This document shows, piece by piece, positions 1 through 64,000 of a DNA stretch of 64,000 nt. Each line of letters opens with the position of its first letter. The first letter of the stretch is position 1. The DNA comes from Candidatus Heimdallarchaeota archaeon (GTDB lineage: Archaea; Asgardarchaeota; Heimdallarchaeia; JABLTI01). The notes below the pieces were generated by a model. The model did not search any database. It was not told the DNA's origin and saw nothing but the letters and a program-made list of their open reading frames with translations. The stretch is from contig DXJV01000100.1 of the NCBI GenBank assembly GCA_019056785.1, positions 1 to 64,000 of the forward strand, written 5' to 3'. The position numbers were made by a program, and so were the translations under genes.

Positions 1-174
1 CCTTCTTGGTGGAGGGGGAGGGGGGTAACTTTCAACAATTCCAAAATCACCCGGAATGGAAGAAGTGTGAGTATTTTGGTTAGCAGATGATTTGGGGATG
101 ATAGCTCCACATTCTGAACACGTTTCTGCGTCATCACGATTTGCTGTACCGCAACTGGGACAAAATATAGTCAT
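1..174 (-). CDS. Zinc-ribbon domain protein, partial (3' end runs off the window)
   Basis: Manual translation from ATG at 174: MTIFCPSCGTANRDDAETCSECGA...YPPPPPPRR. Two CxxC pairs; frame stays open to position 1; not in the ORF track. Confidence 0.75.
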   Translation of the reverse strand, partial: MTIFCPSCGTANRDDAETCSECGAIIPKSSANQNTHTSSIPGDFGIVESYPPPPPPRR

Positions 175-686
175 TGTAGTGTCAATTACCTTTATTTAAT
201 TCTTCATAGAATTATTTCCATCAAAATAATTAAATGTTCGGAAATCGTCAAAAATAAACAAATTATTAGGAACTTTTTAGCTGAACATAGAGACACCGCT
301 TGAAGGTAGGGAGTACAGACAGATATCGAAGGAAGAAAAAGCAGCCACCAGAGAAAGAATGCCAGAGGGTATATTCGTTTATACACCATTCACAAGATTT
401 AAGTACAATTATTGAAACATTACAGTATAGCAAGAACTAAAGTGATGACTGAGAAATAAAGATGGTTTAAAAAAACAGTCCACAAAAAGAAGTTTCGATC
501 ATTCCAAATGGAAAGATAAAAAAAGTACTTGGTGTAATATCTCTACATCGACAGGTTGAAGCAAGGCGTGCTTCACTGTTAAGGATGCTGAGAGGCATTC
601 AATTCAAACATTTGAAGTGTAAGACAAAAAAATGTCTTTCCAAGTATAAAATAAAAGACACCGACAAAAGGGCGGTTGATATAAAA

Positions 687-1178
687 GTGATTAATGTTAA
701 AGCCTTTGACAATGTCTTAAGTAAAATAATTAAAGCAGAAGCTGGCATTCGTAAAGTTATTTTAGTGGACCGTACAGGACTGACTATTGCTCATGTCTCT
801 AAGTTTTCATACTTTCCCATTGACGTGGATGGTGTCGGAGCAATTGCAAGCGCAGTATTTGTTGCCAGCGAAGAACAAGGAGTAAACCTTGATCTCGGCG
901 ATTTAGATATTGTCTCTTCAGAATTTGGGAAAGGGAAGATCTTTGCTGCGAGTTGTGGCAAAGGAATTCTTTGTGTCATCACGGATAACGATGTAAATAT
1001 TGGGTTAGTAAGATTGGTCTTAAAACGAGAGGCATCAGAGATTGAAAAACTTTTGAATGAATTCTTATCTGAGAAAATCCAATTCTCGAGCCCACTCCCT
1101 GAAGAAGCGGCTTCTGCCGGAAACAAATCAATGGATGACAACCTCGAGGAAGCTCTTAAAGAACTCGAAAAATTCTGA
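687..1178 (+). CDS. Roadblock/LC7 domain protein with acidic C-terminal tail
   Basis: GIRKVILVDRTGLTIA...GAIASAVF...GLVRLVLKR roadblock pattern. GTG at 687 is a more likely start than 585. Confidence 0.9.
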   Translation: MINVKAFDNVLSKIIKAEAGIRKVILVDRTGLTIAHVSKFSYFPIDVDGVGAIASAVFVASEEQGVNLDLGDLDIVSSEFGKGKIFAASCGKGILCVITDNDVNIGLVRLVLKREASEIEKLLNEFLSEKIQFSSPLPEEAASAGNKSMDDNLEEALKELEKF

Positions 1179-1239
1179 AAAGAAGAGAGAAATTAAAAAA
1201 GAAATATTTGGTACGCTTTTTATTTCCAAAAGCGTCAAC

Positions 1240-1551
1240 CTATTTTTTCCCTTTTAAAACAATCAGGATATAGTCATTCTCGGGTGCTACCAGAATTTCA
1301 CCCTTTGTAGTGTCAATTGTGAAGAAATTCAATTCGCCTTCTTCTAACTGCTCAACGGTTTGTGTCGCTTTTCCTACGAGTGAGGAGACCAATGCAGCAA
1401 CAGCTTCTGTTTTATCAGGGTCAATGTCACTTGAGAGTGGTAAGCCTTCGTTGTTAGTAATTATAACACCCCGTACACCTTCAAATCCAGCCAATTTTTT
1501 CAATGTTGCTTGAAATTGCTTCTGCGAAATCATCAATCTATCTCCAAACAA
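1240..1551 (-). CDS. Roadblock/LC7 domain protein
   Basis: [18 protein letters not shown]...[11 protein letters not shown]...GEILVAP; about 100 aa; true start may be the internal Met (MISQK). Confidence 0.92.
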
Positions 1552-1619
1552 TATTAATTAAACAACTTTAATCTAAAAGCATTTTCATTGAGGAAACAAA
1601 AGAGCATTTTTAAGGCGTC

Positions 1620-1832
1620 TTAAAGCTCTTTCTCAGTCCAATAATTGCCTTTTTGTCGCCGTTTTAACTCTGCCCGTTTACTTGCATTCCAGTTTTCAAT
1701 GACACTGAAATAACCAACTACACGACTCATACCAAAGACATTCTTGCTACCACAATAGGGGCAGTTTGGGCTAAGCTCTGGAAGAGAGGTCAATTTATCA
1801 GCTTTTTTCTTTTTGATCATCGTAGCAGTCAT
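1620..1832 (-). CDS. Stand-alone NrdD C-terminal (glycyl-radical) domain protein
   Basis: CPYCGS...SRVVGYF...NWNASKRAELKRR matches the class III RNR C-terminus. Confidence 0.85.
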   Translation of the reverse strand: MTATMIKKKKADKLTSLPELSPNCPYCGSKNVFGMSRVVGYFSVIENWNASKRAELKRRQKGNYWTEKEL

Positions 1833-2017
1833 AATATTTGCACGCCTTTATAGTCGCTAAATTAGTGTTACCTTTCTTGGTATTTAAAGGTCAACCATTA
1901 AGAATTAAGAAACTTCTGTCATAAGTAAAAAATAGTAAAAAGATGACAAATAACAAGGTATTTGTGCCCTAAGAAAAAACTATTATTATCAGTTATCTGT
2001 TTATTTAGATAGTATTA

Positions 2018-2728
2018 ATGGAAGGAATCGTAGTGAAAACATATGCTTTAGTGGGAAAGAAACTTTCTGAGTGTCAGCCGGAAGAACTTTATGAAGCCTC
2101 CCTCGGGATGATTGTCGATGAAAAAGAAGAGATGATACGATTAATCATTACCCCTGAAGCGCGGAAAAAACAGCGTGGAATTTTGATTCAACAAGCAGCA
2201 GATTTTAATAAAAAGGAATTCGCAGGAACATTTCTTGTGTCGCACCTCGAGAACCCCGACTTAGTGAAAGCATTTCTAATCGAGATAAAAAAGGGGAAAG
2301 ATCTTTCAACTGCAGAGAAAACTACAGAGAAGAAACCAAAGAAGAAGACACGAAAGAAGAAGGCGAGACAAGAACCCCAAGCAGAAGAGGAAGTCAACAT
2401 CCTAGAGAGATGGGACCCAGAACTTGTGAAAAAACTTGTGTCCTTTTTAGATGGCAAGCCCTATGCAGCTTTACCAGAGATCCAAGAGTATTTAGGGACT
2501 ACAGAAGGAGAAGCCTATTGGTTAACACAAGATTTAATTTATATTGGAACTTTGCCGGGCCGATGGGTTGGATATGATGATGGCTCATGGTATTATCAAA
2601 TTATTTCTGACCAGCCTTTAAGTAAAAAGAAAAAAAGCAAGAGCAAGAAATCACCGCCAACAAAGAAAACGACAAAAAGCGCTGGGATAAAAAAAGAAAC
2701 GAAAAGCACCAAGAAAAAAGCCGAATAG
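2018..2728 (+). CDS. Hypothetical protein: possible gelsolin-like N-domain, Lys-rich linkers, winged-helix/PCI-like domain
   Basis: Long ORF. GMIVDEKEEMIRLII...AADF pattern; LPEIQEYLG...QDLIYIGTLPG is WH-like. Domain calls are tentative. Confidence 0.6.
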   Translation: MEGIVVKTYALVGKKLSECQPEELYEASLGMIVDEKEEMIRLIITPEARKKQRGILIQQAADFNKKEFAGTFLVSHLENPDLVKAFLIEIKKGKDLSTAEKTTEKKPKKKTRKKKARQEPQAEEEVNILERWDPELVKKLVSFLDGKPYAALPEIQEYLGTTEGEAYWLTQDLIYIGTLPGRWVGYDDGSWYYQIISDQPLSKKKKSKSKKSPPTKKTTKSAGIKKETKSTKKKAE

Positions 2729-2731
2729 TTC

Positions 2732-3640
2732 TTATTGAATGCCAAAGACGATAAAAGCGACGACATAAAGTATATAAAAAGTGAATAGAACAGGTAGACT
2801 CGATCGATTAATGGTTAATTCTTCAGTTTGACTTACAGCGGTTGTTAAAAGAGGGAGAGACCAAGCTTGAGAAAGAATAATAAGAAGCTGCCCGTCCATA
2901 AAAAGAAAAGTTGTTGAGACAATGGATTGAAGCCAAATTAGGAACATAACAAGCAACGATGGGACCAATGTGAAAGGCGATACAGCCAAGAGTTTCAAGG
3001 GGTTGAAACGCCGCTTGTAAAACAGGCTTTTAAATGCTACTGGAACAATACCTATTACAAGCCAAAAACCAAACACACCAAGAATGGAATAATACCACTC
3101 TGTTACTTCCAGAGGATAAAAACCAATCAACACGGTTTGACTAGCAATGGAAAAATAAAGCAGCCCACCAATTATAAGCAGCCCTTCAAACAAAGAGCGT
3201 ACCGGTTCAGAAACCAAATACTGGAAAAGTTTCCGAGGAAGGAAAAAAGAAATGAGGATCCTCCAAAAACTCTCCCAAGAAAATTTCTTTTTTAGGGTGT
3301 CTCCTGTTGGTCGGAGATGAACATTAGAAGATGACAGATAGTCTTTATTAAGTAATATTAGATTGTAGGCAACTTTTCCCAGCGGAGTCAGAGAATACTT
3401 TTTGTCTGCATCTTGTTCCCAAAGATCTTTCATCATATTCAATTGATGATACAACGACCCAACCTTTAATTTGAACCGTTTTTGCAGGTCTAAAAAACCG
3501 GCTTTTTCATTTTCATAAAGAAAGGTGATGAGTTCACGTCGAACTTGACTACCCAGGGCTGAATAGATAATCTCCTCTTCAGCTGTTAAAGAACTGGTAT
3601 CATTTAGATTTTTAGTGGGTGGTTTTTTGTTCGAAGGCAT
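2732..3640 (-). CDS. ArsR-like winged-helix protein with multi-pass membrane C-terminus
   Basis: YSALGSQVRRELI...GSLYHQL...YSLTPLG followed by about 5 hydrophobic segments. Confidence 0.8.
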   Translation of the reverse strand: MPSNKKPPTKNLNDTSSLTAEEEIIYSALGSQVRRELITFLYENEKAGFLDLQKRFKLKVGSLYHQLNMMKDLWEQDADKKYSLTPLGKVAYNLILLNKDYLSSSNVHLRPTGDTLKKKFSWESFWRILISFFLPRKLFQYLVSEPVRSLFEGLLIIGGLLYFSIASQTVLIGFYPLEVTEWYYSILGVFGFWLVIGIVPVAFKSLFYKRRFNPLKLLAVSPFTLVPSLLVMFLIWLQSIVSTTFLFMDGQLLIILSQAWSLPLLTTAVSQTEELTINRSSLPVLFTFYILYVVAFIVFGIQ

Positions 3641-3677
3641 GAATCATTCCTCTGACAAAAATGAAGAGTGAGAAAAA

Positions 3678-4637
3678 TTATTGTTCCCACTCATTGTTAT
3701 TTGACTGTGGCTCTTGGATAAATGAAGAACTCTCAGCGTAAAAGTCAGTTTGAGGTTGTTGTTGATAGAGATCGTCTGGCAAAGCAGGTTGCTCTGGGTA
3801 AGTCACTGATTGCCCAACGTCTGGTGGGGCGACTTGAACGTCCGACGGAAAAACATCAATGTACTTCTTGGGTTTTTCAAGGGGGAATAAACGCCGACGG
3901 TCTATAGCGCCTCCACCAAGAATGCCACAGAGCATTGCTATAGTGATATAGGTTACAGCCATTAGAAAGACATTGGAAACCATAGAGGGGACAGAATCTC
4001 CTGCTGCAAGACCATTAATAACAATAGAAAAGGCATAATAACCCATAATAGGAAGCACTGAAATTGTCGAAGCAATCAGGCCATAGAGACTCTTACCAGC
4101 AATTAGTGAACCAATAAATAAACCGGGGACAAAAATGAGGAACACTAAAAAAATGGCTACATTCAAGTAGTCATAAAGTAAGAGAAAGATTCCTGCGGTA
4201 AGCGCCAAAGAAACAATAATACCAAAAATGGTTGAACCGACGCCGCGTTTGTATATTTTCTTGAAAAGAATGTTATCAATCTCTTCTTCAAAGCCATTAA
4301 AAACATTTAAATCGACAAAAGAAATTTCCGCCAAATATTGTTTGTATTTTTCTTGAAACAAATCAGAAATTTTAACCATCAGTTTCTCGACTAACTCAGC
4401 ATTATCTCGTTTGTCTGCAAGAGCTGCAACAAATAATTTCCCGGAGGAGCCATAAACAAATTGATTGTCTTCACCAGCAATTTGCTGAACGCCACCAATG
4501 CCACTTTCTTTTGAAAAGGCATCAAATGCCGTAAGGAGTCCGGAAATAAGCTGATCATCGATCGTTAGTTCTTCATTATATTTGTGGCTAAAAATACACT
4601 GACCTGTTTCAGTGATAATCCATAACGCTTGGATCAA
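3678..4637 (-). CDS. Longin-like domain fused to about 4 TM helices and a Q/P-rich tail
   Basis: MIQALWIITETGQCIFS...DDQLISGLLTAFDAFSKE...FQEKY is an Asgard-type longin signature; hydrophobic segments follow. Confidence 0.8.
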   Translation of the reverse strand: MIQALWIITETGQCIFSHKYNEELTIDDQLISGLLTAFDAFSKESGIGGVQQIAGEDNQFVYGSSGKLFVAALADKRDNAELVEKLMVKISDLFQEKYKQYLAEISFVDLNVFNGFEEEIDNILFKKIYKRGVGSTIFGIIVSLALTAGIFLLLYDYLNVAIFLVFLIFVPGLFIGSLIAGKSLYGLIASTISVLPIMGYYAFSIVINGLAAGDSVPSMVSNVFLMAVTYITIAMLCGILGGGAIDRRRLFPLEKPKKYIDVFPSDVQVAPPDVGQSVTYPEQPALPDDLYQQQPQTDFYAESSSFIQEPQSNNNEWEQ

Positions 4638-4953
4638 ATTGCTTTTTCCTCCAATAGATGAAATTTTGGTAAATAATCCATACAGATAACAGATATTTAA
4701 TTAATCATCCATAAAAACCATTCCTTTTGGGAAAAAGAGCCTTGAAAACAGAAAAAGGGGGGAAGGATAATTAAGAAACAAAGAAATTAATATAAGAAAG
4801 ACTATTAAAAAAACGAGAAAGAAGAATTGGATTACTAAGAATAGACATAAAAGAAAAATTATCAAAAGTAATTCTATCAACAAATTACTGAAACGATAAT
4901 TTTTTATTAAAAAATGGTGGTTAAAAGAAATTATTGCGACTAGGAAACAGTGA

Positions 4954-6282
4954 TTGAGTATGCAAAAAATATTGCTCCTTGGTTTGGATGGCGCGGGAAA
5001 AACAACCCTCTATCAGAAATTCTTTTTGAAAAAACCACTCAACCAGCTGAAAAAAATCCCGGCAACAAGAGGAATAGCAAAATACGATCATGATTTTTTG
5101 CGAACAGACTTTCAAATAATCGATGCTGGTGGAGGAAAACAATTCAGGCAAAGTTATATAGGCAATAAAGAGCTTGTCGATGGCTTAAACGCTATTGTCT
5201 TTGTGATTGACTCACTCGATGTTCGAAAATTCCAAGAAGTCGCGAACTTTTTCATCATTTGGATTAAAAGTGTTGCAAATTATTTGAAAAAGACGAAAGC
5301 CTATATGTTATTTCATAAAGTAGATCCCGGGACAGAAGCCAAGGTTAAACTGAACTTGCAACAGTTAGCGCCACTAATTAAACCAATCAATAACTTATAT
5401 CCAGGAGAGCTTTATACATCAATTACGAGTATTTATAATGATTCTTCGAACCAAATGTTTCAAAGAATTTTATTGGAGCTCTTACCTAGAAAAATGACAA
5501 CAGCTAAAGCACAAGAAAGACCAGTAGCCACTCCTCAACCAACCATCGCAACGAAGACAACTTCAACGGAAGAAGCCTTTCTCACAAAACCCGTTCATGT
5601 TCCTCCACAAAAGACACCTACAGGTATGAAACTCAGTCAACCACCAACAATGCCTTCTAAAACGTCGGCTACGCCAACATCAAAACCAATCACCACACCA
5701 CGAAAAACCATCACACCACCTAAAATAACCGGGACAGCAGAAAAGGTAGTGCCACCAAAAATTGGCAAACCATTGACCACAAAGGCAAGAGAAAGCAAGA
5801 AAATACAAGAGAAAACCGCAGAACGCCTTTCAGACATTATAGAAGCAACTTTAGATAATAACCCAAATTTCATTGCAATAGCAGTTTATACCGAACAAGC
5901 CGAACGCGTTTGTGGTGCAGTTCAACAAGGAAAAGATTCCATTATTTTACAAACAATTGAACAAACCTTGGCGAAAATAAACCTCGGGCAATACATGGAC
6001 AAACTGGGAAAAATTCGCATTGGTGGAGAAGGGCATATAAAAATAGATGAATACGATATTTTCTTCGAAAAAGTTTCTCCAGAGCATATCAGTATGGTCA
6101 TTTGTTTAGGAATAACAGAAGACACAATAAAAAACATCTCGCAAATAAACCGCTATTTAAATCAAGCATTAAGTGTTAAACCCGAAGGTGTATCAGAAGA
6201 AGCATTTAAACGTGCAGATTTGATGACCGAACTAAAAATGCGGTTGCATCATCGTGGCAAGAGCATCGATGAAATGCTCTGA
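4954..6282 (+). CDS. Rag/Gtr-like small GTPase with P/T/K-rich linker and C-terminal roadblock-like domain
   Basis: G1 GLDGAGKT, G2 PATRG, G3 DAGG, G4 HKVD, G5 TSI. Confidence 0.85.
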   Translation: MSMQKILLLGLDGAGKTTLYQKFFLKKPLNQLKKIPATRGIAKYDHDFLRTDFQIIDAGGGKQFRQSYIGNKELVDGLNAIVFVIDSLDVRKFQEVANFFIIWIKSVANYLKKTKAYMLFHKVDPGTEAKVKLNLQQLAPLIKPINNLYPGELYTSITSIYNDSSNQMFQRILLELLPRKMTTAKAQERPVATPQPTIATKTTSTEEAFLTKPVHVPPQKTPTGMKLSQPPTMPSKTSATPTSKPITTPRKTITPPKITGTAEKVVPPKIGKPLTTKARESKKIQEKTAERLSDIIEATLDNNPNFIAIAVYTEQAERVCGAVQQGKDSIILQTIEQTLAKINLGQYMDKLGKIRIGGEGHIKIDEYDIFFEKVSPEHISMVICLGITEDTIKNISQINRYLNQALSVKPEGVSEEAFKRADLMTELKMRLHHRGKSIDEML

Positions 6283-6411
6283 AAAAAGAACGACGATAAA
6301 TAAAAACACTTTTTCAATAATTTACTTTTTTAATACTGTAAAAAACCAAAGTGGTTAAAGCAAAAGAAAAAGGAAGAATCTATCCTAAAAAAAAATGGGG
6401 ATAGAAATTTC

Positions 6412-7011
6412 ATGAATACTATCATATTGACATACCGTAATAGTACAAAAAGAATTGTTGACTGGCAAACAAATCAAAATACTACAACCAAATTTTTACT
6501 GTCAATCATTTTTAGCTGCCTAACTGGTATTTTTGCCCAGCTAAGAATCCAATTGCCATTCACCCCAGTCCCAATAACTTTACAGACTGTAGCTGTTCTA
6601 GGGAGCGGCATTTTTCTGGGGCCGATCTTTGGTTGCTTAGCCCAGTTTTTTTATGTTCTCTTAGGCGCATCATGTATAGATTGGTTTACAGGAAGAACTG
6701 GCGGCTTGCAAAGCCTTCTCGGGCCAACCGGAGGGTATTTAATCGGATTTATTATTGCTTCTTTTGCCGCGGGATTTTTAAGAGAAAAACTCATTACTGA
6801 CAAATTTTCTATGAAGAATTTTTTTGTGATACTCATAGCAATTAATTTTTTGCTTATTTATATCCCTGGCATTTTGCAGCTGTTTTTCTGGTACAAAATT
6901 GCAGAAGGAGAGATTTTAACAATGAATGCCCTGCTTATAAAAGGAGTGATACCATATATATTCGGGGATCTTTTAAAAATAACTGCACTAACAATATATG
7001 CCAAATTTTGA
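6412..7011 (+). CDS. bioY: Biotin transporter BioY
   Basis: PFTPVPITLQT...GPTGGYLIGF...PYIFGDLLK motifs. Confidence 0.95.
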   Translation: MNTIILTYRNSTKRIVDWQTNQNTTTKFLLSIIFSCLTGIFAQLRIQLPFTPVPITLQTVAVLGSGIFLGPIFGCLAQFFYVLLGASCIDWFTGRTGGLQSLLGPTGGYLIGFIIASFAAGFLREKLITDKFSMKNFFVILIAINFLLIYIPGILQLFFWYKIAEGEILTMNALLIKGVIPYIFGDLLKITALTIYAKF

Positions 7012-7015
7012 GAAG

Positions 7016-7155
7016 TGGTGGACCGAGCGAGATTTGAATTCGCGGAAGGAGGGACTCATCCCATACTTCGCTCGCGGCCTTCGGAAGGTCTGTCGGAAGG
7101 TCCGCAACCTTTTCGATTGCAAATCCGACGTTCTACCAGTCTGAACTATCGGCCC
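7016..7155 (-). tRNA. tRNA-Ala(TGC) with two introns (37/38: 7087-7117; 53/54: 7039-7070), CCA encoded
   Basis: After removing both introns: acceptor GGGCCGA/TCGGTCC with G3:U70 and A73, anticodon stem TCGGA/TCCGA, T-arm GCGAG-TTCAAAT-CTCGC. Both junctions fold into bulge-helix-bulge motifs. Confidence 0.93.
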
Positions 7156-7220
7156 ACACTAGGGTTTCATTTGCACATTTCTTCTTTTTTAATTTTTTTA
7201 TTGGGTTTTATTTGTTTGCC

Positions 7221-8063
7221 TTATTGGGTAAACGTCAGCATAATAAGAACATTCAACAAGATATGCCCTACGGTTACACCGAGTATATTTTCCGTGTCAT
7301 AAACAGTTACCCCTGTCAATAAGCCCGAAATGGTGATAAAAGCAATAGCATTTGCCGGACCAATGATATCCGGCAACCAAGTAAATTCAAGCCAATGACC
7401 ACCCATCCAAACAGCAAATTGAAGGAGAAAAGCACCTCCATTGCCAATGTGGAGGCAATATTTCCCTTTTCCAAAAATCAAAGAGCCTTTCGCACGCATA
7501 AACTGTAATTGTACAAAAGCTTTCGAATAATACTCAAACATAATGATATTAAGTGAAATGAATAGCAACTCACGAAACCAGGCAGCTGGCGAAGAAAGAT
7601 GAAAATACCAAAAATTCAAGCTAATAACACCACTAACATTCTTATTTGCAAGGGTTATCCATGGATAGAAGATTCCAGCATGCATCCCAAGCCCTTGTAA
7701 TAAGCTCTTAAGTATGTTCTTTTTTGAGAGGCCTGAGGGGGTACCAATAAAAAACGTCTGAATTTTTCTCATTCGAACTAATTGATTAATTACAAGATAC
7801 AAAACCGGTAAAACTGTGAAACAGAAAAACGTGAGTGTTGCATGGAAGTAATAGTCACTCCCCATAATTTCAAATTGAGTAAAATAACTCAATGGAAAGA
7901 AAATAAGTAATGCTAACACCCCCACAATTAAATTCGCTCTAATCGCCTCTTTTATTGTAAAATAGGTCTGAGAAGTCGAAGGAGCAGCAAGTTTTTTTGA
8001 AGAACTTTTTTGATGGGCTTTCGAGGAGGGGGGAGTTTTTTGACGCAAGAACTCACAACACAA
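7221..8063 (-). CDS. CPBP/Abi-family intramembrane protease-like protein (divergent)
   Basis: Multi-TM; FEYYSKAF, GGHW and GHILLN resemble CPBP motifs; start uncertain. Confidence 0.6.
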   Translation of the reverse strand: MCCEFLRQKTPPSSKAHQKSSSKKLAAPSTSQTYFTIKEAIRANLIVGVLALLIFFPLSYFTQFEIMGSDYYFHATLTFFCFTVLPVLYLVINQLVRMRKIQTFFIGTPSGLSKKNILKSLLQGLGMHAGIFYPWITLANKNVSGVISLNFWYFHLSSPAAWFRELLFISLNIIMFEYYSKAFVQLQFMRAKGSLIFGKGKYCLHIGNGGAFLLQFAVWMGGHWLEFTWLPDIIGPANAIAFITISGLLTGVTVYDTENILGVTVGHILLNVLIMLTFTQ

Positions 8064-8152
8064 ATTAGTGGGTATTTCAACAGCAATATTTCTGCTATGA
8101 TTATTACACGAAGAATTATTAAATCTCTTTGTTTTATCTTTGTTGAACTGGT

Positions 8153-9562
8153 ATGAATGCTAATCTCGATCAAATAGATTTGCCGGAAATCTTCCGAAAG
8201 GGAGTTATTTGTGATTTACACGCGCACTCTTCTTATGCCGGGGGCACGGGGAGTTTGGATCTTACCACAGCTGTTAAAAACATGCCAAAAAAGGGAGTCC
8301 AGATCATCGGAACAGGTGATTGTTTATATCAACCATGGTTAAAAATCCTTAAGGAAAAGTTGCACGATCCAGATGAAAATGGTACCTTTGAATTAAAAGA
8401 AGCAGAGCAGGAGAAAGATCTCGAAACAAAATTTATCCTCCAAACAGAAATTGCTATAACTGCTCCTGTGGGGGTGGCACGGAAAAATGTCCATTGCGTC
8501 TTCCTTTGGCCAAATTTCAATGCAGTAGATGAAGCAATAAAATTACTCGAGAAATTCGGCGTGAAAAATTCGATGGGGAGACCATTTCTTACAAACAAAA
8601 ATCGCGAAGAAACATCAGATAGAATAACAAAATTACTCGAGATTGACCCATTGGTGGAATTCTTTCCGGCACATATCTTAGTTCCTCTGGGAATTTATGG
8701 ACCAAAACCAGCTATAACTTTTATGGACGACTTTTTCGGAGAAGTAGCATCACGCATCCATGCATTTGAAACAGGATTAAGTGCAGACCCCTCAATTTGT
8801 ACCCTTATTCCTGAATTGGACAAACTAACACTGATTTCAAATAGTGATGCTCATTCAGCAGCACTAAACAGACTCGGGAGAGAATTAACAAGCTTCGATT
8901 TGAAGAAAGTCAGTTATGAAGAATTAATTGACGCAATTAGAAACAATCGTGTTTGTTATACGGCAGAATTTCACCCTTCAGAAGGGCGCTATTTCTTAAC
9001 AGGCCACAGGGGAGGGATTCGAGGGCATAAAGAAGATGAATTTTGTGTCTTCTCACCGGACAGGGCGCCAAAAAATATGGTCTGCCCAATTTGTGGGCTA
9101 ACAATGAGTCCGGGTGTGCTACAACGAGCCATTGAACTTTCCAAAGCACAAGGAAGTGAACGGGAATTCGGGACCTTCTACGGGCAAAAAAGAAACTTCT
9201 ACCGGATGGTGCCACTTGTAGAGATACTTGCCCATGCTCTCGGAATAAAAAATTCAAACACAAAGAAAGTCACCTTGTTCTATGAGATCATAATTGGAGC
9301 AATTGGTAACGAGTGCAAACTCTGGACAACAAAACTAGAGGTGCTAACAGAGATATTGCAACAATTGGTTGATGAACCCATTGCTAGGGCGATTATAGAA
9401 GTTCGGAAGGGGAACTTTTGCTTTTCACCACCAGGATTTGATGGCACATATGGTGAGCTAATAATAGGTGAAACATCAAACTACCAAAACATCGAAATTA
9501 TCAAAGGAGCAAAAAGAGCCAGTCAACAATTAACACTAGACCGTTTTTCTACAAAAGATTAG
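8153..9562 (+). CDS. Endonuclease Q family (PHP domain) protein
   Basis: DLHAHS, GTGD, PAH, ETGLSAD, SNSDAHS, GRE, CPICG, PGFDGTYG; C-terminal PIP-like QLTLDRF. Confidence 0.9.
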   Translation: MNANLDQIDLPEIFRKGVICDLHAHSSYAGGTGSLDLTTAVKNMPKKGVQIIGTGDCLYQPWLKILKEKLHDPDENGTFELKEAEQEKDLETKFILQTEIAITAPVGVARKNVHCVFLWPNFNAVDEAIKLLEKFGVKNSMGRPFLTNKNREETSDRITKLLEIDPLVEFFPAHILVPLGIYGPKPAITFMDDFFGEVASRIHAFETGLSADPSICTLIPELDKLTLISNSDAHSAALNRLGRELTSFDLKKVSYEELIDAIRNNRVCYTAEFHPSEGRYFLTGHRGGIRGHKEDEFCVFSPDRAPKNMVCPICGLTMSPGVLQRAIELSKAQGSEREFGTFYGQKRNFYRMVPLVEILAHALGIKNSNTKKVTLFYEIIIGAIGNECKLWTTKLEVLTEILQQLVDEPIARAIIEVRKGNFCFSPPGFDGTYGELIIGETSNYQNIEIIKGAKRASQQLTLDRFSTKD

Positions 9563-10934
9563 AACTGATTTTGCGTAGGATTAGTGGAAGACGAAGCATA
9601 TATTGCTCAAGTTCAGCACTCGTTTTTTCAACGATGGCAACTAAAACGGACTGAGATGTAAGAGGGGATAAAAGCAACAACTTACCTTTTTGAGGGATCT
9701 TTTTCAGTGTATGTTGTGTTGCAGGGATTAAATCTAAGAGCTTGGATAATTCGAGATTTTTCGCCAAATCAATCCAATCATTACTGTCAGCAATCCGCTT
9801 CATGGTGAAAAAGCGACGGGAAGGGGTAACAATGCCAGTTAGAATGACATCCGGGTAAATGGCCATGAAAGTATGCATTTGTGCTTCTTCTCGCGCCCAT
9901 TTATTCACCGAGTCACCAAAAGAAAGACGTGAGGTTTGTCGCTGCAAACTTTGTTGGCTAGAGGAATGCTTCTGTCGCTCCTTCATCTCAAGTTTTAGCC
10001 GTCCGAGAAGTTCATATTCAGGAACAGTATCTAAACCTTGTAAAAGCTTAAAAGGAAGGTTCTTGTTGCGAACGCCCTCGTACCTACTGATTATCTTTTG
10101 CTGGATGTTTTTAAGATCCTCATCAAGAGCCAGACCTTTGATGACCTCAAAAACATAAAAATAACCGTCGCTGTTATACACTATAAAACGGTAGTTTTGG
10201 GTAGTTACTTCTTCCAGGTCGCCGGGGTCAAGATTTTTAATTGATTTACGAAGACCAACCAGAAAATTGGTTAAAATCTGAAGATTAAATAATGGTTTTC
10301 CCCGTGAGAATTCAGAATATTCAAGTTTGCCTGATTCGTCAATGATAAGAACACCATCTATGCCAGCAAGTTTTTTCGTCAGCTGTCGGACTTCCTCACT
10401 CGCATTAGATTCATCCATGATCTTCTTATAAGCATTTGAAAGCTGCATATCCATCGCACGAAACTTTATAATGCGTTGTCCAAGCTTTTCAAAATCAGGT
10501 GTTTCTGTTAAATTAGAAATAAGAAGGGTATTATCCATATTTATTTTCTGAGCGCCTATAAAGCGAGCTATTAATTTATTAATCACAACCTGATAAGAAT
10601 CGATATTCGGGGTAATTTTTTCGACCCAGAAGATATAGAAGAAATTATCGCGAAATTCAAACAAAAAGATTGAGTTTGTAGTTTCTATGGTTTTAATGTT
10701 TTCTTCACTAATAACTTCAGCAAGAGATTGTAAACTGGAAAGCAACCCGGCTAAAAGGATGACGTCAAACTGCTCCTCTGTAAGAAATTCAATATATTTT
10801 GGCAGGCCACTCTCTTCAAGGACAATAAAACCTCGGAGAGCGTTGTAGAATTGCTCAATTAGATGGCTTGTTTCAAATTCCTCTATCGTGATTTTAAAAC
10901 CCACCGGATTTTTCTCTAAAAAAATGATTGGCAA
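9549..10934 (-). CDS. Protein with tandem longin/roadblock-like domains
   Basis: Repeated units GFIVLEESGLPKY...LLAGLLSSLQSLAE and GVLIIDESGKLEY...ILTNFLVGLRKSIK, plus a third degenerate unit. Confidence 0.65.
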   Translation of the reverse strand: MPIIFLEKNPVGFKITIEEFETSHLIEQFYNALRGFIVLEESGLPKYIEFLTEEQFDVILLAGLLSSLQSLAEVISEENIKTIETTNSIFLFEFRDNFFYIFWVEKITPNIDSYQVVINKLIARFIGAQKINMDNTLLISNLTETPDFEKLGQRIIKFRAMDMQLSNAYKKIMDESNASEEVRQLTKKLAGIDGVLIIDESGKLEYSEFSRGKPLFNLQILTNFLVGLRKSIKNLDPGDLEEVTTQNYRFIVYNSDGYFYVFEVIKGLALDEDLKNIQQKIISRYEGVRNKNLPFKLLQGLDTVPEYELLGRLKLEMKERQKHSSSQQSLQRQTSRLSFGDSVNKWAREEAQMHTFMAIYPDVILTGIVTPSRRFFTMKRIADSNDWIDLAKNLELSKLLDLIPATQHTLKKIPQKGKLLLLSPLTSQSVLVAIVEKTSAELEQYMLRLPLILRKISSNLL

Positions 10935-11061
10935 AACGGCTTTTAATCACTCTCATTACGGCAAAAGACCGATAAGAAGATTGAAGGATTAAGAATTAAA
11001 GCGTAAATTTATTAACAATTTCTGTCAGTCCTTCTGCTAAACTAATTTCAAGGTAGCAACC

Positions 11062-12186
11062 ATGACTCCCCAAGCAGAAGAAATTAGCGAATTATTGAAA
11101 AAGTGCGTTCAATGTGGCTCATGCATTTTAATTTGCCCAATCTATCGAGCAACAAAGGAAGAACAATTTTCGCCACGAGGAAAACTCTATTACTTAAAAT
11201 TAAAAGATGCTTTTCCTGAGAAATTCGACGCTGAGCTTGATAAAGAATATGCAAAAACGATTTTTACTTGTACGATGTGCGGCAGATGTGTAGAAATATG
11301 CAGCTCTGAAACACAATTGACAGAGATCTTCAAAGAAGAACGAAAAGAATCCGTTGAGCAATTCCCAAAACTCCTCACAATAGCTGAAAATGTCGAAGAA
11401 GAAAAGAATGTATATGGTTTAGATAACGAAATGCGTACCGAATCATGGACAATGGAATTGTATGACGATTTTCCAGATATCGATGACCGTATTTATGAGG
11501 AAGGAAAAACGGCTGAGACGATCTTTTTCGTTGGCTGCCTAATGTCTTACCGGAGTAGGCACACAAATGTTTTACGCGCCATTTTAAAAGTGTTAGAATA
11601 TCTAGGCGAAGATTACATCCTCTTGGGAGGGGAAGAATTCTGTTGTGGTCATCCACTCGATCTTATTGGAAAAACAAACGAAGCAAATAAATTGCGAGAA
11701 CATAACACAAGCATTTTCACGAAAATCGGCGCTAAAACGATCATTACTGATTGCCCGGGTTGTTTAGAAGCTCTTCTTGAGCACCATCACATTGACCCTT
11801 CTGTTCGAGTGCTTCATGTGACAGAATTTTTCGATGAGAAAATCGACTCTGTTCCAAACAAGTTGGATATAACGCTCAAGTATCATGACCCTTGCGAACT
11901 CTTCCGGAATGATGGGGTGACTGAAGCACCGCGCTCGCTGATGAGAAAAATAGGCATCAATATTGTCGAAATGGAACCTTCTTGCTGTGGTGGGGGTGGG
12001 ATGTTACGTGTAACAGATGAGAAGCTGGCAAACAAGATAATGGAGGATCGCATTATAAAGGAGAAACTCAAAGAAGAAGATACTTGTGTAGTTACTTGTT
12101 GCCCTTCGTGCTTGGAACAATTTGAACAAAATGAAATAACAACGAGCGACATAGCAGAATATCTCGTAAAAGCGCTCAATCTCTAG
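11062..12186 (+). CDS. (Fe-S)-binding CCG-domain oxidoreductase subunit (GlcF/GlpC/HdrD-like)
   Basis: CVQCGSCILICP, CTMCGRCVEIC, CCG, CPGC, HDPC, CCGGGG, CCPSC. Confidence 0.92.
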   Translation: MTPQAEEISELLKKCVQCGSCILICPIYRATKEEQFSPRGKLYYLKLKDAFPEKFDAELDKEYAKTIFTCTMCGRCVEICSSETQLTEIFKEERKESVEQFPKLLTIAENVEEEKNVYGLDNEMRTESWTMELYDDFPDIDDRIYEEGKTAETIFFVGCLMSYRSRHTNVLRAILKVLEYLGEDYILLGGEEFCCGHPLDLIGKTNEANKLREHNTSIFTKIGAKTIITDCPGCLEALLEHHHIDPSVRVLHVTEFFDEKIDSVPNKLDITLKYHDPCELFRNDGVTEAPRSLMRKIGINIVEMEPSCCGGGGMLRVTDEKLANKIMEDRIIKEKLKEEDTCVVTCCPSCLEQFEQNEITTSDIAEYLVKALNL

Positions 12187-12198
12187 GAGGAATAAAAG

Positions 12199-13590
12199 AT
12201 GGAAAAACTACAGAAATATATAATCGGTGCAAATGCCTCAATCTTTCAGAAAATCGACCCCGACTCAAATGTCAAGGTTTTTGTGCCAGAAAACGAGGAG
12301 GAGATCAAAGCAGCTATAGCTTTTGCTCGAGAAAACAACCTGCCAATCACCAGTAAAGGCGGGGGCTCAGGTATGAGTGGTGCGTGCACAGGCGCATCAA
12401 GAAAGAAAGTGATCATTAGTTCCATGCGTATGAAAAAAGTTCTTGAGATTAATTTTGATGAAGGATATGCAGTTGTTGAGGCAGGTATCACACCCGATGA
12501 ATTAAATGCTGAAATCCAACAGAGAAAACCCAATTGGAAATTCTTTGTTGCACCCTCTAGTCGAGATATTGCCACAGTTGGAGGAATATTAAGCACAGAT
12601 GGCGGAGGAAATGATGCTTGGTTAGCAGGAACAATGGCAGACAACGTTTTGGAGGTGGAACTTTTTGATTATCATGGCAATAAGATAATTGTTACAAAAA
12701 TTGATAATGACAACAAAAAAGCAAAAATCACCTGCTCCAGCAAAGAATTACAAGAAAAATTACAGAAAAACAATTTCTCAATAATTGACATTGCCGGAGC
12801 ACATGGAACATTGGGTTACATTTCAAAACTCAAACTGCTAATCAAGCCACTTTCAGAATATAATAATCAACGATTTGCTCTCGCGTATGCTGGAAACTTG
12901 AATGCCCTAGGAAAAATCATTTATGAATTAATAGAAGCAAACATTCCATTAACCTACGGCGAAGCAATTGTAGAGGCCCATCACCCGGAAATTTCCAGAA
13001 AAACAAACCCGCCCATGCTCATCTTGGAATTTCCGCTAGACTTTCAAGAAAAAGTTCAAACAATTTGTAAATCGATCCCTGATGTGAATTTCAACTCAGT
13101 AAATAAAGAAGAATTTGAACAAAAGAAAGAAATCCGAATAAAAATGGCAAAAAGAAATCCTCCAGAAGGATATCAATTAGCGCTGTTCGAGGGGTACGGA
13201 ATAGCAGGTGATAACCTCCTACGTTTTGAAGAAATCATTACAAAAATCAATCAAACGCTGGAGAGCTGTGGGTTTGAACCATTTATTAAATTTGGACATG
13301 CTCCATCGGTCTATCATCATGGCGACAAAAAAGTAAAAGGAATAATCATGCACTCGAGGGAAAAACGGCCAGAGAAACTCACGTCAAAAATGGTCTTTGA
13401 AGGCATCGTGGCCCTTGTTGAGCTTTGTGAAAAGGAGGGCATCATTCCCAAACCAGAACACAAATGGCCATTTTCAAAAACAACTCAAAAACATAAACGA
13501 CTCACAGAACTCACCACGATTCTTGGAAAAAATTTCAACCCGTTTATTTTGGATTCTACCTTGAAAGAATTAGCAGAGTTAGTTTTGTAA
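12199..13590 (+). CDS. FAD-binding oxidoreductase (GlcD/D-lactate dehydrogenase-like)
   Basis: KGGGSGMSG, VEAGI, PSSRDIATVGG, GAHGTLG, EHK, NP; follows the CCG subunit with a GGAGG RBS. Confidence 0.88.
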   Translation: MEKLQKYIIGANASIFQKIDPDSNVKVFVPENEEEIKAAIAFARENNLPITSKGGGSGMSGACTGASRKKVIISSMRMKKVLEINFDEGYAVVEAGITPDELNAEIQQRKPNWKFFVAPSSRDIATVGGILSTDGGGNDAWLAGTMADNVLEVELFDYHGNKIIVTKIDNDNKKAKITCSSKELQEKLQKNNFSIIDIAGAHGTLGYISKLKLLIKPLSEYNNQRFALAYAGNLNALGKIIYELIEANIPLTYGEAIVEAHHPEISRKTNPPMLILEFPLDFQEKVQTICKSIPDVNFNSVNKEEFEQKKEIRIKMAKRNPPEGYQLALFEGYGIAGDNLLRFEEIITKINQTLESCGFEPFIKFGHAPSVYHHGDKKVKGIIMHSREKRPEKLTSKMVFEGIVALVELCEKEGIIPKPEHKWPFSKTTQKHKRLTELTTILGKNFNPFILDSTLKELAELVL

Positions 13591-13776
13591 AGAATTACAA
13601 ATAACTCTTCCTTTTTTTCTTGAGCTAGGATTGCTTGGAGTATAAAGAAGGTCCGAAGCCAGAAAAAGAGCTCGGCAATAAGGTATTTGAAAGAAGAAAC
13701 AAGACATAGTATAAATAAGCGCTCATAAGAAAAAATAATATTAGAGCAAACGAATTTTCAATGTAGGAGATTTACT

Positions 13777-14913
13777 GTGTGGTTTATATTTCGCCCGGAT
13801 GCTGTCAATGTCTGGAAGAATAAAGAAGTACTCAAACGCTACCAACGATATCGTGGGATTCTAGATGGGGCGAAGAAAGCACGTTATTTATTAGTGAAAC
13901 GAATGCCAATTGACTGTTCTTTGGAGAAGGACACACTCGAAGAATTGTGGGCGGAACATGAAAGACTTGCTGAAGAATTTCCAAAATTATTGAGGAAATT
14001 AAATGGAGACCAAATAACCTTAGATGAGTTGCCGGCCCACAAAAAGTCTTTTCTTGAGTTAAAAGAAGAGATAGCATGGCGCATTTTGCGCAATTGTCAT
14101 TTCTGTGAAAGACGATGCGGGATTGATAGAAGTAAGGGGGAAATTGGGGTTTGCCGAGTTGGCCAAGAGACAATTGTTTCATCAGCATTTCTCCATACAG
14201 GTGAAGAATCGGTTCTAGTCCCCAGCGGAACGATCTTTTTTGCAGGTTGTACCTTCAAGTGCGCCTTTTGCCAAAACTATGACATCTCACAGGAATGGAA
14301 GACAAAAAACCAACCATCAATGACTGCTGGTGTAGTGACTGACGCAAAACGATTGAGTTTACTCGAAGAACAACTATGGAAAGAGGGAGCAAAAAACATT
14401 AATTTCGTTGGGGGGGACCCCACACCAAATTTACATACAATTATTGCTTCGCTCAAATATTTACAAGCAAACATTACACTTCTTTGGAACTCGAACAATT
14501 ATCAATCCCTTGAAGCAACAAAATTGCTTCTCGAACTCATGGATTTTTGGCTTCCAGATTTCAAATTTTGGGAGAATGATTTTGCCAAAAAAATCTCCGG
14601 CGTAGATAATTACCGAGAAATCGTCTCTCGTAACATTAAGCTAGCGTATGAAGCTGGCTCCGGGGAAGTACTGGTTAGACATCTCTTGATGCCCGGGAGG
14701 GTAGAAGCAGACACTATTCCAATCTTAGAATGGTGCGCAAAAGAAATCCCAAACGCTATGGTGAATCTAATGGATCAATATCACCCAGACTATTTGATTA
14801 TTCGCCAGCCGGATAAATACCGTGCCTTAAATAGACGAATCCTCCCAGAAGAATGGAAAAGGGCAACGAAAAAAGCAGATGAACTTGGGATCTTTTGGCG
14901 CCCCGTTTCATAA
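13777..14913 (+). CDS. Radical SAM protein, PflX-like
   Basis: CHFCERRCGIDR, GEE...PSGTIFFAGCTFKCAFCQNYDISQ, VRHLLMPG, MDQYHP. Confidence 0.92.
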   Translation: MWFIFRPDAVNVWKNKEVLKRYQRYRGILDGAKKARYLLVKRMPIDCSLEKDTLEELWAEHERLAEEFPKLLRKLNGDQITLDELPAHKKSFLELKEEIAWRILRNCHFCERRCGIDRSKGEIGVCRVGQETIVSSAFLHTGEESVLVPSGTIFFAGCTFKCAFCQNYDISQEWKTKNQPSMTAGVVTDAKRLSLLEEQLWKEGAKNINFVGGDPTPNLHTIIASLKYLQANITLLWNSNNYQSLEATKLLLELMDFWLPDFKFWENDFAKKISGVDNYREIVSRNIKLAYEAGSGEVLVRHLLMPGRVEADTIPILEWCAKEIPNAMVNLMDQYHPDYLIIRQPDKYRALNRRILPEEWKRATKKADELGIFWRPVS

Positions 14914-14942
14914 ATAGGAAAAGGAAAAAAGAGGAAGAGCGT

Positions 14943-15404
14943 TTAGAGCAATTCCAAAACTTTAGTCTGCTTCTTATTATACCAAAACGCAAGGACCATG
15001 ATAATTATAAGACTAATCATTTGACAAATGGCATATTGTGCCACGGGGTCCTGCAGACCAAATAATTCTAGACCGTTTGCAATAGCAAAGACAACGAAAT
15101 AAGTTACGAAATATAAGATACTGATAATACTACTTGAGAGAAAAGGTGCTCGATAGTCCTTAAGATCATAAGAGCGCAACCGGATTAGCAATGCCTCATA
15201 CAAAACCATCTCTGCGTTTGTAATAATAAAGACAGCGGCAACGATAATAACAATATATGCTGGGAGATAACCGCTCTTTAACACTTGAATGACCATTTGT
15301 GCATGATAGATCATCGGTATCTGAGTTAGAATGGCAAAACCAGTTAAAAGGGCTAGAATCCCAAAGGGTTTGCCACGCGTCCATTGAATATTTAAGCTCG
15401 ACAT
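14943..15404 (-). CDS. Hypothetical membrane protein (4 TM)
   Basis: Four hydrophobic segments; ATG start; fills the intergenic space. Confidence 0.7.
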   Translation of the reverse strand: MSSLNIQWTRGKPFGILALLTGFAILTQIPMIYHAQMVIQVLKSGYLPAYIVIIVAAVFIITNAEMVLYEALLIRLRSYDLKDYRAPFLSSSIISILYFVTYFVVFAIANGLELFGLQDPVAQYAICQMISLIIIMVLAFWYNKKQTKVLELL

Positions 15405-15556
15405 TATCTAAACCTTCACTCGAGATTCAAATCACTATTCGCTTAACAGTAAAAGCTATTAAAATATTTTGTAATCATCCGCTTTTTCAGAGAAAAATAA
15501 CCAGTCAATGAAGAGAAAATACGCTCATTCATTCAGACTAAATAAGAGGATCTGTG

Positions 15557-16177
15557 CTAAGAGAGTTTAATATAACGCTCAAATTCCTCCACAGAAGCAG
15601 CACGCAATCGTTTACGAATCAAATCTCGAAGAGCAGGAAGATTATCCCCTTTTCGAGCACTGACAGTGATAATTGATGCGTCATGTTCAGGGGAAAGCGT
15701 AGATATATCGATTAGCTCTTTGAAATAAGCGACAGTACAAGCCAACGCCGATTTGTCAATTTTATCGATTTTATTTAAAGCCACAATTGGTATAAAATGC
15801 AAATCACACAAGAATTGATAGAGCTCCTGGTCAATAGGTATAATTCCTTTTTTTGCAAGGCGCTCTGAAACATCAATAAGACTTTTAGCGTCAATTACAT
15901 GGACACAAGCAGGAATTCGAAATTTGTTTTCTTCGAGAAAAACCAGAATCTCATCCTTTATTCTTTCCTCATACGTGGAAGGTCTACCATGGATCTTCCC
16001 CCAACCTGGGATGTCAACAATACGGAACTTTTTAGCAAGAGGGTATTCAATAATTTTCCGGGTTGAACCAGGCTTCTTCCCAATGACCGGTTTAGCAGCT
16101 GTTAAGCGATGGATAAGAGAACTTTTACCGGCATTTGGTCGGCCAATAAATACCACGTACCATGCAAACTCGTGCAT
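15557..16177 (-). CDS. engB: GTP-binding protein EngB/YihA
   Basis: GRPNAGKSS, KPGST, DIPGWG, NKIDK, SARKG. Confidence 0.9.
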   Translation of the reverse strand: MHEFAWYVVFIGRPNAGKSSLIHRLTAAKPVIGKKPGSTRKIIEYPLAKKFRIVDIPGWGKIHGRPSTYEERIKDEILVFLEENKFRIPACVHVIDAKSLIDVSERLAKKGIIPIDQELYQFLCDLHFIPIVALNKIDKIDKSALACTVAYFKELIDISTLSPEHDASIITVSARKGDNLPALRDLIRKRLRAASVEEFERYIKLS

Positions 16178-16222
16178 GAGCTAACTTCATGAAACCAAGC
16201 TTCTTTAGTTTTTTTACGGTTA

Positions 16223-19087
16223 CTAATCACCCCAGAATGGGCGAGTCCGAGAATACTCTTTTTCAGCATTGATAATTTCAGAATAGAACTCATAATCCTC
16301 TTTGTCATAGCTTTTTTCAAGAACACGGCTAGCGCTTTTAGGACCAATGCCTCTCGCTGAAAGAGCAATAATGGCTTTTTTCCCAGAAGCAAGAACAAGA
16401 TCTGCGCTTTTATAGCCCTGTTTGAGGATTTTCTCTTCCTCCGGAGCCAATTGTTGATGACGTAAGTGTTTCTTCAAAACTTTATGAAGCTGTTCATTGA
16501 AAGGAGAAACAGCAGCAAGATAGCGAGCGCCACATTTTGGGCAAGTTGGTTTCTCATCCAAATTACCTATTTTGCTAATAACATTGTAGTTTCCACACCA
16601 CATACAAATCAAACGAACTTCTTTCTTATCAAGGCGCCGTTGTACTTTTTCAGCTAACTGTCGATCGGGTTTTTTAGGAATAACAAAGCCAGTGAACCGT
16701 AATTGATTAACAGCTACTTCAGCAAGAGGCGACAAGTCATCAATTTTCTTTTTAGCGATGGTAAGAATCTCAATTTCTTGAGCGTGTATTCGCTCTAAAA
16801 CTTTCGTGGTTAAAGGTATATCCATCTTATCATGAATCAATTCATTTAGAGTGGCTTCAGCAACCAAGGTCCCTTCATATGCTCGAGCAATTTTACGGGG
16901 GTGCATCTTTCCGGATTCCCAAGGACCACGAAGTACACCAAAGCGTTTGGCAATATGAACAAACCGCCATTCATACATTGTTGTTTGTGGGAGTGTTCTC
17001 CGCAAGAGCTCTTCGACAAACTCCCCACGAAGCTCACGAATGGCACTTTCAATGTGCTCGGGCTGGAGAAAATAAGGATACGTTAAAATGATACGATAAG
17101 CATCTGATCGAAAGCCAATAGAACAAGCAAATTTAGCCATAAGAAGTGAGCTTATGAGCTGCCCGAGGGTTTGATTGACTTTATTGCCAAAATCAGCATG
17201 AATGACTGCCATATTTGACCCCAAAGTTTCAATAATCATTGTGCTATCAGTTGGCATTGGCATGTCTGTCGAGAAATGCTTAAAGAGGAAGGAAACAACA
17301 ACGGCTTTAGCATCTTCCTCAATAGGATAAGAATCTAAAGCTTTAATCGCCGCAAGGTAATTATCATCTTCAATAAAAAACTGTTGAACGGCTTTTCGGA
17401 TTTTCCCGACTTCTTGCGATACTGAAAAAGGAACAGGGATCATTTCGCCGTCCCAAACAGGAAGAGCACCAATAGGATTGTGAACCGGGGCAACTTCCAC
17501 ACGGTCCTCATGTATAGCAAGGATTTTCCAAGGAACACCTTTTACAATAAAAACTGTTCCAACCTGCCCTTGAATTTCCACAAATTCCTCATCTAGGGTG
17601 CCAACATTTCGGTTTGTGGCAACATCATAAATGCGATACTTCTTAACGTCTCGAATGGGGCTAAGATTACCAAAATAATAATGAAGAGTGTTTCTCCGCC
17701 GAGTAATTATCTCTCCTTCCAGCCAAATTGTTCCTAACTCTTTCATTAATTGGAGAAGAGTAACAAGCTCTTCGCGGGTAAGGCCTTTATAGGGGTAGGA
17801 ACGTTTGACGAGTTTTAATAATTCATTGATAGAGACCGGACTAGTCTCCATAAGAATGCCGGCAATTTGATGCGAAAGTACTTCCCAGGGTTTAATGTGA
17901 GGTTTGGGGACCTCGAGTTCCTTGTTAAGGGCTTTTCTACCAATGACAGCAGACTCGAGTATATCTTCTGCATCAATGGTAATTAAAATCCCATGGCTTG
18001 TTCTTCCAATTTTGTGCCCACTACGACCAACACGCTGAACAAGTGGTGCAATGTCTCTACTAGACATCATTTGAATAACAGTATCTACTGAACCAATATC
18101 TATACCAAGTTCAAGACTCGAGGTACAAATTATGGCTTTTAATTGCCCGTTTTTAAAACGATTCTCAGCTTCTTTCCGAATTTCTTTTGAAAGAGATCCA
18201 TGATGCACGCCGTAAGGGAAATCTGTGCCGATTAGACGCATTCGATTGCCCAAAATTTCAGCGAATTGTCGAGTATTTGTGAAAACAAGGGTGTGTTCAT
18301 GTTTCCTAATAATGTCAATAACTTTACATGCGCGAGCCGTTGCCTCCGGACTCGAGTAAATTCTCTCGGCCAGAGAATGATCCTCTTCTGAAGGTTTTGG
18401 ATAAAGAATGTTCAATGAAATAGCTTTTTTGGTAGGTTCTTCAATAATGGTGCATTTTCGATGAGGACCAACTAATAACTTCGCTACTAAGGCTGGATTG
18501 CCGATTGTGGCTGAAAGCCCGATTCTTTGAAAGCTGTCTGGACAGAACCGTTCAAGACGTTCTAAAGCCAAAAAGAGTTGGGTGCCACGTTTTGAATCAA
18601 CAAGCTCGTGGATTTCATCAATGATTACCCATGAAACATTACGTAAGTGCTGCCCCAAGCGTTTGGCGGTTAAAATAATACCAAGCGTTTCCGGCGTGGT
18701 TATTAACATATGAGGTGGGTCTAATGTTTGTTTGCGTCGTTCATGCTGTGTTGTATCAGAATGGCGAATACTTGTACGAATACCCAGTTGATTGCCGATC
18801 TCAATGACTCGTTTGAAAATATCGCGGTTCAAAGCACGAAGAGGAGTAATATAGAGGATATTTATCCCAGGCTTTTTAACGCCCTTTTCCCATTGCGCAA
18901 GTAATCGATTAAAAACAGGGAGAACCGCCGCTTCTGTTTTGCCAGAACCCGTGGCACTAATGATCAAGGCATGCTCATGCTTTTCTATAACAGGGAAAGC
19001 CAATTGCTGAATAGGCGTGAAGGCTTCAAAACCAAGAGTGTCAATAACCTTTTGTAAGTTAGGACAAAAACTGCGATGGTTGAGCAT
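16223..19087 (-). CDS. lhr: Lhr-like SF2 DEAD/H helicase with C-terminal Zn ribbon
   Basis: TGSGKT, TPLRAL, TTPE, DEIH, SAT, HHGS, LELGIDIG, QRVGRSGH, CMWC...CPKC. ATG at 19087 preferred as start. Confidence 0.93.
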   Translation of the reverse strand: MLNHRSFCPNLQKVIDTLGFEAFTPIQQLAFPVIEKHEHALIISATGSGKTEAAVLPVFNRLLAQWEKGVKKPGINILYITPLRALNRDIFKRVIEIGNQLGIRTSIRHSDTTQHERRKQTLDPPHMLITTPETLGIILTAKRLGQHLRNVSWVIIDEIHELVDSKRGTQLFLALERLERFCPDSFQRIGLSATIGNPALVAKLLVGPHRKCTIIEEPTKKAISLNILYPKPSEEDHSLAERIYSSPEATARACKVIDIIRKHEHTLVFTNTRQFAEILGNRMRLIGTDFPYGVHHGSLSKEIRKEAENRFKNGQLKAIICTSSLELGIDIGSVDTVIQMMSSRDIAPLVQRVGRSGHKIGRTSHGILITIDAEDILESAVIGRKALNKELEVPKPHIKPWEVLSHQIAGILMETSPVSINELLKLVKRSYPYKGLTREELVTLLQLMKELGTIWLEGEIITRRRNTLHYYFGNLSPIRDVKKYRIYDVATNRNVGTLDEEFVEIQGQVGTVFIVKGVPWKILAIHEDRVEVAPVHNPIGALPVWDGEMIPVPFSVSQEVGKIRKAVQQFFIEDDNYLAAIKALDSYPIEEDAKAVVVSFLFKHFSTDMPMPTDSTMIIETLGSNMAVIHADFGNKVNQTLGQLISSLLMAKFACSIGFRSDAYRIILTYPYFLQPEHIESAIRELRGEFVEELLRRTLPQTTMYEWRFVHIAKRFGVLRGPWESGKMHPRKIARAYEGTLVAEATLNELIHDKMDIPLTTKVLERIHAQEIEILTIAKKKIDDLSPLAEVAVNQLRFTGFVIPKKPDRQLAEKVQRRLDKKEVRLICMWCGNYNVISKIGNLDEKPTCPKCGARYLAAVSPFNEQLHKVLKKHLRHQQLAPEEEKILKQGYKSADLVLASGKKAIIALSARGIGPKSASRVLEKSYDKEDYEFYSEIINAEKEYSRTRPFWGD

Positions 19088-19304
19088 GCAAAAAACTCCA
19101 ATAAGTACTTGTGATAAGTTAGCTTTTTTAAATTCCAAGATAAGTCTAATAAACTCTTACGGTGAGAAAAAAAGTGCGAGAGGTTTACAATAGAATGGTA
19201 AAGGGTAATTTTCAAGGGGCATTAAAGAAATAAGGAAAAGACAAAGAGTTTTTAAACAAAAAAAGAAAACAACAAATCACAAATTTGATGAGAGAATGAA
19301 AACA

Positions 19305-19412
19305 ATGGTCGATACGAATACAATTCTCTATATTATCTATGTTGTTCTTATATTAGGTGGCCTTTTAGCTTTGGGTTATCACTTAGTTTCTGGCGAAGAA
19401 GAGGAAACCTAA
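19305..19412 (+). CDS. Small single-TM protein (35 aa)
   Basis: Manual translation MVDTNTILYIIYVVLILGGLLALGYHLVSGEEEET*; below the ORF-track cutoff. Confidence 0.55.
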   Translation: MVDTNTILYIIYVVLILGGLLALGYHLVSGEEEET

Positions 19413-19602
19413 AACCTTTCGTAGAAAAACGCTTTTTATTTGTGCACCAGGTAAGAAAGATTTTGTGATTACTAAAGAAACGTACCTTGTTTTGGAAATT
19501 GCTAATTTGCTACAATAGTTTCAGCTATCTCTCCAGCAACGGTTTTTTAGGGCATGACAAAGAAACTAATAAAAGAGTAAAGAGGACATATTGTGAAAAC
19601 AA

Positions 19603-20772
19603 ATGGCATTTTACCAGCATGAACCAAAAACGAATCTCATGACAACAACTACAACAAAGCAATTTATCTTCCATGTTGATTTAGATGCCTTTTTTGCAGC
19701 GGTAGAAATACGAGAGAACCCTTCACTGAAAGGAAAACCGGTTATGGTGGGGGGTGAGAAAGAAACAAAGAGGGGTGTTGTCACTACTTGTAATTATGAA
19801 GCGAGAAAATATGGTGTGCGCTCTGGGATGTCAGCAAAAGAAGCAATAGAGCTTTGCCCGGAGATAATCTGTATCCCTCGAGGAAACTATTCGCTTTACC
19901 GCCAAGTGTCAGATAATATTATGGACATTTTAAACTCCTATACCGAACAATTCAGAAGAGCATCGATTGATGAAGCATATCTCAACTTAACAGAAGCAGT
20001 TGTTAAGAAATGGCATGGCTATCCAATTCCTCTTGCACAGGAGATAAAAAAGGAGATTTATGAAGAGGAACGGATCACCTGTTCCATTGGCATTGGACCA
20101 AATACAACTATTGCTAAGATTGCCACGAGTAGGAACAAACCGGATGGAATCACTTATGTTACCCCAAAAGCCATACGAAAATTTCTCGCGCCATTACCAG
20201 TAAAAGCCATTAGTGGCATTGGACCAAAAACGGCAGAGCGATTAAAAAAGAAGCATCAAATTACAACTATAGGTCAAATTATCGCCCTGGGTACTGAGTT
20301 CGAAATGATCAGAAAATTTGGGCGATTGGGAAGCTTTTTTTATCGTGTCATCTCAGGAAAAGGAAGGACAATCATTGAACCGAAGAGCTCTTATGGTGCG
20401 AAATCAATCAGTAAAGGGCGAACGTTTTATGGAGAACTATTCGATGGGGAACCTCTAACTGTGGAACAAGTTCTGCCTAAATTAATAACACAAGTTTATG
20501 AACGAACTGTGAAAAAACGGTTCAGATATAAAACAATCACGCTTGATGTGCGCTTTCAAAGGACCTTTCAAAATGTTTCGAGAAGTAAGTCATTTTTAAC
20601 AGCCAATGATGACTTTGAACGGCTCCGAGAAACAACCTTTGAGCTCCTAAACGACATTCAAAAAGATTTTGAGGGAGAAGTGATAAGAAAGGTTGCTGTA
20701 AGGGTTTCGAATCTCCAACACGAAGACCCATTACAGAAACCACTTTCAGAATTCTTTACGAACGCCTCTTAA
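19603..20772 (+). CDS. dinB: DNA polymerase IV (Y-family)
   Basis: HVDLDAFFAAVE, NYEARKYGV, SIDEAY, AKIA...KPDG, GIG; PIP box QKPLSEFF. Confidence 0.96.
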   Translation: MAFYQHEPKTNLMTTTTTKQFIFHVDLDAFFAAVEIRENPSLKGKPVMVGGEKETKRGVVTTCNYEARKYGVRSGMSAKEAIELCPEIICIPRGNYSLYRQVSDNIMDILNSYTEQFRRASIDEAYLNLTEAVVKKWHGYPIPLAQEIKKEIYEEERITCSIGIGPNTTIAKIATSRNKPDGITYVTPKAIRKFLAPLPVKAISGIGPKTAERLKKKHQITTIGQIIALGTEFEMIRKFGRLGSFFYRVISGKGRTIIEPKSSYGAKSISKGRTFYGELFDGEPLTVEQVLPKLITQVYERTVKKRFRYKTITLDVRFQRTFQNVSRSKSFLTANDDFERLRETTFELLNDIQKDFEGEVIRKVAVRVSNLQHEDPLQKPLSEFFTNAS

Positions 20773-22669
20773 AGTTTCGTAAAGAAGGGCGTCTCCACTT
20801 TCTGAAAAGAAGAACGATAAGACCGCCAATTAAGATTGAGATTAGAGGGAGGGGTGTTTCTGGTGTGAGAAAAACAACTTCGGTCTGCAAAGGCGTTTGA
20901 TAAAAAGTCCGGAGGAGAAGCATGTTTCGTGCCAGATAAACAGTCGCACTATCAGTTTTATTTGTGAGAGTGAAGGATAAAGTCGTTTTGCTGCCGTTGA
21001 TCCAAACGGTTGTGACAAGCTTTTCAAAGGGTGTTATAATTTCTAGTGGGAGAGGAAGTTGATACCAATCCTTCTCGGCATTTGTAACTTTGATCGTAAT
21101 TGTGAGGCCATCTTGGGAGCTTGCAGTTAATGATAATTTAGGTAAGCCTGTTTTAAAGTACCATTGATCAAAAAACCAAGTAAGGTTCTGGTGAGACACA
21201 GAGGAAAAAATTGAGGTGAAGTCCTTGAAAAAGAGGTTACTACCAGCAAATGTTTGATAAATCACTTGAAGACAGGCGAGAAATGTTTCTGTGCCCAAGT
21301 AATTTTCCAACATTTTTAACACGACAAAACCTTTGTCATAAACAGTGTAAAAATATGGCAGGCTGTCACCAAAGGAGGTCCAATATGCCATTGAAGAGCC
21401 GAGTTTGAAATCGCCTTTGTCTAATGAGTATGCCTCATAAACTTTATAGCGGTACGCTGTTTTTTCTTTGGCATCATCTGTCCGATTTTGAGCCTCTAAG
21501 AAATAAATGGAAGTCCAGACAGCAAAAGGTTCATCGATAAAAGGTTCGAGATAACTATTTGTCCCTAAAATGAATGGAAAATACTGATGAGCAATTTCAT
21601 GGACAATGACTTCTTCCCAATAGAGAAAATTAGAGCCATTATAATAAGTATTATGAGCGATTAAAACCAGACCAGGATACTCCATCCCACCACCACCTGG
21701 AAAAGTCACAATGGCAAGGGTTTCCCAAATATATGGACCAAATGCAGAAGAATAAATTTCAAGTGCTTGTCGGCCCATTTCAGTCGCAAGTTTACCACGA
21801 TACTCAAGCTCTTCATCGTCAAAATAATAGGACGTAATCGTTGTACCATTCCAGGTAGTGGAAGACTTGGCAAAATCGGGGCTCGCTGCAAAAGCAAGGT
21901 CACGTATCGTTACTTTCTCGTAAATGATCGTTTTTTTCACGCCCACAACTTGAGTTTTAACTGGTAAAGAACACGCCACCTGGAAGGTTTTTGGTACAGT
22001 TAAAATCATTTCATAAGAACTCATATCATAATAGAAAGACTCACCCATAAAGGAATAGGGGCTTCTATCCCAACCATTTTGGTCATAAACTGCTAAAACC
22101 GGGTACCAATTTGTTAAATAATAAGCTTCATAGGGAGAAAGAATATAACCAAACCTGTCCTCCAACTGCGGGATAGTAGTAGTGAAGTCAATTGTGATGA
22201 TAACGCTCTTAAGAGGGAGTAAGGTTGCATTCAAATTTATTTCAAGAATAGTATCAGTAATTTGATGACTACTCGAGTTGAGCTGATCGCCCTCTACTTG
22301 TAAAGTATTAATCACAATATCGCCACCATAAGAAACAAATGCCTTGGGGTGAACATGAAAAACAAGCTGGCTAAGAGGAACATTCTCTGTATTAGTATAA
22401 TTTACAACCAGAACACCCGAAATGGAGGCAGTAGCAACATCTAATTCAACAGTAAAAAAGTAACTATTAATAATTGTAGGAGTCTTTGGTTTCACTGAGT
22501 TTCTTAAGGAGGGGGCTTGTTCTTTCTTGGTTGATGTGGCAGATGAAATAATGGAGATACTTTTCCCATGACTGGATAATTGAACAAACATCACGCCCAT
22601 AAACAGTAAAACAAAGAAAAATCCAATAATTTGTCTTTCTGATTTTTTCTGCATTTCTCTAAAACACAC
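20756..22669 (-). CDS. Secreted, membrane-anchored M1 family aminopeptidase
   Basis: GGMEYPG, HEIAHQ...DE, YDKG; N-terminal signal and C-terminal TM plus basic tail. Confidence 0.92.
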   Translation of the reverse strand: MCFREMQKKSERQIIGFFFVLLFMGVMFVQLSSHGKSISIISSATSTKKEQAPSLRNSVKPKTPTIINSYFFTVELDVATASISGVLVVNYTNTENVPLSQLVFHVHPKAFVSYGGDIVINTLQVEGDQLNSSSHQITDTILEINLNATLLPLKSVIITIDFTTTIPQLEDRFGYILSPYEAYYLTNWYPVLAVYDQNGWDRSPYSFMGESFYYDMSSYEMILTVPKTFQVACSLPVKTQVVGVKKTIIYEKVTIRDLAFAASPDFAKSSTTWNGTTITSYYFDDEELEYRGKLATEMGRQALEIYSSAFGPYIWETLAIVTFPGGGGMEYPGLVLIAHNTYYNGSNFLYWEEVIVHEIAHQYFPFILGTNSYLEPFIDEPFAVWTSIYFLEAQNRTDDAKEKTAYRYKVYEAYSLDKGDFKLGSSMAYWTSFGDSLPYFYTVYDKGFVVLKMLENYLGTETFLACLQVIYQTFAGSNLFFKDFTSIFSSVSHQNLTWFFDQWYFKTGLPKLSLTASSQDGLTITIKVTNAEKDWYQLPLPLEIITPFEKLVTTVWINGSKTTLSFTLTNKTDSATVYLARNMLLLRTFYQTPLQTEVVFLTPETPLPLISILIGGLIVLLFRKWRRPSLRNFKRRS

Positions 22670-22685
22670 TCACTCTATTTTTTTG

Positions 22686-23213
22686 TCAAATGGTTTCTTT
22701 TCCTTTAGCAATGCCATAACGCACTTTGACGGCAACGCCTTTCTGAAAAGCAAGCATGTACGAAGCTGAAAGTTTTGCTCGTCCGACAGCTAAAAGCTCG
22801 TCTTCTTCAGAAACAACGATAACCTCATCTTCTGGCAAAATTTCAGGGTCAACTGAAACAACGTGTTTTGCAAAGACATTACGACCAGCAGCAATGAATT
22901 CAGCAACATCGGATTGGATTATTACTCGCCGTTTTGGGCTCGAGACAAAAACAAGTACACGCTTTGCCCCCTCTAATCCAAGGGAGAAGAGCCCATCCTG
23001 TGCACGTAATGTAGCTAACCGTTTGCCGTCAAGAAGCACTTCACGAACCTTTTTAGTCGCTCTCGAAAAAGTAACTTGAATGGTATCAGGGGCCAATGCT
23101 TCAGCAAACTCGGGGCCAAATTGATATTGGGCGATAGTTTTTAATTGCCGGAGGGTCCAACCATCGGGTGATTGAGCATTCTTTGTTTTTGATGGCACTT
23201 GAAATTTCTCCAA
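22686..23213 (-). CDS. PUA-domain protein (C-terminal module of archaeosine tRNA-guanine transglycosylase type)
   Basis: IAQYQFG, SRATKKVR, LATLRAQDG, GRNVFAKHV, GVAVKVR. Confidence 0.85.
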   Translation of the reverse strand: MEKFQVPSKTKNAQSPDGWTLRQLKTIAQYQFGPEFAEALAPDTIQVTFSRATKKVREVLLDGKRLATLRAQDGLFSLGLEGAKRVLVFVSSPKRRVIIQSDVAEFIAAGRNVFAKHVVSVDPEILPEDEVIVVSEEDELLAVGRAKLSASYMLAFQKGVAVKVRYGIAKGKETI

Positions 23214-23248
23214 AGAGAACTACCATATGCTCCCTTTTTATTTTAACC

Positions 23249-24115
23249 TTATTTCTTGGAAATCCGAACGTCCAACACGATATGCTCTATCCCAGGGGCA
23301 TATTTTTTCACTATTCGCCGAGAAAGAATAGTAACAGCAGCCTTTTCCAGCATTGCAGCATTGTGAATACGATTAATAGGCCGTTGTACGGCAGTAGCTT
23401 TGTTAGGAACAGCTTCATGATAATGAATTATTCCCCCATCCCTACAAAGGCGGATCGCCAAGCGTATTTGTTCCTCGCTCGAGAACAAATAACCTACAAG
23501 AACGCGATCGGCAACATCTCTATATCGTGGAAGGGTTGTGCAATTGTCGCCAAAGACAGGTTCAACAATACTTTCTACTTTATTTAATTGGATATTCTCT
23601 TGTAAATAGTGAAATGCCAGAGGATTAATTTCTGCTGCAATGAGTTTTTTAGGCGAGTTATTTACCGCTAAGGGGAGAGAGAGATTACCAACACAACTGA
23701 ACATATCAATGATAATCTCACCGGGCGAAGTTATTTGCACCAGTCGGGTTCGTTCACCATGATTCCCAGGCGAGAACGTTAATTTAGCGGCATCAAGTTT
23801 GAATAAACAGCCAAGCTCCTTATGTATGGTTTCAGTATTAGGATCGCCCGCGAGTAAGTGGTATTGCGGTTCGCGAATGATGGCTGTTGTAGGACCGATC
23901 TTTCCAAGAACAGAGCGAACAGGTTTAGAAAGGACTTGCAAAAATGCCTTACCGATGATTTCACCATAGGGAATTAATTCTCGAGGCAAAGAAAAAAGTA
24001 CAATGTCACCTAAAAACCACCATCTTTTTGGCAAAGACTCGAGTAACTGCTCTGGAATATGAGGGGCTAAAAAGCTTTTTAGTTGAATTATTGTGGCATT
24101 ATTCGCTTTCGTCAA
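23249..24115 (-). CDS. Trm5/Taw2 (Met-10+) family SAM-dependent tRNA modification enzyme
   Basis: GDIV, HKELGCLFKLD...FSPGNHGERTR, DMFSCVG, EINP, HYHE, VKKYAPG. Confidence 0.9.
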   Translation of the reverse strand: MTKANNATIIQLKSFLAPHIPEQLLESLPKRWWFLGDIVLFSLPRELIPYGEIIGKAFLQVLSKPVRSVLGKIGPTTAIIREPQYHLLAGDPNTETIHKELGCLFKLDAAKLTFSPGNHGERTRLVQITSPGEIIIDMFSCVGNLSLPLAVNNSPKKLIAAEINPLAFHYLQENIQLNKVESIVEPVFGDNCTTLPRYRDVADRVLVGYLFSSEEQIRLAIRLCRDGGIIHYHEAVPNKATAVQRPINRIHNAAMLEKAAVTILSRRIVKKYAPGIEHIVLDVRISKK

Positions 24116-24614
24116 CGTTCTTCCTCAGAAAATCCGCAAGTAATTTGCTCAGAAAGGTAACGCTTTCTTTTACCTTAGGAGTCATTTCTTCAAGATAACT
24201 TAAGGACTGGGGTTCAATGCCGATGAAGAAGGCTTTAAGATGTTTGAGGAAATGGCGAAGATATTTAAGATACATCTTCATGGATGTTTTATGCGGGGTG
24301 ATCATAAACGCGTCATCAATATCTTTCTCTGTAAAGACGCGGATGGTTCCAGGAGATTCACCCATATTTGCGGCGTCGATAATAATTAAATAATCCGGGC
24401 GTTCTTTTTTTATAACACCGGTGAAGGCTTCAGGAACAGGACCGCTATTTAAGATAACAATGTTCTTCGGGAAAGAATAATTTTGTAACTCGTCCAGGAC
24501 AGCCCCCCCAACGTAATCATCGGAACGGTCAAAGTTTCCAATGCCAAGAAGGCAAATTTTTTTCTCAAGGTTGATTTTCTTCAACTTTTTCCAATTTATA
24601 ACTTTTTGTGGCAT
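24099..24614 (-). CDS. Hydrogenase maturation protease (HycI-like)
   Basis: LGIGNFDRSDD, VPE, IIDAA...PG, TPH, GIEP. Confidence 0.88.
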   Translation of the reverse strand: MPQKVINWKKLKKINLEKKICLLGIGNFDRSDDYVGGAVLDELQNYSFPKNIVILNSGPVPEAFTGVIKKERPDYLIIIDAANMGESPGTIRVFTEKDIDDAFMITPHKTSMKMYLKYLRHFLKHLKAFFIGIEPQSLSYLEEMTPKVKESVTFLSKLLADFLRKNVDESE

Positions 24615-24647
24615 TTACAACACCTGAAATAAAAGGGGGAATCTAAG

Positions 24648-26234
24648 TCATAGGAATTTTGGCCCTTCAGGGAGCTTATCAATGTATTTCAGAACTTTGC
24701 TAGGCCAAGCATCGACTTTTGTTCCCTTTTGAGCGACAAAAGCTGAAATATATCGTTCAAAACTACCACCGCCACAACCTGACCAAACCTCTTTGCCTGA
24801 TTGCGATTTCACAGTAAAGCTTTTTGGATATTTCTGACCGATTATTGAAACATTCTGTGTCTCCAACCAATGGCTGGTTTCACGCATGCCACGATAAGGC
24901 ATATAGACTTCAAAATCGATTGTACCTACTCTGTCAAATGTTTGGAGGGTGACTTGCTCCTCTTCAGTGTCAGCAACACCTTCTTGGCTGGTCCACCAAG
25001 GAGTAACCCATGCTTCCTGGAATTCTAGGTCAAGTATCTCCCCCAGAATCTTACGAAAACGGAGACGCAATTTTTGAGCAATGGTTTTAATTTGCTCCGG
25101 AAAACCAATGTAAAGTGTCTCGATACGATGTAACTCATCTACACGTTCAAACCCATGTGCAGCCCCACTTTCGTAGCGGTAAGTTGGCCCGGACCAATCG
25201 TAAACGAAAATGGGAAAACTATCATCAGCAATGGTTTTGCCTTGGAGGTAGATCCAAAACGGTGGGCACTGAGCGAAACTTAATCCGCCTATTGGAGGGC
25301 GAAGTTTCTCCATAATCTTCTCGGGTTCAACTTCGAGGGTAATGCGGTAATAATCTGCAATTTCTTCCCAAAACTCAGGGTCGGCGGTTTTCGGTGTGCA
25401 AACAAAGTACGGTTCAAAACCCCCTTGGTAAATGCCAGAAAGATGCCCACTTCGTTTCCAAATATCCCATGGAACAACCTTTGGAAAGATCATATTCTTA
25501 AAACTTAGGGGCTTATAGAGATGTTCAATCATAATTTGTTTTAAGGCTTCTGCTAAAGCAGTTATTTGTGGGCCAAAAATCCATTGGTTACGATAACCGG
25601 TTCTTTGGATCCAACCCTCTTTTATCATTAACTCCGTAGGATTATCTGTGCAACGAATCTCCTTTTTGGGGGAGCTCCAAATAACAAGATGGTGTTCATC
25701 CTTCCCACGAATCATTTCCTCAATAACTTTGTTTCTAACCAACTTTACTAATCTATCAATAGCGCCTTTTTCAATAAAGTCTATTGGGATGTTCTTTTGA
25801 AGGGTGACCGTAGCAGATGTATCTGAAAATTTAATGGAGGAAACAAAAGGAAGAGAGAATTCTTTCATGGGCCGGCGGGGGATATCAACATCGATTTTAT
25901 AAGATTTAATGACAATACCACTTATCCCAAGACGAAATTCACGGCCCAGTTTTTGGCTGAAAAATTTGCGCATTCGTAAAAGAGCATGATGGGGGGGCAA
26001 AATGCCACCACTAGTCATTGTAAACTGGAGCTCATCCTCTTTCTCAGAACGAGAAACAACAGACCATTTTGTGACCCGAGAAATTTCAGGGAGATCTTTC
26101 TTTTTAATTCCTTTCTCGAGTAAAGCTTGCAATTCAGTAAGCCACTGGTCGATTAAACTCTTGGCGGTTGCAGGAAGCTTTCCCCGGATAATAAAACTAA
26201 ATTTGAGATGATACCGCATTGATTTGTTCCTCAA
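24648..26234 (-). CDS. serS: Serine--tRNA ligase, methanogen-type
   Basis: AQCPPF, DWSGPTYRYESG...ERVDELHRIE, WLETQN, WSGCGGGSFER. Confidence 0.93.
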   Translation of the reverse strand: MRNKSMRYHLKFSFIIRGKLPATAKSLIDQWLTELQALLEKGIKKKDLPEISRVTKWSVVSRSEKEDELQFTMTSGGILPPHHALLRMRKFFSQKLGREFRLGISGIVIKSYKIDVDIPRRPMKEFSLPFVSSIKFSDTSATVTLQKNIPIDFIEKGAIDRLVKLVRNKVIEEMIRGKDEHHLVIWSSPKKEIRCTDNPTELMIKEGWIQRTGYRNQWIFGPQITALAEALKQIMIEHLYKPLSFKNMIFPKVVPWDIWKRSGHLSGIYQGGFEPYFVCTPKTADPEFWEEIADYYRITLEVEPEKIMEKLRPPIGGLSFAQCPPFWIYLQGKTIADDSFPIFVYDWSGPTYRYESGAAHGFERVDELHRIETLYIGFPEQIKTIAQKLRLRFRKILGEILDLEFQEAWVTPWWTSQEGVADTEEEQVTLQTFDRVGTIDFEVYMPYRGMRETSHWLETQNVSIIGQKYPKSFTVKSQSGKEVWSGCGGGSFERYISAFVAQKGTKVDAWPSKVLKYIDKLPEGPKFL

Positions 26235-26291
26235 AATCTTAGACAGTGAAGAGAAGATAAATCTTTCTAGTTCTCTAAAACAAAAGGGAAA

Positions 26292-27239
26292 CTAAAGAAA
26301 GACAAAGATAAGTGGTGGGAGGAAAAATAATAAGGTCATGATGAAGAACACCAAACTGTACCAAAGGCGACGTCTTCGTCGAATGTCAAAATAGAGAGCA
26401 TTTGTACGCATTTCTGCAAGGCGCTCAAAGGAGAAGGGGACAAGCTGCGGTTCATCCTCTTGCCCGGGAAAGAAGATGTTGATAGAGGTGTGTTTATCGA
26501 GTTTTACTTTTTCTATAACGCCTTTTTCTTTCCGCTTTGGATCAAAAATGATTTTCACTTTATCAGTGAAATCGCGATAAATAACAGGGAAAAAGACAAC
26601 AGCACCAATTTTTAGGCCTTTGCGTTTAATATTAAGCTCATCATAGGTTTTCTTTTTGACCGCGAAAAGTAACTTGCGTGATTGGAGGGAAACCATCCAT
26701 GCTTCAATAACAATCTGTTTCGTTTTCTTTTCTCCCACAAGAAAATCCTCGAGTTTGATATAAAATAATCCTTCTTTAGTTAGAGAAAGAAGCCGGTTAA
26801 AAAGAACCTCATTATCTTTATCGTAAATGGTAATCTCTATCTCATTATCCATACATTGTTCAATAACATAACCGGTGATGAATAACCCCTTACCGACAAC
26901 TGTTGCATCACTCGGAGCGATGATTCGAATTGGAATGGTTCTTTGCCCGCCCCATACGCCAAAAATACCACCAATGAATAACGCAAGCCCACCGTCAATC
27001 ATAAGGAGAATAGTCGACCAATAATAGAAATCATTGGAGGAGTTAGAATGAACCTGAATTACTCGAGCCAAACCTAAGCTTGCACCATAAATAACAAGCA
27101 TAATACCAAACAGAATCAGAGCAATCTTGTAGAAGGGCATTGGTGGTTTGACTTTTTTCTCCTCTTTTAACGCAAGTTTCAGCTTATCTTTCTTGCGTTC
27201 TTCAGCATCTTTAAAGGCATCTAAATCCAGGCGGGGCAT
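26292..27239 (-). CDS. Hypothetical membrane protein
   Basis: 315-aa ORF with two N-terminal TMs and one C-terminal TM. Confidence 0.7.
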   Translation of the reverse strand: MPRLDLDAFKDAEERKKDKLKLALKEEKKVKPPMPFYKIALILFGIMLVIYGASLGLARVIQVHSNSSNDFYYWSTILLMIDGGLALFIGGIFGVWGGQRTIPIRIIAPSDATVVGKGLFITGYVIEQCMDNEIEITIYDKDNEVLFNRLLSLTKEGLFYIKLEDFLVGEKKTKQIVIEAWMVSLQSRKLLFAVKKKTYDELNIKRKGLKIGAVVFFPVIYRDFTDKVKIIFDPKRKEKGVIEKVKLDKHTSINIFFPGQEDEPQLVPFSFERLAEMRTNALYFDIRRRRRLWYSLVFFIMTLLFFLPPLIFVFL

Positions 27240-27386
27240 GTTAAAACCTCACGTTTATCAGAATTTGCTATGCTTAATAAATTTTGATTACCTTCGGAAA
27301 TTAAGAGAAAAACAGGAAATCCTTGAAAGAAAAATTCAACCTTAAATGGTTTCAAGATGAACGGCGACCCTTTAGATACAGGATGA

Positions 27387-28091
27387 TTAACGATTAATGA
27401 GAATTTCACAGAGAACATGAGAAGAACCGATATCGAAATTTGTTGCCCCATATGAAGACAAAAACTCTACAAGCGACTCTCGGTTCAGCCAGCCTGCTTT
27501 TGCGCGTTGTTTATTAAAACCATCTTTGTCAAGAATGTGCCTACTAATCAACTCAGTAAGAGTTTTGAAGACACCGTTTCCTCTCTCAAAACAAGCAGCA
27601 ATGAGAATTTTTTGTCGAGCACAACGGATGGCATTTTGGATGAGAAGAGGATGATAGGGGGTAACGTGATGGAGGACATCAGAAAGGACTACAGTGTCGG
27701 CTTTAAAGCCGGACAGATCACCAAGGATGTCACGTTTATAATAATAGCCGGAAAACTTTCGGGCAGCATATGATAAAAAAACCTCATTAAGATCAACGCC
27801 TATATAATCAAGTTCTGCTGGCAGAAATTTTCGTAAAAGTGCTGTACCACACCCAAGGTCAAGAACCGAATTCCCTGCAACACGACTTGCTAATGCTTTT
27901 GGAATCTTTTGTTGGGGGTCGTTCATCCAAATAGAAAAGTTGTAAATGACCGGATGTTGATACATCAAACCAAAATTCCAGCGCTCACGGAATGACAGGC
28001 GCTTTCGTTTATGACGAGATGGGCCAGTTTCAAAGCCCGTGCCAGGATGGCAAGCATGTGTTATCGTCGGTGTCAAGGAAAGATCACTCAT
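27387..28091 (-). CDS. Class I SAM-dependent methyltransferase
   Basis: VLDLGCGT, GVDLN, DVLHH. Confidence 0.88.
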   Translation of the reverse strand: MSDLSLTPTITHACHPGTGFETGPSRHKRKRLSFRERWNFGLMYQHPVIYNFSIWMNDPQQKIPKALASRVAGNSVLDLGCGTALLRKFLPAELDYIGVDLNEVFLSYAARKFSGYYYKRDILGDLSGFKADTVVLSDVLHHVTPYHPLLIQNAIRCARQKILIAACFERGNGVFKTLTELISRHILDKDGFNKQRAKAGWLNRESLVEFLSSYGATNFDIGSSHVLCEILINR

Positions 28092-28221
28092 TTACTATGA
28101 CCACATCTAATGTTTTCTTCAATGATTAGACAAAGCTTTTTGTTTATATACTTCTAAATTGTTATAGAAAAAGAAACATCTAAGAAGAGTTTTTAACTGA
28201 AAGACATGAGAGAAGTTCAAA

Positions 28222-29658
28222 ATGAAAGACAAACATAAAATTTCTGTTTTCGGAACTGGCTTTGTTGGGCTTGTCACCGCAGCAGTTTTTGCAGATAAAG
28301 GCTGGAGGGTCATTGCGGTTGACATAGATAAGGAAAAAGTAGAGAAAGTAAATAACGGAGAGCCGTTTTTTTATGAACCAAATTTAGAATCGCTTTTAAA
28401 AAGGGCAGTATTTGAGCAAAAAACGCTAACAGCAACTACAAAGCAACAAGAAAGTGTTTTGGAGACTAGTATGACATTTATTTGTGTAGGTACACCCACT
28501 AGGAAGGATGGTAGTTGCAATTTAGACTTTGTTCGAGCTGTCACACAAACAATTGGCAAAGCACTTGCAAAGAAAAAAGACTATCATTTAGTGGTGGTAA
28601 AGTCAACCGTTGTTCCTGAAACAACACGAAAAGTGGTTTTGCCCCTGTTGGAGAAAACATCCGGAAAAAAAGTTGGAAAGGATTTTGGTTTGTGCATGAA
28701 CCCCGAGTTTTTACGAGAAGGGCAGAGCATCCATGACACCATTTTTCCGGATAGAATTATCGTTGGTGAAATTGATGAACGCTCCGGAGAAACGCTAGCA
28801 AACCTCTATGCACAACTCTACGACGAGAAAAGCGATGCTTTTAACTCCTTTTGGAGCCAGATCTATGGGAAAAAGCCACAAAAACCTCCAATTAAACGAT
28901 ATTCACTCGAGACAGCGGAGCTGATAAAATATGCAAACAATTGTTTTTTGGCAACAAAGATCTCATTTGTAAACGAACTAGCTAATATCTGTGAACAGAC
29001 GCCCGGAGCAGATATAAAGGATATTGCTGATGCCATGGGATTAGATTTTCGAATCAACCCACACTTTCTCAAAGCAGGGGCGGGTTTTGGGGGCTCTTGC
29101 TTTCCGAAAGATGTCGGAGCGATTATTAGTTATGCCCTTGCCAGAAATTATCAACCAAACCTACTAGAAAGTGTCCTTGCTGTGAATGCTTTTCAAGCAC
29201 AACACATGGTAGAATTGGTAGAGAAAGAGCTAGGGGCACTTAAGGGAATGACCATTGCCCTTCTTGGATTGTCATTTAAACCGGGAACTGATGACATGCG
29301 AAATGCCCCATCATTAACAATCATTGAGTTATTACGTGCCAAACAAGCAAAAGTTATTGCTTGGGACCCCAAGGCCATAAAGGAAGCACGAAAGGAAGAA
29401 TGGCTTGGAGAGAAAATCACTTATGCTACTTCTCTTAAGGAAGCCCTCACAGCTGCTGATGCCTGTTTATTAGTAACGGATTGGCCGGAGTTCAAAACAT
29501 TAACGCCAGTTGATTTTAAATGCATGCGACAGAAAATCCTTATCGATGGGCGACGAATTTATGACCCTGCAGAATTTTTAAAAGCAGGAATTCACTACCG
29601 AGGAATTGGGCTTGGAATGAAAGAAAATGGGAATAAAAATTCACAAGGAGAACAATAA
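28222..29658 (+). CDS. ugd: UDP-glucose/GDP-mannose 6-dehydrogenase
   Basis: GTGFVG, CVGTP, KSTV, NPEFLREG, GFGGSCFPKD, FKPGTDDMR, DGRR. Confidence 0.95.
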   Translation: MKDKHKISVFGTGFVGLVTAAVFADKGWRVIAVDIDKEKVEKVNNGEPFFYEPNLESLLKRAVFEQKTLTATTKQQESVLETSMTFICVGTPTRKDGSCNLDFVRAVTQTIGKALAKKKDYHLVVVKSTVVPETTRKVVLPLLEKTSGKKVGKDFGLCMNPEFLREGQSIHDTIFPDRIIVGEIDERSGETLANLYAQLYDEKSDAFNSFWSQIYGKKPQKPPIKRYSLETAELIKYANNCFLATKISFVNELANICEQTPGADIKDIADAMGLDFRINPHFLKAGAGFGGSCFPKDVGAIISYALARNYQPNLLESVLAVNAFQAQHMVELVEKELGALKGMTIALLGLSFKPGTDDMRNAPSLTIIELLRAKQAKVIAWDPKAIKEARKEEWLGEKITYATSLKEALTAADACLLVTDWPEFKTLTPVDFKCMRQKILIDGRRIYDPAEFLKAGIHYRGIGLGMKENGNKNSQGEQ

Positions 29659-30612
29659 ATGGCTAATAGATTATCATTAAATGAAAAAGTAATGCCTTTT
29701 GTTAAAGAGCTTATGAACAACGAACAATTATTGAAAGTTCATGTTACAAAAATCAATGGAGCAACTATCATTGATTGTGGACTCGAGGCCGAAGGGAGCA
29801 TTAAAGCGGGGTTACTCTTTACAAAAATAACGCTGGGAGGAATGGGAGATGTGCAAATTCTTTTTCCGACAGATGCAAAACAGAGTCCATTTCCAGTTGT
29901 TCAAGTGATGACCTCACACCCTGTACTAGCAACATTAGGATGTCAAGCAGCAAGCTGGAATATCAACAAAGAAGGCTTTTTCGGAATGGCTTCCGGGCCG
30001 GGAAGGGTACTAGCCCAGAAGCCTTCGAAAATATTCAAAAAAATCAACTATACAGAAGAAAATAAGACTGCTGTTCTTTGTATTGAGTCAGCCACCTATC
30101 CCTCAGAAGAAGTTATTGACTATCTGGCAAAAAAATGTGCCGTTCAAAAAGAAAACCTCTACCTCTTGCTGATCAAAACAGCAAGCATAGTAGAATATAT
30201 TCAAATGGCAGCTCGTGCAATTGAATTGGGAATGTTTCGCCTGGTGGAGCAATTAAACTATCCTAAAGAACATATTCTATATGCTCTTGGTGCCGGAAGG
30301 ATTCCTCCATTTATTGCCGAGGAAGAACGCTCCAACGATAGAATAAACAACGCATTAATTTATGGTACAGAGCTGTATCTTATTATCCGCTCAGAACCAG
30401 AGGATGACATAGAAAAACTTGTAGAAAAGATGATTTCAAAAGCATCGGAAAATTATGGCAAGAGATTTCTTACTGTCTTTAATGAAGCTGGGGGGACATT
30501 CGAAAATTTCGACCTGTCACTATTAGCACCTACCGAAGTGATCATAAATGACAGCCGAACAGGAAAGCTGTTTCAAGCAGGGGAAATAAACCTCAAACAA
30601 CTAAAAGACTAA
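29659..30612 (+). CDS. mch: Methenyltetrahydromethanopterin cyclohydrolase
   Basis: IDCG, LGCQAASW, SGPGRVLA, AARAIE, NNALIYG, YGKRF, LLAP, RTGK. Confidence 0.88.
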   Translation: MANRLSLNEKVMPFVKELMNNEQLLKVHVTKINGATIIDCGLEAEGSIKAGLLFTKITLGGMGDVQILFPTDAKQSPFPVVQVMTSHPVLATLGCQAASWNINKEGFFGMASGPGRVLAQKPSKIFKKINYTEENKTAVLCIESATYPSEEVIDYLAKKCAVQKENLYLLLIKTASIVEYIQMAARAIELGMFRLVEQLNYPKEHILYALGAGRIPPFIAEEERSNDRINNALIYGTELYLIIRSEPEDDIEKLVEKMISKASENYGKRFLTVFNEAGGTFENFDLSLLAPTEVIINDSRTGKLFQAGEINLKQLKD

Positions 30613-30716
30613 CTAACACGAAACAATAACAATTTCCGCTGCCGCATGAATTAAGAGAGGACAATAGACTCGAGGCACATGCTCCAGAAAAGCCGACCGA
30701 AAAGGAAAGACGAAGC

Positions 30717-31238
30717 TTAGACTTTTTCTTTTTCTTCCTCAGGTAGAATGGGCTGCTCGTCCAGGGGTAGCCTTTCAGATTTCGGTTGAGCTTCGACAAT
30801 CTTATCGACAATTTCCATGCCGTGAGTTAAGGAGTAAACAGAGAGATCAAAACTAAGGAGTCCTTTGTTGGTCATAATAAGGAGGGATTTTATCTTCTTT
30901 AAGAAGCCATCTTTTCCTTTTATGTTTGCCCTGCCAACCGAAATAACTTCAGACCAGCTGACGCGTTTCCAGATAAACCGTTGGCGATATTTGATCATTT
31001 CCTCATCGATGTGTAAGCGTAAGGAAGCAATTTTCAAAATGCGATAAAGTGAGAAGAAGATGAAGAGAGCGCCAATAAATATTGCAGCGAACATGACCAT
31101 ATCATTGTCTACAAAAAGTAATGTTCCTATAAGTGTCGAAATACCAATAATCAAACCAGAAATTGGCAAAAGAGCCTTTCGCAATCGTTCCCGTAAAGAA
31201 GGGGACAATTCGAGGGGTTGATCTTTAATATTGACCAT
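30717..31238 (-). CDS. Membrane protein with a bacterial PH-like domain
   Basis: Two TMs followed by LHIDEEMIKY...VSWSEVISV. Confidence 0.65.
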   Translation of the reverse strand: MVNIKDQPLELSPSLRERLRKALLPISGLIIGISTLIGTLLFVDNDMVMFAAIFIGALFIFFSLYRILKIASLRLHIDEEMIKYRQRFIWKRVSWSEVISVGRANIKGKDGFLKKIKSLLIMTNKGLLSFDLSVYSLTHGMEIVDKIVEAQPKSERLPLDEQPILPEEEKEKV

Positions 31239-31480
31239 TAACTTTTCTCCTGTTACAGGTTAATGCCATATTACGTATTATATGTAATGTCTCAGCCTAT
31301 AGTTTAAACCTTTCGGAATCTTTCGAAAAAGCGGTAAGAAAACAGATTTGTGCTTTTCACACCATTCTCTTTGCCATTTCTTTGTTAGGAACTGCTTAAC
31401 AAAGATTTTTAAAAAAAATCCAGTATATAAAAAGTGGTTTCCCATTTATTTGGTGATTCTAATCATTCAAGGTAATTACT

Positions 31481-33346
31481 ATGTTAAAATTTCGAAATGA
31501 GTTTATCATGGCCCCGATAAAAACGGGCTATAGTGATGGCATGGGAAATGTTACTCCCCGCCATTTATCGTTTTATACAAAACGTGCCGAATATTTAGGC
31601 GCGATTATTTTAGAACCACTCTACTTGGACAAACGCTTGCGAGAAATACCCACGCAAATTGGCATTGATTCAGATGAGAAAATTGCTGGTTTAACAAAGT
31701 TAAATGAGGCAATCCACGAGAAAGGCTGTAGCGTTATTGCGCATCTCAACCATCCGGGAAGAATGGCCAATCCTAAAATTCCCGGGAATATTTATTGGTC
31801 GTCTGTGGCAAAGGCCTGTGAAAACGGAGGAAAAACGCCCATAGCAATTGACCAAGAAAAAATGGCTATTGTGCGAGAGCAATTCGTTGCTGCGGCGCGT
31901 CGCGCCGAGCAAGCAAAATTTGATGCAATCGAATTGCAATTTGGCCATGGGTATTTGTTGGCACAATTCCTTTCTCCGGCAGTGAATACAAGAACAGATG
32001 AATATGGCGGGAGTTTTTCCAATCGTATGAAATTCCCCCTCGAAATTCTCTCCGCAGTAAAGGATGCCACCTCTCTGCCGATCATCGCTCGCATCAGCGG
32101 TGATGAAATGATCCTCAATGGTTTGAGCATTACTGATATGATTGCCTTCTCTAAAAAGCTTAAAGAAGCAAGCGTAGAAGCGATTCATGTTTCTGCTGGA
32201 ACCATTTGTACGTCTCCGCCTTGGTTTTTCCAACATATGTTTGTTCCTAAAGGGAAAACATGGGCACTTGCTTCTGAATTAAAGCAAAATGTTGCACTTC
32301 CTATTATCTTTGTAGGGCAAGTAAACACTACCATGGATATTGACTTTTTGTTGCGGGATAAAAAAGCTGATTTTATTGCTATTGGTCGTGCTCTTGTGGC
32401 TGACCCGGATTTCATTGGGAAGTATCTTGGGAAAGTTAAAGGGACAATCATGCCTTGTTTAGCGTGTGTTGAAGGTTGTTTAGGTGGCGTTAAAAAAGGG
32501 AAAGGCCTTCAATGTCTCGTGAATCCCACGGTGGATAAAAACAATCTTGAAGACCCCCTAACACCAGTTATAAAAAAGAAGAAATACGCAGTCATAGGGG
32601 GCGGTGTGGCTGGTATGGAAGCCGCTTGCATCCTAAAGGAACGAGGACACGATGTTGACCTCTTTGAAAAAAACACCCTAGGTGGGCAGTTTCGCTATGC
32701 CCATTTAACACCAAAGAAGAAATCAATGGAAAAACTCATCCCAGCTTTTATCGAACGCCTTACAACTGACCAAGTCTCAATCATTCACAAAGAAGCAAAC
32801 GCAAACGATTTACTCGGCAAATATGATGCTGCAATCATTGCAACGGGTTCACGACCCAAAATCCCAGACATCAAGGGGTTGGAAAAGTATTATTGGTCAG
32901 AAATTATGGAGGAGGACAAGCTCCCTTCAGGCAAGAAAATCATGATTATTGGCGGGGGGCTCATTGGTGTTGACATTGCAACTGCACTCATTCAAAAAGG
33001 CAATCAAGTCATCCTCGTAAAGCGAAGCACAGACTTTGGAACCCACATGGAGATGATTGCTAAAAATCTCTCTCTAAAAATGTTGAAAGAAAAAAACACG
33101 GTTTTCAGCGACCACACCTTCATTCAAGAAATCAACAGCTCGACAGTTCGCGCAATAAGAGAGGAAAAAGAAATTGTATTTGAGGGGATAGATGCCTATG
33201 TTGTTTCAGTAGGCATGGAAAGCTATCGTCCTTTAGCAAAGGAACTCGAGGGCAAAATGCCAGTCCATATTATTGGCGATGCCAGAGAGGTCGGGGATGC
33301 ACAGGCAGCAATTCGCAGCGCTTTTGAGTTAGCTTGTTCTTTATGA
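31481..33346 (+). CDS. NADH:flavin oxidoreductase (OYE / 2,4-dienoyl-CoA reductase family)
   Basis: MAP, HPGR, HGYLLAQFLSP...RTDEYGGS, CLACVEGC...CLVNP, GGGVAG, GGGLIG. Confidence 0.94.
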   Translation: MLKFRNEFIMAPIKTGYSDGMGNVTPRHLSFYTKRAEYLGAIILEPLYLDKRLREIPTQIGIDSDEKIAGLTKLNEAIHEKGCSVIAHLNHPGRMANPKIPGNIYWSSVAKACENGGKTPIAIDQEKMAIVREQFVAAARRAEQAKFDAIELQFGHGYLLAQFLSPAVNTRTDEYGGSFSNRMKFPLEILSAVKDATSLPIIARISGDEMILNGLSITDMIAFSKKLKEASVEAIHVSAGTICTSPPWFFQHMFVPKGKTWALASELKQNVALPIIFVGQVNTTMDIDFLLRDKKADFIAIGRALVADPDFIGKYLGKVKGTIMPCLACVEGCLGGVKKGKGLQCLVNPTVDKNNLEDPLTPVIKKKKYAVIGGGVAGMEAACILKERGHDVDLFEKNTLGGQFRYAHLTPKKKSMEKLIPAFIERLTTDQVSIIHKEANANDLLGKYDAAIIATGSRPKIPDIKGLEKYYWSEIMEEDKLPSGKKIMIIGGGLIGVDIATALIQKGNQVILVKRSTDFGTHMEMIAKNLSLKMLKEKNTVFSDHTFIQEINSSTVRAIREEKEIVFEGIDAYVVSVGMESYRPLAKELEGKMPVHIIGDAREVGDAQAAIRSAFELACSL

Positions 33347-33491
33347 AAGCTTACTCTTCCTTCTCTTTTTTTCCATGCAAACTGCTCACAATATCACAAC
33401 TTATCTTAAAGGAAAAAGATAATTTTTGATGACAACAAAGGCTATTAATAGTGAATAGTGCTGTTTGGTGCTATTAATGAAGTGACCGCTT

Positions 33492-34787
33492 ATGCCTGAA
33501 ACACTGCGTTCTTCAACAACTAGACGTCAAGCACTCTTTTGGCTTGACCCCTATCTTTTCGAATTTAGAACGAGAATTAAAGCGCTCCCAGCAAAAAACG
33601 AAGTTCTTCTCGAACAAACAGCTTTTTATCCTGGCGGCGGGGGCCAACCTGCAGACTCTGGAGTGTTGCTCTTACAAAGTAATCCTCGAGTTTCTTTTCG
33701 TGTCGTTGCCGTTGAAAAAAAGGGCGATGAAATCAGCCATACTCTTAAGGGGAAAGCGTCTTCTTTACAGCACCTTTCTGTCGGTATAGAAGTTATCGGG
33801 CGCATTGATAAGAAGCGGCGGTTAAACCTCATGGCTGCACACACTTCACAGCATATTCTTTCAGCTATGATTAAGAAAATCGCTGGTATTGAAACCGAGA
33901 AAGTCCATATTGATGAGTCTATTGTAACAGTTTTTCTCCAAGAATCGCTTCCTAAAGAGGTTCTTCGAAAAGCCGTAACAGAAACCAATGCCTTTCTTCT
34001 TTCCGGTAAAAAAGTACAAACGCATTTCTATTCTAAAAATGCTCTCCCCAAAACCGTAGCACAATCATTGCGTGGTAATTTGACCAAAATCCCTCAACAA
34101 ACCGTTCGCGTTGTTCTTGTAGAAGGACTTGATGCCTCCCTCTGTGCAGGGACGCATGTAAAAAACACTAAAGAGATTGGTATTCTTGTTTTAACAGATT
34201 TTCATGGAAAAATCATCCACTACACATTCGGAACACAAGCTTTATCCCTCTTAGCCACTCTAAATGTCGACACTATTTCAATTGCAAAACGCTTGGCGGC
34301 AAAACCAGAAGAAAATGAAAAAAGAATTGCGGCAATTTTAGAAGAATATCAGTTGTTGAAACAACTTAATACTACACTTGCAAAACAACTCGCGAAATAC
34401 CAGATCCCCGAGTTGAAGAAAAAGCCTTTTGTTATTGGCCCATTTACTTTACTTGTTGGTAACTTCGAACATCTCGAACGAAAATTTGTGCTGCAACAGC
34501 TGGGGCCCCTTGAGAAGAATACCATTGTCCTTCTCATTGTCAAAGGCCCACTGTTGGTTCTCTTATCGAACGTTAAAGACCTTGCCGCCAACGAATTACT
34601 GGCTCTTTATTGTAAGCAAACAAAAGTAAAAGGGGGCGGGTCACAAACCATTGCTCAAGCAGCCATTCCTGAAAGTGAAACTACTACTGCTTTGGCTCTT
34701 GCACAAGAACTTATTTTGAAGGTCCTGAAGGATAATCCCTCTTCTAAAACAGCCGGCGCCGCTTCGGAAAACACACCCCAAGTTTAA
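33492..34787 (+). CDS. AlaX-type tRNA editing protein with DHHA1/C-Ala domain
   Basis: TAFYPGGGGQPADSG, HTSQHILS, CAGTHV, KGGGS...AQA. Confidence 0.9.
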   Translation: MPETLRSSTTRRQALFWLDPYLFEFRTRIKALPAKNEVLLEQTAFYPGGGGQPADSGVLLLQSNPRVSFRVVAVEKKGDEISHTLKGKASSLQHLSVGIEVIGRIDKKRRLNLMAAHTSQHILSAMIKKIAGIETEKVHIDESIVTVFLQESLPKEVLRKAVTETNAFLLSGKKVQTHFYSKNALPKTVAQSLRGNLTKIPQQTVRVVLVEGLDASLCAGTHVKNTKEIGILVLTDFHGKIIHYTFGTQALSLLATLNVDTISIAKRLAAKPEENEKRIAAILEEYQLLKQLNTTLAKQLAKYQIPELKKKPFVIGPFTLLVGNFEHLERKFVLQQLGPLEKNTIVLLIVKGPLLVLLSNVKDLAANELLALYCKQTKVKGGGSQTIAQAAIPESETTTALALAQELILKVLKDNPSSKTAGAASENTPQV

Positions 34788-35611
34788 AGCCAATCTTCCT
34801 TTATAATTTTCAAGGCGGTAGGATCGAACCCTTTTACCATTTCTTTGATTAATTCTAATGCATCTGGGCTCACATCCATTTCCACCAACTCGAGTGCTCT
34901 TGTACCGATTTTTGGTTCTTTACTTAATTCAATGAGCATCTTAGCAAAATCGACCAGCATCCCGATTTTCATCTGTGCAGCATAGGCCATTCCTTCCGGC
35001 TCGAGGGTCACAAGGCTTTCTAAGAACTGCTGGCAATAAAGAGATGGTTTCCCGTTCAGTATTTTCTTCTTCTCTAAATCCACAATAACTGCTTTTTTAT
35101 AATTTGATGCAAGGGTTGGTAAAGTTCCAATGATTTTTTTATCAGTTATCAATTTGTCGGTCCATTCTTCGGTCTGGGGGTAGCGACTCGGAGAGAATAA
35201 CTCCAGTGTTCGGACAACACGTTTAACAAAGGTCTTATTAGTCCCTGCAACAATGACGGTTTTGTAGGAGAGTACTGCCTCAATAAGCTGATCGGCGCCT
35301 TTGATCTGTTTCACGAGGAATTTTATATCATCCACTTTTTCAGGGGTCCATTGACCAACTTCCCGCTCCGCCACAAAAGGTGATACGGTTGCTTGCCGGA
35401 CAGTGAAATTTCTGTCAAGGATTATATTCATAACCATTTCTTTATTGTCCTTGCAATGATGGATTGTAGACACTTGATAAAGCCCCCCAATATGGGGCAA
35501 AAGCTCCTTCACAGGTATTTGAAATGCATCCACTTTCTTACAAACATCGCACATTGCTTGAACTGTAATGATTGATTTACTGCTGCTCTTCTCTTTTGAT
35601 TTTTTACTCAT
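34784..35611 (-). CDS. Zn-binding N-terminus plus DENN-like domain
   Basis: CDVC...HHC, then KTVIVAG...VRTLELFSP...IIGT...VIVDLEKKKI resembling the central DENN pattern; tentative. Confidence 0.55.
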   Translation of the reverse strand: MSKKSKEKSSSKSIITVQAMCDVCKKVDAFQIPVKELLPHIGGLYQVSTIHHCKDNKEMVMNIILDRNFTVRQATVSPFVAEREVGQWTPEKVDDIKFLVKQIKGADQLIEAVLSYKTVIVAGTNKTFVKRVVRTLELFSPSRYPQTEEWTDKLITDKKIIGTLPTLASNYKKAVIVDLEKKKILNGKPSLYCQQFLESLVTLEPEGMAYAAQMKIGMLVDFAKMLIELSKEPKIGTRALELVEMDVSPDALELIKEMVKGFDPTALKIIKEDWL

Positions 35612-35916
35612 ATTATTTGCCCACCGGCTGTTTTGTACATTTAATCATTCCTTTTGGAACAATGACTCTTTCCCATTAAAAAATTAACTTTTATGGAAAA
35701 TGACACCAAAAAACATCGAAGAGCTTCCATATCCACCTTACGCTATTGAAGCGATGCTGTTGTGGTGGTTTTCTTTTGGTTTGAGGAAAAATTTAAATCG
35801 GTAGAAGCTGAGTTAACCACATTCCCAACAATACGCCCCGAAATTGGCCTCCAGATGGAACCAAACTTGGGGATGAAAGGAATCCATTCCTACTGATAGG
35901 AAGCTGGTTTATACCT

Positions 35917-37221
35917 ATGACTGAAGTCGAATATGATGTTATAATTGTTGGTGCTGGTTGTGCAGGACCCGCTGCAGCAAAGAAAGCAGCAGAATTAGGA
36001 CTGAAAACGCTCCTTTTAGAAAAATCCCGAACGCCTGGAGAGAAAAATGTTTCGGGGACATGTCTAAACATGGCGGCGCTTGTTGATCCTGATTTACATT
36101 ATCTTATGAAAGGTCCTGTTGAAAGGGAAATTACCGAAATGCATTCGTATATGATTACGCCAGAGCGAACGACGATGTTTCGTGAAACCCCGAGTGAAGG
36201 GTTGATTCTTTTATCGATTCGCCGCGACCACTTCGATGCCTGGCACACGGAAGAAGCTCGCAAAGCCGGTGCAGAGGTCCGCTTAGCAACGACAGTAGTG
36301 GATATCATTGAAGAGAATGATGCGATAAAGGGCGTCATTACTGATAAAGGCGAGAAACTTCGAGCAAAAGTGATTATTGATGCTGCCGGCGTGAATTCCA
36401 TTGTTGGCCGAAAAGCAGGGCTTATTCCCAAGCGCAAAGGAACGGATATGATTCTCTATGTTACGGTGAATGTTCATCTTGGTGAGAAACTGGTCACCGA
36501 ACGTTTTGGCAACTCCATTTACTATTTCCTTGCCCCACAGACTCAATACAAGACTTGGCCATGGGCATTTCCAAAGAAAGACGTTGTCACTTTCGGCACA
36601 GGTGGCTATCTGGATGACAACCTCTTCAAAGATGGCATAAACTCTGTCAACGACTATATGCAGAACCTTTTGGATCTGCCCGTTATTAAAGAGAAAATAA
36701 AAGGGGGAAAAATTGCCTCTTGGGGCTTGCACCTCGAGTTTGATGAGGCATTGGAGCGGCGAACACGTGATGGATTAATCCTCACCGGTGAAGCAGGGGG
36801 ATTTGTGATTCCTTTCTTGGGCGAAGGAATGGTCGAAGCCTTCTTGACAGGCATTTATGCTGCCCAAACCGCAGCTAAAGCCATCGAAGCGAACGATGTT
36901 TCAGCAGCATTTCTAGAAGAACATTTTATGGAATACTATACAGGCAATGTTTTCTTGCAAAGCTTCCGCTATGTAGCTGACTTTAATAAGAAATCCATTC
37001 TCTCTATGCCTGACGAAGAAATCGCAGCAATGATGCAAAATGTCTGCATTGGTGGTGGCTTTATCAGTAACGCAATTCATTACAACTGGATGAAAGGCGC
37101 AGACGAAGACGATATGAGTTTGGTCCAAGAGGCCAAAGATTTCTATGAATTTATCCAGCCATATCGACAAGTTGGTTCGGAATCAGTAGAAATTTATAAA
37201 AAAATGAGGGCTGAAAAATGA
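35917..37221 (+). CDS. Geranylgeranyl reductase/FixC-family FAD-dependent oxidoreductase
   Basis: YDVIIVGAGCAG, PGEKN, RRDHFDAW, DAAGVNS, WAFP, GEAGG...PFLGEGM. Confidence 0.9.
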   Translation: MTEVEYDVIIVGAGCAGPAAAKKAAELGLKTLLLEKSRTPGEKNVSGTCLNMAALVDPDLHYLMKGPVEREITEMHSYMITPERTTMFRETPSEGLILLSIRRDHFDAWHTEEARKAGAEVRLATTVVDIIEENDAIKGVITDKGEKLRAKVIIDAAGVNSIVGRKAGLIPKRKGTDMILYVTVNVHLGEKLVTERFGNSIYYFLAPQTQYKTWPWAFPKKDVVTFGTGGYLDDNLFKDGINSVNDYMQNLLDLPVIKEKIKGGKIASWGLHLEFDEALERRTRDGLILTGEAGGFVIPFLGEGMVEAFLTGIYAAQTAAKAIEANDVSAAFLEEHFMEYYTGNVFLQSFRYVADFNKKSILSMPDEEIAAMMQNVCIGGGFISNAIHYNWMKGADEDDMSLVQEAKDFYEFIQPYRQVGSESVEIYKKMRAEK

Positions 37222-37478
37222 AGGTCGAAATGAAAGTTGACTATTATCCCGGCGACCCCGGAGAGTTTGTGCGAGTCGATGAAAGCAAATGTACCGGTTG
37301 TGGCGAATGCGCCAAATTCTGTACACGAAATGTATGGGTACAAGATGGCAAGATCTTTCGCCCAAAGAACTTGAAAGCATGTGTCGAATGTGGTGCTTGC
37401 TGGAATGTTTGTGAGTTTGACGCAGTCATTTTTGAAGAACCAAAAGGAGGAACTGGTGTAAGATTTGAATATGGATAG
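37218..37478 (+). CDS. 2[4Fe-4S] ferredoxin (FixX-like); 3' end apparently supplied by the inserted islet
   Basis: CTGCGECAKFC and CVECGACWNVC; ATGA overlap with the upstream reductase. Confidence 0.93.
   Translation: MKVEMKVDYYPGDPGEFVRVDESKCTGCGECAKFCTRNVWVQDGKIFRPKNLKACVECGACWNVCEFDAVIFEEPKGGTGVRFEYG
37392..37478 (+). repeat. Left copy of 87-bp imperfect direct repeat (ferredoxin 3' end)
   Basis: 72/87 identical to 39868-39954; first 23 nt identical (GGTGCTTGCTGGAATGTTTGTGA). Confidence 0.95.
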
Positions 37479-37494
37479 AGTTTCCTATCCATTT

Positions 37495-37806
37495 CTATTT
37501 TACTAATTCTCCTTTGAATGCTTTGTGAAGAATGGATTGTTTAAGTTCTTTAATATTTTCAGCCGCTTTAGTGGATTTTTCTAATATTTATTTTTTCTTT
37601 TCAAAAATAGTGTCAAAAAATAATACTAAATTTTTTTGTTGGTTTTTATCAATTACATCATCTATTGTAGGCAGAGGTATTTTCATCGACTTTAAATTAT
37701 TCTGAGCTATACCTCCTTGTGTTGAACCATGAAATTTGTTTGCAAATTGATCTTGACCAAGATATGAAAATAAAACGTAAGAAGCATAATGTTTTGATTT
37801 TAACAC
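37495..37806 (-). pseudogene. hsdS: Type I R-M specificity subunit (HsdS) C-terminal fragment
   Basis: GSTQGGI...LKSMKIPLP, in-frame TAA at 37588, then LKQSILHKAFKGELVK*; 5' part missing. Confidence 0.8.
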
Positions 37807-37925
37807 AAAGTAGGAAAGATCTTCCGGTAGACGTACAAGGAATGTTAGTTGAGCATTTTAATATTGATGATCCATATAATGATATTTATACAAAAGTAAA
37901 AAAATTGGTTAAAAGGTATAAGTGA
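37719..37925 (+). pseudogene. C-terminal fragment of a TIR/nucleoside-deoxyribosyltransferase-like protein
   Basis: NVLILTQSRKDLPVDVQG resembles the LPxD motif of such domains; N-terminus overlaps the hsdS fragment. Confidence 0.35.
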
Positions 37926-37943
37926 GAAACAGACATTAGATTC

Positions 37944-38785
37944 CTAGGAGATATTTAACATTATTTTAATTTTCTCTAATCTACTTTTATCTTTGATGAA
38001 ATAATCGAATACCTTTTCAATAGAAATAAATCTTATTTGCGGAAAATCATTCTTTTTAAATTTCTCAGTTTCCTTTGGTGCAAAGAAAAATAAAATTGTA
38101 TCATTATTAGATATTGAATCCTGTAAAGATTGTAATTTATTAATTATTGTTTTTTTATTTTCTGCAAAAGTTACTTGAGCACAGATTCTGATATTTTCTT
38201 TATTTAAACCATAAATATCAAAATCTTTCTGCCCCCTTCCAATAGGTTGAAGAAGAAATTCTATTTCTTCTTTGCTTTTTAAAATTCATAACAGATAATT
38301 TCTAATTGTTCGGGAGAAAGCGATTTAACTTCTAAAGGTAATTCTTTTTCATAATAGAAATATCTCAAAACTTTAGATACTTTTGACCACTCTTTTATAG
38401 TTCCCCTAGGTTGACTGGATTGGAAGATAGGATAATCCATAAAAGAAACTTCTCTAAAACTACTTAATTGCATTGTTTTAAGTTTATATTCATTCTTTTT
38501 CAAACAACCTATTTTTGTACCTTTTGTGATTTTACCTACAAGTATAGCATCTTTTCTTATTCGTCTAAAATCAGCAGCGACTATAGCACCTTCTTTTGAC
38601 ATTTTGTGCATCAAATCAAATGCAAATTTTACTTCTCTAAAATTTTTTTTATATTTGTTAGGATTTGTGCTACATATATTCTCATAATGAATTGCTATTT
38701 TTTTTTCATCCCATAATTTTTCAAGTAAATCTTTTGGAACTGAGATATTGTGTCTTATAAAAACTATAATTTCCTCTTTGTCCAT
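37944..38785 (-). pseudogene. Mrr-like PD-(D/E)XK restriction endonuclease, frameshifted
   Basis: LSPEQLEIICYEF* continues in the -1 frame as LKSKEE...PIGRGQKDFDIYG...AQVT to TAG at 37944; apparent 1-nt loss near 38280. Confidence 0.75.
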
Positions 38786-38790
38786 AATAT

Positions 38791-39048
38791 CTAATCGATT
38801 TTTCTACATTTAAAATATTTATCATCAAAAAGTAAAGCGCCTTCCCCACGATCTGTTCTACCAAGAAAAATCTCATAATCGAATTCTACAAGATAAGGAT
38901 AATCCATTATTGTTGGAAATTCTTTTTGATATTTAACAATAAAAGATTTCAAAAGTGTTTCATCATCAACGGGTCCTTGAACTCTGCACCAAATTTCTTT
39001 TCTAACATGTTTATCATAAATAGCTAATTGCTTGTTTTTTATCATCAA
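38791..39048 (-). CDS. Hypothetical protein, possibly a truncated nuclease fragment
   Basis: Islet-like codon usage; co-oriented 5 nt upstream of the Mrr-like gene. Confidence 0.45.
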   Translation of the reverse strand: MMIKNKQLAIYDKHVRKEIWCRVQGPVDDETLLKSFIVKYQKEFPTIMDYPYLVEFDYEIFLGRTDRGEGALLFDDKYFKCRKID

Positions 39049-39867
39049 ATCATTTCCTTAAGAAAAAAATTATGATTGATATTAAGCTCTCAATCCACCA
39101 CTAAATTTCGCTTCAAAAAGTTTTTTACTTATTTTGAATCCTTAGTTTGAAGGCCATCATGTAATGGCTTGAAATTTGACCGGCTGTTTTTTGAGCAATA
39201 GTCCAGATAACCCAATCAAAACGATCCTTACAAGCAGGATCATACACCGAAAAAGAAGGAAAAGTAAAGATAGGATAAGAGAAAAAAGAGTAATTTTTGG
39301 GTTACGAGTAAAATAAAGACCTATGACTTTACCGGCAGGATAAGGAACAAGAAAAGTATGCTTGTGAGTGGTTACATCTGGCATATCAAACATTAATTTA
39401 GACATTTCAAAATAAATATCTGTTAAAGGATTATGTATAATAAGCTGTTTTTGATGTAAAGAAGAATTCTTGAAACTATTTCGATAGAATTGTTTAATGA
39501 ACTCATGAGTTAATTTTTCTCGACCAATAGTCTTAGCTTCTTCAGTTGAAGAAATAATACTAGTAATTATTTCAGAAACTTGAGCAGTAAAAAAAAGAGA
39601 TTGCTGAATCAATAAGTTGAACTAAATCAGAAGATTTCATAGTAAATACATCCCTATACCAAAAGAATAACCTCAGAGGAAAAAATAATGGTTGCGAGAG
39701 GAAAAAAAGGAACTCTTCTCAGAAAAAGAAAACAGATGAGAAGAGAAGAAGGAAAAAGGATAAAAAGGAGAAAAAAGAACATAAAAACATCAATGCAACA
39801 AAAAGAAAAACGCTTCTCAAATGAGAAGAGAAGGAGAAGATTCCAAATGAAGAAAGAAAACCTGTAC

Positions 39868-39954
39868 GGTGCTTGCTGGAATGTTTGTGAATTTGACGCC
39901 GTCATTTTCGAAGAACCGAAAGGCCGTACCGGTGTTCGCTTTACTTATGGTTAG
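39868..39954 (+). repeat. Right copy: displaced original ferredoxin 3' end
   Basis: Encodes GACWNVCEFDAVIFEEPKGRTGVRFTYG* with host-like codons (ggc cgt acc cgc); directly followed by the GGAGG RBS of the SCP2 gene. Confidence 0.93.
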
Positions 39955-39965
39955 GAGGACTTCAA

Positions 39966-40301
39966 ATGGTTACAGATGAAGAGATTGTTTCTGAAATGGA
40001 CAAATTCCGCGCAAAGATGACTGATGAAAAATACGCCCGTCATTTCAAGAATTGGAACAAAACAATGCAATACTTCTTCAATGACACAGGTGACTATTGG
40101 CACATCGTTGTTACCAATGGACAACCGGGCAAGCCCGCGAAGGGAAAAGTTGACAAACCGGATATTAACTACGAAATGTCTACAACAGACTTTTTGGATT
40201 TGATGCAAGGACGCATTTCGGGTCTCAAACTTTACAACCAGAAACGGTTGAAAATCAAAGCTTCCATGCCGGACATTCTTAAGCTGCAAAAATTAGCTTG
40301 A
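39966..40301 (+). CDS. SCP2 sterol/lipid-binding domain protein
   Basis: GKVDKPDINYEMSTTDFLDLMQGRISGLKLYNQKRLKIKASMPDILKL. Confidence 0.9.
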   Translation: MVTDEEIVSEMDKFRAKMTDEKYARHFKNWNKTMQYFFNDTGDYWHIVVTNGQPGKPAKGKVDKPDINYEMSTTDFLDLMQGRISGLKLYNQKRLKIKASMPDILKLQKLA

Positions 40302-40386
40302 ATGTCTCCCCTTTTTTCTTTCTTTTTTTAAACTTTAGCCAACAATTTAAAAAGCTGAAGAATATGTTTCTTTTTAATAACAGGAG

Positions 40387-41355
40387 ATGAATTATCCCAT
40401 GCCAAGGCGGCCTGATGCTGAACTTATCAAAACATCAAAGTTTCGCGAGCTGGAATTTTATGTCATGCCAACTCGAGCAGAGAGCATGATCTTTTATTAC
40501 ATGCAGATTGATCTGACACACACGTTAGAATTTCTGGAAGAATACAACAAAAATCGCTGTGAAGAGGATAAGCTTACTCTCTTTCAGCTTCTCCTAACTG
40601 CAGGGGTGCGAACAATTGCTTACCGGCCAAAGGTCAATCGGTTTGTTGCCGGGCGACGGTTATGGCAACGCAATCAAATCCTTTTCTCTTTTGTGGTCAA
40701 TAAATCCAAAACAGAAGCTGGTGAAGAAGTTCTTGCTATGATTGAATTTGATCCCTTTGACACTCTCGAGACTGTGCAAAAAAGAGTCAGCGAAAAAATT
40801 CACGAAGCTCGCTATGGTGAAAATAAAAATGAAAAGGACATCAAATTTTATGGCGCCATGCCCCGCTTTTTAATTCGCTTTATTTTCTGGTTCGTTCGCT
40901 GGCTGGATGAACACAATCATCCTCCCTATTTCATAACTCGAGATATGCCTCTTTGGTGTTCTGTGTTCATCGCTCATCTGGGCTCAATAAATATCGATTC
41001 AGTTTATCATCATCTTTACAATCTTGGGACAGCAAGCTTTTTCATCACAATTGGAAAAATCCACAAAGCCACCGTATTAAATCAAGAAACCAATGACATT
41101 GAGATAAAACAGGTAGTGGACCTTCGGCTTACAATTGATGATCGCATTGCCAATGGCATTTATACCGGACGAACCGTAGATATGCTCAAAAATTTCATTG
41201 AACATCCAGAGCCACTTCTCGAACCACCGGCACTTACTGATGAACAACTAGATGCTTTAAAGTTGAAAAAATACAAAAAAGAACGCCTTGCTCGCGAAAA
41301 GCAACGCCGGAAAGAACTGCGACAAGCAAAACGGCGTAACAGAACAAAACAATAA
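40387..41355 (+). CDS. 2-oxoacid dehydrogenase E2-like acyltransferase catalytic-domain protein (no lipoyl domain)
   Basis: PKVNRFV, AHLGSI, TIDDRIANG in place of DHRxxDG. Confidence 0.82.
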   Translation: MNYPMPRRPDAELIKTSKFRELEFYVMPTRAESMIFYYMQIDLTHTLEFLEEYNKNRCEEDKLTLFQLLLTAGVRTIAYRPKVNRFVAGRRLWQRNQILFSFVVNKSKTEAGEEVLAMIEFDPFDTLETVQKRVSEKIHEARYGENKNEKDIKFYGAMPRFLIRFIFWFVRWLDEHNHPPYFITRDMPLWCSVFIAHLGSINIDSVYHHLYNLGTASFFITIGKIHKATVLNQETNDIEIKQVVDLRLTIDDRIANGIYTGRTVDMLKNFIEHPEPLLEPPALTDEQLDALKLKKYKKERLAREKQRRKELRQAKRRNRTKQ

Positions 41356-41433
41356 AGAACAAGCTACTTTCTTTCAGAACGATAAATTAAGCTCTGTGCA
41401 CCTTAATCTCTGCTTAATTTTTTCTCGGTCGTC

Positions 41434-42267
41434 TTAAAGTAATTTGAGTAATTTATGACCTTGAATGGAAAGCCCAAATAAATCTGTTGGGAGCGTTTCT
41501 GCCAGTGTTTCTGTTATTTGGAATAATTTTTGCGCAGAGGGCGCTTTTGCTCCTCCAAGAGGCGTGACGGGTTGCACGACAATCGGGATAACAATTTCGC
41601 GCAATTTATTGGCAATCATTTGAACATCATTCAAATTCGTGTCTTCAGTGACCACCAGTTTTGCAAATACTTTTGCGGGGAAGTTATTTAAAATAGAGAG
41701 TGATGTTAGTTCTCTCTCGACCAATTTTTCCCAATTACCCTTTTTTACGCTGTTGGCACTCCGGTCTTTTATATCAACACACGCATAGCTAATTAATGGA
41801 GCCACTTTTTCAATCCGCTGAGGGTAGTAGCCATTTGTTTCAAGGTAAATAGGGATTTCCAATTCGTAAAGTTTGTTTGTCAATTCATAGAAAAATTCTT
41901 CCTGAAAAGTTGGTTCACCCCCCGTAAGAGAGACAGAATGAAGGTCCTTTGTGGAGAGGTTAAGAATTTGCTCGATTGTAAAATCAACAGTTACGGGATT
42001 AGCGGTGGTGGTGAATTTCCAACTTCCAGGGACAGTTTCAACTCGACAAGTAGGGGCGTTGACATCACGGGAAGAGGCAGTATCACACCAGATACAATGT
42101 AAATTGCATCCCGCCAGTCTTACAAAGATTTGCCGCCGTCCAAAACATGAGCCGCGAACAACACCACCTTCTCCTTGAAAAGAGCTAAAAATTTCGATAA
42201 GGCTTCCTTTCACAGGTGATTGTTGTTTACGCTCGCCGGCGAGGACTTCAGTCATTTTTTCTATCAA
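41434..42267 (-). CDS. queE: 7-carboxy-7-deazaguanine synthase
   Basis: EIFSSFQGEG, FVRLAGCNLHCIWCDT, LTGGEP, ETNG, QGHK. Confidence 0.94.
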   Translation of the reverse strand: MIEKMTEVLAGERKQQSPVKGSLIEIFSSFQGEGGVVRGSCFGRRQIFVRLAGCNLHCIWCDTASSRDVNAPTCRVETVPGSWKFTTTANPVTVDFTIEQILNLSTKDLHSVSLTGGEPTFQEEFFYELTNKLYELEIPIYLETNGYYPQRIEKVAPLISYACVDIKDRSANSVKKGNWEKLVERELTSLSILNNFPAKVFAKLVVTEDTNLNDVQMIANKLREIVIPIVVQPVTPLGGAKAPSAQKLFQITETLAETLPTDLFGLSIQGHKLLKLL

Positions 42268-42321
42268 CTCAGTATTTTTTATAGTATTGTGCTATTTCAT
42301 CCTTAACCCTTTTTTATAACA

Positions 42322-43110
42322 TCATTTTTCATTCCTGGAGATTGGTGTATAGATAGTGGGATCAGGAACAGCACTTTCCTTAAAGCCCCTCTTTCGACGT
42401 TGACAACTTTCACAATGAGCGCAATGAATGGGGCGTCCAGCGACATCTAACCCTCTTGGCTCATAGCAAGAATTGCTATATTCGAAAGGGGTTGCCAGCT
42501 TCTTGCCTAGTTTAATAATTGCTGCTTTATTTAATTTTGCGAGAGGAGAAATAATCTGTACGTGCGCTTTCAGGATTCCTCGCGACGCCGCGCGGGTAAA
42601 ATCATCAATAAATTCCTGAGTGTTATCGGGGAAGGTTGTACCTTCCTCGAGATTAAAACCGGTGATAATGTCTACTTTGCCTTTGAGAGTTTCAGCATAA
42701 GCCGCTGCAATAGCAAGGAATAAAAGGTTTCTGCCCGGAATCCAAACTGCTTTGGCACTTGCTTGACTTTTGTTGAAGTCCTCAAGCTCTTGTGCAGTAG
42801 GGTGAGGGAGTGTTGTAGAACTGCCTTGAATTAAAGCGCTATTTGTCCGCCTTGCAAAGTCTGCTAAAAAGTCCAATGTGAGAAACTCATGTTGGGAAAC
42901 TTCTGCAAGCTCGCCCAATTTTTTCGCGACGGTTTTTAATACCTTTTCCTCTTTAGAGCCATATAAAAAGGTAAGACAAACAACACGCTTATAAGGTTCT
43001 TTTTTTGCCCACCAAAGACAAACAGTGGAATCTAGGCCACCACTCAAAAGAACAATAGCTGATTTTTCTGTACCGCTCATTCTCCAACGCTTCTTTATTG
43101 TTTGATTCAA
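42322..43110 (-). CDS. queC: 7-cyano-7-deazaguanine synthase
   Basis: LSGGLDS, PGRN, FPD, SCY...HCAHCESC; likely start at the MSGTEK Met. Confidence 0.95.
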   Translation of the reverse strand: MNQTIKKRWRMSGTEKSAIVLLSGGLDSTVCLWWAKKEPYKRVVCLTFLYGSKEEKVLKTVAKKLGELAEVSQHEFLTLDFLADFARRTNSALIQGSSTTLPHPTAQELEDFNKSQASAKAVWIPGRNLLFLAIAAAYAETLKGKVDIITGFNLEEGTTFPDNTQEFIDDFTRAASRGILKAHVQIISPLAKLNKAAIIKLGKKLATPFEYSNSCYEPRGLDVAGRPIHCAHCESCQRRKRGFKESAVPDPTIYTPISRNEK

Positions 43111-43694
43111 TCACTCTTTGACGCCCGTGCAAGTATCTCCTTTGCACTAACGAGGTAGTGAACTTTTATCTGTTGTTCTGCTTCAAATGCTGCCAGACCA
43201 TCTGGCGTTCGATCAATAAAAACAAACATCTCTTGTACTTCTGCCCCCTCCTCACGTAAGGCCTGGATAGCGAAAACTTTGCTAAAACCACTCGAGATAA
43301 GATCATCCACCAGGAGAATTTTTTGCCCTTTTCGAATGGTACCTTCGATCATTTTTTTCAAGCCATGCTTCTTAGGTTCTTTGCGCAGAATGTAATAGGG
43401 TTGTTGGAGTTTATAGGCGAGCAAAGTACCAAATGGTATTGCTGCTAACGGAATAGCTACAATGCCCTCAAATGCAACATGCTCCTGCCGGAGATATTTT
43501 ACTGCTTCCGAAACAAGAGCATCAAACTCTGCGGGAAAGTTGGGAATGATACGCATGTCAATATAATATTTCGACTTGGCACCTGACGCAAGGGTGAAAT
43601 CACCGAACTTTAGCGCCCCGGTACGTTCGAGAATCTCAAAGACTTTTGTCTTGGAAAAGGCCGTCTGTTTTGCAACCAATTTAATCACTGCCAA
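43107..43694 (-). CDS. pyrE: Orotate phosphoribosyltransferase
   Basis: GDFTLASG..S.YYIDMR, RKEPKKHG, VDDLISSG. Confidence 0.95.
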   Translation of the reverse strand: MAVIKLVAKQTAFSKTKVFEILERTGALKFGDFTLASGAKSKYYIDMRIIPNFPAEFDALVSEAVKYLRQEHVAFEGIVAIPLAAIPFGTLLAYKLQQPYYILRKEPKKHGLKKMIEGTIRKGQKILLVDDLISSGFSKVFAIQALREEGAEVQEMFVFIDRTPDGLAAFEAEQQIKVHYLVSAKEILARASKSD

Positions 43695-43889
43695 TAATAA
43701 TAAGGGAAAAGAGTTCTTCTTTTATCTTTTGTGGCAAAGTAAGAATTTTCCTGCTAAAAAAGGACTGCTTTTTACCATTAAAACAAAAACCAACCTCACC
43801 GACCATTTTTTAAATAAGGAGTCGCCTCTGTTTCACTGCAAATTTTACAGCAACCGAGTTAAAGTGAAGAACAGAAACTTACAAAGGTT

Positions 43890-45245
43890 GTGAAACTAAA
43901 AATGGAACCGACACGAGTAATCATCATGGGAGCCGCCGGAAGAGACTTCCATAATTTTAACACGTATTTTAGAGACAATGAGAATTACGAGGTAGTTGCG
44001 TTTACTGCAACACAAATACCTGATATTGAAGGCAGAGTTTACCCAAAAGAACTCGCAGGAAAACTCTACCCAAAAGGAATCCCAATTTATGATGAAGCAA
44101 AACTACCAGAAGTAATCGAGAAAACAAAGGCTGATGTCTGTGTGCTTTCTTACAGCGACCTACCATTTGACTATGTAATGCATCTGGCATCAAAAGTAAT
44201 GGCTCTCGGACCAAACTTCTGGATGTTAGGGAAGAAAAAGACATCCTTGAAATCAAGCAAGCCAGTAATCTCCGTTTGTGCAATACGAACTGGCTGCGGC
44301 AAGAGCCAGACCACAAGGAAACTGGCGGTTTCACTATCGGAACTGGGCTTAAAAGTTGTTGCTTGCAGACACCCAATGCCCTATGATCCTGATTTGAATT
44401 CTCAAGCATGCCAACGCTATGGTAGCCTCGAAGACCTTGATAAATATCGTTGCACAATTGAAGAGCGCGAAGAATATGAACCACTAATTACTAATGGTAT
44501 TACCCTTTATGCTGGCGTAGATTATGAACACATTCTTCGTGAAGCTGAAAAGGAGGCTGACATCATTATTTGGGACGGCGGGAACAATGATTTCCCCTTC
44601 TTCAAATCCGACTTGGAAATTGTTGTGGTTGACCCTCTCCGACCTGGTCATGAGGTTAGTTATTACCCCGGTGAAGTGAATTTACGCACTGCCGATGTTA
44701 TTGTCATTAACAAGATGGTTTCTGCCAGCCCGGAGGATATTACCACAGTCAGGAAGAATATCGCAAAATACAATCCCAAGGCAACTGTTATTGATGCTGC
44801 GTCTCCCTTGACTGTTGAAGGCTGGGAAAAGATCAAAGGTAAGCGTGTTCTTGTAGTTGAAGATGGCCCAACATTAACCCATGGTGAGATGGAATATGGT
44901 GCAGGGGCTGTTGCAGCTTGGAAATTTGGCGCTAAAGAATTAGTTGACCCCCGCCCCTATGCTGTGGGCTCAATTAAAACCACATATGAGAAGTATTCCC
45001 ATCTTGGAACAATTCTCCCCGCCATGGGCTATGGCAAGAAACAAATCGAGGAACTTGAGAAGACTATCAACGCAGTCGATTGTGACCTTGTTCTCGTTGG
45101 AACGCCCATCGACCTTGGGCGTATTGTTAACATTAAGCATGAAGCTGTACGGGTGAAATACGACCTCCAAGAAATTGGCCATCCAACATTAATGGATATT
45201 GTGAAACCCTTCCTCGAAAAGAAAGGCTTATTAAAAGATGCGTAG
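43890..45245 (+). CDS. Cyclic 2,3-diphosphoglycerate synthetase-like P-loop protein
   Basis: MGAAGRDFHNFN, RTGCGKSQT, RHPMPY, TIEEREEYEP, WDGGNND, EDGPTLTHG, PAMGY. Confidence 0.9.
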   Translation: MKLKMEPTRVIIMGAAGRDFHNFNTYFRDNENYEVVAFTATQIPDIEGRVYPKELAGKLYPKGIPIYDEAKLPEVIEKTKADVCVLSYSDLPFDYVMHLASKVMALGPNFWMLGKKKTSLKSSKPVISVCAIRTGCGKSQTTRKLAVSLSELGLKVVACRHPMPYDPDLNSQACQRYGSLEDLDKYRCTIEEREEYEPLITNGITLYAGVDYEHILREAEKEADIIIWDGGNNDFPFFKSDLEIVVVDPLRPGHEVSYYPGEVNLRTADVIVINKMVSASPEDITTVRKNIAKYNPKATVIDAASPLTVEGWEKIKGKRVLVVEDGPTLTHGEMEYGAGAVAAWKFGAKELVDPRPYAVGSIKTTYEKYSHLGTILPAMGYGKKQIEELEKTINAVDCDLVLVGTPIDLGRIVNIKHEAVRVKYDLQEIGHPTLMDIVKPFLEKKGLLKDA

Positions 45246-45287
45246 ATCTCCTATCGGCTGAAACTAGCGCGTTCTGTACGTTTCTGC

Positions 45288-46238
45288 CTATTCCTTCTCT
45301 TTTTTCTGTTTCTTTTTTTTGCATTCATTTTTGAATTTCTTCCGCAGATCTTGTAATTGCTGACGGATGTCTTCTTGTGGTCGGCTCCCTTTTAGCCCTA
45401 AAATGCTTTTATCCTTAATTGCCAGTAAGACAGAGATCAATCGCAAGTCTCCAAGACCGGTGATTGATGCATATCCGCGATCTGCCACAACAATACAAAG
45501 CTCTTTACTTACTTTACAGCCATTCTCAGGGTTAATGATTTCGGCGATGACTTTGTTCTTTTCAAGGTTCACCCGGAACTGTATCCCATTCAATGTTTCG
45601 ATCACTTCATGCCGGTCATTAATTGTAAAGCCTATTTTCCGAACAATCTCTTCGGTAGTCTTCAAGTTAAAACCAACAGGTAAGTATTCTGTTGTAGGTT
45701 TCTCGAGGACGATTTCTTTGGCACACTCTCTAAAGAGTTCCATCAAGTCTTCTGGCTCGCGCCACTCGCGAAGTGAAAAATGCCGGATATTCAATTCTGT
45801 GAAGAGTTTCTGGAACTTGTTTTTTAATCGTGTTCGTGCTTGTTTACTTTTAAACGGAGGGACAAGAATTATGAATTCGTAGAGTGCGTTCAATTTATCT
45901 ATCGTTAACTCGATTATTTCTCGAACAAAATCAACGCTCCCCCCCTTCCCCTCACACATAAACAGATATTTACGCGCACCAAGATAATAGTTAGGCATTA
46001 TCGTCCGATGAATAATGTTATTAAAAGAAGTAATCCATATTTGAAGGTTCATTTCTCCCTCGGGGGTCCGTGTTTTGAACACCACAGGATCGATGCCGAT
46101 AATTTCCATGAGGTTGCTGAGGTGATGACTCGTTACCTCACGGACAGCTTTATGAAATTTTGTTTGCAAGTCTGTCGGTTCAAGTGTTAAAACTATCTTC
46201 GCTAAAAATCGAGGCATGACTTTCCCTGCTTTTTTCAT
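45288..46238 (-). CDS. Degenerate Rab-like GTPase domain fused to an unknown Cys-containing domain
   Basis: AKIVL...IGID...NLQIWIT...MPNYYLGA follows Rab topology but lacks G1/G3/G4. Confidence 0.6.
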   Translation of the reverse strand: MKKAGKVMPRFLAKIVLTLEPTDLQTKFHKAVREVTSHHLSNLMEIIGIDPVVFKTRTPEGEMNLQIWITSFNNIIHRTIMPNYYLGARKYLFMCEGKGGSVDFVREIIELTIDKLNALYEFIILVPPFKSKQARTRLKNKFQKLFTELNIRHFSLREWREPEDLMELFRECAKEIVLEKPTTEYLPVGFNLKTTEEIVRKIGFTINDRHEVIETLNGIQFRVNLEKNKVIAEIINPENGCKVSKELCIVVADRGYASITGLGDLRLISVLLAIKDKSILGLKGSRPQEDIRQQLQDLRKKFKNECKKKKQKKEKE

Positions 46239-46560
46239 TCGTTTTGTATGTCAAAAAGATTCGTCTTTATTTAATATATCTTTTTTCAATTGTACCTTCA
46301 AGAATTCTCAAGAAAATACCATGGCTTCAATCAGTACTACGACTATCAAATAAACAAAATGAAAAAATAGACAGCCGGCCCAAAAAGAAGATAAACGAGT
46401 TCTTTTTTCTTTCTCACCTTCCATAAAAAAGGGAAGGCTTCTTTAAGAGCATTTTTAGTTGCTCTTTTCTTCTTACAAAAGCTTACTAAACAACGCTTCT
46501 AGCAGAAGGAAAAAATTAAGCTTTAAATAAGAGCTTTCCCCATACATTTCTGGAAAAATT

Positions 46561-47898
46561 GTGGTGGGTGTTATGTTTAAGACAAAAAGATTGTTAATAG
46601 TGATCTTTACTGTTTTAATATTGAGCCAAACCCCTTATAGTTTGGCTGAAAATCCTTCAACAATTATTAGCTATGAGGGAACGAAAGCTTGGGAAATGCC
46701 ACAACAACTTTTTCCCAGTAATTCTCTTTTATTTGTGAAAAACCCACAAATACTTTCAAATGAACAGGGTAAGCAAGTCGCTCTGTGGATAGCTTATAAC
46801 GAAACGTACTCTGAAATCCATTGTCAGACATTTACCGGAGAAAGCTGGCTTCTGAACAACACTATTTTTATTATTTCTGGTAATTATACACAAATCTCAA
46901 CATTCAAAGCTGTCTTGGACAGTGAGAACAAACTACATGTCGTTTGGAAGGATGCGGGGGTCCATTATCGCTCTTTATGGAATAATGTTCTTTCTCTTGT
47001 AATCGATCTTCAGGATATGTACCCCACTTTTGATCTGGCTCTTCTCTCTTCGAATCGTCTCGCTTTGGTTGGTCAGGAAGAGAACAATTTAGTCTATCTC
47101 ATTTTTGATGGTAATAGTTGGAGCGAAAGTACGACCATTATTAATTTCGATGACTTGGAGGTCCCATATTATATTCATACTTTGGACCTTGCAGCCGGAA
47201 CAAATGATAATCTCTTTGTTTGTTGTACGGGTTCAAAATATGACCCAATAGAAGAAAGATCTGTAGAAATACTGCTTTGCTTATTCTATGATGGAACAAC
47301 TTGGCAAAGAACCTCAGAACCATCAGTAGAAAAACCGTACATTGGAAAGGTTACTTTTGATGAGACCGGAAAAGTGCATCTCTTTTATACCTCATTTAAT
47401 TCGGGGAATGTTCTTTGGCATCAAGTTTGGCTGAACAAATGGAGCAAAGTTGAAAAGGCCGTCGAATTTCCCCAGGACAATACGGAGAGGCATTGGAGTA
47501 GTATTATAAACCACGATGTTGCCATTTCAGGTTCAGACATCTTTATTGCTATGGCAGCAACAGAGTGGACAACCATCGGATTTAATCTCGATCTGCTCAT
47601 CGCACACTATCGGAGCGGTTGGCAGTGGGAGCCAATTTTTGATGATGATGACTCTTATATCTATGAAACGTCTATTGCTATCAACAAAAATGGTGATGTT
47701 TTCTTGCTGGCTATTGAGAATTTTACTCCGAACAACTTTACCTGTGCAGACCTCATTTTTCTCTATGGTGAAAAACTATTCAACTATAAATCATCACATA
47801 GTATTGGCTTCAATCTTCCAACAACGATCCTTCTTTCCTCAGTAACAGTAGCAATGTTTGTATTAATAAGGCGAAGGAAGAACAGACAAAACCTCTAA
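46561..47898 (+). CDS. Secreted beta-rich (propeller-like) protein with C-terminal membrane anchor
   Basis: Signal peptide; repeated D..GKVHL/W.. units; C-terminal TM plus RRRK. Confidence 0.78.
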   Translation: MVGVMFKTKRLLIVIFTVLILSQTPYSLAENPSTIISYEGTKAWEMPQQLFPSNSLLFVKNPQILSNEQGKQVALWIAYNETYSEIHCQTFTGESWLLNNTIFIISGNYTQISTFKAVLDSENKLHVVWKDAGVHYRSLWNNVLSLVIDLQDMYPTFDLALLSSNRLALVGQEENNLVYLIFDGNSWSESTTIINFDDLEVPYYIHTLDLAAGTNDNLFVCCTGSKYDPIEERSVEILLCLFYDGTTWQRTSEPSVEKPYIGKVTFDETGKVHLFYTSFNSGNVLWHQVWLNKWSKVEKAVEFPQDNTERHWSSIINHDVAISGSDIFIAMAATEWTTIGFNLDLLIAHYRSGWQWEPIFDDDDSYIYETSIAINKNGDVFLLAIENFTPNNFTCADLIFLYGEKLFNYKSSHSIGFNLPTTILLSSVTVAMFVLIRRRKNRQNL

Positions 47899-47978
47899 AT
47901 TTCTTCCTTTTTTTGAATTTTCAAATAAAAATCCATAGTTTTATAAATTCATTCACAGCAATTTACCATAGGTCTATT

Positions 47979-48003
47979 GGACGTGTGGCTTAGTTTGGAT
48001 AGA
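47979..48003 (+). pseudogene. Isolated 5' piece (positions about 1-23) of an Arg-type tRNA
   Basis: GGACGTG TG GCTT AGTTTGGATA GA; TATA-like TTATAAA at 47941; acceptor strand complementary to 51185-51191. Confidence 0.85.
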
Positions 48004-48133
48004 TGTTTTTGAAAAGAAAAATCCTAACTTGAAAAAATTTGTTCATAACATTAGCAATTATAATTATTTGATTATAATGATTATCATGAGCTAAATTATC
48101 CAAAAAATAAATAAAAAAGTGTAAGAAAGTATT

Positions 48134-48568
48134 TTACTCTTTTATAGTTCCTTCTTCTTTTGCTTTTTCAATCAAAGGTAGTAAATCCATTGTTGGGATC
48201 ATTGGCGCATATTGTCCCCAGGTCCACTTATCTTTTTTGTTGCGAATCTTACCTATAATATAGTAACCAAAACGATAACTATCTTTGAATTTATATTTCG
48301 CTATTTGGTCCTTCTCACCTTCTGATTTTTGGTGTTCTAAACGTAAAATTTCAAACACTTTTTCAGGGTTATCGGTTTCTGTCATGTAAGTAGCAGCAAC
48401 CACTTTCAAGAAATGGTGTCCTTTTCGAGAAATATCTTTGACTTTGATCAATCGCCCTATTTCTTTTTGCTTTTTCCTTTCAATAAATTCTTCGGCTGTT
48501 TCAGCCACAATTATCACCGTAGGTAAAATAATTCTTAGATTAATAAAAATTATGTTACCAGAAATCAC
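48134..48568 (-). CDS. Hypothetical protein (element cargo)
   Basis: Plausible globular ORF (YRFGYYIIGK...WTWGQYAPMIP); start likely the internal GTG (VAETAEE). Confidence 0.7.
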   Translation of the reverse strand: MISGNIIFINLRIILPTVIIVAETAEEFIERKKQKEIGRLIKVKDISRKGHHFLKVVAATYMTETDNPEKVFEILRLEHQKSEGEKDQIAKYKFKDSYRFGYYIIGKIRNKKDKWTWGQYAPMIPTMDLLPLIEKAKEEGTIKE

Positions 48569-48987
48569 AATTAATTTAAAATAATCAGTTATTCGGTATT
48601 TTTATTTTGTTCTATTTGCTCTTCGGCTTTTTGTTCTTCCTTTACGATCATTCATCAGTTGGGAATATTCTCAGTCAGATTTTTTTAATTTGTATTTTTA
48701 TATTTACAAAATTCAAGAGAATACCCACAAATAAATAGAACTCGAAAAGTTTGAATAATTCCTTGAAAATCATTTTCATCTGTTATTTGTAGTATTTCAT
48801 CTATTTGTTTCAAAGTATATTGGTTGTTACATTTATCAGTCAAAAATTAATCACGACTTTTTATTCAATTTCTGGTACATGAAGTTATTTTAGATTGTTC
48901 GGACTTAACGTCTTTGGAGCAGACTCGCGTCGTTTCTATTCATCATCCAAGGTTCACAACGCTTCTTGTGTGAAGTTATTGATTCTC

Positions 48988-49155
48988 TCATTTATTATTC
49001 ATTTTTTTACAAATAAAGGAACTGTTTTCATAGGTGATGCCTATCGTATCGCCTTTTTTAATTCCCATCGCATTTACTATCTCAATTGGTATGGAGAGTT
49101 TGTATACTCCTGCATTATAAATTACTTTTCGTTCAAAAACTATTTTTCCTGACAT
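48988..49155 (-). CDS. AbrB/MazE/SpoVT family DNA-binding protein (55 aa)
   Basis: Manual translation MSGKIVFERKVIYNAGVYKLSIPIEIVNAMGIKKGDTIGITYENSSFICKKMNNK*; divergent from the nuclease gene; below the ORF cutoff. Confidence 0.85.
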   Translation of the reverse strand: MSGKIVFERKVIYNAGVYKLSIPIEIVNAMGIKKGDTIGITYENSSFICKKMNNK

Positions 49156-49244
49156 ATGCTTTTTCCCTATCTTTTCTTCTTGTGCAGAATATTTAAATAT
49201 TATCGTTTCTATACATAATATGTATAGTTTATGTACGGTAAATT

Positions 49245-58451: not shown

Positions 58452-59000
58452 ATGAAAAAAATGCTCAAGAAAAAAACACTGTTAGTCCTCCCCCTTGTAC
58501 TTGGCTTGCTTTTAGCCCCGAGCCTTTTACGCCCCGCACAAGTTGCTCTTGCTGCATTCCCCCCGGTGCTTTCGGTCTCTCACTCTCCTTCGACTGTTTA
58601 TTATCAAACCAATGTAACTGTAATGGTCACGTTCACTGATGATACGAATGTTTCGTCCATTTTAGTGCAGTACTGCGCACTCGAGCCGGAGTTCCTATGC
58701 CACTTCCCTAAAATAACGATGATTCGTGTTAGCCCGAATACTTGGCAAGGGGCATTTGTTGTCCAAGAAGAAAGTGGCGTCATTGGCTATGAGTTACAAA
58801 TAACCTTCAATGATCAATTATACTTAGCTCCAAATGCGTCCGACTTTCTCGGCCATTCGAATATTGTTGAAGCTTCTCCAGGCGTCTTTTATTTCTCCAT
58901 TGATTTGAATCAAGAAACCAAGACATCGCCGTTTGGGGCGAAACCCTTACTGATTGGCTTTGTTTTTCTTGCTATTCTCATTTATCGGAAGAGACGATGA
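58452..59000 (+). CDS. Secreted Ig-like protein with a Cys pair and C-terminal anchor
   Basis: Signal peptide, YCALEPEFLC, C-terminal TM plus RKRR. Confidence 0.75.
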   Translation: MKKMLKKKTLLVLPLVLGLLLAPSLLRPAQVALAAFPPVLSVSHSPSTVYYQTNVTVMVTFTDDTNVSSILVQYCALEPEFLCHFPKITMIRVSPNTWQGAFVVQEESGVIGYELQITFNDQLYLAPNASDFLGHSNIVEASPGVFYFSIDLNQETKTSPFGAKPLLIGFVFLAILIYRKRR

Positions 59001-59010
59001 GAAGGATTTT

Positions 59011-59032
59011 TTTCCAGGAAATTTTCTGGAAA
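59011..59032. terminator. Near-perfect palindrome flanked by T-tracts between convergent genes
   Basis: TTTCCAGGAAATTTTCTGGAAA. Confidence 0.45.
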
Positions 59033-59048
59033 TTTTTTCTCTTTTTCT

Positions 59049-59501
59049 TCATGCCGTTTTAATGTCATAGGTTAAATTAATAGTAGTTTTCAACGAGTTT
59101 GTTATCAAGCAATACTTCTTCGTCAAGTCGACACATTTTTCTGCGGCTTTTCGATTTTCTTCGTCTTCTATGCGTATCTCGAGATGTACATCTACCTTTG
59201 TGAACATCATTCCTCGATCTTCAGCGGGGCCGAGAACGCCTGTCGCATCCACCGTCAACCCCACAAGGCCGATGTCAAGTTTTTCAGCCATGGCACAATA
59301 GGTGGTCAGTTTACAACCTGCAAGTGCTCCGACAAAAAGATCCTCCGGAGAATGAATGCCAGGCTTGCCGCCCTTAAATTCGGGGGGTGTAGCGATCTTA
59401 ATCAGTGGCTTTTCCTTGTCATCAAGGATGAAATTTCCCACTCTGTCTTCGATCATCTCAATTTTCACATGATATTTGTGTCCTTCTGCCAATTGGATCA
59501 C
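59049..59501 (-). CDS. OsmC/Ohr family protein
   Basis: PPEFKG...SPEDLFVGALAGC...KYCLITNSL. Confidence 0.92.
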   Translation of the reverse strand: MIQLAEGHKYHVKIEMIEDRVGNFILDDKEKPLIKIATPPEFKGGKPGIHSPEDLFVGALAGCKLTTYCAMAEKLDIGLVGLTVDATGVLGPAEDRGMMFTKVDVHLEIRIEDEENRKAAEKCVDLTKKYCLITNSLKTTINLTYDIKTA

Positions 59502-59614
59502 TCTTTCTTAGTTACTATGACAAAAGAATTTTAATCCTTTATTAAATTCCTTATTAGTAAGTGAGAAATTCTTCTTACCCAAAAAGTTAGAAACTAAAGT
59601 GTCGTGAAAAAAAA

Positions 59615-60388
59615 ATGGCAAAAGCACTCATAACTCTTCTCCCGCATGAAGCTAAAAAGATAATTGCTATTGGAATTACTCAATTAGACTTTCTTCAGGA
59701 AAAAATGAAGAAAGGACACATCTATATTGCTCGAGGAACGACAAATGCCTATGTTCTCGAGGAAATGATGGCAATTCGTGAATTCGATAAAAGCCGCTAT
59801 GTTGCAGGGCAAATTGTTCCTACCGGGAAACGGCTTACTGCCTGCCCCTCAGACAAACGGCTCAAAGAAGTGCTCTTTATTGATGGCAAACCGAAAGAAA
59901 TAGAGTCTATTCAGCAAGCACTTGATGTGATGGAAAAAGGTGATATCATTATTAAAGGGGGCAATGCTTTAGACCCCGATGGAGTTGCTGGCGTTCTATT
60001 GGGTGACCCACAAGGGGGCACGTGTGGCGCCTTTTGGGGGTCATTAGCCGCAAAAGGCCTCCGCTTGCTCATTCCCATCGGTCTCGAGAAGTTGGTCGCA
60101 CATTCCATTCTCTACAGCACACAAGATATGGGCATTCAAGAAGTGGACTTTGCAGACGGCTTTCCTTCTGGACTCTTCCCCTTAATTGGTGATGTATTCA
60201 CCGAGATAGATGCTTTATACACTCTCTTTGATTTGGATGATGTTATTCATGTAGCCAGCGGCGGTGTTGGCGGTGCTGAAGGAGCAGTCACTCTTTTACT
60301 CGTTGGCGAAAAAAATGTTATTAAGAAAGCCTTTGACTTCTGTCAAAAACTAAAAACCATCGAAGCATTTCACCCAACTCTCGAATAA
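59615..60388 (+). CDS. Conserved hypothetical protein
   Basis: RGTTNAY, IKGGNALD, GGT.G, PIGLEK, TEIDA, GGVGGAEG look like conserved motifs; function not recognised. Confidence 0.75.
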   Translation: MAKALITLLPHEAKKIIAIGITQLDFLQEKMKKGHIYIARGTTNAYVLEEMMAIREFDKSRYVAGQIVPTGKRLTACPSDKRLKEVLFIDGKPKEIESIQQALDVMEKGDIIIKGGNALDPDGVAGVLLGDPQGGTCGAFWGSLAAKGLRLLIPIGLEKLVAHSILYSTQDMGIQEVDFADGFPSGLFPLIGDVFTEIDALYTLFDLDDVIHVASGGVGGAEGAVTLLLVGEKNVIKKAFDFCQKLKTIEAFHPTLE

Positions 60389-60534
60389 GTTCGTCTCTTC
60401 CTCCACCCTTATTAGCCTACCCCTTGCAAAAAAATTGAAGGTAACTTTAAAGTGCCACCTAAGATAAATGATATTAAACATGAGGTTTTAGATAATAGTA
60501 ATTAGTGAAGAATTATTTGTGGTGAAACATTCTC

Positions 60535-61221
60535 ATGGCAATCAATACGCGGCGTCGTGCGCCGGCAATTAAACTGAAGATCCGTGACCTTCTTGAAGGC
60601 GAATTTGTCACTAACGCTGACGGTTCCAAAGCCCTTCACGTTAAAACGGATGATTTGTTACGACGGGCACGCATTCTAGGGGAGATTACCGGTAAAACCG
60701 TTGTAGAGCCGGAAGAAACAGTCATTCTCGAGATTACTGATAACACAGGAACCATTAAAGTGAAAGGAGGGGGCTCTAATTGGTCATCTGACCTTTATCT
60801 GGAATTAAAAGAATTGAAGGAAGGGATTTTAGTTGATATTGTAGGCTTAGTGCGAGAGGGTGTTGAAGGGCAAATTTACCTTGATGTTGAGCTCTGTTTG
60901 CCTATTAAAGACCAATCGATCACCTTATTACGGGATCTCGAGATTACGAAATATTACACACGTAAAGGCCTTACCAATCAGGCCTCAGAAGGCTTAGCAA
61001 CAGCAAAGAAAGAGCAAGAAACCCTCTCACGAAGCGATGAAATCAAGGATCAGATACTCGCGCTCTTAAAACAAGAAGAATATCTCGAAGAAGGTTGTTC
61101 TTTCGATGAAATTAAGCGACTGTTAAATCTTACAACAAAAGAACTCGAGCCTGAACTTCGCTCTCTTCAAAGTGACGGCGAAATTTTCGAGCCCATTCCT
61201 GGGACCTTTAAATACGTGTAG
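60535..61221 (+). CDS. RPA32/RPA2-like protein (OB fold plus C-terminal winged helix)
   Basis: RRAPAIKLKI, RARILG, DNTGTIKV, LRSLQSDGEIFEPIPG. Confidence 0.85.
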   Translation: MAINTRRRAPAIKLKIRDLLEGEFVTNADGSKALHVKTDDLLRRARILGEITGKTVVEPEETVILEITDNTGTIKVKGGGSNWSSDLYLELKELKEGILVDIVGLVREGVEGQIYLDVELCLPIKDQSITLLRDLEITKYYTRKGLTNQASEGLATAKKEQETLSRSDEIKDQILALLKQEEYLEEGCSFDEIKRLLNLTTKELEPELRSLQSDGEIFEPIPGTFKYV

Positions 61222-61264
61222 CTCAAAATTCTCCCGGACTTGTAGTGATACGTTTTTCTTTCAA

Positions 61265-61627
61265 CTACTTCTTCCTTTTTATAAACACTTTTGCAGCTAG
61301 CCCTCTCCCTAATGCCAATTTCGAGCCTTTCACTGTTATCATGACCGGTCCGTATTGAATCTTATTAACCAATTTTATTTCAGTTCCCGGGATGATCCCC
61401 AGTTCATTTAGCCGCTTGCATGCTCCCCTTCCGCCCTCAATTCGCAATACAATTCCTTTCTGCCCTGTTTTCAATGTGAGCAAGGATATGGCCTCTGCCT
61501 CTTCTCCGGGCATGTTCGGTATGGCACAATACCGTTCTCTTTTTTTAATTTTTAAATCTGCCATTTTCTTGCGCACCATTAAAGTCCAGTTAGAGTTAGG
61601 ATTGCCGAACTTTATAAACTTTCGCAT
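61265..61627 (-). CDS. feoA: Ferrous iron transport protein A
   Basis: GQKGIV...RLNELGIIPG...GPVMITVKGSKLALGRGLAAKV; true start likely internal. Confidence 0.9.
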   Translation of the reverse strand: MRKFIKFGNPNSNWTLMVRKKMADLKIKKRERYCAIPNMPGEEAEAISLLTLKTGQKGIVLRIEGGRGACKRLNELGIIPGTEIKLVNKIQYGPVMITVKGSKLALGRGLAAKVFIKRKK

Positions 61628-61651
61628 ATCCTATCTAAGAGTGAAAGAAAA

Positions 61652-62953
61652 TTATTTCTTAGTTTTTGCGTGTAAGAGCATTAACGTTCGCGCGGTGAGA
61701 TCACTGATGATTTCATTATAGTTAGCAAAGGCTTCTAGTGGGGTATCATAATGGGAAAAATAGGAATGCACCTCGCCTGGGCCGGCATCTGCCTGGGAGA
61801 TATAGTAGAGATGGTCGGAGGTGGTGAGCATCCGCCAAATTCGCAGGAGTGTCGGATTATTTAATTCCTTAATGGGGGCTTCGAGGAATTTCTGATCATC
61901 AAATGAGATGTGTTGTAATGGATTTTTAAGCCAGGCCCCCAGGTCACGATCGTCTGCCCAGCTGATTGTCGAAAAGTCGTCGATTGCTATCTTTCCTTTT
62001 GGCGAGTATTTTTCTGCCACTTCACCGGGCGTGAGGAACTCCAGATGTTCATACGTGAATACTTCACGAGGGAGATGTTTTAGGAACTCGAAAATCCCAC
62101 TTTCAGCCCAGAGGTGTTCTCCCAGTGACTCATAGTCCATGAAAATATTGATGCAATCGCCAGGAGAGTTTGCCAACCAAGAGGCATATTTGTCTGCATA
62201 GAGAGGGTATTCTTCCCAGCGCCCGGAGCCAAATCGAAATGCAATATCATCACTTAGCTGGTAGTTTCGCAAGAGTACCTTGAGGTTAGGGGCTATTACA
62301 CTTTCAAACACGTAGTTTGGTGATTGATTGTTGGCTGGCAGAATATGTTCTATTCCTTCTCCAAGTATCGTCTTAAACCCCAAGGCAGCCACTTCCTTCA
62401 TTATGGCATTATTTAAAATAAGTTCAGTATTTCGAAATGTTGTTGGTTTCCAGTGGAAGAGTTCTTGCATGATTTCGGAGTGTTGTTTCACCTGCTCGCG
62501 GAATTCCGTTTTGGTAGTGCCGTAAATTGCTGTTAAGGAATGATAATAGGTTTCCCCTAAAAATTCAACGCAACCGGTTTGTGCCAATTGTTTAAAGCTA
62601 TCCACAACATCCGGTGCATAGCGCTCAGCTTGTTCCAGCATTGTCCCCGTTAGACTGAAAGCAATTTTTACTTGCCGAGCATCGTTCCTAAATTCATCAA
62701 TGGCTTTCAACCAGACATCATTTGCCGGGAGGTAACATTTCTTTGCCACCCGTTGGAAAACATCTTTATTAAGTTCTTCATTGAAATATAATGCCTCGAG
62801 CTTCTCGATAGATTGCTCTTTGAAAAATCGGTCCCGACGGAAATTCTGGTTTAAACGATAGGGTTGATGAACCTGGAAATAGAACACAATCGATGTCAAA
62901 CGAATCACCAAGATAGTCACTTTTCCTCGGGATATTAAAGTTATCTTTTGCAT
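61652..62953 (-). CDS. GH57 alpha-amylase
   Basis: FQVHQP, ETYYHSL, FRNTEL, SDDIAFRF, DYESLGEH, SWAD, TSDHLYY. Confidence 0.94.
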   Translation of the reverse strand: MQKITLISRGKVTILVIRLTSIVFYFQVHQPYRLNQNFRRDRFFKEQSIEKLEALYFNEELNKDVFQRVAKKCYLPANDVWLKAIDEFRNDARQVKIAFSLTGTMLEQAERYAPDVVDSFKQLAQTGCVEFLGETYYHSLTAIYGTTKTEFREQVKQHSEIMQELFHWKPTTFRNTELILNNAIMKEVAALGFKTILGEGIEHILPANNQSPNYVFESVIAPNLKVLLRNYQLSDDIAFRFGSGRWEEYPLYADKYASWLANSPGDCINIFMDYESLGEHLWAESGIFEFLKHLPREVFTYEHLEFLTPGEVAEKYSPKGKIAIDDFSTISWADDRDLGAWLKNPLQHISFDDQKFLEAPIKELNNPTLLRIWRMLTTSDHLYYISQADAGPGEVHSYFSHYDTPLEAFANYNEIISDLTARTLMLLHAKTKK

Positions 62954-63027
62954 GGGAGTGGGAAAGAAAGGAGAAAATGAAAAAAAAAGAGGGACATGTT
63001 GAAAAAAACCATTTGTCTGCTGTGGCT

Positions 63028-64000
63028 CTAAAGTGAAGAGGAAATAATACCAATAAGGACGACGAAATCTTTTATAGGTAATTCATCAGCTTTCTGCCCC
63101 TGAGAAATTTTTGAGTGTTGAGTCTTGCAAAAACTTGCAAAATTAAAGAGATCAGTCGCCAGTTGTTGCACCTCACCTTTCAGGGTATCAAGGACGGTTG
63201 CAAAATTCTTCGCAGACTTCTTGGCAAATTTCTCAGCCTGAGCATATAATTTCTGTGCTCGACTACGATCTCTAATTTGTGCATATTCCTGGGCTTTAAT
63301 AATCGCTTGACAAGACTGGAAGAAGAGCATCGCAGCGGTAGTATGGATGTGCTTCTTATTAATATATTCCCAATCGACAATGTCCTCTGAGAGGACTTGG
63401 TATTTGTTTTTATGGTCTAAAATTGCTTTATAATGGGACGCCAATCGCTGCCAGATGGTAATAAGAGAGTCGAAGAGAGCGCCATGGCTTTCAATAATCA
63501 GAGAGGAGATTTCAGCGGGAATCTGCTTGAGGTCCAGAGAAGAAAGAACATCGGGTAAGCTCCGGAGTAAATAGCGCGCAAAGAAGTATTGATTCCCTGT
63601 ATGAAGAATGTTTGCCTCTTTAAGATGGCTTTGGATGAACGTTTTGCTGAATTCTTCTTTTACAAAGAATTTCAGCTCATCCAACACCTTTCCTGTAGGG
63701 AGATTCTCATAAGCCTCTTTTGCACTTAAGAAGCTCTTCACAAGTAAGCAGAGACCTTTTGTAGCGTTTTTCTCCCGCAAGCCTTTTAACCGGGTGGCTT
63801 CGCATGTGATGATATTCAATAATACCCTGCTCTTAGAGATAAGCATTGTACGGTCATCAATGAAAGGAGGCATAAGTAAAATGGACATCAAAATATCCTG
63901 GATCTTTTCAGTTTCTGTCTCACAAAAAGCATTTTTAATTGTAAGGTCCTGTTCATCGTCTTGCCAGGGCAAATTAAGGAACGCACGAGCAATGTTATCC
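63028..64000 (-). CDS. Hypothetical alpha-helical protein, partial (5' end outside the window)
   Basis: Frame stays open upstream of 63972 to the window edge. Confidence 0.7.
   Translation of the reverse strand, partial: DNIARAFLNLPWQDDEQDLTIKNAFCETETEKIQDILMSILLMPPFIDDRTMLISKSRVLLNIITCEATRLKGLREKNATKGLCLLVKSFLSAKEAYENLPTGKVLDELKFFVKEEFSKTFIQSHLKEANILHTGNQYFFARYLLRSLPDVLSSLDLKQIPAEISSLIIESHGALFDSLITIWQRLASHYKAILDHKNKYQVLSEDIVDWEYINKKHIHTTAAMLFFQSCQAIIKAQEYAQIRDRSRAQKLYAQAEKFAKKSAKNFATVLDTLKGEVQQLATDLFNFASFCKTQHSKISQGQKADELPIKDFVVLIGIISSSL

What the first reader, a model, noticed from the sequence alone, without database searches (positions are those of the whole stretch)
37392..39954. Islet integrated into a ferredoxin Fe-S motif, supplying a recoded replacement 3' end
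Seen: the last 29 codons of the ferredoxin are duplicated around a 2.4-kb AT-rich insert (72/87 nt identical, 26/28 aa). A 23-bp identical core begins inside CxxCGACWNVC, and most differences are synonymous. The left, functional copy uses islet-like codons (gga gga, gta aga). The right, orphan copy uses host-like codons and still leads into the SCP2 RBS. Established: some elements restore protein-coding targets this way (e14 in E. coli icd). Inference: the attP of an element family specialised on conserved ferredoxin codons, a target I do not know from archaea. The insert also separates reductase-ferredoxin from SCP2-acyltransferase.
Basis: partly seen in the sequence, partly recalled or inferred. 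Interest (0 to 1): 0.75.

Follow-up and report, generated by a model that had tools for sequence, protein, structure and literature searches.

The report
Defence islet inserted in ferredoxin gene end
A 2.4-kb piece of foreign DNA carrying worn-down defence genes sits inside the last 29 codons of a ferredoxin gene of an uncultured Asgard (Heimdall-group) archaeon and replaces the gene's end with its own copy. This is a known way for mobile DNA to insert, seen here at a new target and without any recombinase gene.

Summary
An 87-nt direct repeat (72/87 nt, 26/28 aa, first 23 nt identical) brackets a 2,389-bp insert of about 27% GC between a FixX-like ferredoxin and SCP2. Twelve related genomes have ferredoxin directly followed by SCP2. 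Three independent assemblies of this species carry the insert, so it is neither a paralogue pair nor a chimera.

The support is moderate.

The insert is a decayed defence islet. It holds an HsdS stump, an MspJI/NucS-like nuclease, an 85-aa ORF and the N-terminal stump of an ApeA-like HEPN protein. It has no integrase.

One congener (G005) has a 14-kb defence island with a homologous arm: two 9-bp inverted-repeat pairs in the same geometry, joined to a ferredoxin tail at the same codon. There the native copy is on the left, which a simple crossover at the core does not predict. G008 holds a third, decayed tail copy.

Most likely this is a Campbell-type insertion by a lost or trans-acting site-specific recombinase. 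Host homologous recombination on a captured gene fragment is a serious rival.

Insertion into 3' ends of protein genes is already known in archaea. This is a new member of a known kind, and the same stretch was read the same way before in this scan.

The parts
35917..37221 (+). FixC-like FAD-dependent oxidoreductase; first gene of the interrupted operon
   Evidence: Pfam FAD_oxidored, GIDA and DAO. It is 80-82% identical to the syntenic gene in congeners.
37218..37478 (+). FixX-like 2x[4Fe-4S] ferredoxin, 86 aa. It is a hybrid: native codons 1-58 plus a tail that is probably insert-supplied.
   Evidence: Pfam Fer4 families. GC3 is 0.47 in the head and 0.18 in the tail. A JGI relative is named 'ferredoxin-like protein FixX'.
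37392..37478 (+). Left repeat (attL-like). The identical 23-nt core is 37392-37414; the rest is the replacement tail.
37479..39867 (.). Inserted islet, 2,389 bp, about 27% GC
   Evidence: Composition profile. Absent from 12 relatives. Present at 99.8% identity in Ga0190349_1000057, and its attL side in Ga0164310_10000424.
37500..37857 (-). Remnant of a type I restriction specificity subunit (HsdS): C-terminal part only, with an in-frame stop
   Evidence: Pfam Methylase_S, E = 4.6e-4; six-frame reading.
37944..38785 (-). Two-domain nuclease gene (280 aa when intact) with a C-terminal PD-(D/E)xK-type domain. It is frameshifted at about 38281 in this assembly only.
   Evidence: Intact in two other assemblies. 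Five homologues at 36-41% identity, one of them in a restriction/defence neighbourhood. The AlphaFold model has pLDDT 79; best fold matches are MspJI, NucS/EndoMS and AspBHI, E = 1e-4 to 6e-3, whole-chain TM only 0.25-0.3.
38791..39048 (-). 85-aa ORF of unknown function
   Evidence: No hit in Pfam, PADLOC or NCBIfam. The one PHROGs query failed on a coordinate error. The ORF is conserved in the second assembly.
39157..39640 (-). Stump of an ApeA-like HEPN defence gene. Only the N-terminal ~120 residues are homologous. It is frameshifted at about 39589 in this assembly only.
   Evidence: 36% identical to the 190-aa gene at the end of the G005 island. A profile of the two finds 511-512-aa proteins whose N-terminus matches. 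The G005 partner ORF hits HEPN_Apea. The frameshift is absent in L055.
39641..39867 (.). Insert-side arm (P arm). It holds two inverted-repeat pairs of CTCTTCTCA / TGAGAAGAG: 39713-39745 (15-nt spacer) and 39811-39830 (2-nt spacer).
   Evidence: 73% identical to the arm in G005. The pairs are 98-99 nt apart, and the last repeat lies 38 nt from the ferredoxin tail, in both genomes. The 16-mer is expected 0.02 times by chance in the window.
39868..39954 (+). Right repeat (attR-like). The core is 39868-39890; the rest is the orphaned, probably native, ferredoxin end with G->R at an invariant glycine.
   Evidence: One of the few strain differences falls in this core (39876 C->T in L055).
39966..40301 (+). 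SCP2-family protein, cut off from ferredoxin by the islet
   Evidence: Pfam SCP2. It lies 18-40 nt after ferredoxin in relatives.
40387..41355 (+). 2-oxoacid dehydrogenase-type acyltransferase; last gene of the operon
   Evidence: Pfam 2-oxoacid_dh. Syntenic in G007 and G009.

Best explanation
The 2.4-kb stretch is the decayed stump of an integrative defence island.

Inferred: the island entered as a circle by one reciprocal (Campbell-type) crossover within the 23-nt block GGTGCTTGCTGGAATGTTTGTGA. This block lies inside the second Fe-S motif of a FixX-like ferredoxin gene.

Inferred: the circle carried, next to that core, its own copy of the last 21 codons plus a stop. The gene therefore stayed intact as native head + core + imported tail.

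Inferred: the native tail was left behind, joined to the island's other arm, directly in front of SCP2. There it has begun to decay (G->R at an invariant glycine).

Inferred and not shown: the crossover was most likely made by a site-specific recombinase. That enzyme recognised the core and, perhaps, the two 9-bp inverted-repeat pairs in the arm. Its gene was lost in the deletions that also truncated the HsdS and ApeA-like genes, or it acted in trans.

Shown:
- the repeat and its sharp left edge;
- the empty sites in relatives;
- the foreign composition of the insert;
- the truncated cargo genes;
- the conserved arm in a congener.
For: 1. It is an insertion. Twelve relatives have reductase-ferredoxin-SCP2 contiguous. 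The insert has about 27% GC. Three independent assemblies carry it.

2. Topology. Identity is perfect for 23 nt at the left edge, and then 15 of the next 64 nt differ. This is the pattern expected from a crossover at that edge.

3. Polarity.
- Host-versus-islet codon log-odds are -0.11 bits for the left tail and +5.77 bits for the right tail.
- The right tail's divergence from congeners is close to what the gene's head predicts. Mean residual is +0.025 in one calibration and +0.050 in a second, with residual SD 0.042-0.046.
- The left tail is closer to congeners than predicted in both calibrations (+0.086 and +0.113). It is closest to the low-GC clade G010/G008/G001, at 84-86%.
- Tail GC3 is 0.18, head GC3 is 0.47.

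4. A family exists.
- The G005 island has a homologous arm with the same repeat geometry and the same junction codon.
- A homologous ApeA-like gene sits next to that arm.
- A third, decayed tail copy in G008 also begins at the C-W codons.

5. Core matching. In G000 and in G005 the extra copy shares a 23-nt block with its own host's ferredoxin, and that block carries host-specific synonymous variants.

6. Decay. The terminal cargo genes are truncated, so loss of a recombinase gene is plausible.
Against: - No integrase or other recognisable recombinase is present in the islet or in the 14-kb G005 island. Pfam, PADLOC and NCBIfam were tried; the PHROGs query failed on a coordinate error and was not repeated; two island ORFs gave nothing in the protein atlas.
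- In G005 the left ferredoxin tail and SCP2 are 90-96% identical to the sister species G004, contiguously with the reductase. The right SCP2 is closest to another genus: 70% to G011 against 50-65% to its own genus, and the two cluster in a tree with 90/83 support. So in G005 the foreign copy is on the right. This is the opposite of what a crossover at the core predicts.
- G008 also has native ferredoxin-SCP2 on the left of its insert.
- No free element with this site was found in viral, metagenome or genome collections.
- The polarity statistics rest on 21 codons. The left tail lies at the 16th percentile of host windows, which is not outside the host range.
- The inverted repeats lie upstream of the ApeA-like gene and could simply be its operator.
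Confidence: 0.5

Rival explanations
1. The topology is the same (one crossover of a circle, imported tail on the left), but no dedicated integrase was involved. The islet family carries a captured piece of the fixX(-SCP2) operon. It enters new hosts through the host's homologous recombination on that piece, and the crossover can fall anywhere in the homology.
For: - No recombinase gene is present in either island.
- Crossover position seems to differ between loci. It is at the left edge in G000. In G005 it appears to be at the far right, at the SCP2 stop, where the two copies share 14 identical nt.
- This single mechanism explains both arrangements.
- The 23-nt identical block is the longest perfect match in the 87-nt homology, which is where homologous recombination would be expected to start.
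- The imported tail resembles native tails of congeners, as expected if it is re-templated by earlier hosts.
Against: - 23 nt of identity within 83%-identical DNA is very short for homologous recombination.
- The edge of the extra ferredoxin tail falls within about four codons (C-W to Q-C-G-A-C-W) in three loci, one of them with an unrelated arm. That looks more like a defined recombination site than like repeated capture.
- In both G000 and G005 the core matches host-specific synonymous variants. That is what a site-specific system requires.
Confidence: 0.3
2. The polarity is reversed. The left tail is native. A cassette made of the islet plus the arm plus a foreign ferredoxin tail was inserted immediately after the native stop codon. 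The join was illegitimate or homology-facilitated, and the cassette came from a donor chromosome. This is the arrangement seen in G005 and G008.
For: - G005 and G008 both show native genes on the left and a foreign or decayed tail at the far end of the insert.
- The right copy in G000 carries Arg at an otherwise invariant Gly.
- The arm-to-tail junction is shared with G005, so arm + tail could travel as one unit.
Against: - It requires a join within at most 4 identical nt at the stop codon, and it leaves the 23-nt perfect block at the other edge unexplained.
- The right tail has host-like codons and close to the divergence expected of a native G000 tail. The left tail lacks the GC3 rise seen in the rest of the gene and is unusually close to the G010 clade.
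- The naive combined codon odds are about 59:1 for the other polarity (5.88 bits).
Confidence: 0.15
3. The feature is an artefact or an ordinary duplication: a chimeric assembly, or a remnant of two tandem ferredoxin paralogues.
For: The window comes from a MAG that is 82.5% complete with 4% contamination. It has two homopolymer frameshifts that other assemblies lack.
Against: - A 40-kb JGI contig spans both junctions at 99.8% identity, and a third assembly spans the left one.
- All 12 relatives examined locus by locus have a single ferredoxin followed by SCP2. In the whole class only G000 and G005 have a second strong ferredoxin match.
- The right copy has no head, and a foreign arm abuts it.
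Confidence: 0.02

Closest known systems
e14 and phage 21 integration into icd of Escherichia coli
   Same: The target is the 3' part of a protein-coding gene. The element supplies a diverged, largely synonymous replacement end. The original end is left as an orphan at the other junction. Identity is perfect only in a short core.
   Different: Those elements encode their own tyrosine integrase next to the attachment site, and excision has been shown. Here no integrase is present, the host is an archaeon, and the replaced segment is only 28 codons plus the stop.
[quoted passage not shown] 2019, PMC6563490)
   Same: Archaeal elements in gene 3' ends, verified by comparing occupied and empty sites. 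Some introduce a new stop codon or gene end. Many are cryptic integrated elements.
   Different: Their repeats are mostly under 25 bp. Their listed targets include a Zn-finger protein, an AsnC-family regulator, dihydroxy-acid dehydratase and elongation factor 2; no ferredoxin was in the passages I read. Here the repeat is 87 nt, the host is Asgard, and there is no integrase.
Mobile elements of Ca. Heimdallarchaeum (HeimV1, HeimM2/HeimV2, aloposons; Wu et al. 2022, PMC8813620)
   Same: Same archaeal class. Integrated elements that carry imported genes.
   Different: HeimV1, the aloposons and two CRISPR-Cas operons integrate at tRNA genes, HeimV1 by a viral integrase. Those elements are tens of kb long. 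The present islet is 2.4 kb, sits in a protein gene and has no integrase.
Casposons, some of which use the 3' end of the elongation factor 2 gene (as summarised in PMC6563490)
   Same: An archaeal element in the 3'-distal part of a conserved protein gene.
   Different: Casposons carry Cas1 and terminal inverted repeats, and they make short target-site duplications by staggered cutting. None of these is present here.
Defence islands, as gene neighbourhoods rich in restriction, HEPN and TIR genes
   Same: The cargo here is an HsdS remnant, an MspJI/NucS-like nuclease and an ApeA-like stump. The G005 relative carries HerA, TIR, HEPN_Apea and TnpB genes.
   Different: A defence island is a description of gene content, not of a mechanism. 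The special feature here is the duplicated gene end.

Membership tests
Integrase-driven integrative element that restores its protein-coding target (e14/icd type) | Direct repeats at both ends that are a partial duplication of the target gene's 3' end | tested here: met
   87-nt repeat covering the last 28 codons plus the stop.
Integrase-driven integrative element that restores its protein-coding target (e14/icd type) | A short identical core at one edge, then diverged and mostly synonymous differences, with the target gene kept intact | tested here: met
   23 identical nt, then 15/64 differences; 9 of 11 changed codons are synonymous. The left ORF is full length and keeps all invariant residues.
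Integrase-driven integrative element that restores its protein-coding target (e14/icd type) | Empty site in related genomes | tested here: met
   Twelve relatives have ferredoxin followed within 18-40 nt by SCP2. No empty site was found in the same species.
Integrase-driven integrative element that restores its protein-coding target (e14/icd type) | An integrase (tyrosine or serine recombinase) encoded in the element, usually next to the attachment site | tested here: not met
   No recombinase hit for any ORF of the islet or of the G005 island in Pfam, PADLOC or NCBIfam. The PHROGs query failed. Two unknown ORFs gave nothing in the protein atlas.
Integrase-driven integrative element that restores its protein-coding target (e14/icd type) | Excision to a circle, with restoration of the empty site | not testable with these tools
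   No reads are available. No free copy was found in the viral, metagenome or genome collections.
Integrase-driven integrative element that restores its protein-coding target (e14/icd type) | Same crossover point in every occupied site of the family | tested here: inconclusive
   The arm-to-tail junction is at the same codon in G000 and G005, and within 2-4 codons in G008. But G005 and G008 have the native copy on the left, which a crossover at the core does not give.
Casposon | Cas1 integrase, terminal inverted repeats and a short exact target-site duplication | tested here: not met
   No Cas1. The only end-proximal inverted pair is 33 nt, 73% complementary and low-complexity, one of 16 similar pairs in 4.5 kb. 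The flanking repeat is 87 nt and diverged.
SSV-type integrating element | Integrase gene split into two parts at the two ends of the integrated element | tested here: not met
   The end genes are an HsdS remnant and an ApeA-like stump.
Type IV (modification-dependent) restriction enzymes of the MspJI/AspBHI kind (for the 280-aa cargo protein) | N-terminal DNA-recognition domain plus C-terminal PD-(D/E)xK nuclease domain | tested here: inconclusive
   Foldseek best matches are MspJI (E = 1e-4), NucS/EndoMS and AspBHI, but whole-chain TM is only 0.25-0.3. D190 and a Q-V-T motif are invariant in 6 homologues. There is no Pfam hit.

The most novel reading that the evidence does not exclude
A family of Asgard defence islands spreads among Heimdallarchaeia by carrying a portable end of the fixX(-SCP2) operon as its landing pad, together with a conserved arm holding two 9-bp inverted-repeat pairs. 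The family would use either a recombinase of an unrecognised kind hidden among the unannotated island ORFs or no recombinase of its own at all. In the second case it would be an integrase-less, homology-anchored mobile island that keeps its core matched to each host's synonymous codons.
Probability: 0.2. Interest if true: 0.7.

Novelty: new member of a known kind. Interest (0 to 1): 0.42.

Why it matters
- Mobile elements of Asgard archaea are barely charted, and those described in Ca. Heimdallarchaeum integrate at tRNA genes. This locus shows a protein-coding landing site in the group.
- It is a clean natural example of a gene end swapped for a foreign, differently coded copy within an Fe-S motif.
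- It marks the fixC-fixX-SCP2 operon as a recurrent insertion point for defence genes in one genus.
- For annotation, the ferredoxin here is a mosaic, and the 88-codon ORF upstream of SCP2 is an orphan gene end fused to a non-coding arm.
- The conflict between this locus and its congeners may separate integrase-driven from homology-driven island transfer, once complete genomes or reads are examined.

Tried and rejected
Searches for more family members
- Exact-pattern scans with the arm palindrome returned only a same-species contig from metagenomes, an unrelated 4-kb contig from the viral set, and G005 plus 42 chance hits in unrelated organisms from the species genomes.
- A BLAST of arm + tail over all 83 genomes of the class found the arm only in G005. 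The other hits were native ferredoxin tails or purine-rich low complexity.
- A search of 400 genomes of the phylum with the ferredoxin found a second strong match, within the class, only in G000 and G005.
- Back-translated ferredoxin motifs in viral contigs gave nothing.

Search for an empty-site allele in the same species
- The nearest ferredoxin in 5.8 billion protein clusters is only 85% identical.

Search for an integrase
- Pfam, PADLOC and NCBIfam gave no recombinase for any ORF. The one PHROGs call failed on a coordinate error and was not repeated. Two atlas look-ups of unknown island ORFs gave no usable hit.

Cargo leads
- Relatives of the ApeA-like gene (P0048, P0049) lie in other defence neighbourhoods without a ferredoxin, and their DNA was not retrievable.
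- The nuclease homologue in G010 is on another contig (C11), away from the ferredoxin on C13.

Ideas rejected
- End-proximal inverted repeats as transposon ends: rejected as low-complexity noise.
- The 88-codon ORF 39688-39954 as a real gene: rejected. It is open because the arm is purine-rich, and the conservation with G005 is at the DNA level (palindromes).
- Reading the two TAA codons in the G005 left SCP2 as recoding: rejected in favour of nonsense mutations. The sister species G004 has CAA at both positions, and TAA ends other genes at this locus.
- The divergence calibration for G005 tails did not discriminate between the copies.
Full report
**The observation**

The window encodes a four-gene operon on the + strand:
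- a FixC-like FAD oxidoreductase (35917-37221);
- an 86-aa FixX-like ferredoxin (37218-37478);
- an SCP2-family protein (39966-40301);
- a 2-oxoacid-dehydrogenase-type acyltransferase (40387-41355).

Between ferredoxin and SCP2 lie 2,389 bp with GC 0.24-0.33. The flanks have 0.39-0.49 and the genome 0.386.

The last 87 nt of the ferredoxin gene recur at 39868-39954, with 72/87 nt and 26/28 residues identical. The first 23 nt are identical. Similarity ends abruptly on the left, inside C-x-x-C-G-A-C-W, and at the stop codon on the right. Eleven codons differ, nine of them synonymously. Nothing else in the 2.87-Mb assembly resembles the core, the tails or either arm.

**It is an insertion, not a paralogue pair or an artefact**

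In twelve related genomes the reductase, ferredoxin and SCP2 genes are contiguous, with 18-40 nt between ferredoxin and SCP2. Eight of these are from the same genus, one is from a sister genus and three are from another family. Across the class, only G000 and G005 have a second strong ferredoxin match.

A 40-kb JGI contig (Ga0190349_1000057) of the same species carries the whole structure with both junctions at 99.8% identity. A third assembly (Ga0164310_10000424) carries the left junction.

Names attached to relatives place the organism in the Heimdall group of Asgard archaea.

**What the insert holds**

On the minus strand, from left to right in window coordinates, it holds:
- the C-terminal stump of a type I restriction specificity subunit with an in-frame stop;
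- a 280-aa gene;
- an 85-aa ORF with no match;
- a 160-aa ORF.

The two apparent frameshifts in the window (about 38281 and about 39589) are single-base homopolymer differences. Both genes are intact in the other assemblies.

The 280-aa protein has five homologues at 36-41% identity, one of them inside a restriction/defence neighbourhood. Its AlphaFold model (pLDDT 79) best matches MspJI, NucS/EndoMS and AspBHI. These are two-domain enzymes with a C-terminal PD-(D/E)xK nuclease. The match is weak over the whole chain.

The 160-aa ORF is homologous for about 120 residues to the N-terminal domain of 511-512-aa proteins. In G005 the corresponding gene is split into 190 + 322 aa, and the second part hits HEPN_Apea. 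Both end genes of the islet are therefore truncated. The islet is a worn-down defence island. It has no integrase, transposase or Cas1.

**Which tail is native**

1. Topology. A perfect 23-nt block at the left edge followed by 23% divergence is what a crossover at that edge leaves. The opposite polarity needs a join within at most 4 nt at the stop codon.
2. Codon usage. I compared 524,457 host codons with 525 islet codons. The 21 codons after the core score -0.11 bits (host versus islet) in the left copy and +5.77 bits in the right copy. That is naive odds of about 59:1 for 'left imported, right native'. However, the left tail alone is only at the 16th percentile of host windows.
3. Divergence. 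Among native orthologues, tail identity follows head identity with a residual SD of 0.042-0.046. The right tail is close to that expectation (mean residual +0.025 in one calibration, +0.050 in a second). The left tail is too close to all congeners in both (+0.086 and +0.113). It is closest to the low-GC clade G010/G008/G001, at 84-86% against 73-74% expected.

The head of the gene has GC3 0.47, the right tail 0.36 and the left tail 0.18. The orphan's Gly-to-Arg change at a residue invariant in all orthologues fits release from selection.

**A related island in a congener**

The 227-nt arm between the ApeA-like stump and the right repeat is 73% identical to a stretch in G005, a Ca. Heimdallarchaeota MAG (isolate 12F4_9).

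Both arms hold two inverted-repeat pairs of CTCTTCTCA / TGAGAAGAG, with spacers of 15 and 2 nt. The pairs are 98-99 nt apart, and the last repeat lies 38 nt from the start of a ferredoxin tail. In G005 the arm is likewise joined to a ferredoxin tail at the G-A-C-W codons and is preceded by the homologous ApeA-like gene.

In each genome the extra copy shares a 23-nt block with its own host's ferredoxin. That block carries synonymous variants seen in no congener examined: AATGTTTGTGA in G000 and AACATCTGTGACTATGA in G005.

A third copy exists in G008. Relative to G010 and G001, G008 has a 5.6-kb insert downstream of SCP2 that holds two ABC ATPases and two unknown genes. At its far end lies a decayed ferredoxin tail that again starts at the C-W codons.

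**The complication**

A better assembly of the G005 species (GCA_019058195.1) resolves that locus. In order it holds:
- the reductase and the ferredoxin;
- the left SCP2, full length but with two TAA nonsense codons where the sister species G004 has CAA;
- a 14-kb island with HerA, TIR, TnpB and the ApeA-like operon;
- the arm, then the right ferredoxin tail;
- the right SCP2, split at codon 33 by a multi-copy TnpB insertion sequence;
- the acyltransferase, DUF362, QueE and QueC.

The left tail and left SCP2 are 90-96% identical to G004, contiguously with the reductase. The acyltransferase side is 90% identical to G004. The right SCP2, in contrast, is closest to genus g2: 70% to G011 against 50-65% to its own genus, and it clusters with G011 with 90/83 support. 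The reductase tree nests G005 inside the genus.

So in G005 the foreign copy is most likely on the right and the insert begins after the left SCP2. G008 is arranged the same way. A crossover at the core cannot give this. A crossover at the far end of a longer captured homology could: the two SCP2 copies share 14 identical nt at their stops. Transfer of the island together with a donor's flank could also give it.

G004 cannot settle the question. Its contigs end inside SCP2 and inside the acyltransferase, and its MAG holds no arm.

**Mechanism**

What is shown is a Campbell-type topology in G000, at a site that recurs in a small family.

What made the crossover is inferred. These points favour a dedicated site-specific system:
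- the constant edge in three loci;
- host-matched cores in two host-element pairs;
- conserved, geometrically fixed inverted repeats that could be arm-type binding sites;
- truncation of both end genes, which makes loss of a recombinase gene plausible.

These points favour host homologous recombination on a captured operon fragment:
- no recombinase in either island;
- crossover positions that appear to differ between G000 and G005/G008.

I give 0.5 to the first, 0.3 to the second, 0.15 to reversed polarity with an illegitimate join, and about 0.02 to artefact or ordinary duplication. The repeats in the arm may equally be the operator of the ApeA-like gene.

**Comparison with what is known**

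The arrangement works like e14 or phage 21 in icd of E. coli (my own knowledge, not checked here). It fails the family's central membership test, an element-encoded integrase.

In archaea, 14 of 68 thaumarchaeal integrated elements sit in 3'-distal parts of protein-coding genes (PMC6563490). No ferredoxin was among the targets listed in the passages I read.

In Ca. Heimdallarchaeum, HeimV1, the aloposons and two CRISPR-Cas operons integrate at tRNA genes (PMC8813620).

This is therefore a new member of a known kind: a new target and a new host group, with an unusually long and diverged repeat. One open point gives it some further interest, namely the missing recombinase and the conflicting polarity in congeners.

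**Earlier notes of this scan**

Earlier first-reader notes read the same stretch the same way, and also flagged the HsdS stump and the split nuclease gene. I confirmed both. I also found that the split is absent in the other assemblies.

Noticed in passing
window 38281 and 39589: Two single-base homopolymer length differences break the 280-aa nuclease gene and the ApeA-like stump in this assembly. Both genes are intact in Ga0190349_1000057, and the nuclease also in Ga0164310_10000424. These are likely sequencing or assembly errors, or strain variation.
   Followed up: yes
L022 2862-3191 (G005:C105) and L056 (GCA_019058195.1): Both SCP2 copies of G005 are dead. The left one has two TAA codons where the sister species G004 has CAA. 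The right one is split at codon 33 by a TnpB-only insertion sequence that has at least 10 copies in G005 and several in G004.
   Followed up: partly
L023 3660-9288 (G008:C84): A 5.6-kb insert downstream of SCP2, absent in G010 and G001, holds two ABC ATPases, a 915-aa ORF and a 329-aa ORF. It ends in a decayed ferredoxin tail copy that starts at the C-W codons.
   Followed up: partly
downstream of SCP2 in G001, G010, G008, G000, G009, G007: The region after SCP2 is highly variable within the genus. In G001 QueE is directly adjacent. G010 has a TetR gene plus a 592-aa SCP2-FMN reductase fusion. G000, G007 and G009 have the acyltransferase. G010 also has two tandem acyltransferase paralogues elsewhere.
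   Followed up: partly
L022 15359-16890 (G005): The ApeA-like HEPN gene is split into overlapping 190-aa and 322-aa ORFs. Metagenomic relatives (P0048, P0049) are single proteins of 511-512 aa that lie in defence-rich neighbourhoods.
   Followed up: partly
phylum-wide search: FixX-like ferredoxins 77-85% identical to this one occur in a different family of the phylum (f20, genera g53/g54). That is as close as same-genus orthologues, which hints at lateral transfer of the operon.
   Followed up: no
window 39688-39954: An 88-codon ORF fuses the purine-rich arm in frame to the orphan ferredoxin tail. A conserved ATG-AAR-AAA-GAA lies 7-8 codons before the tail in both G000 and G005. This is probably not a gene, but gene callers will annotate it.
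   Followed up: partly
window 39841, 39862, 39876: Three of the few differences between the two assemblies of this species cluster within 36 nt around the arm/core junction. One of them breaks the 23-nt core identity in the other strain. This is consistent with a site that is no longer under selection.
   Followed up: no
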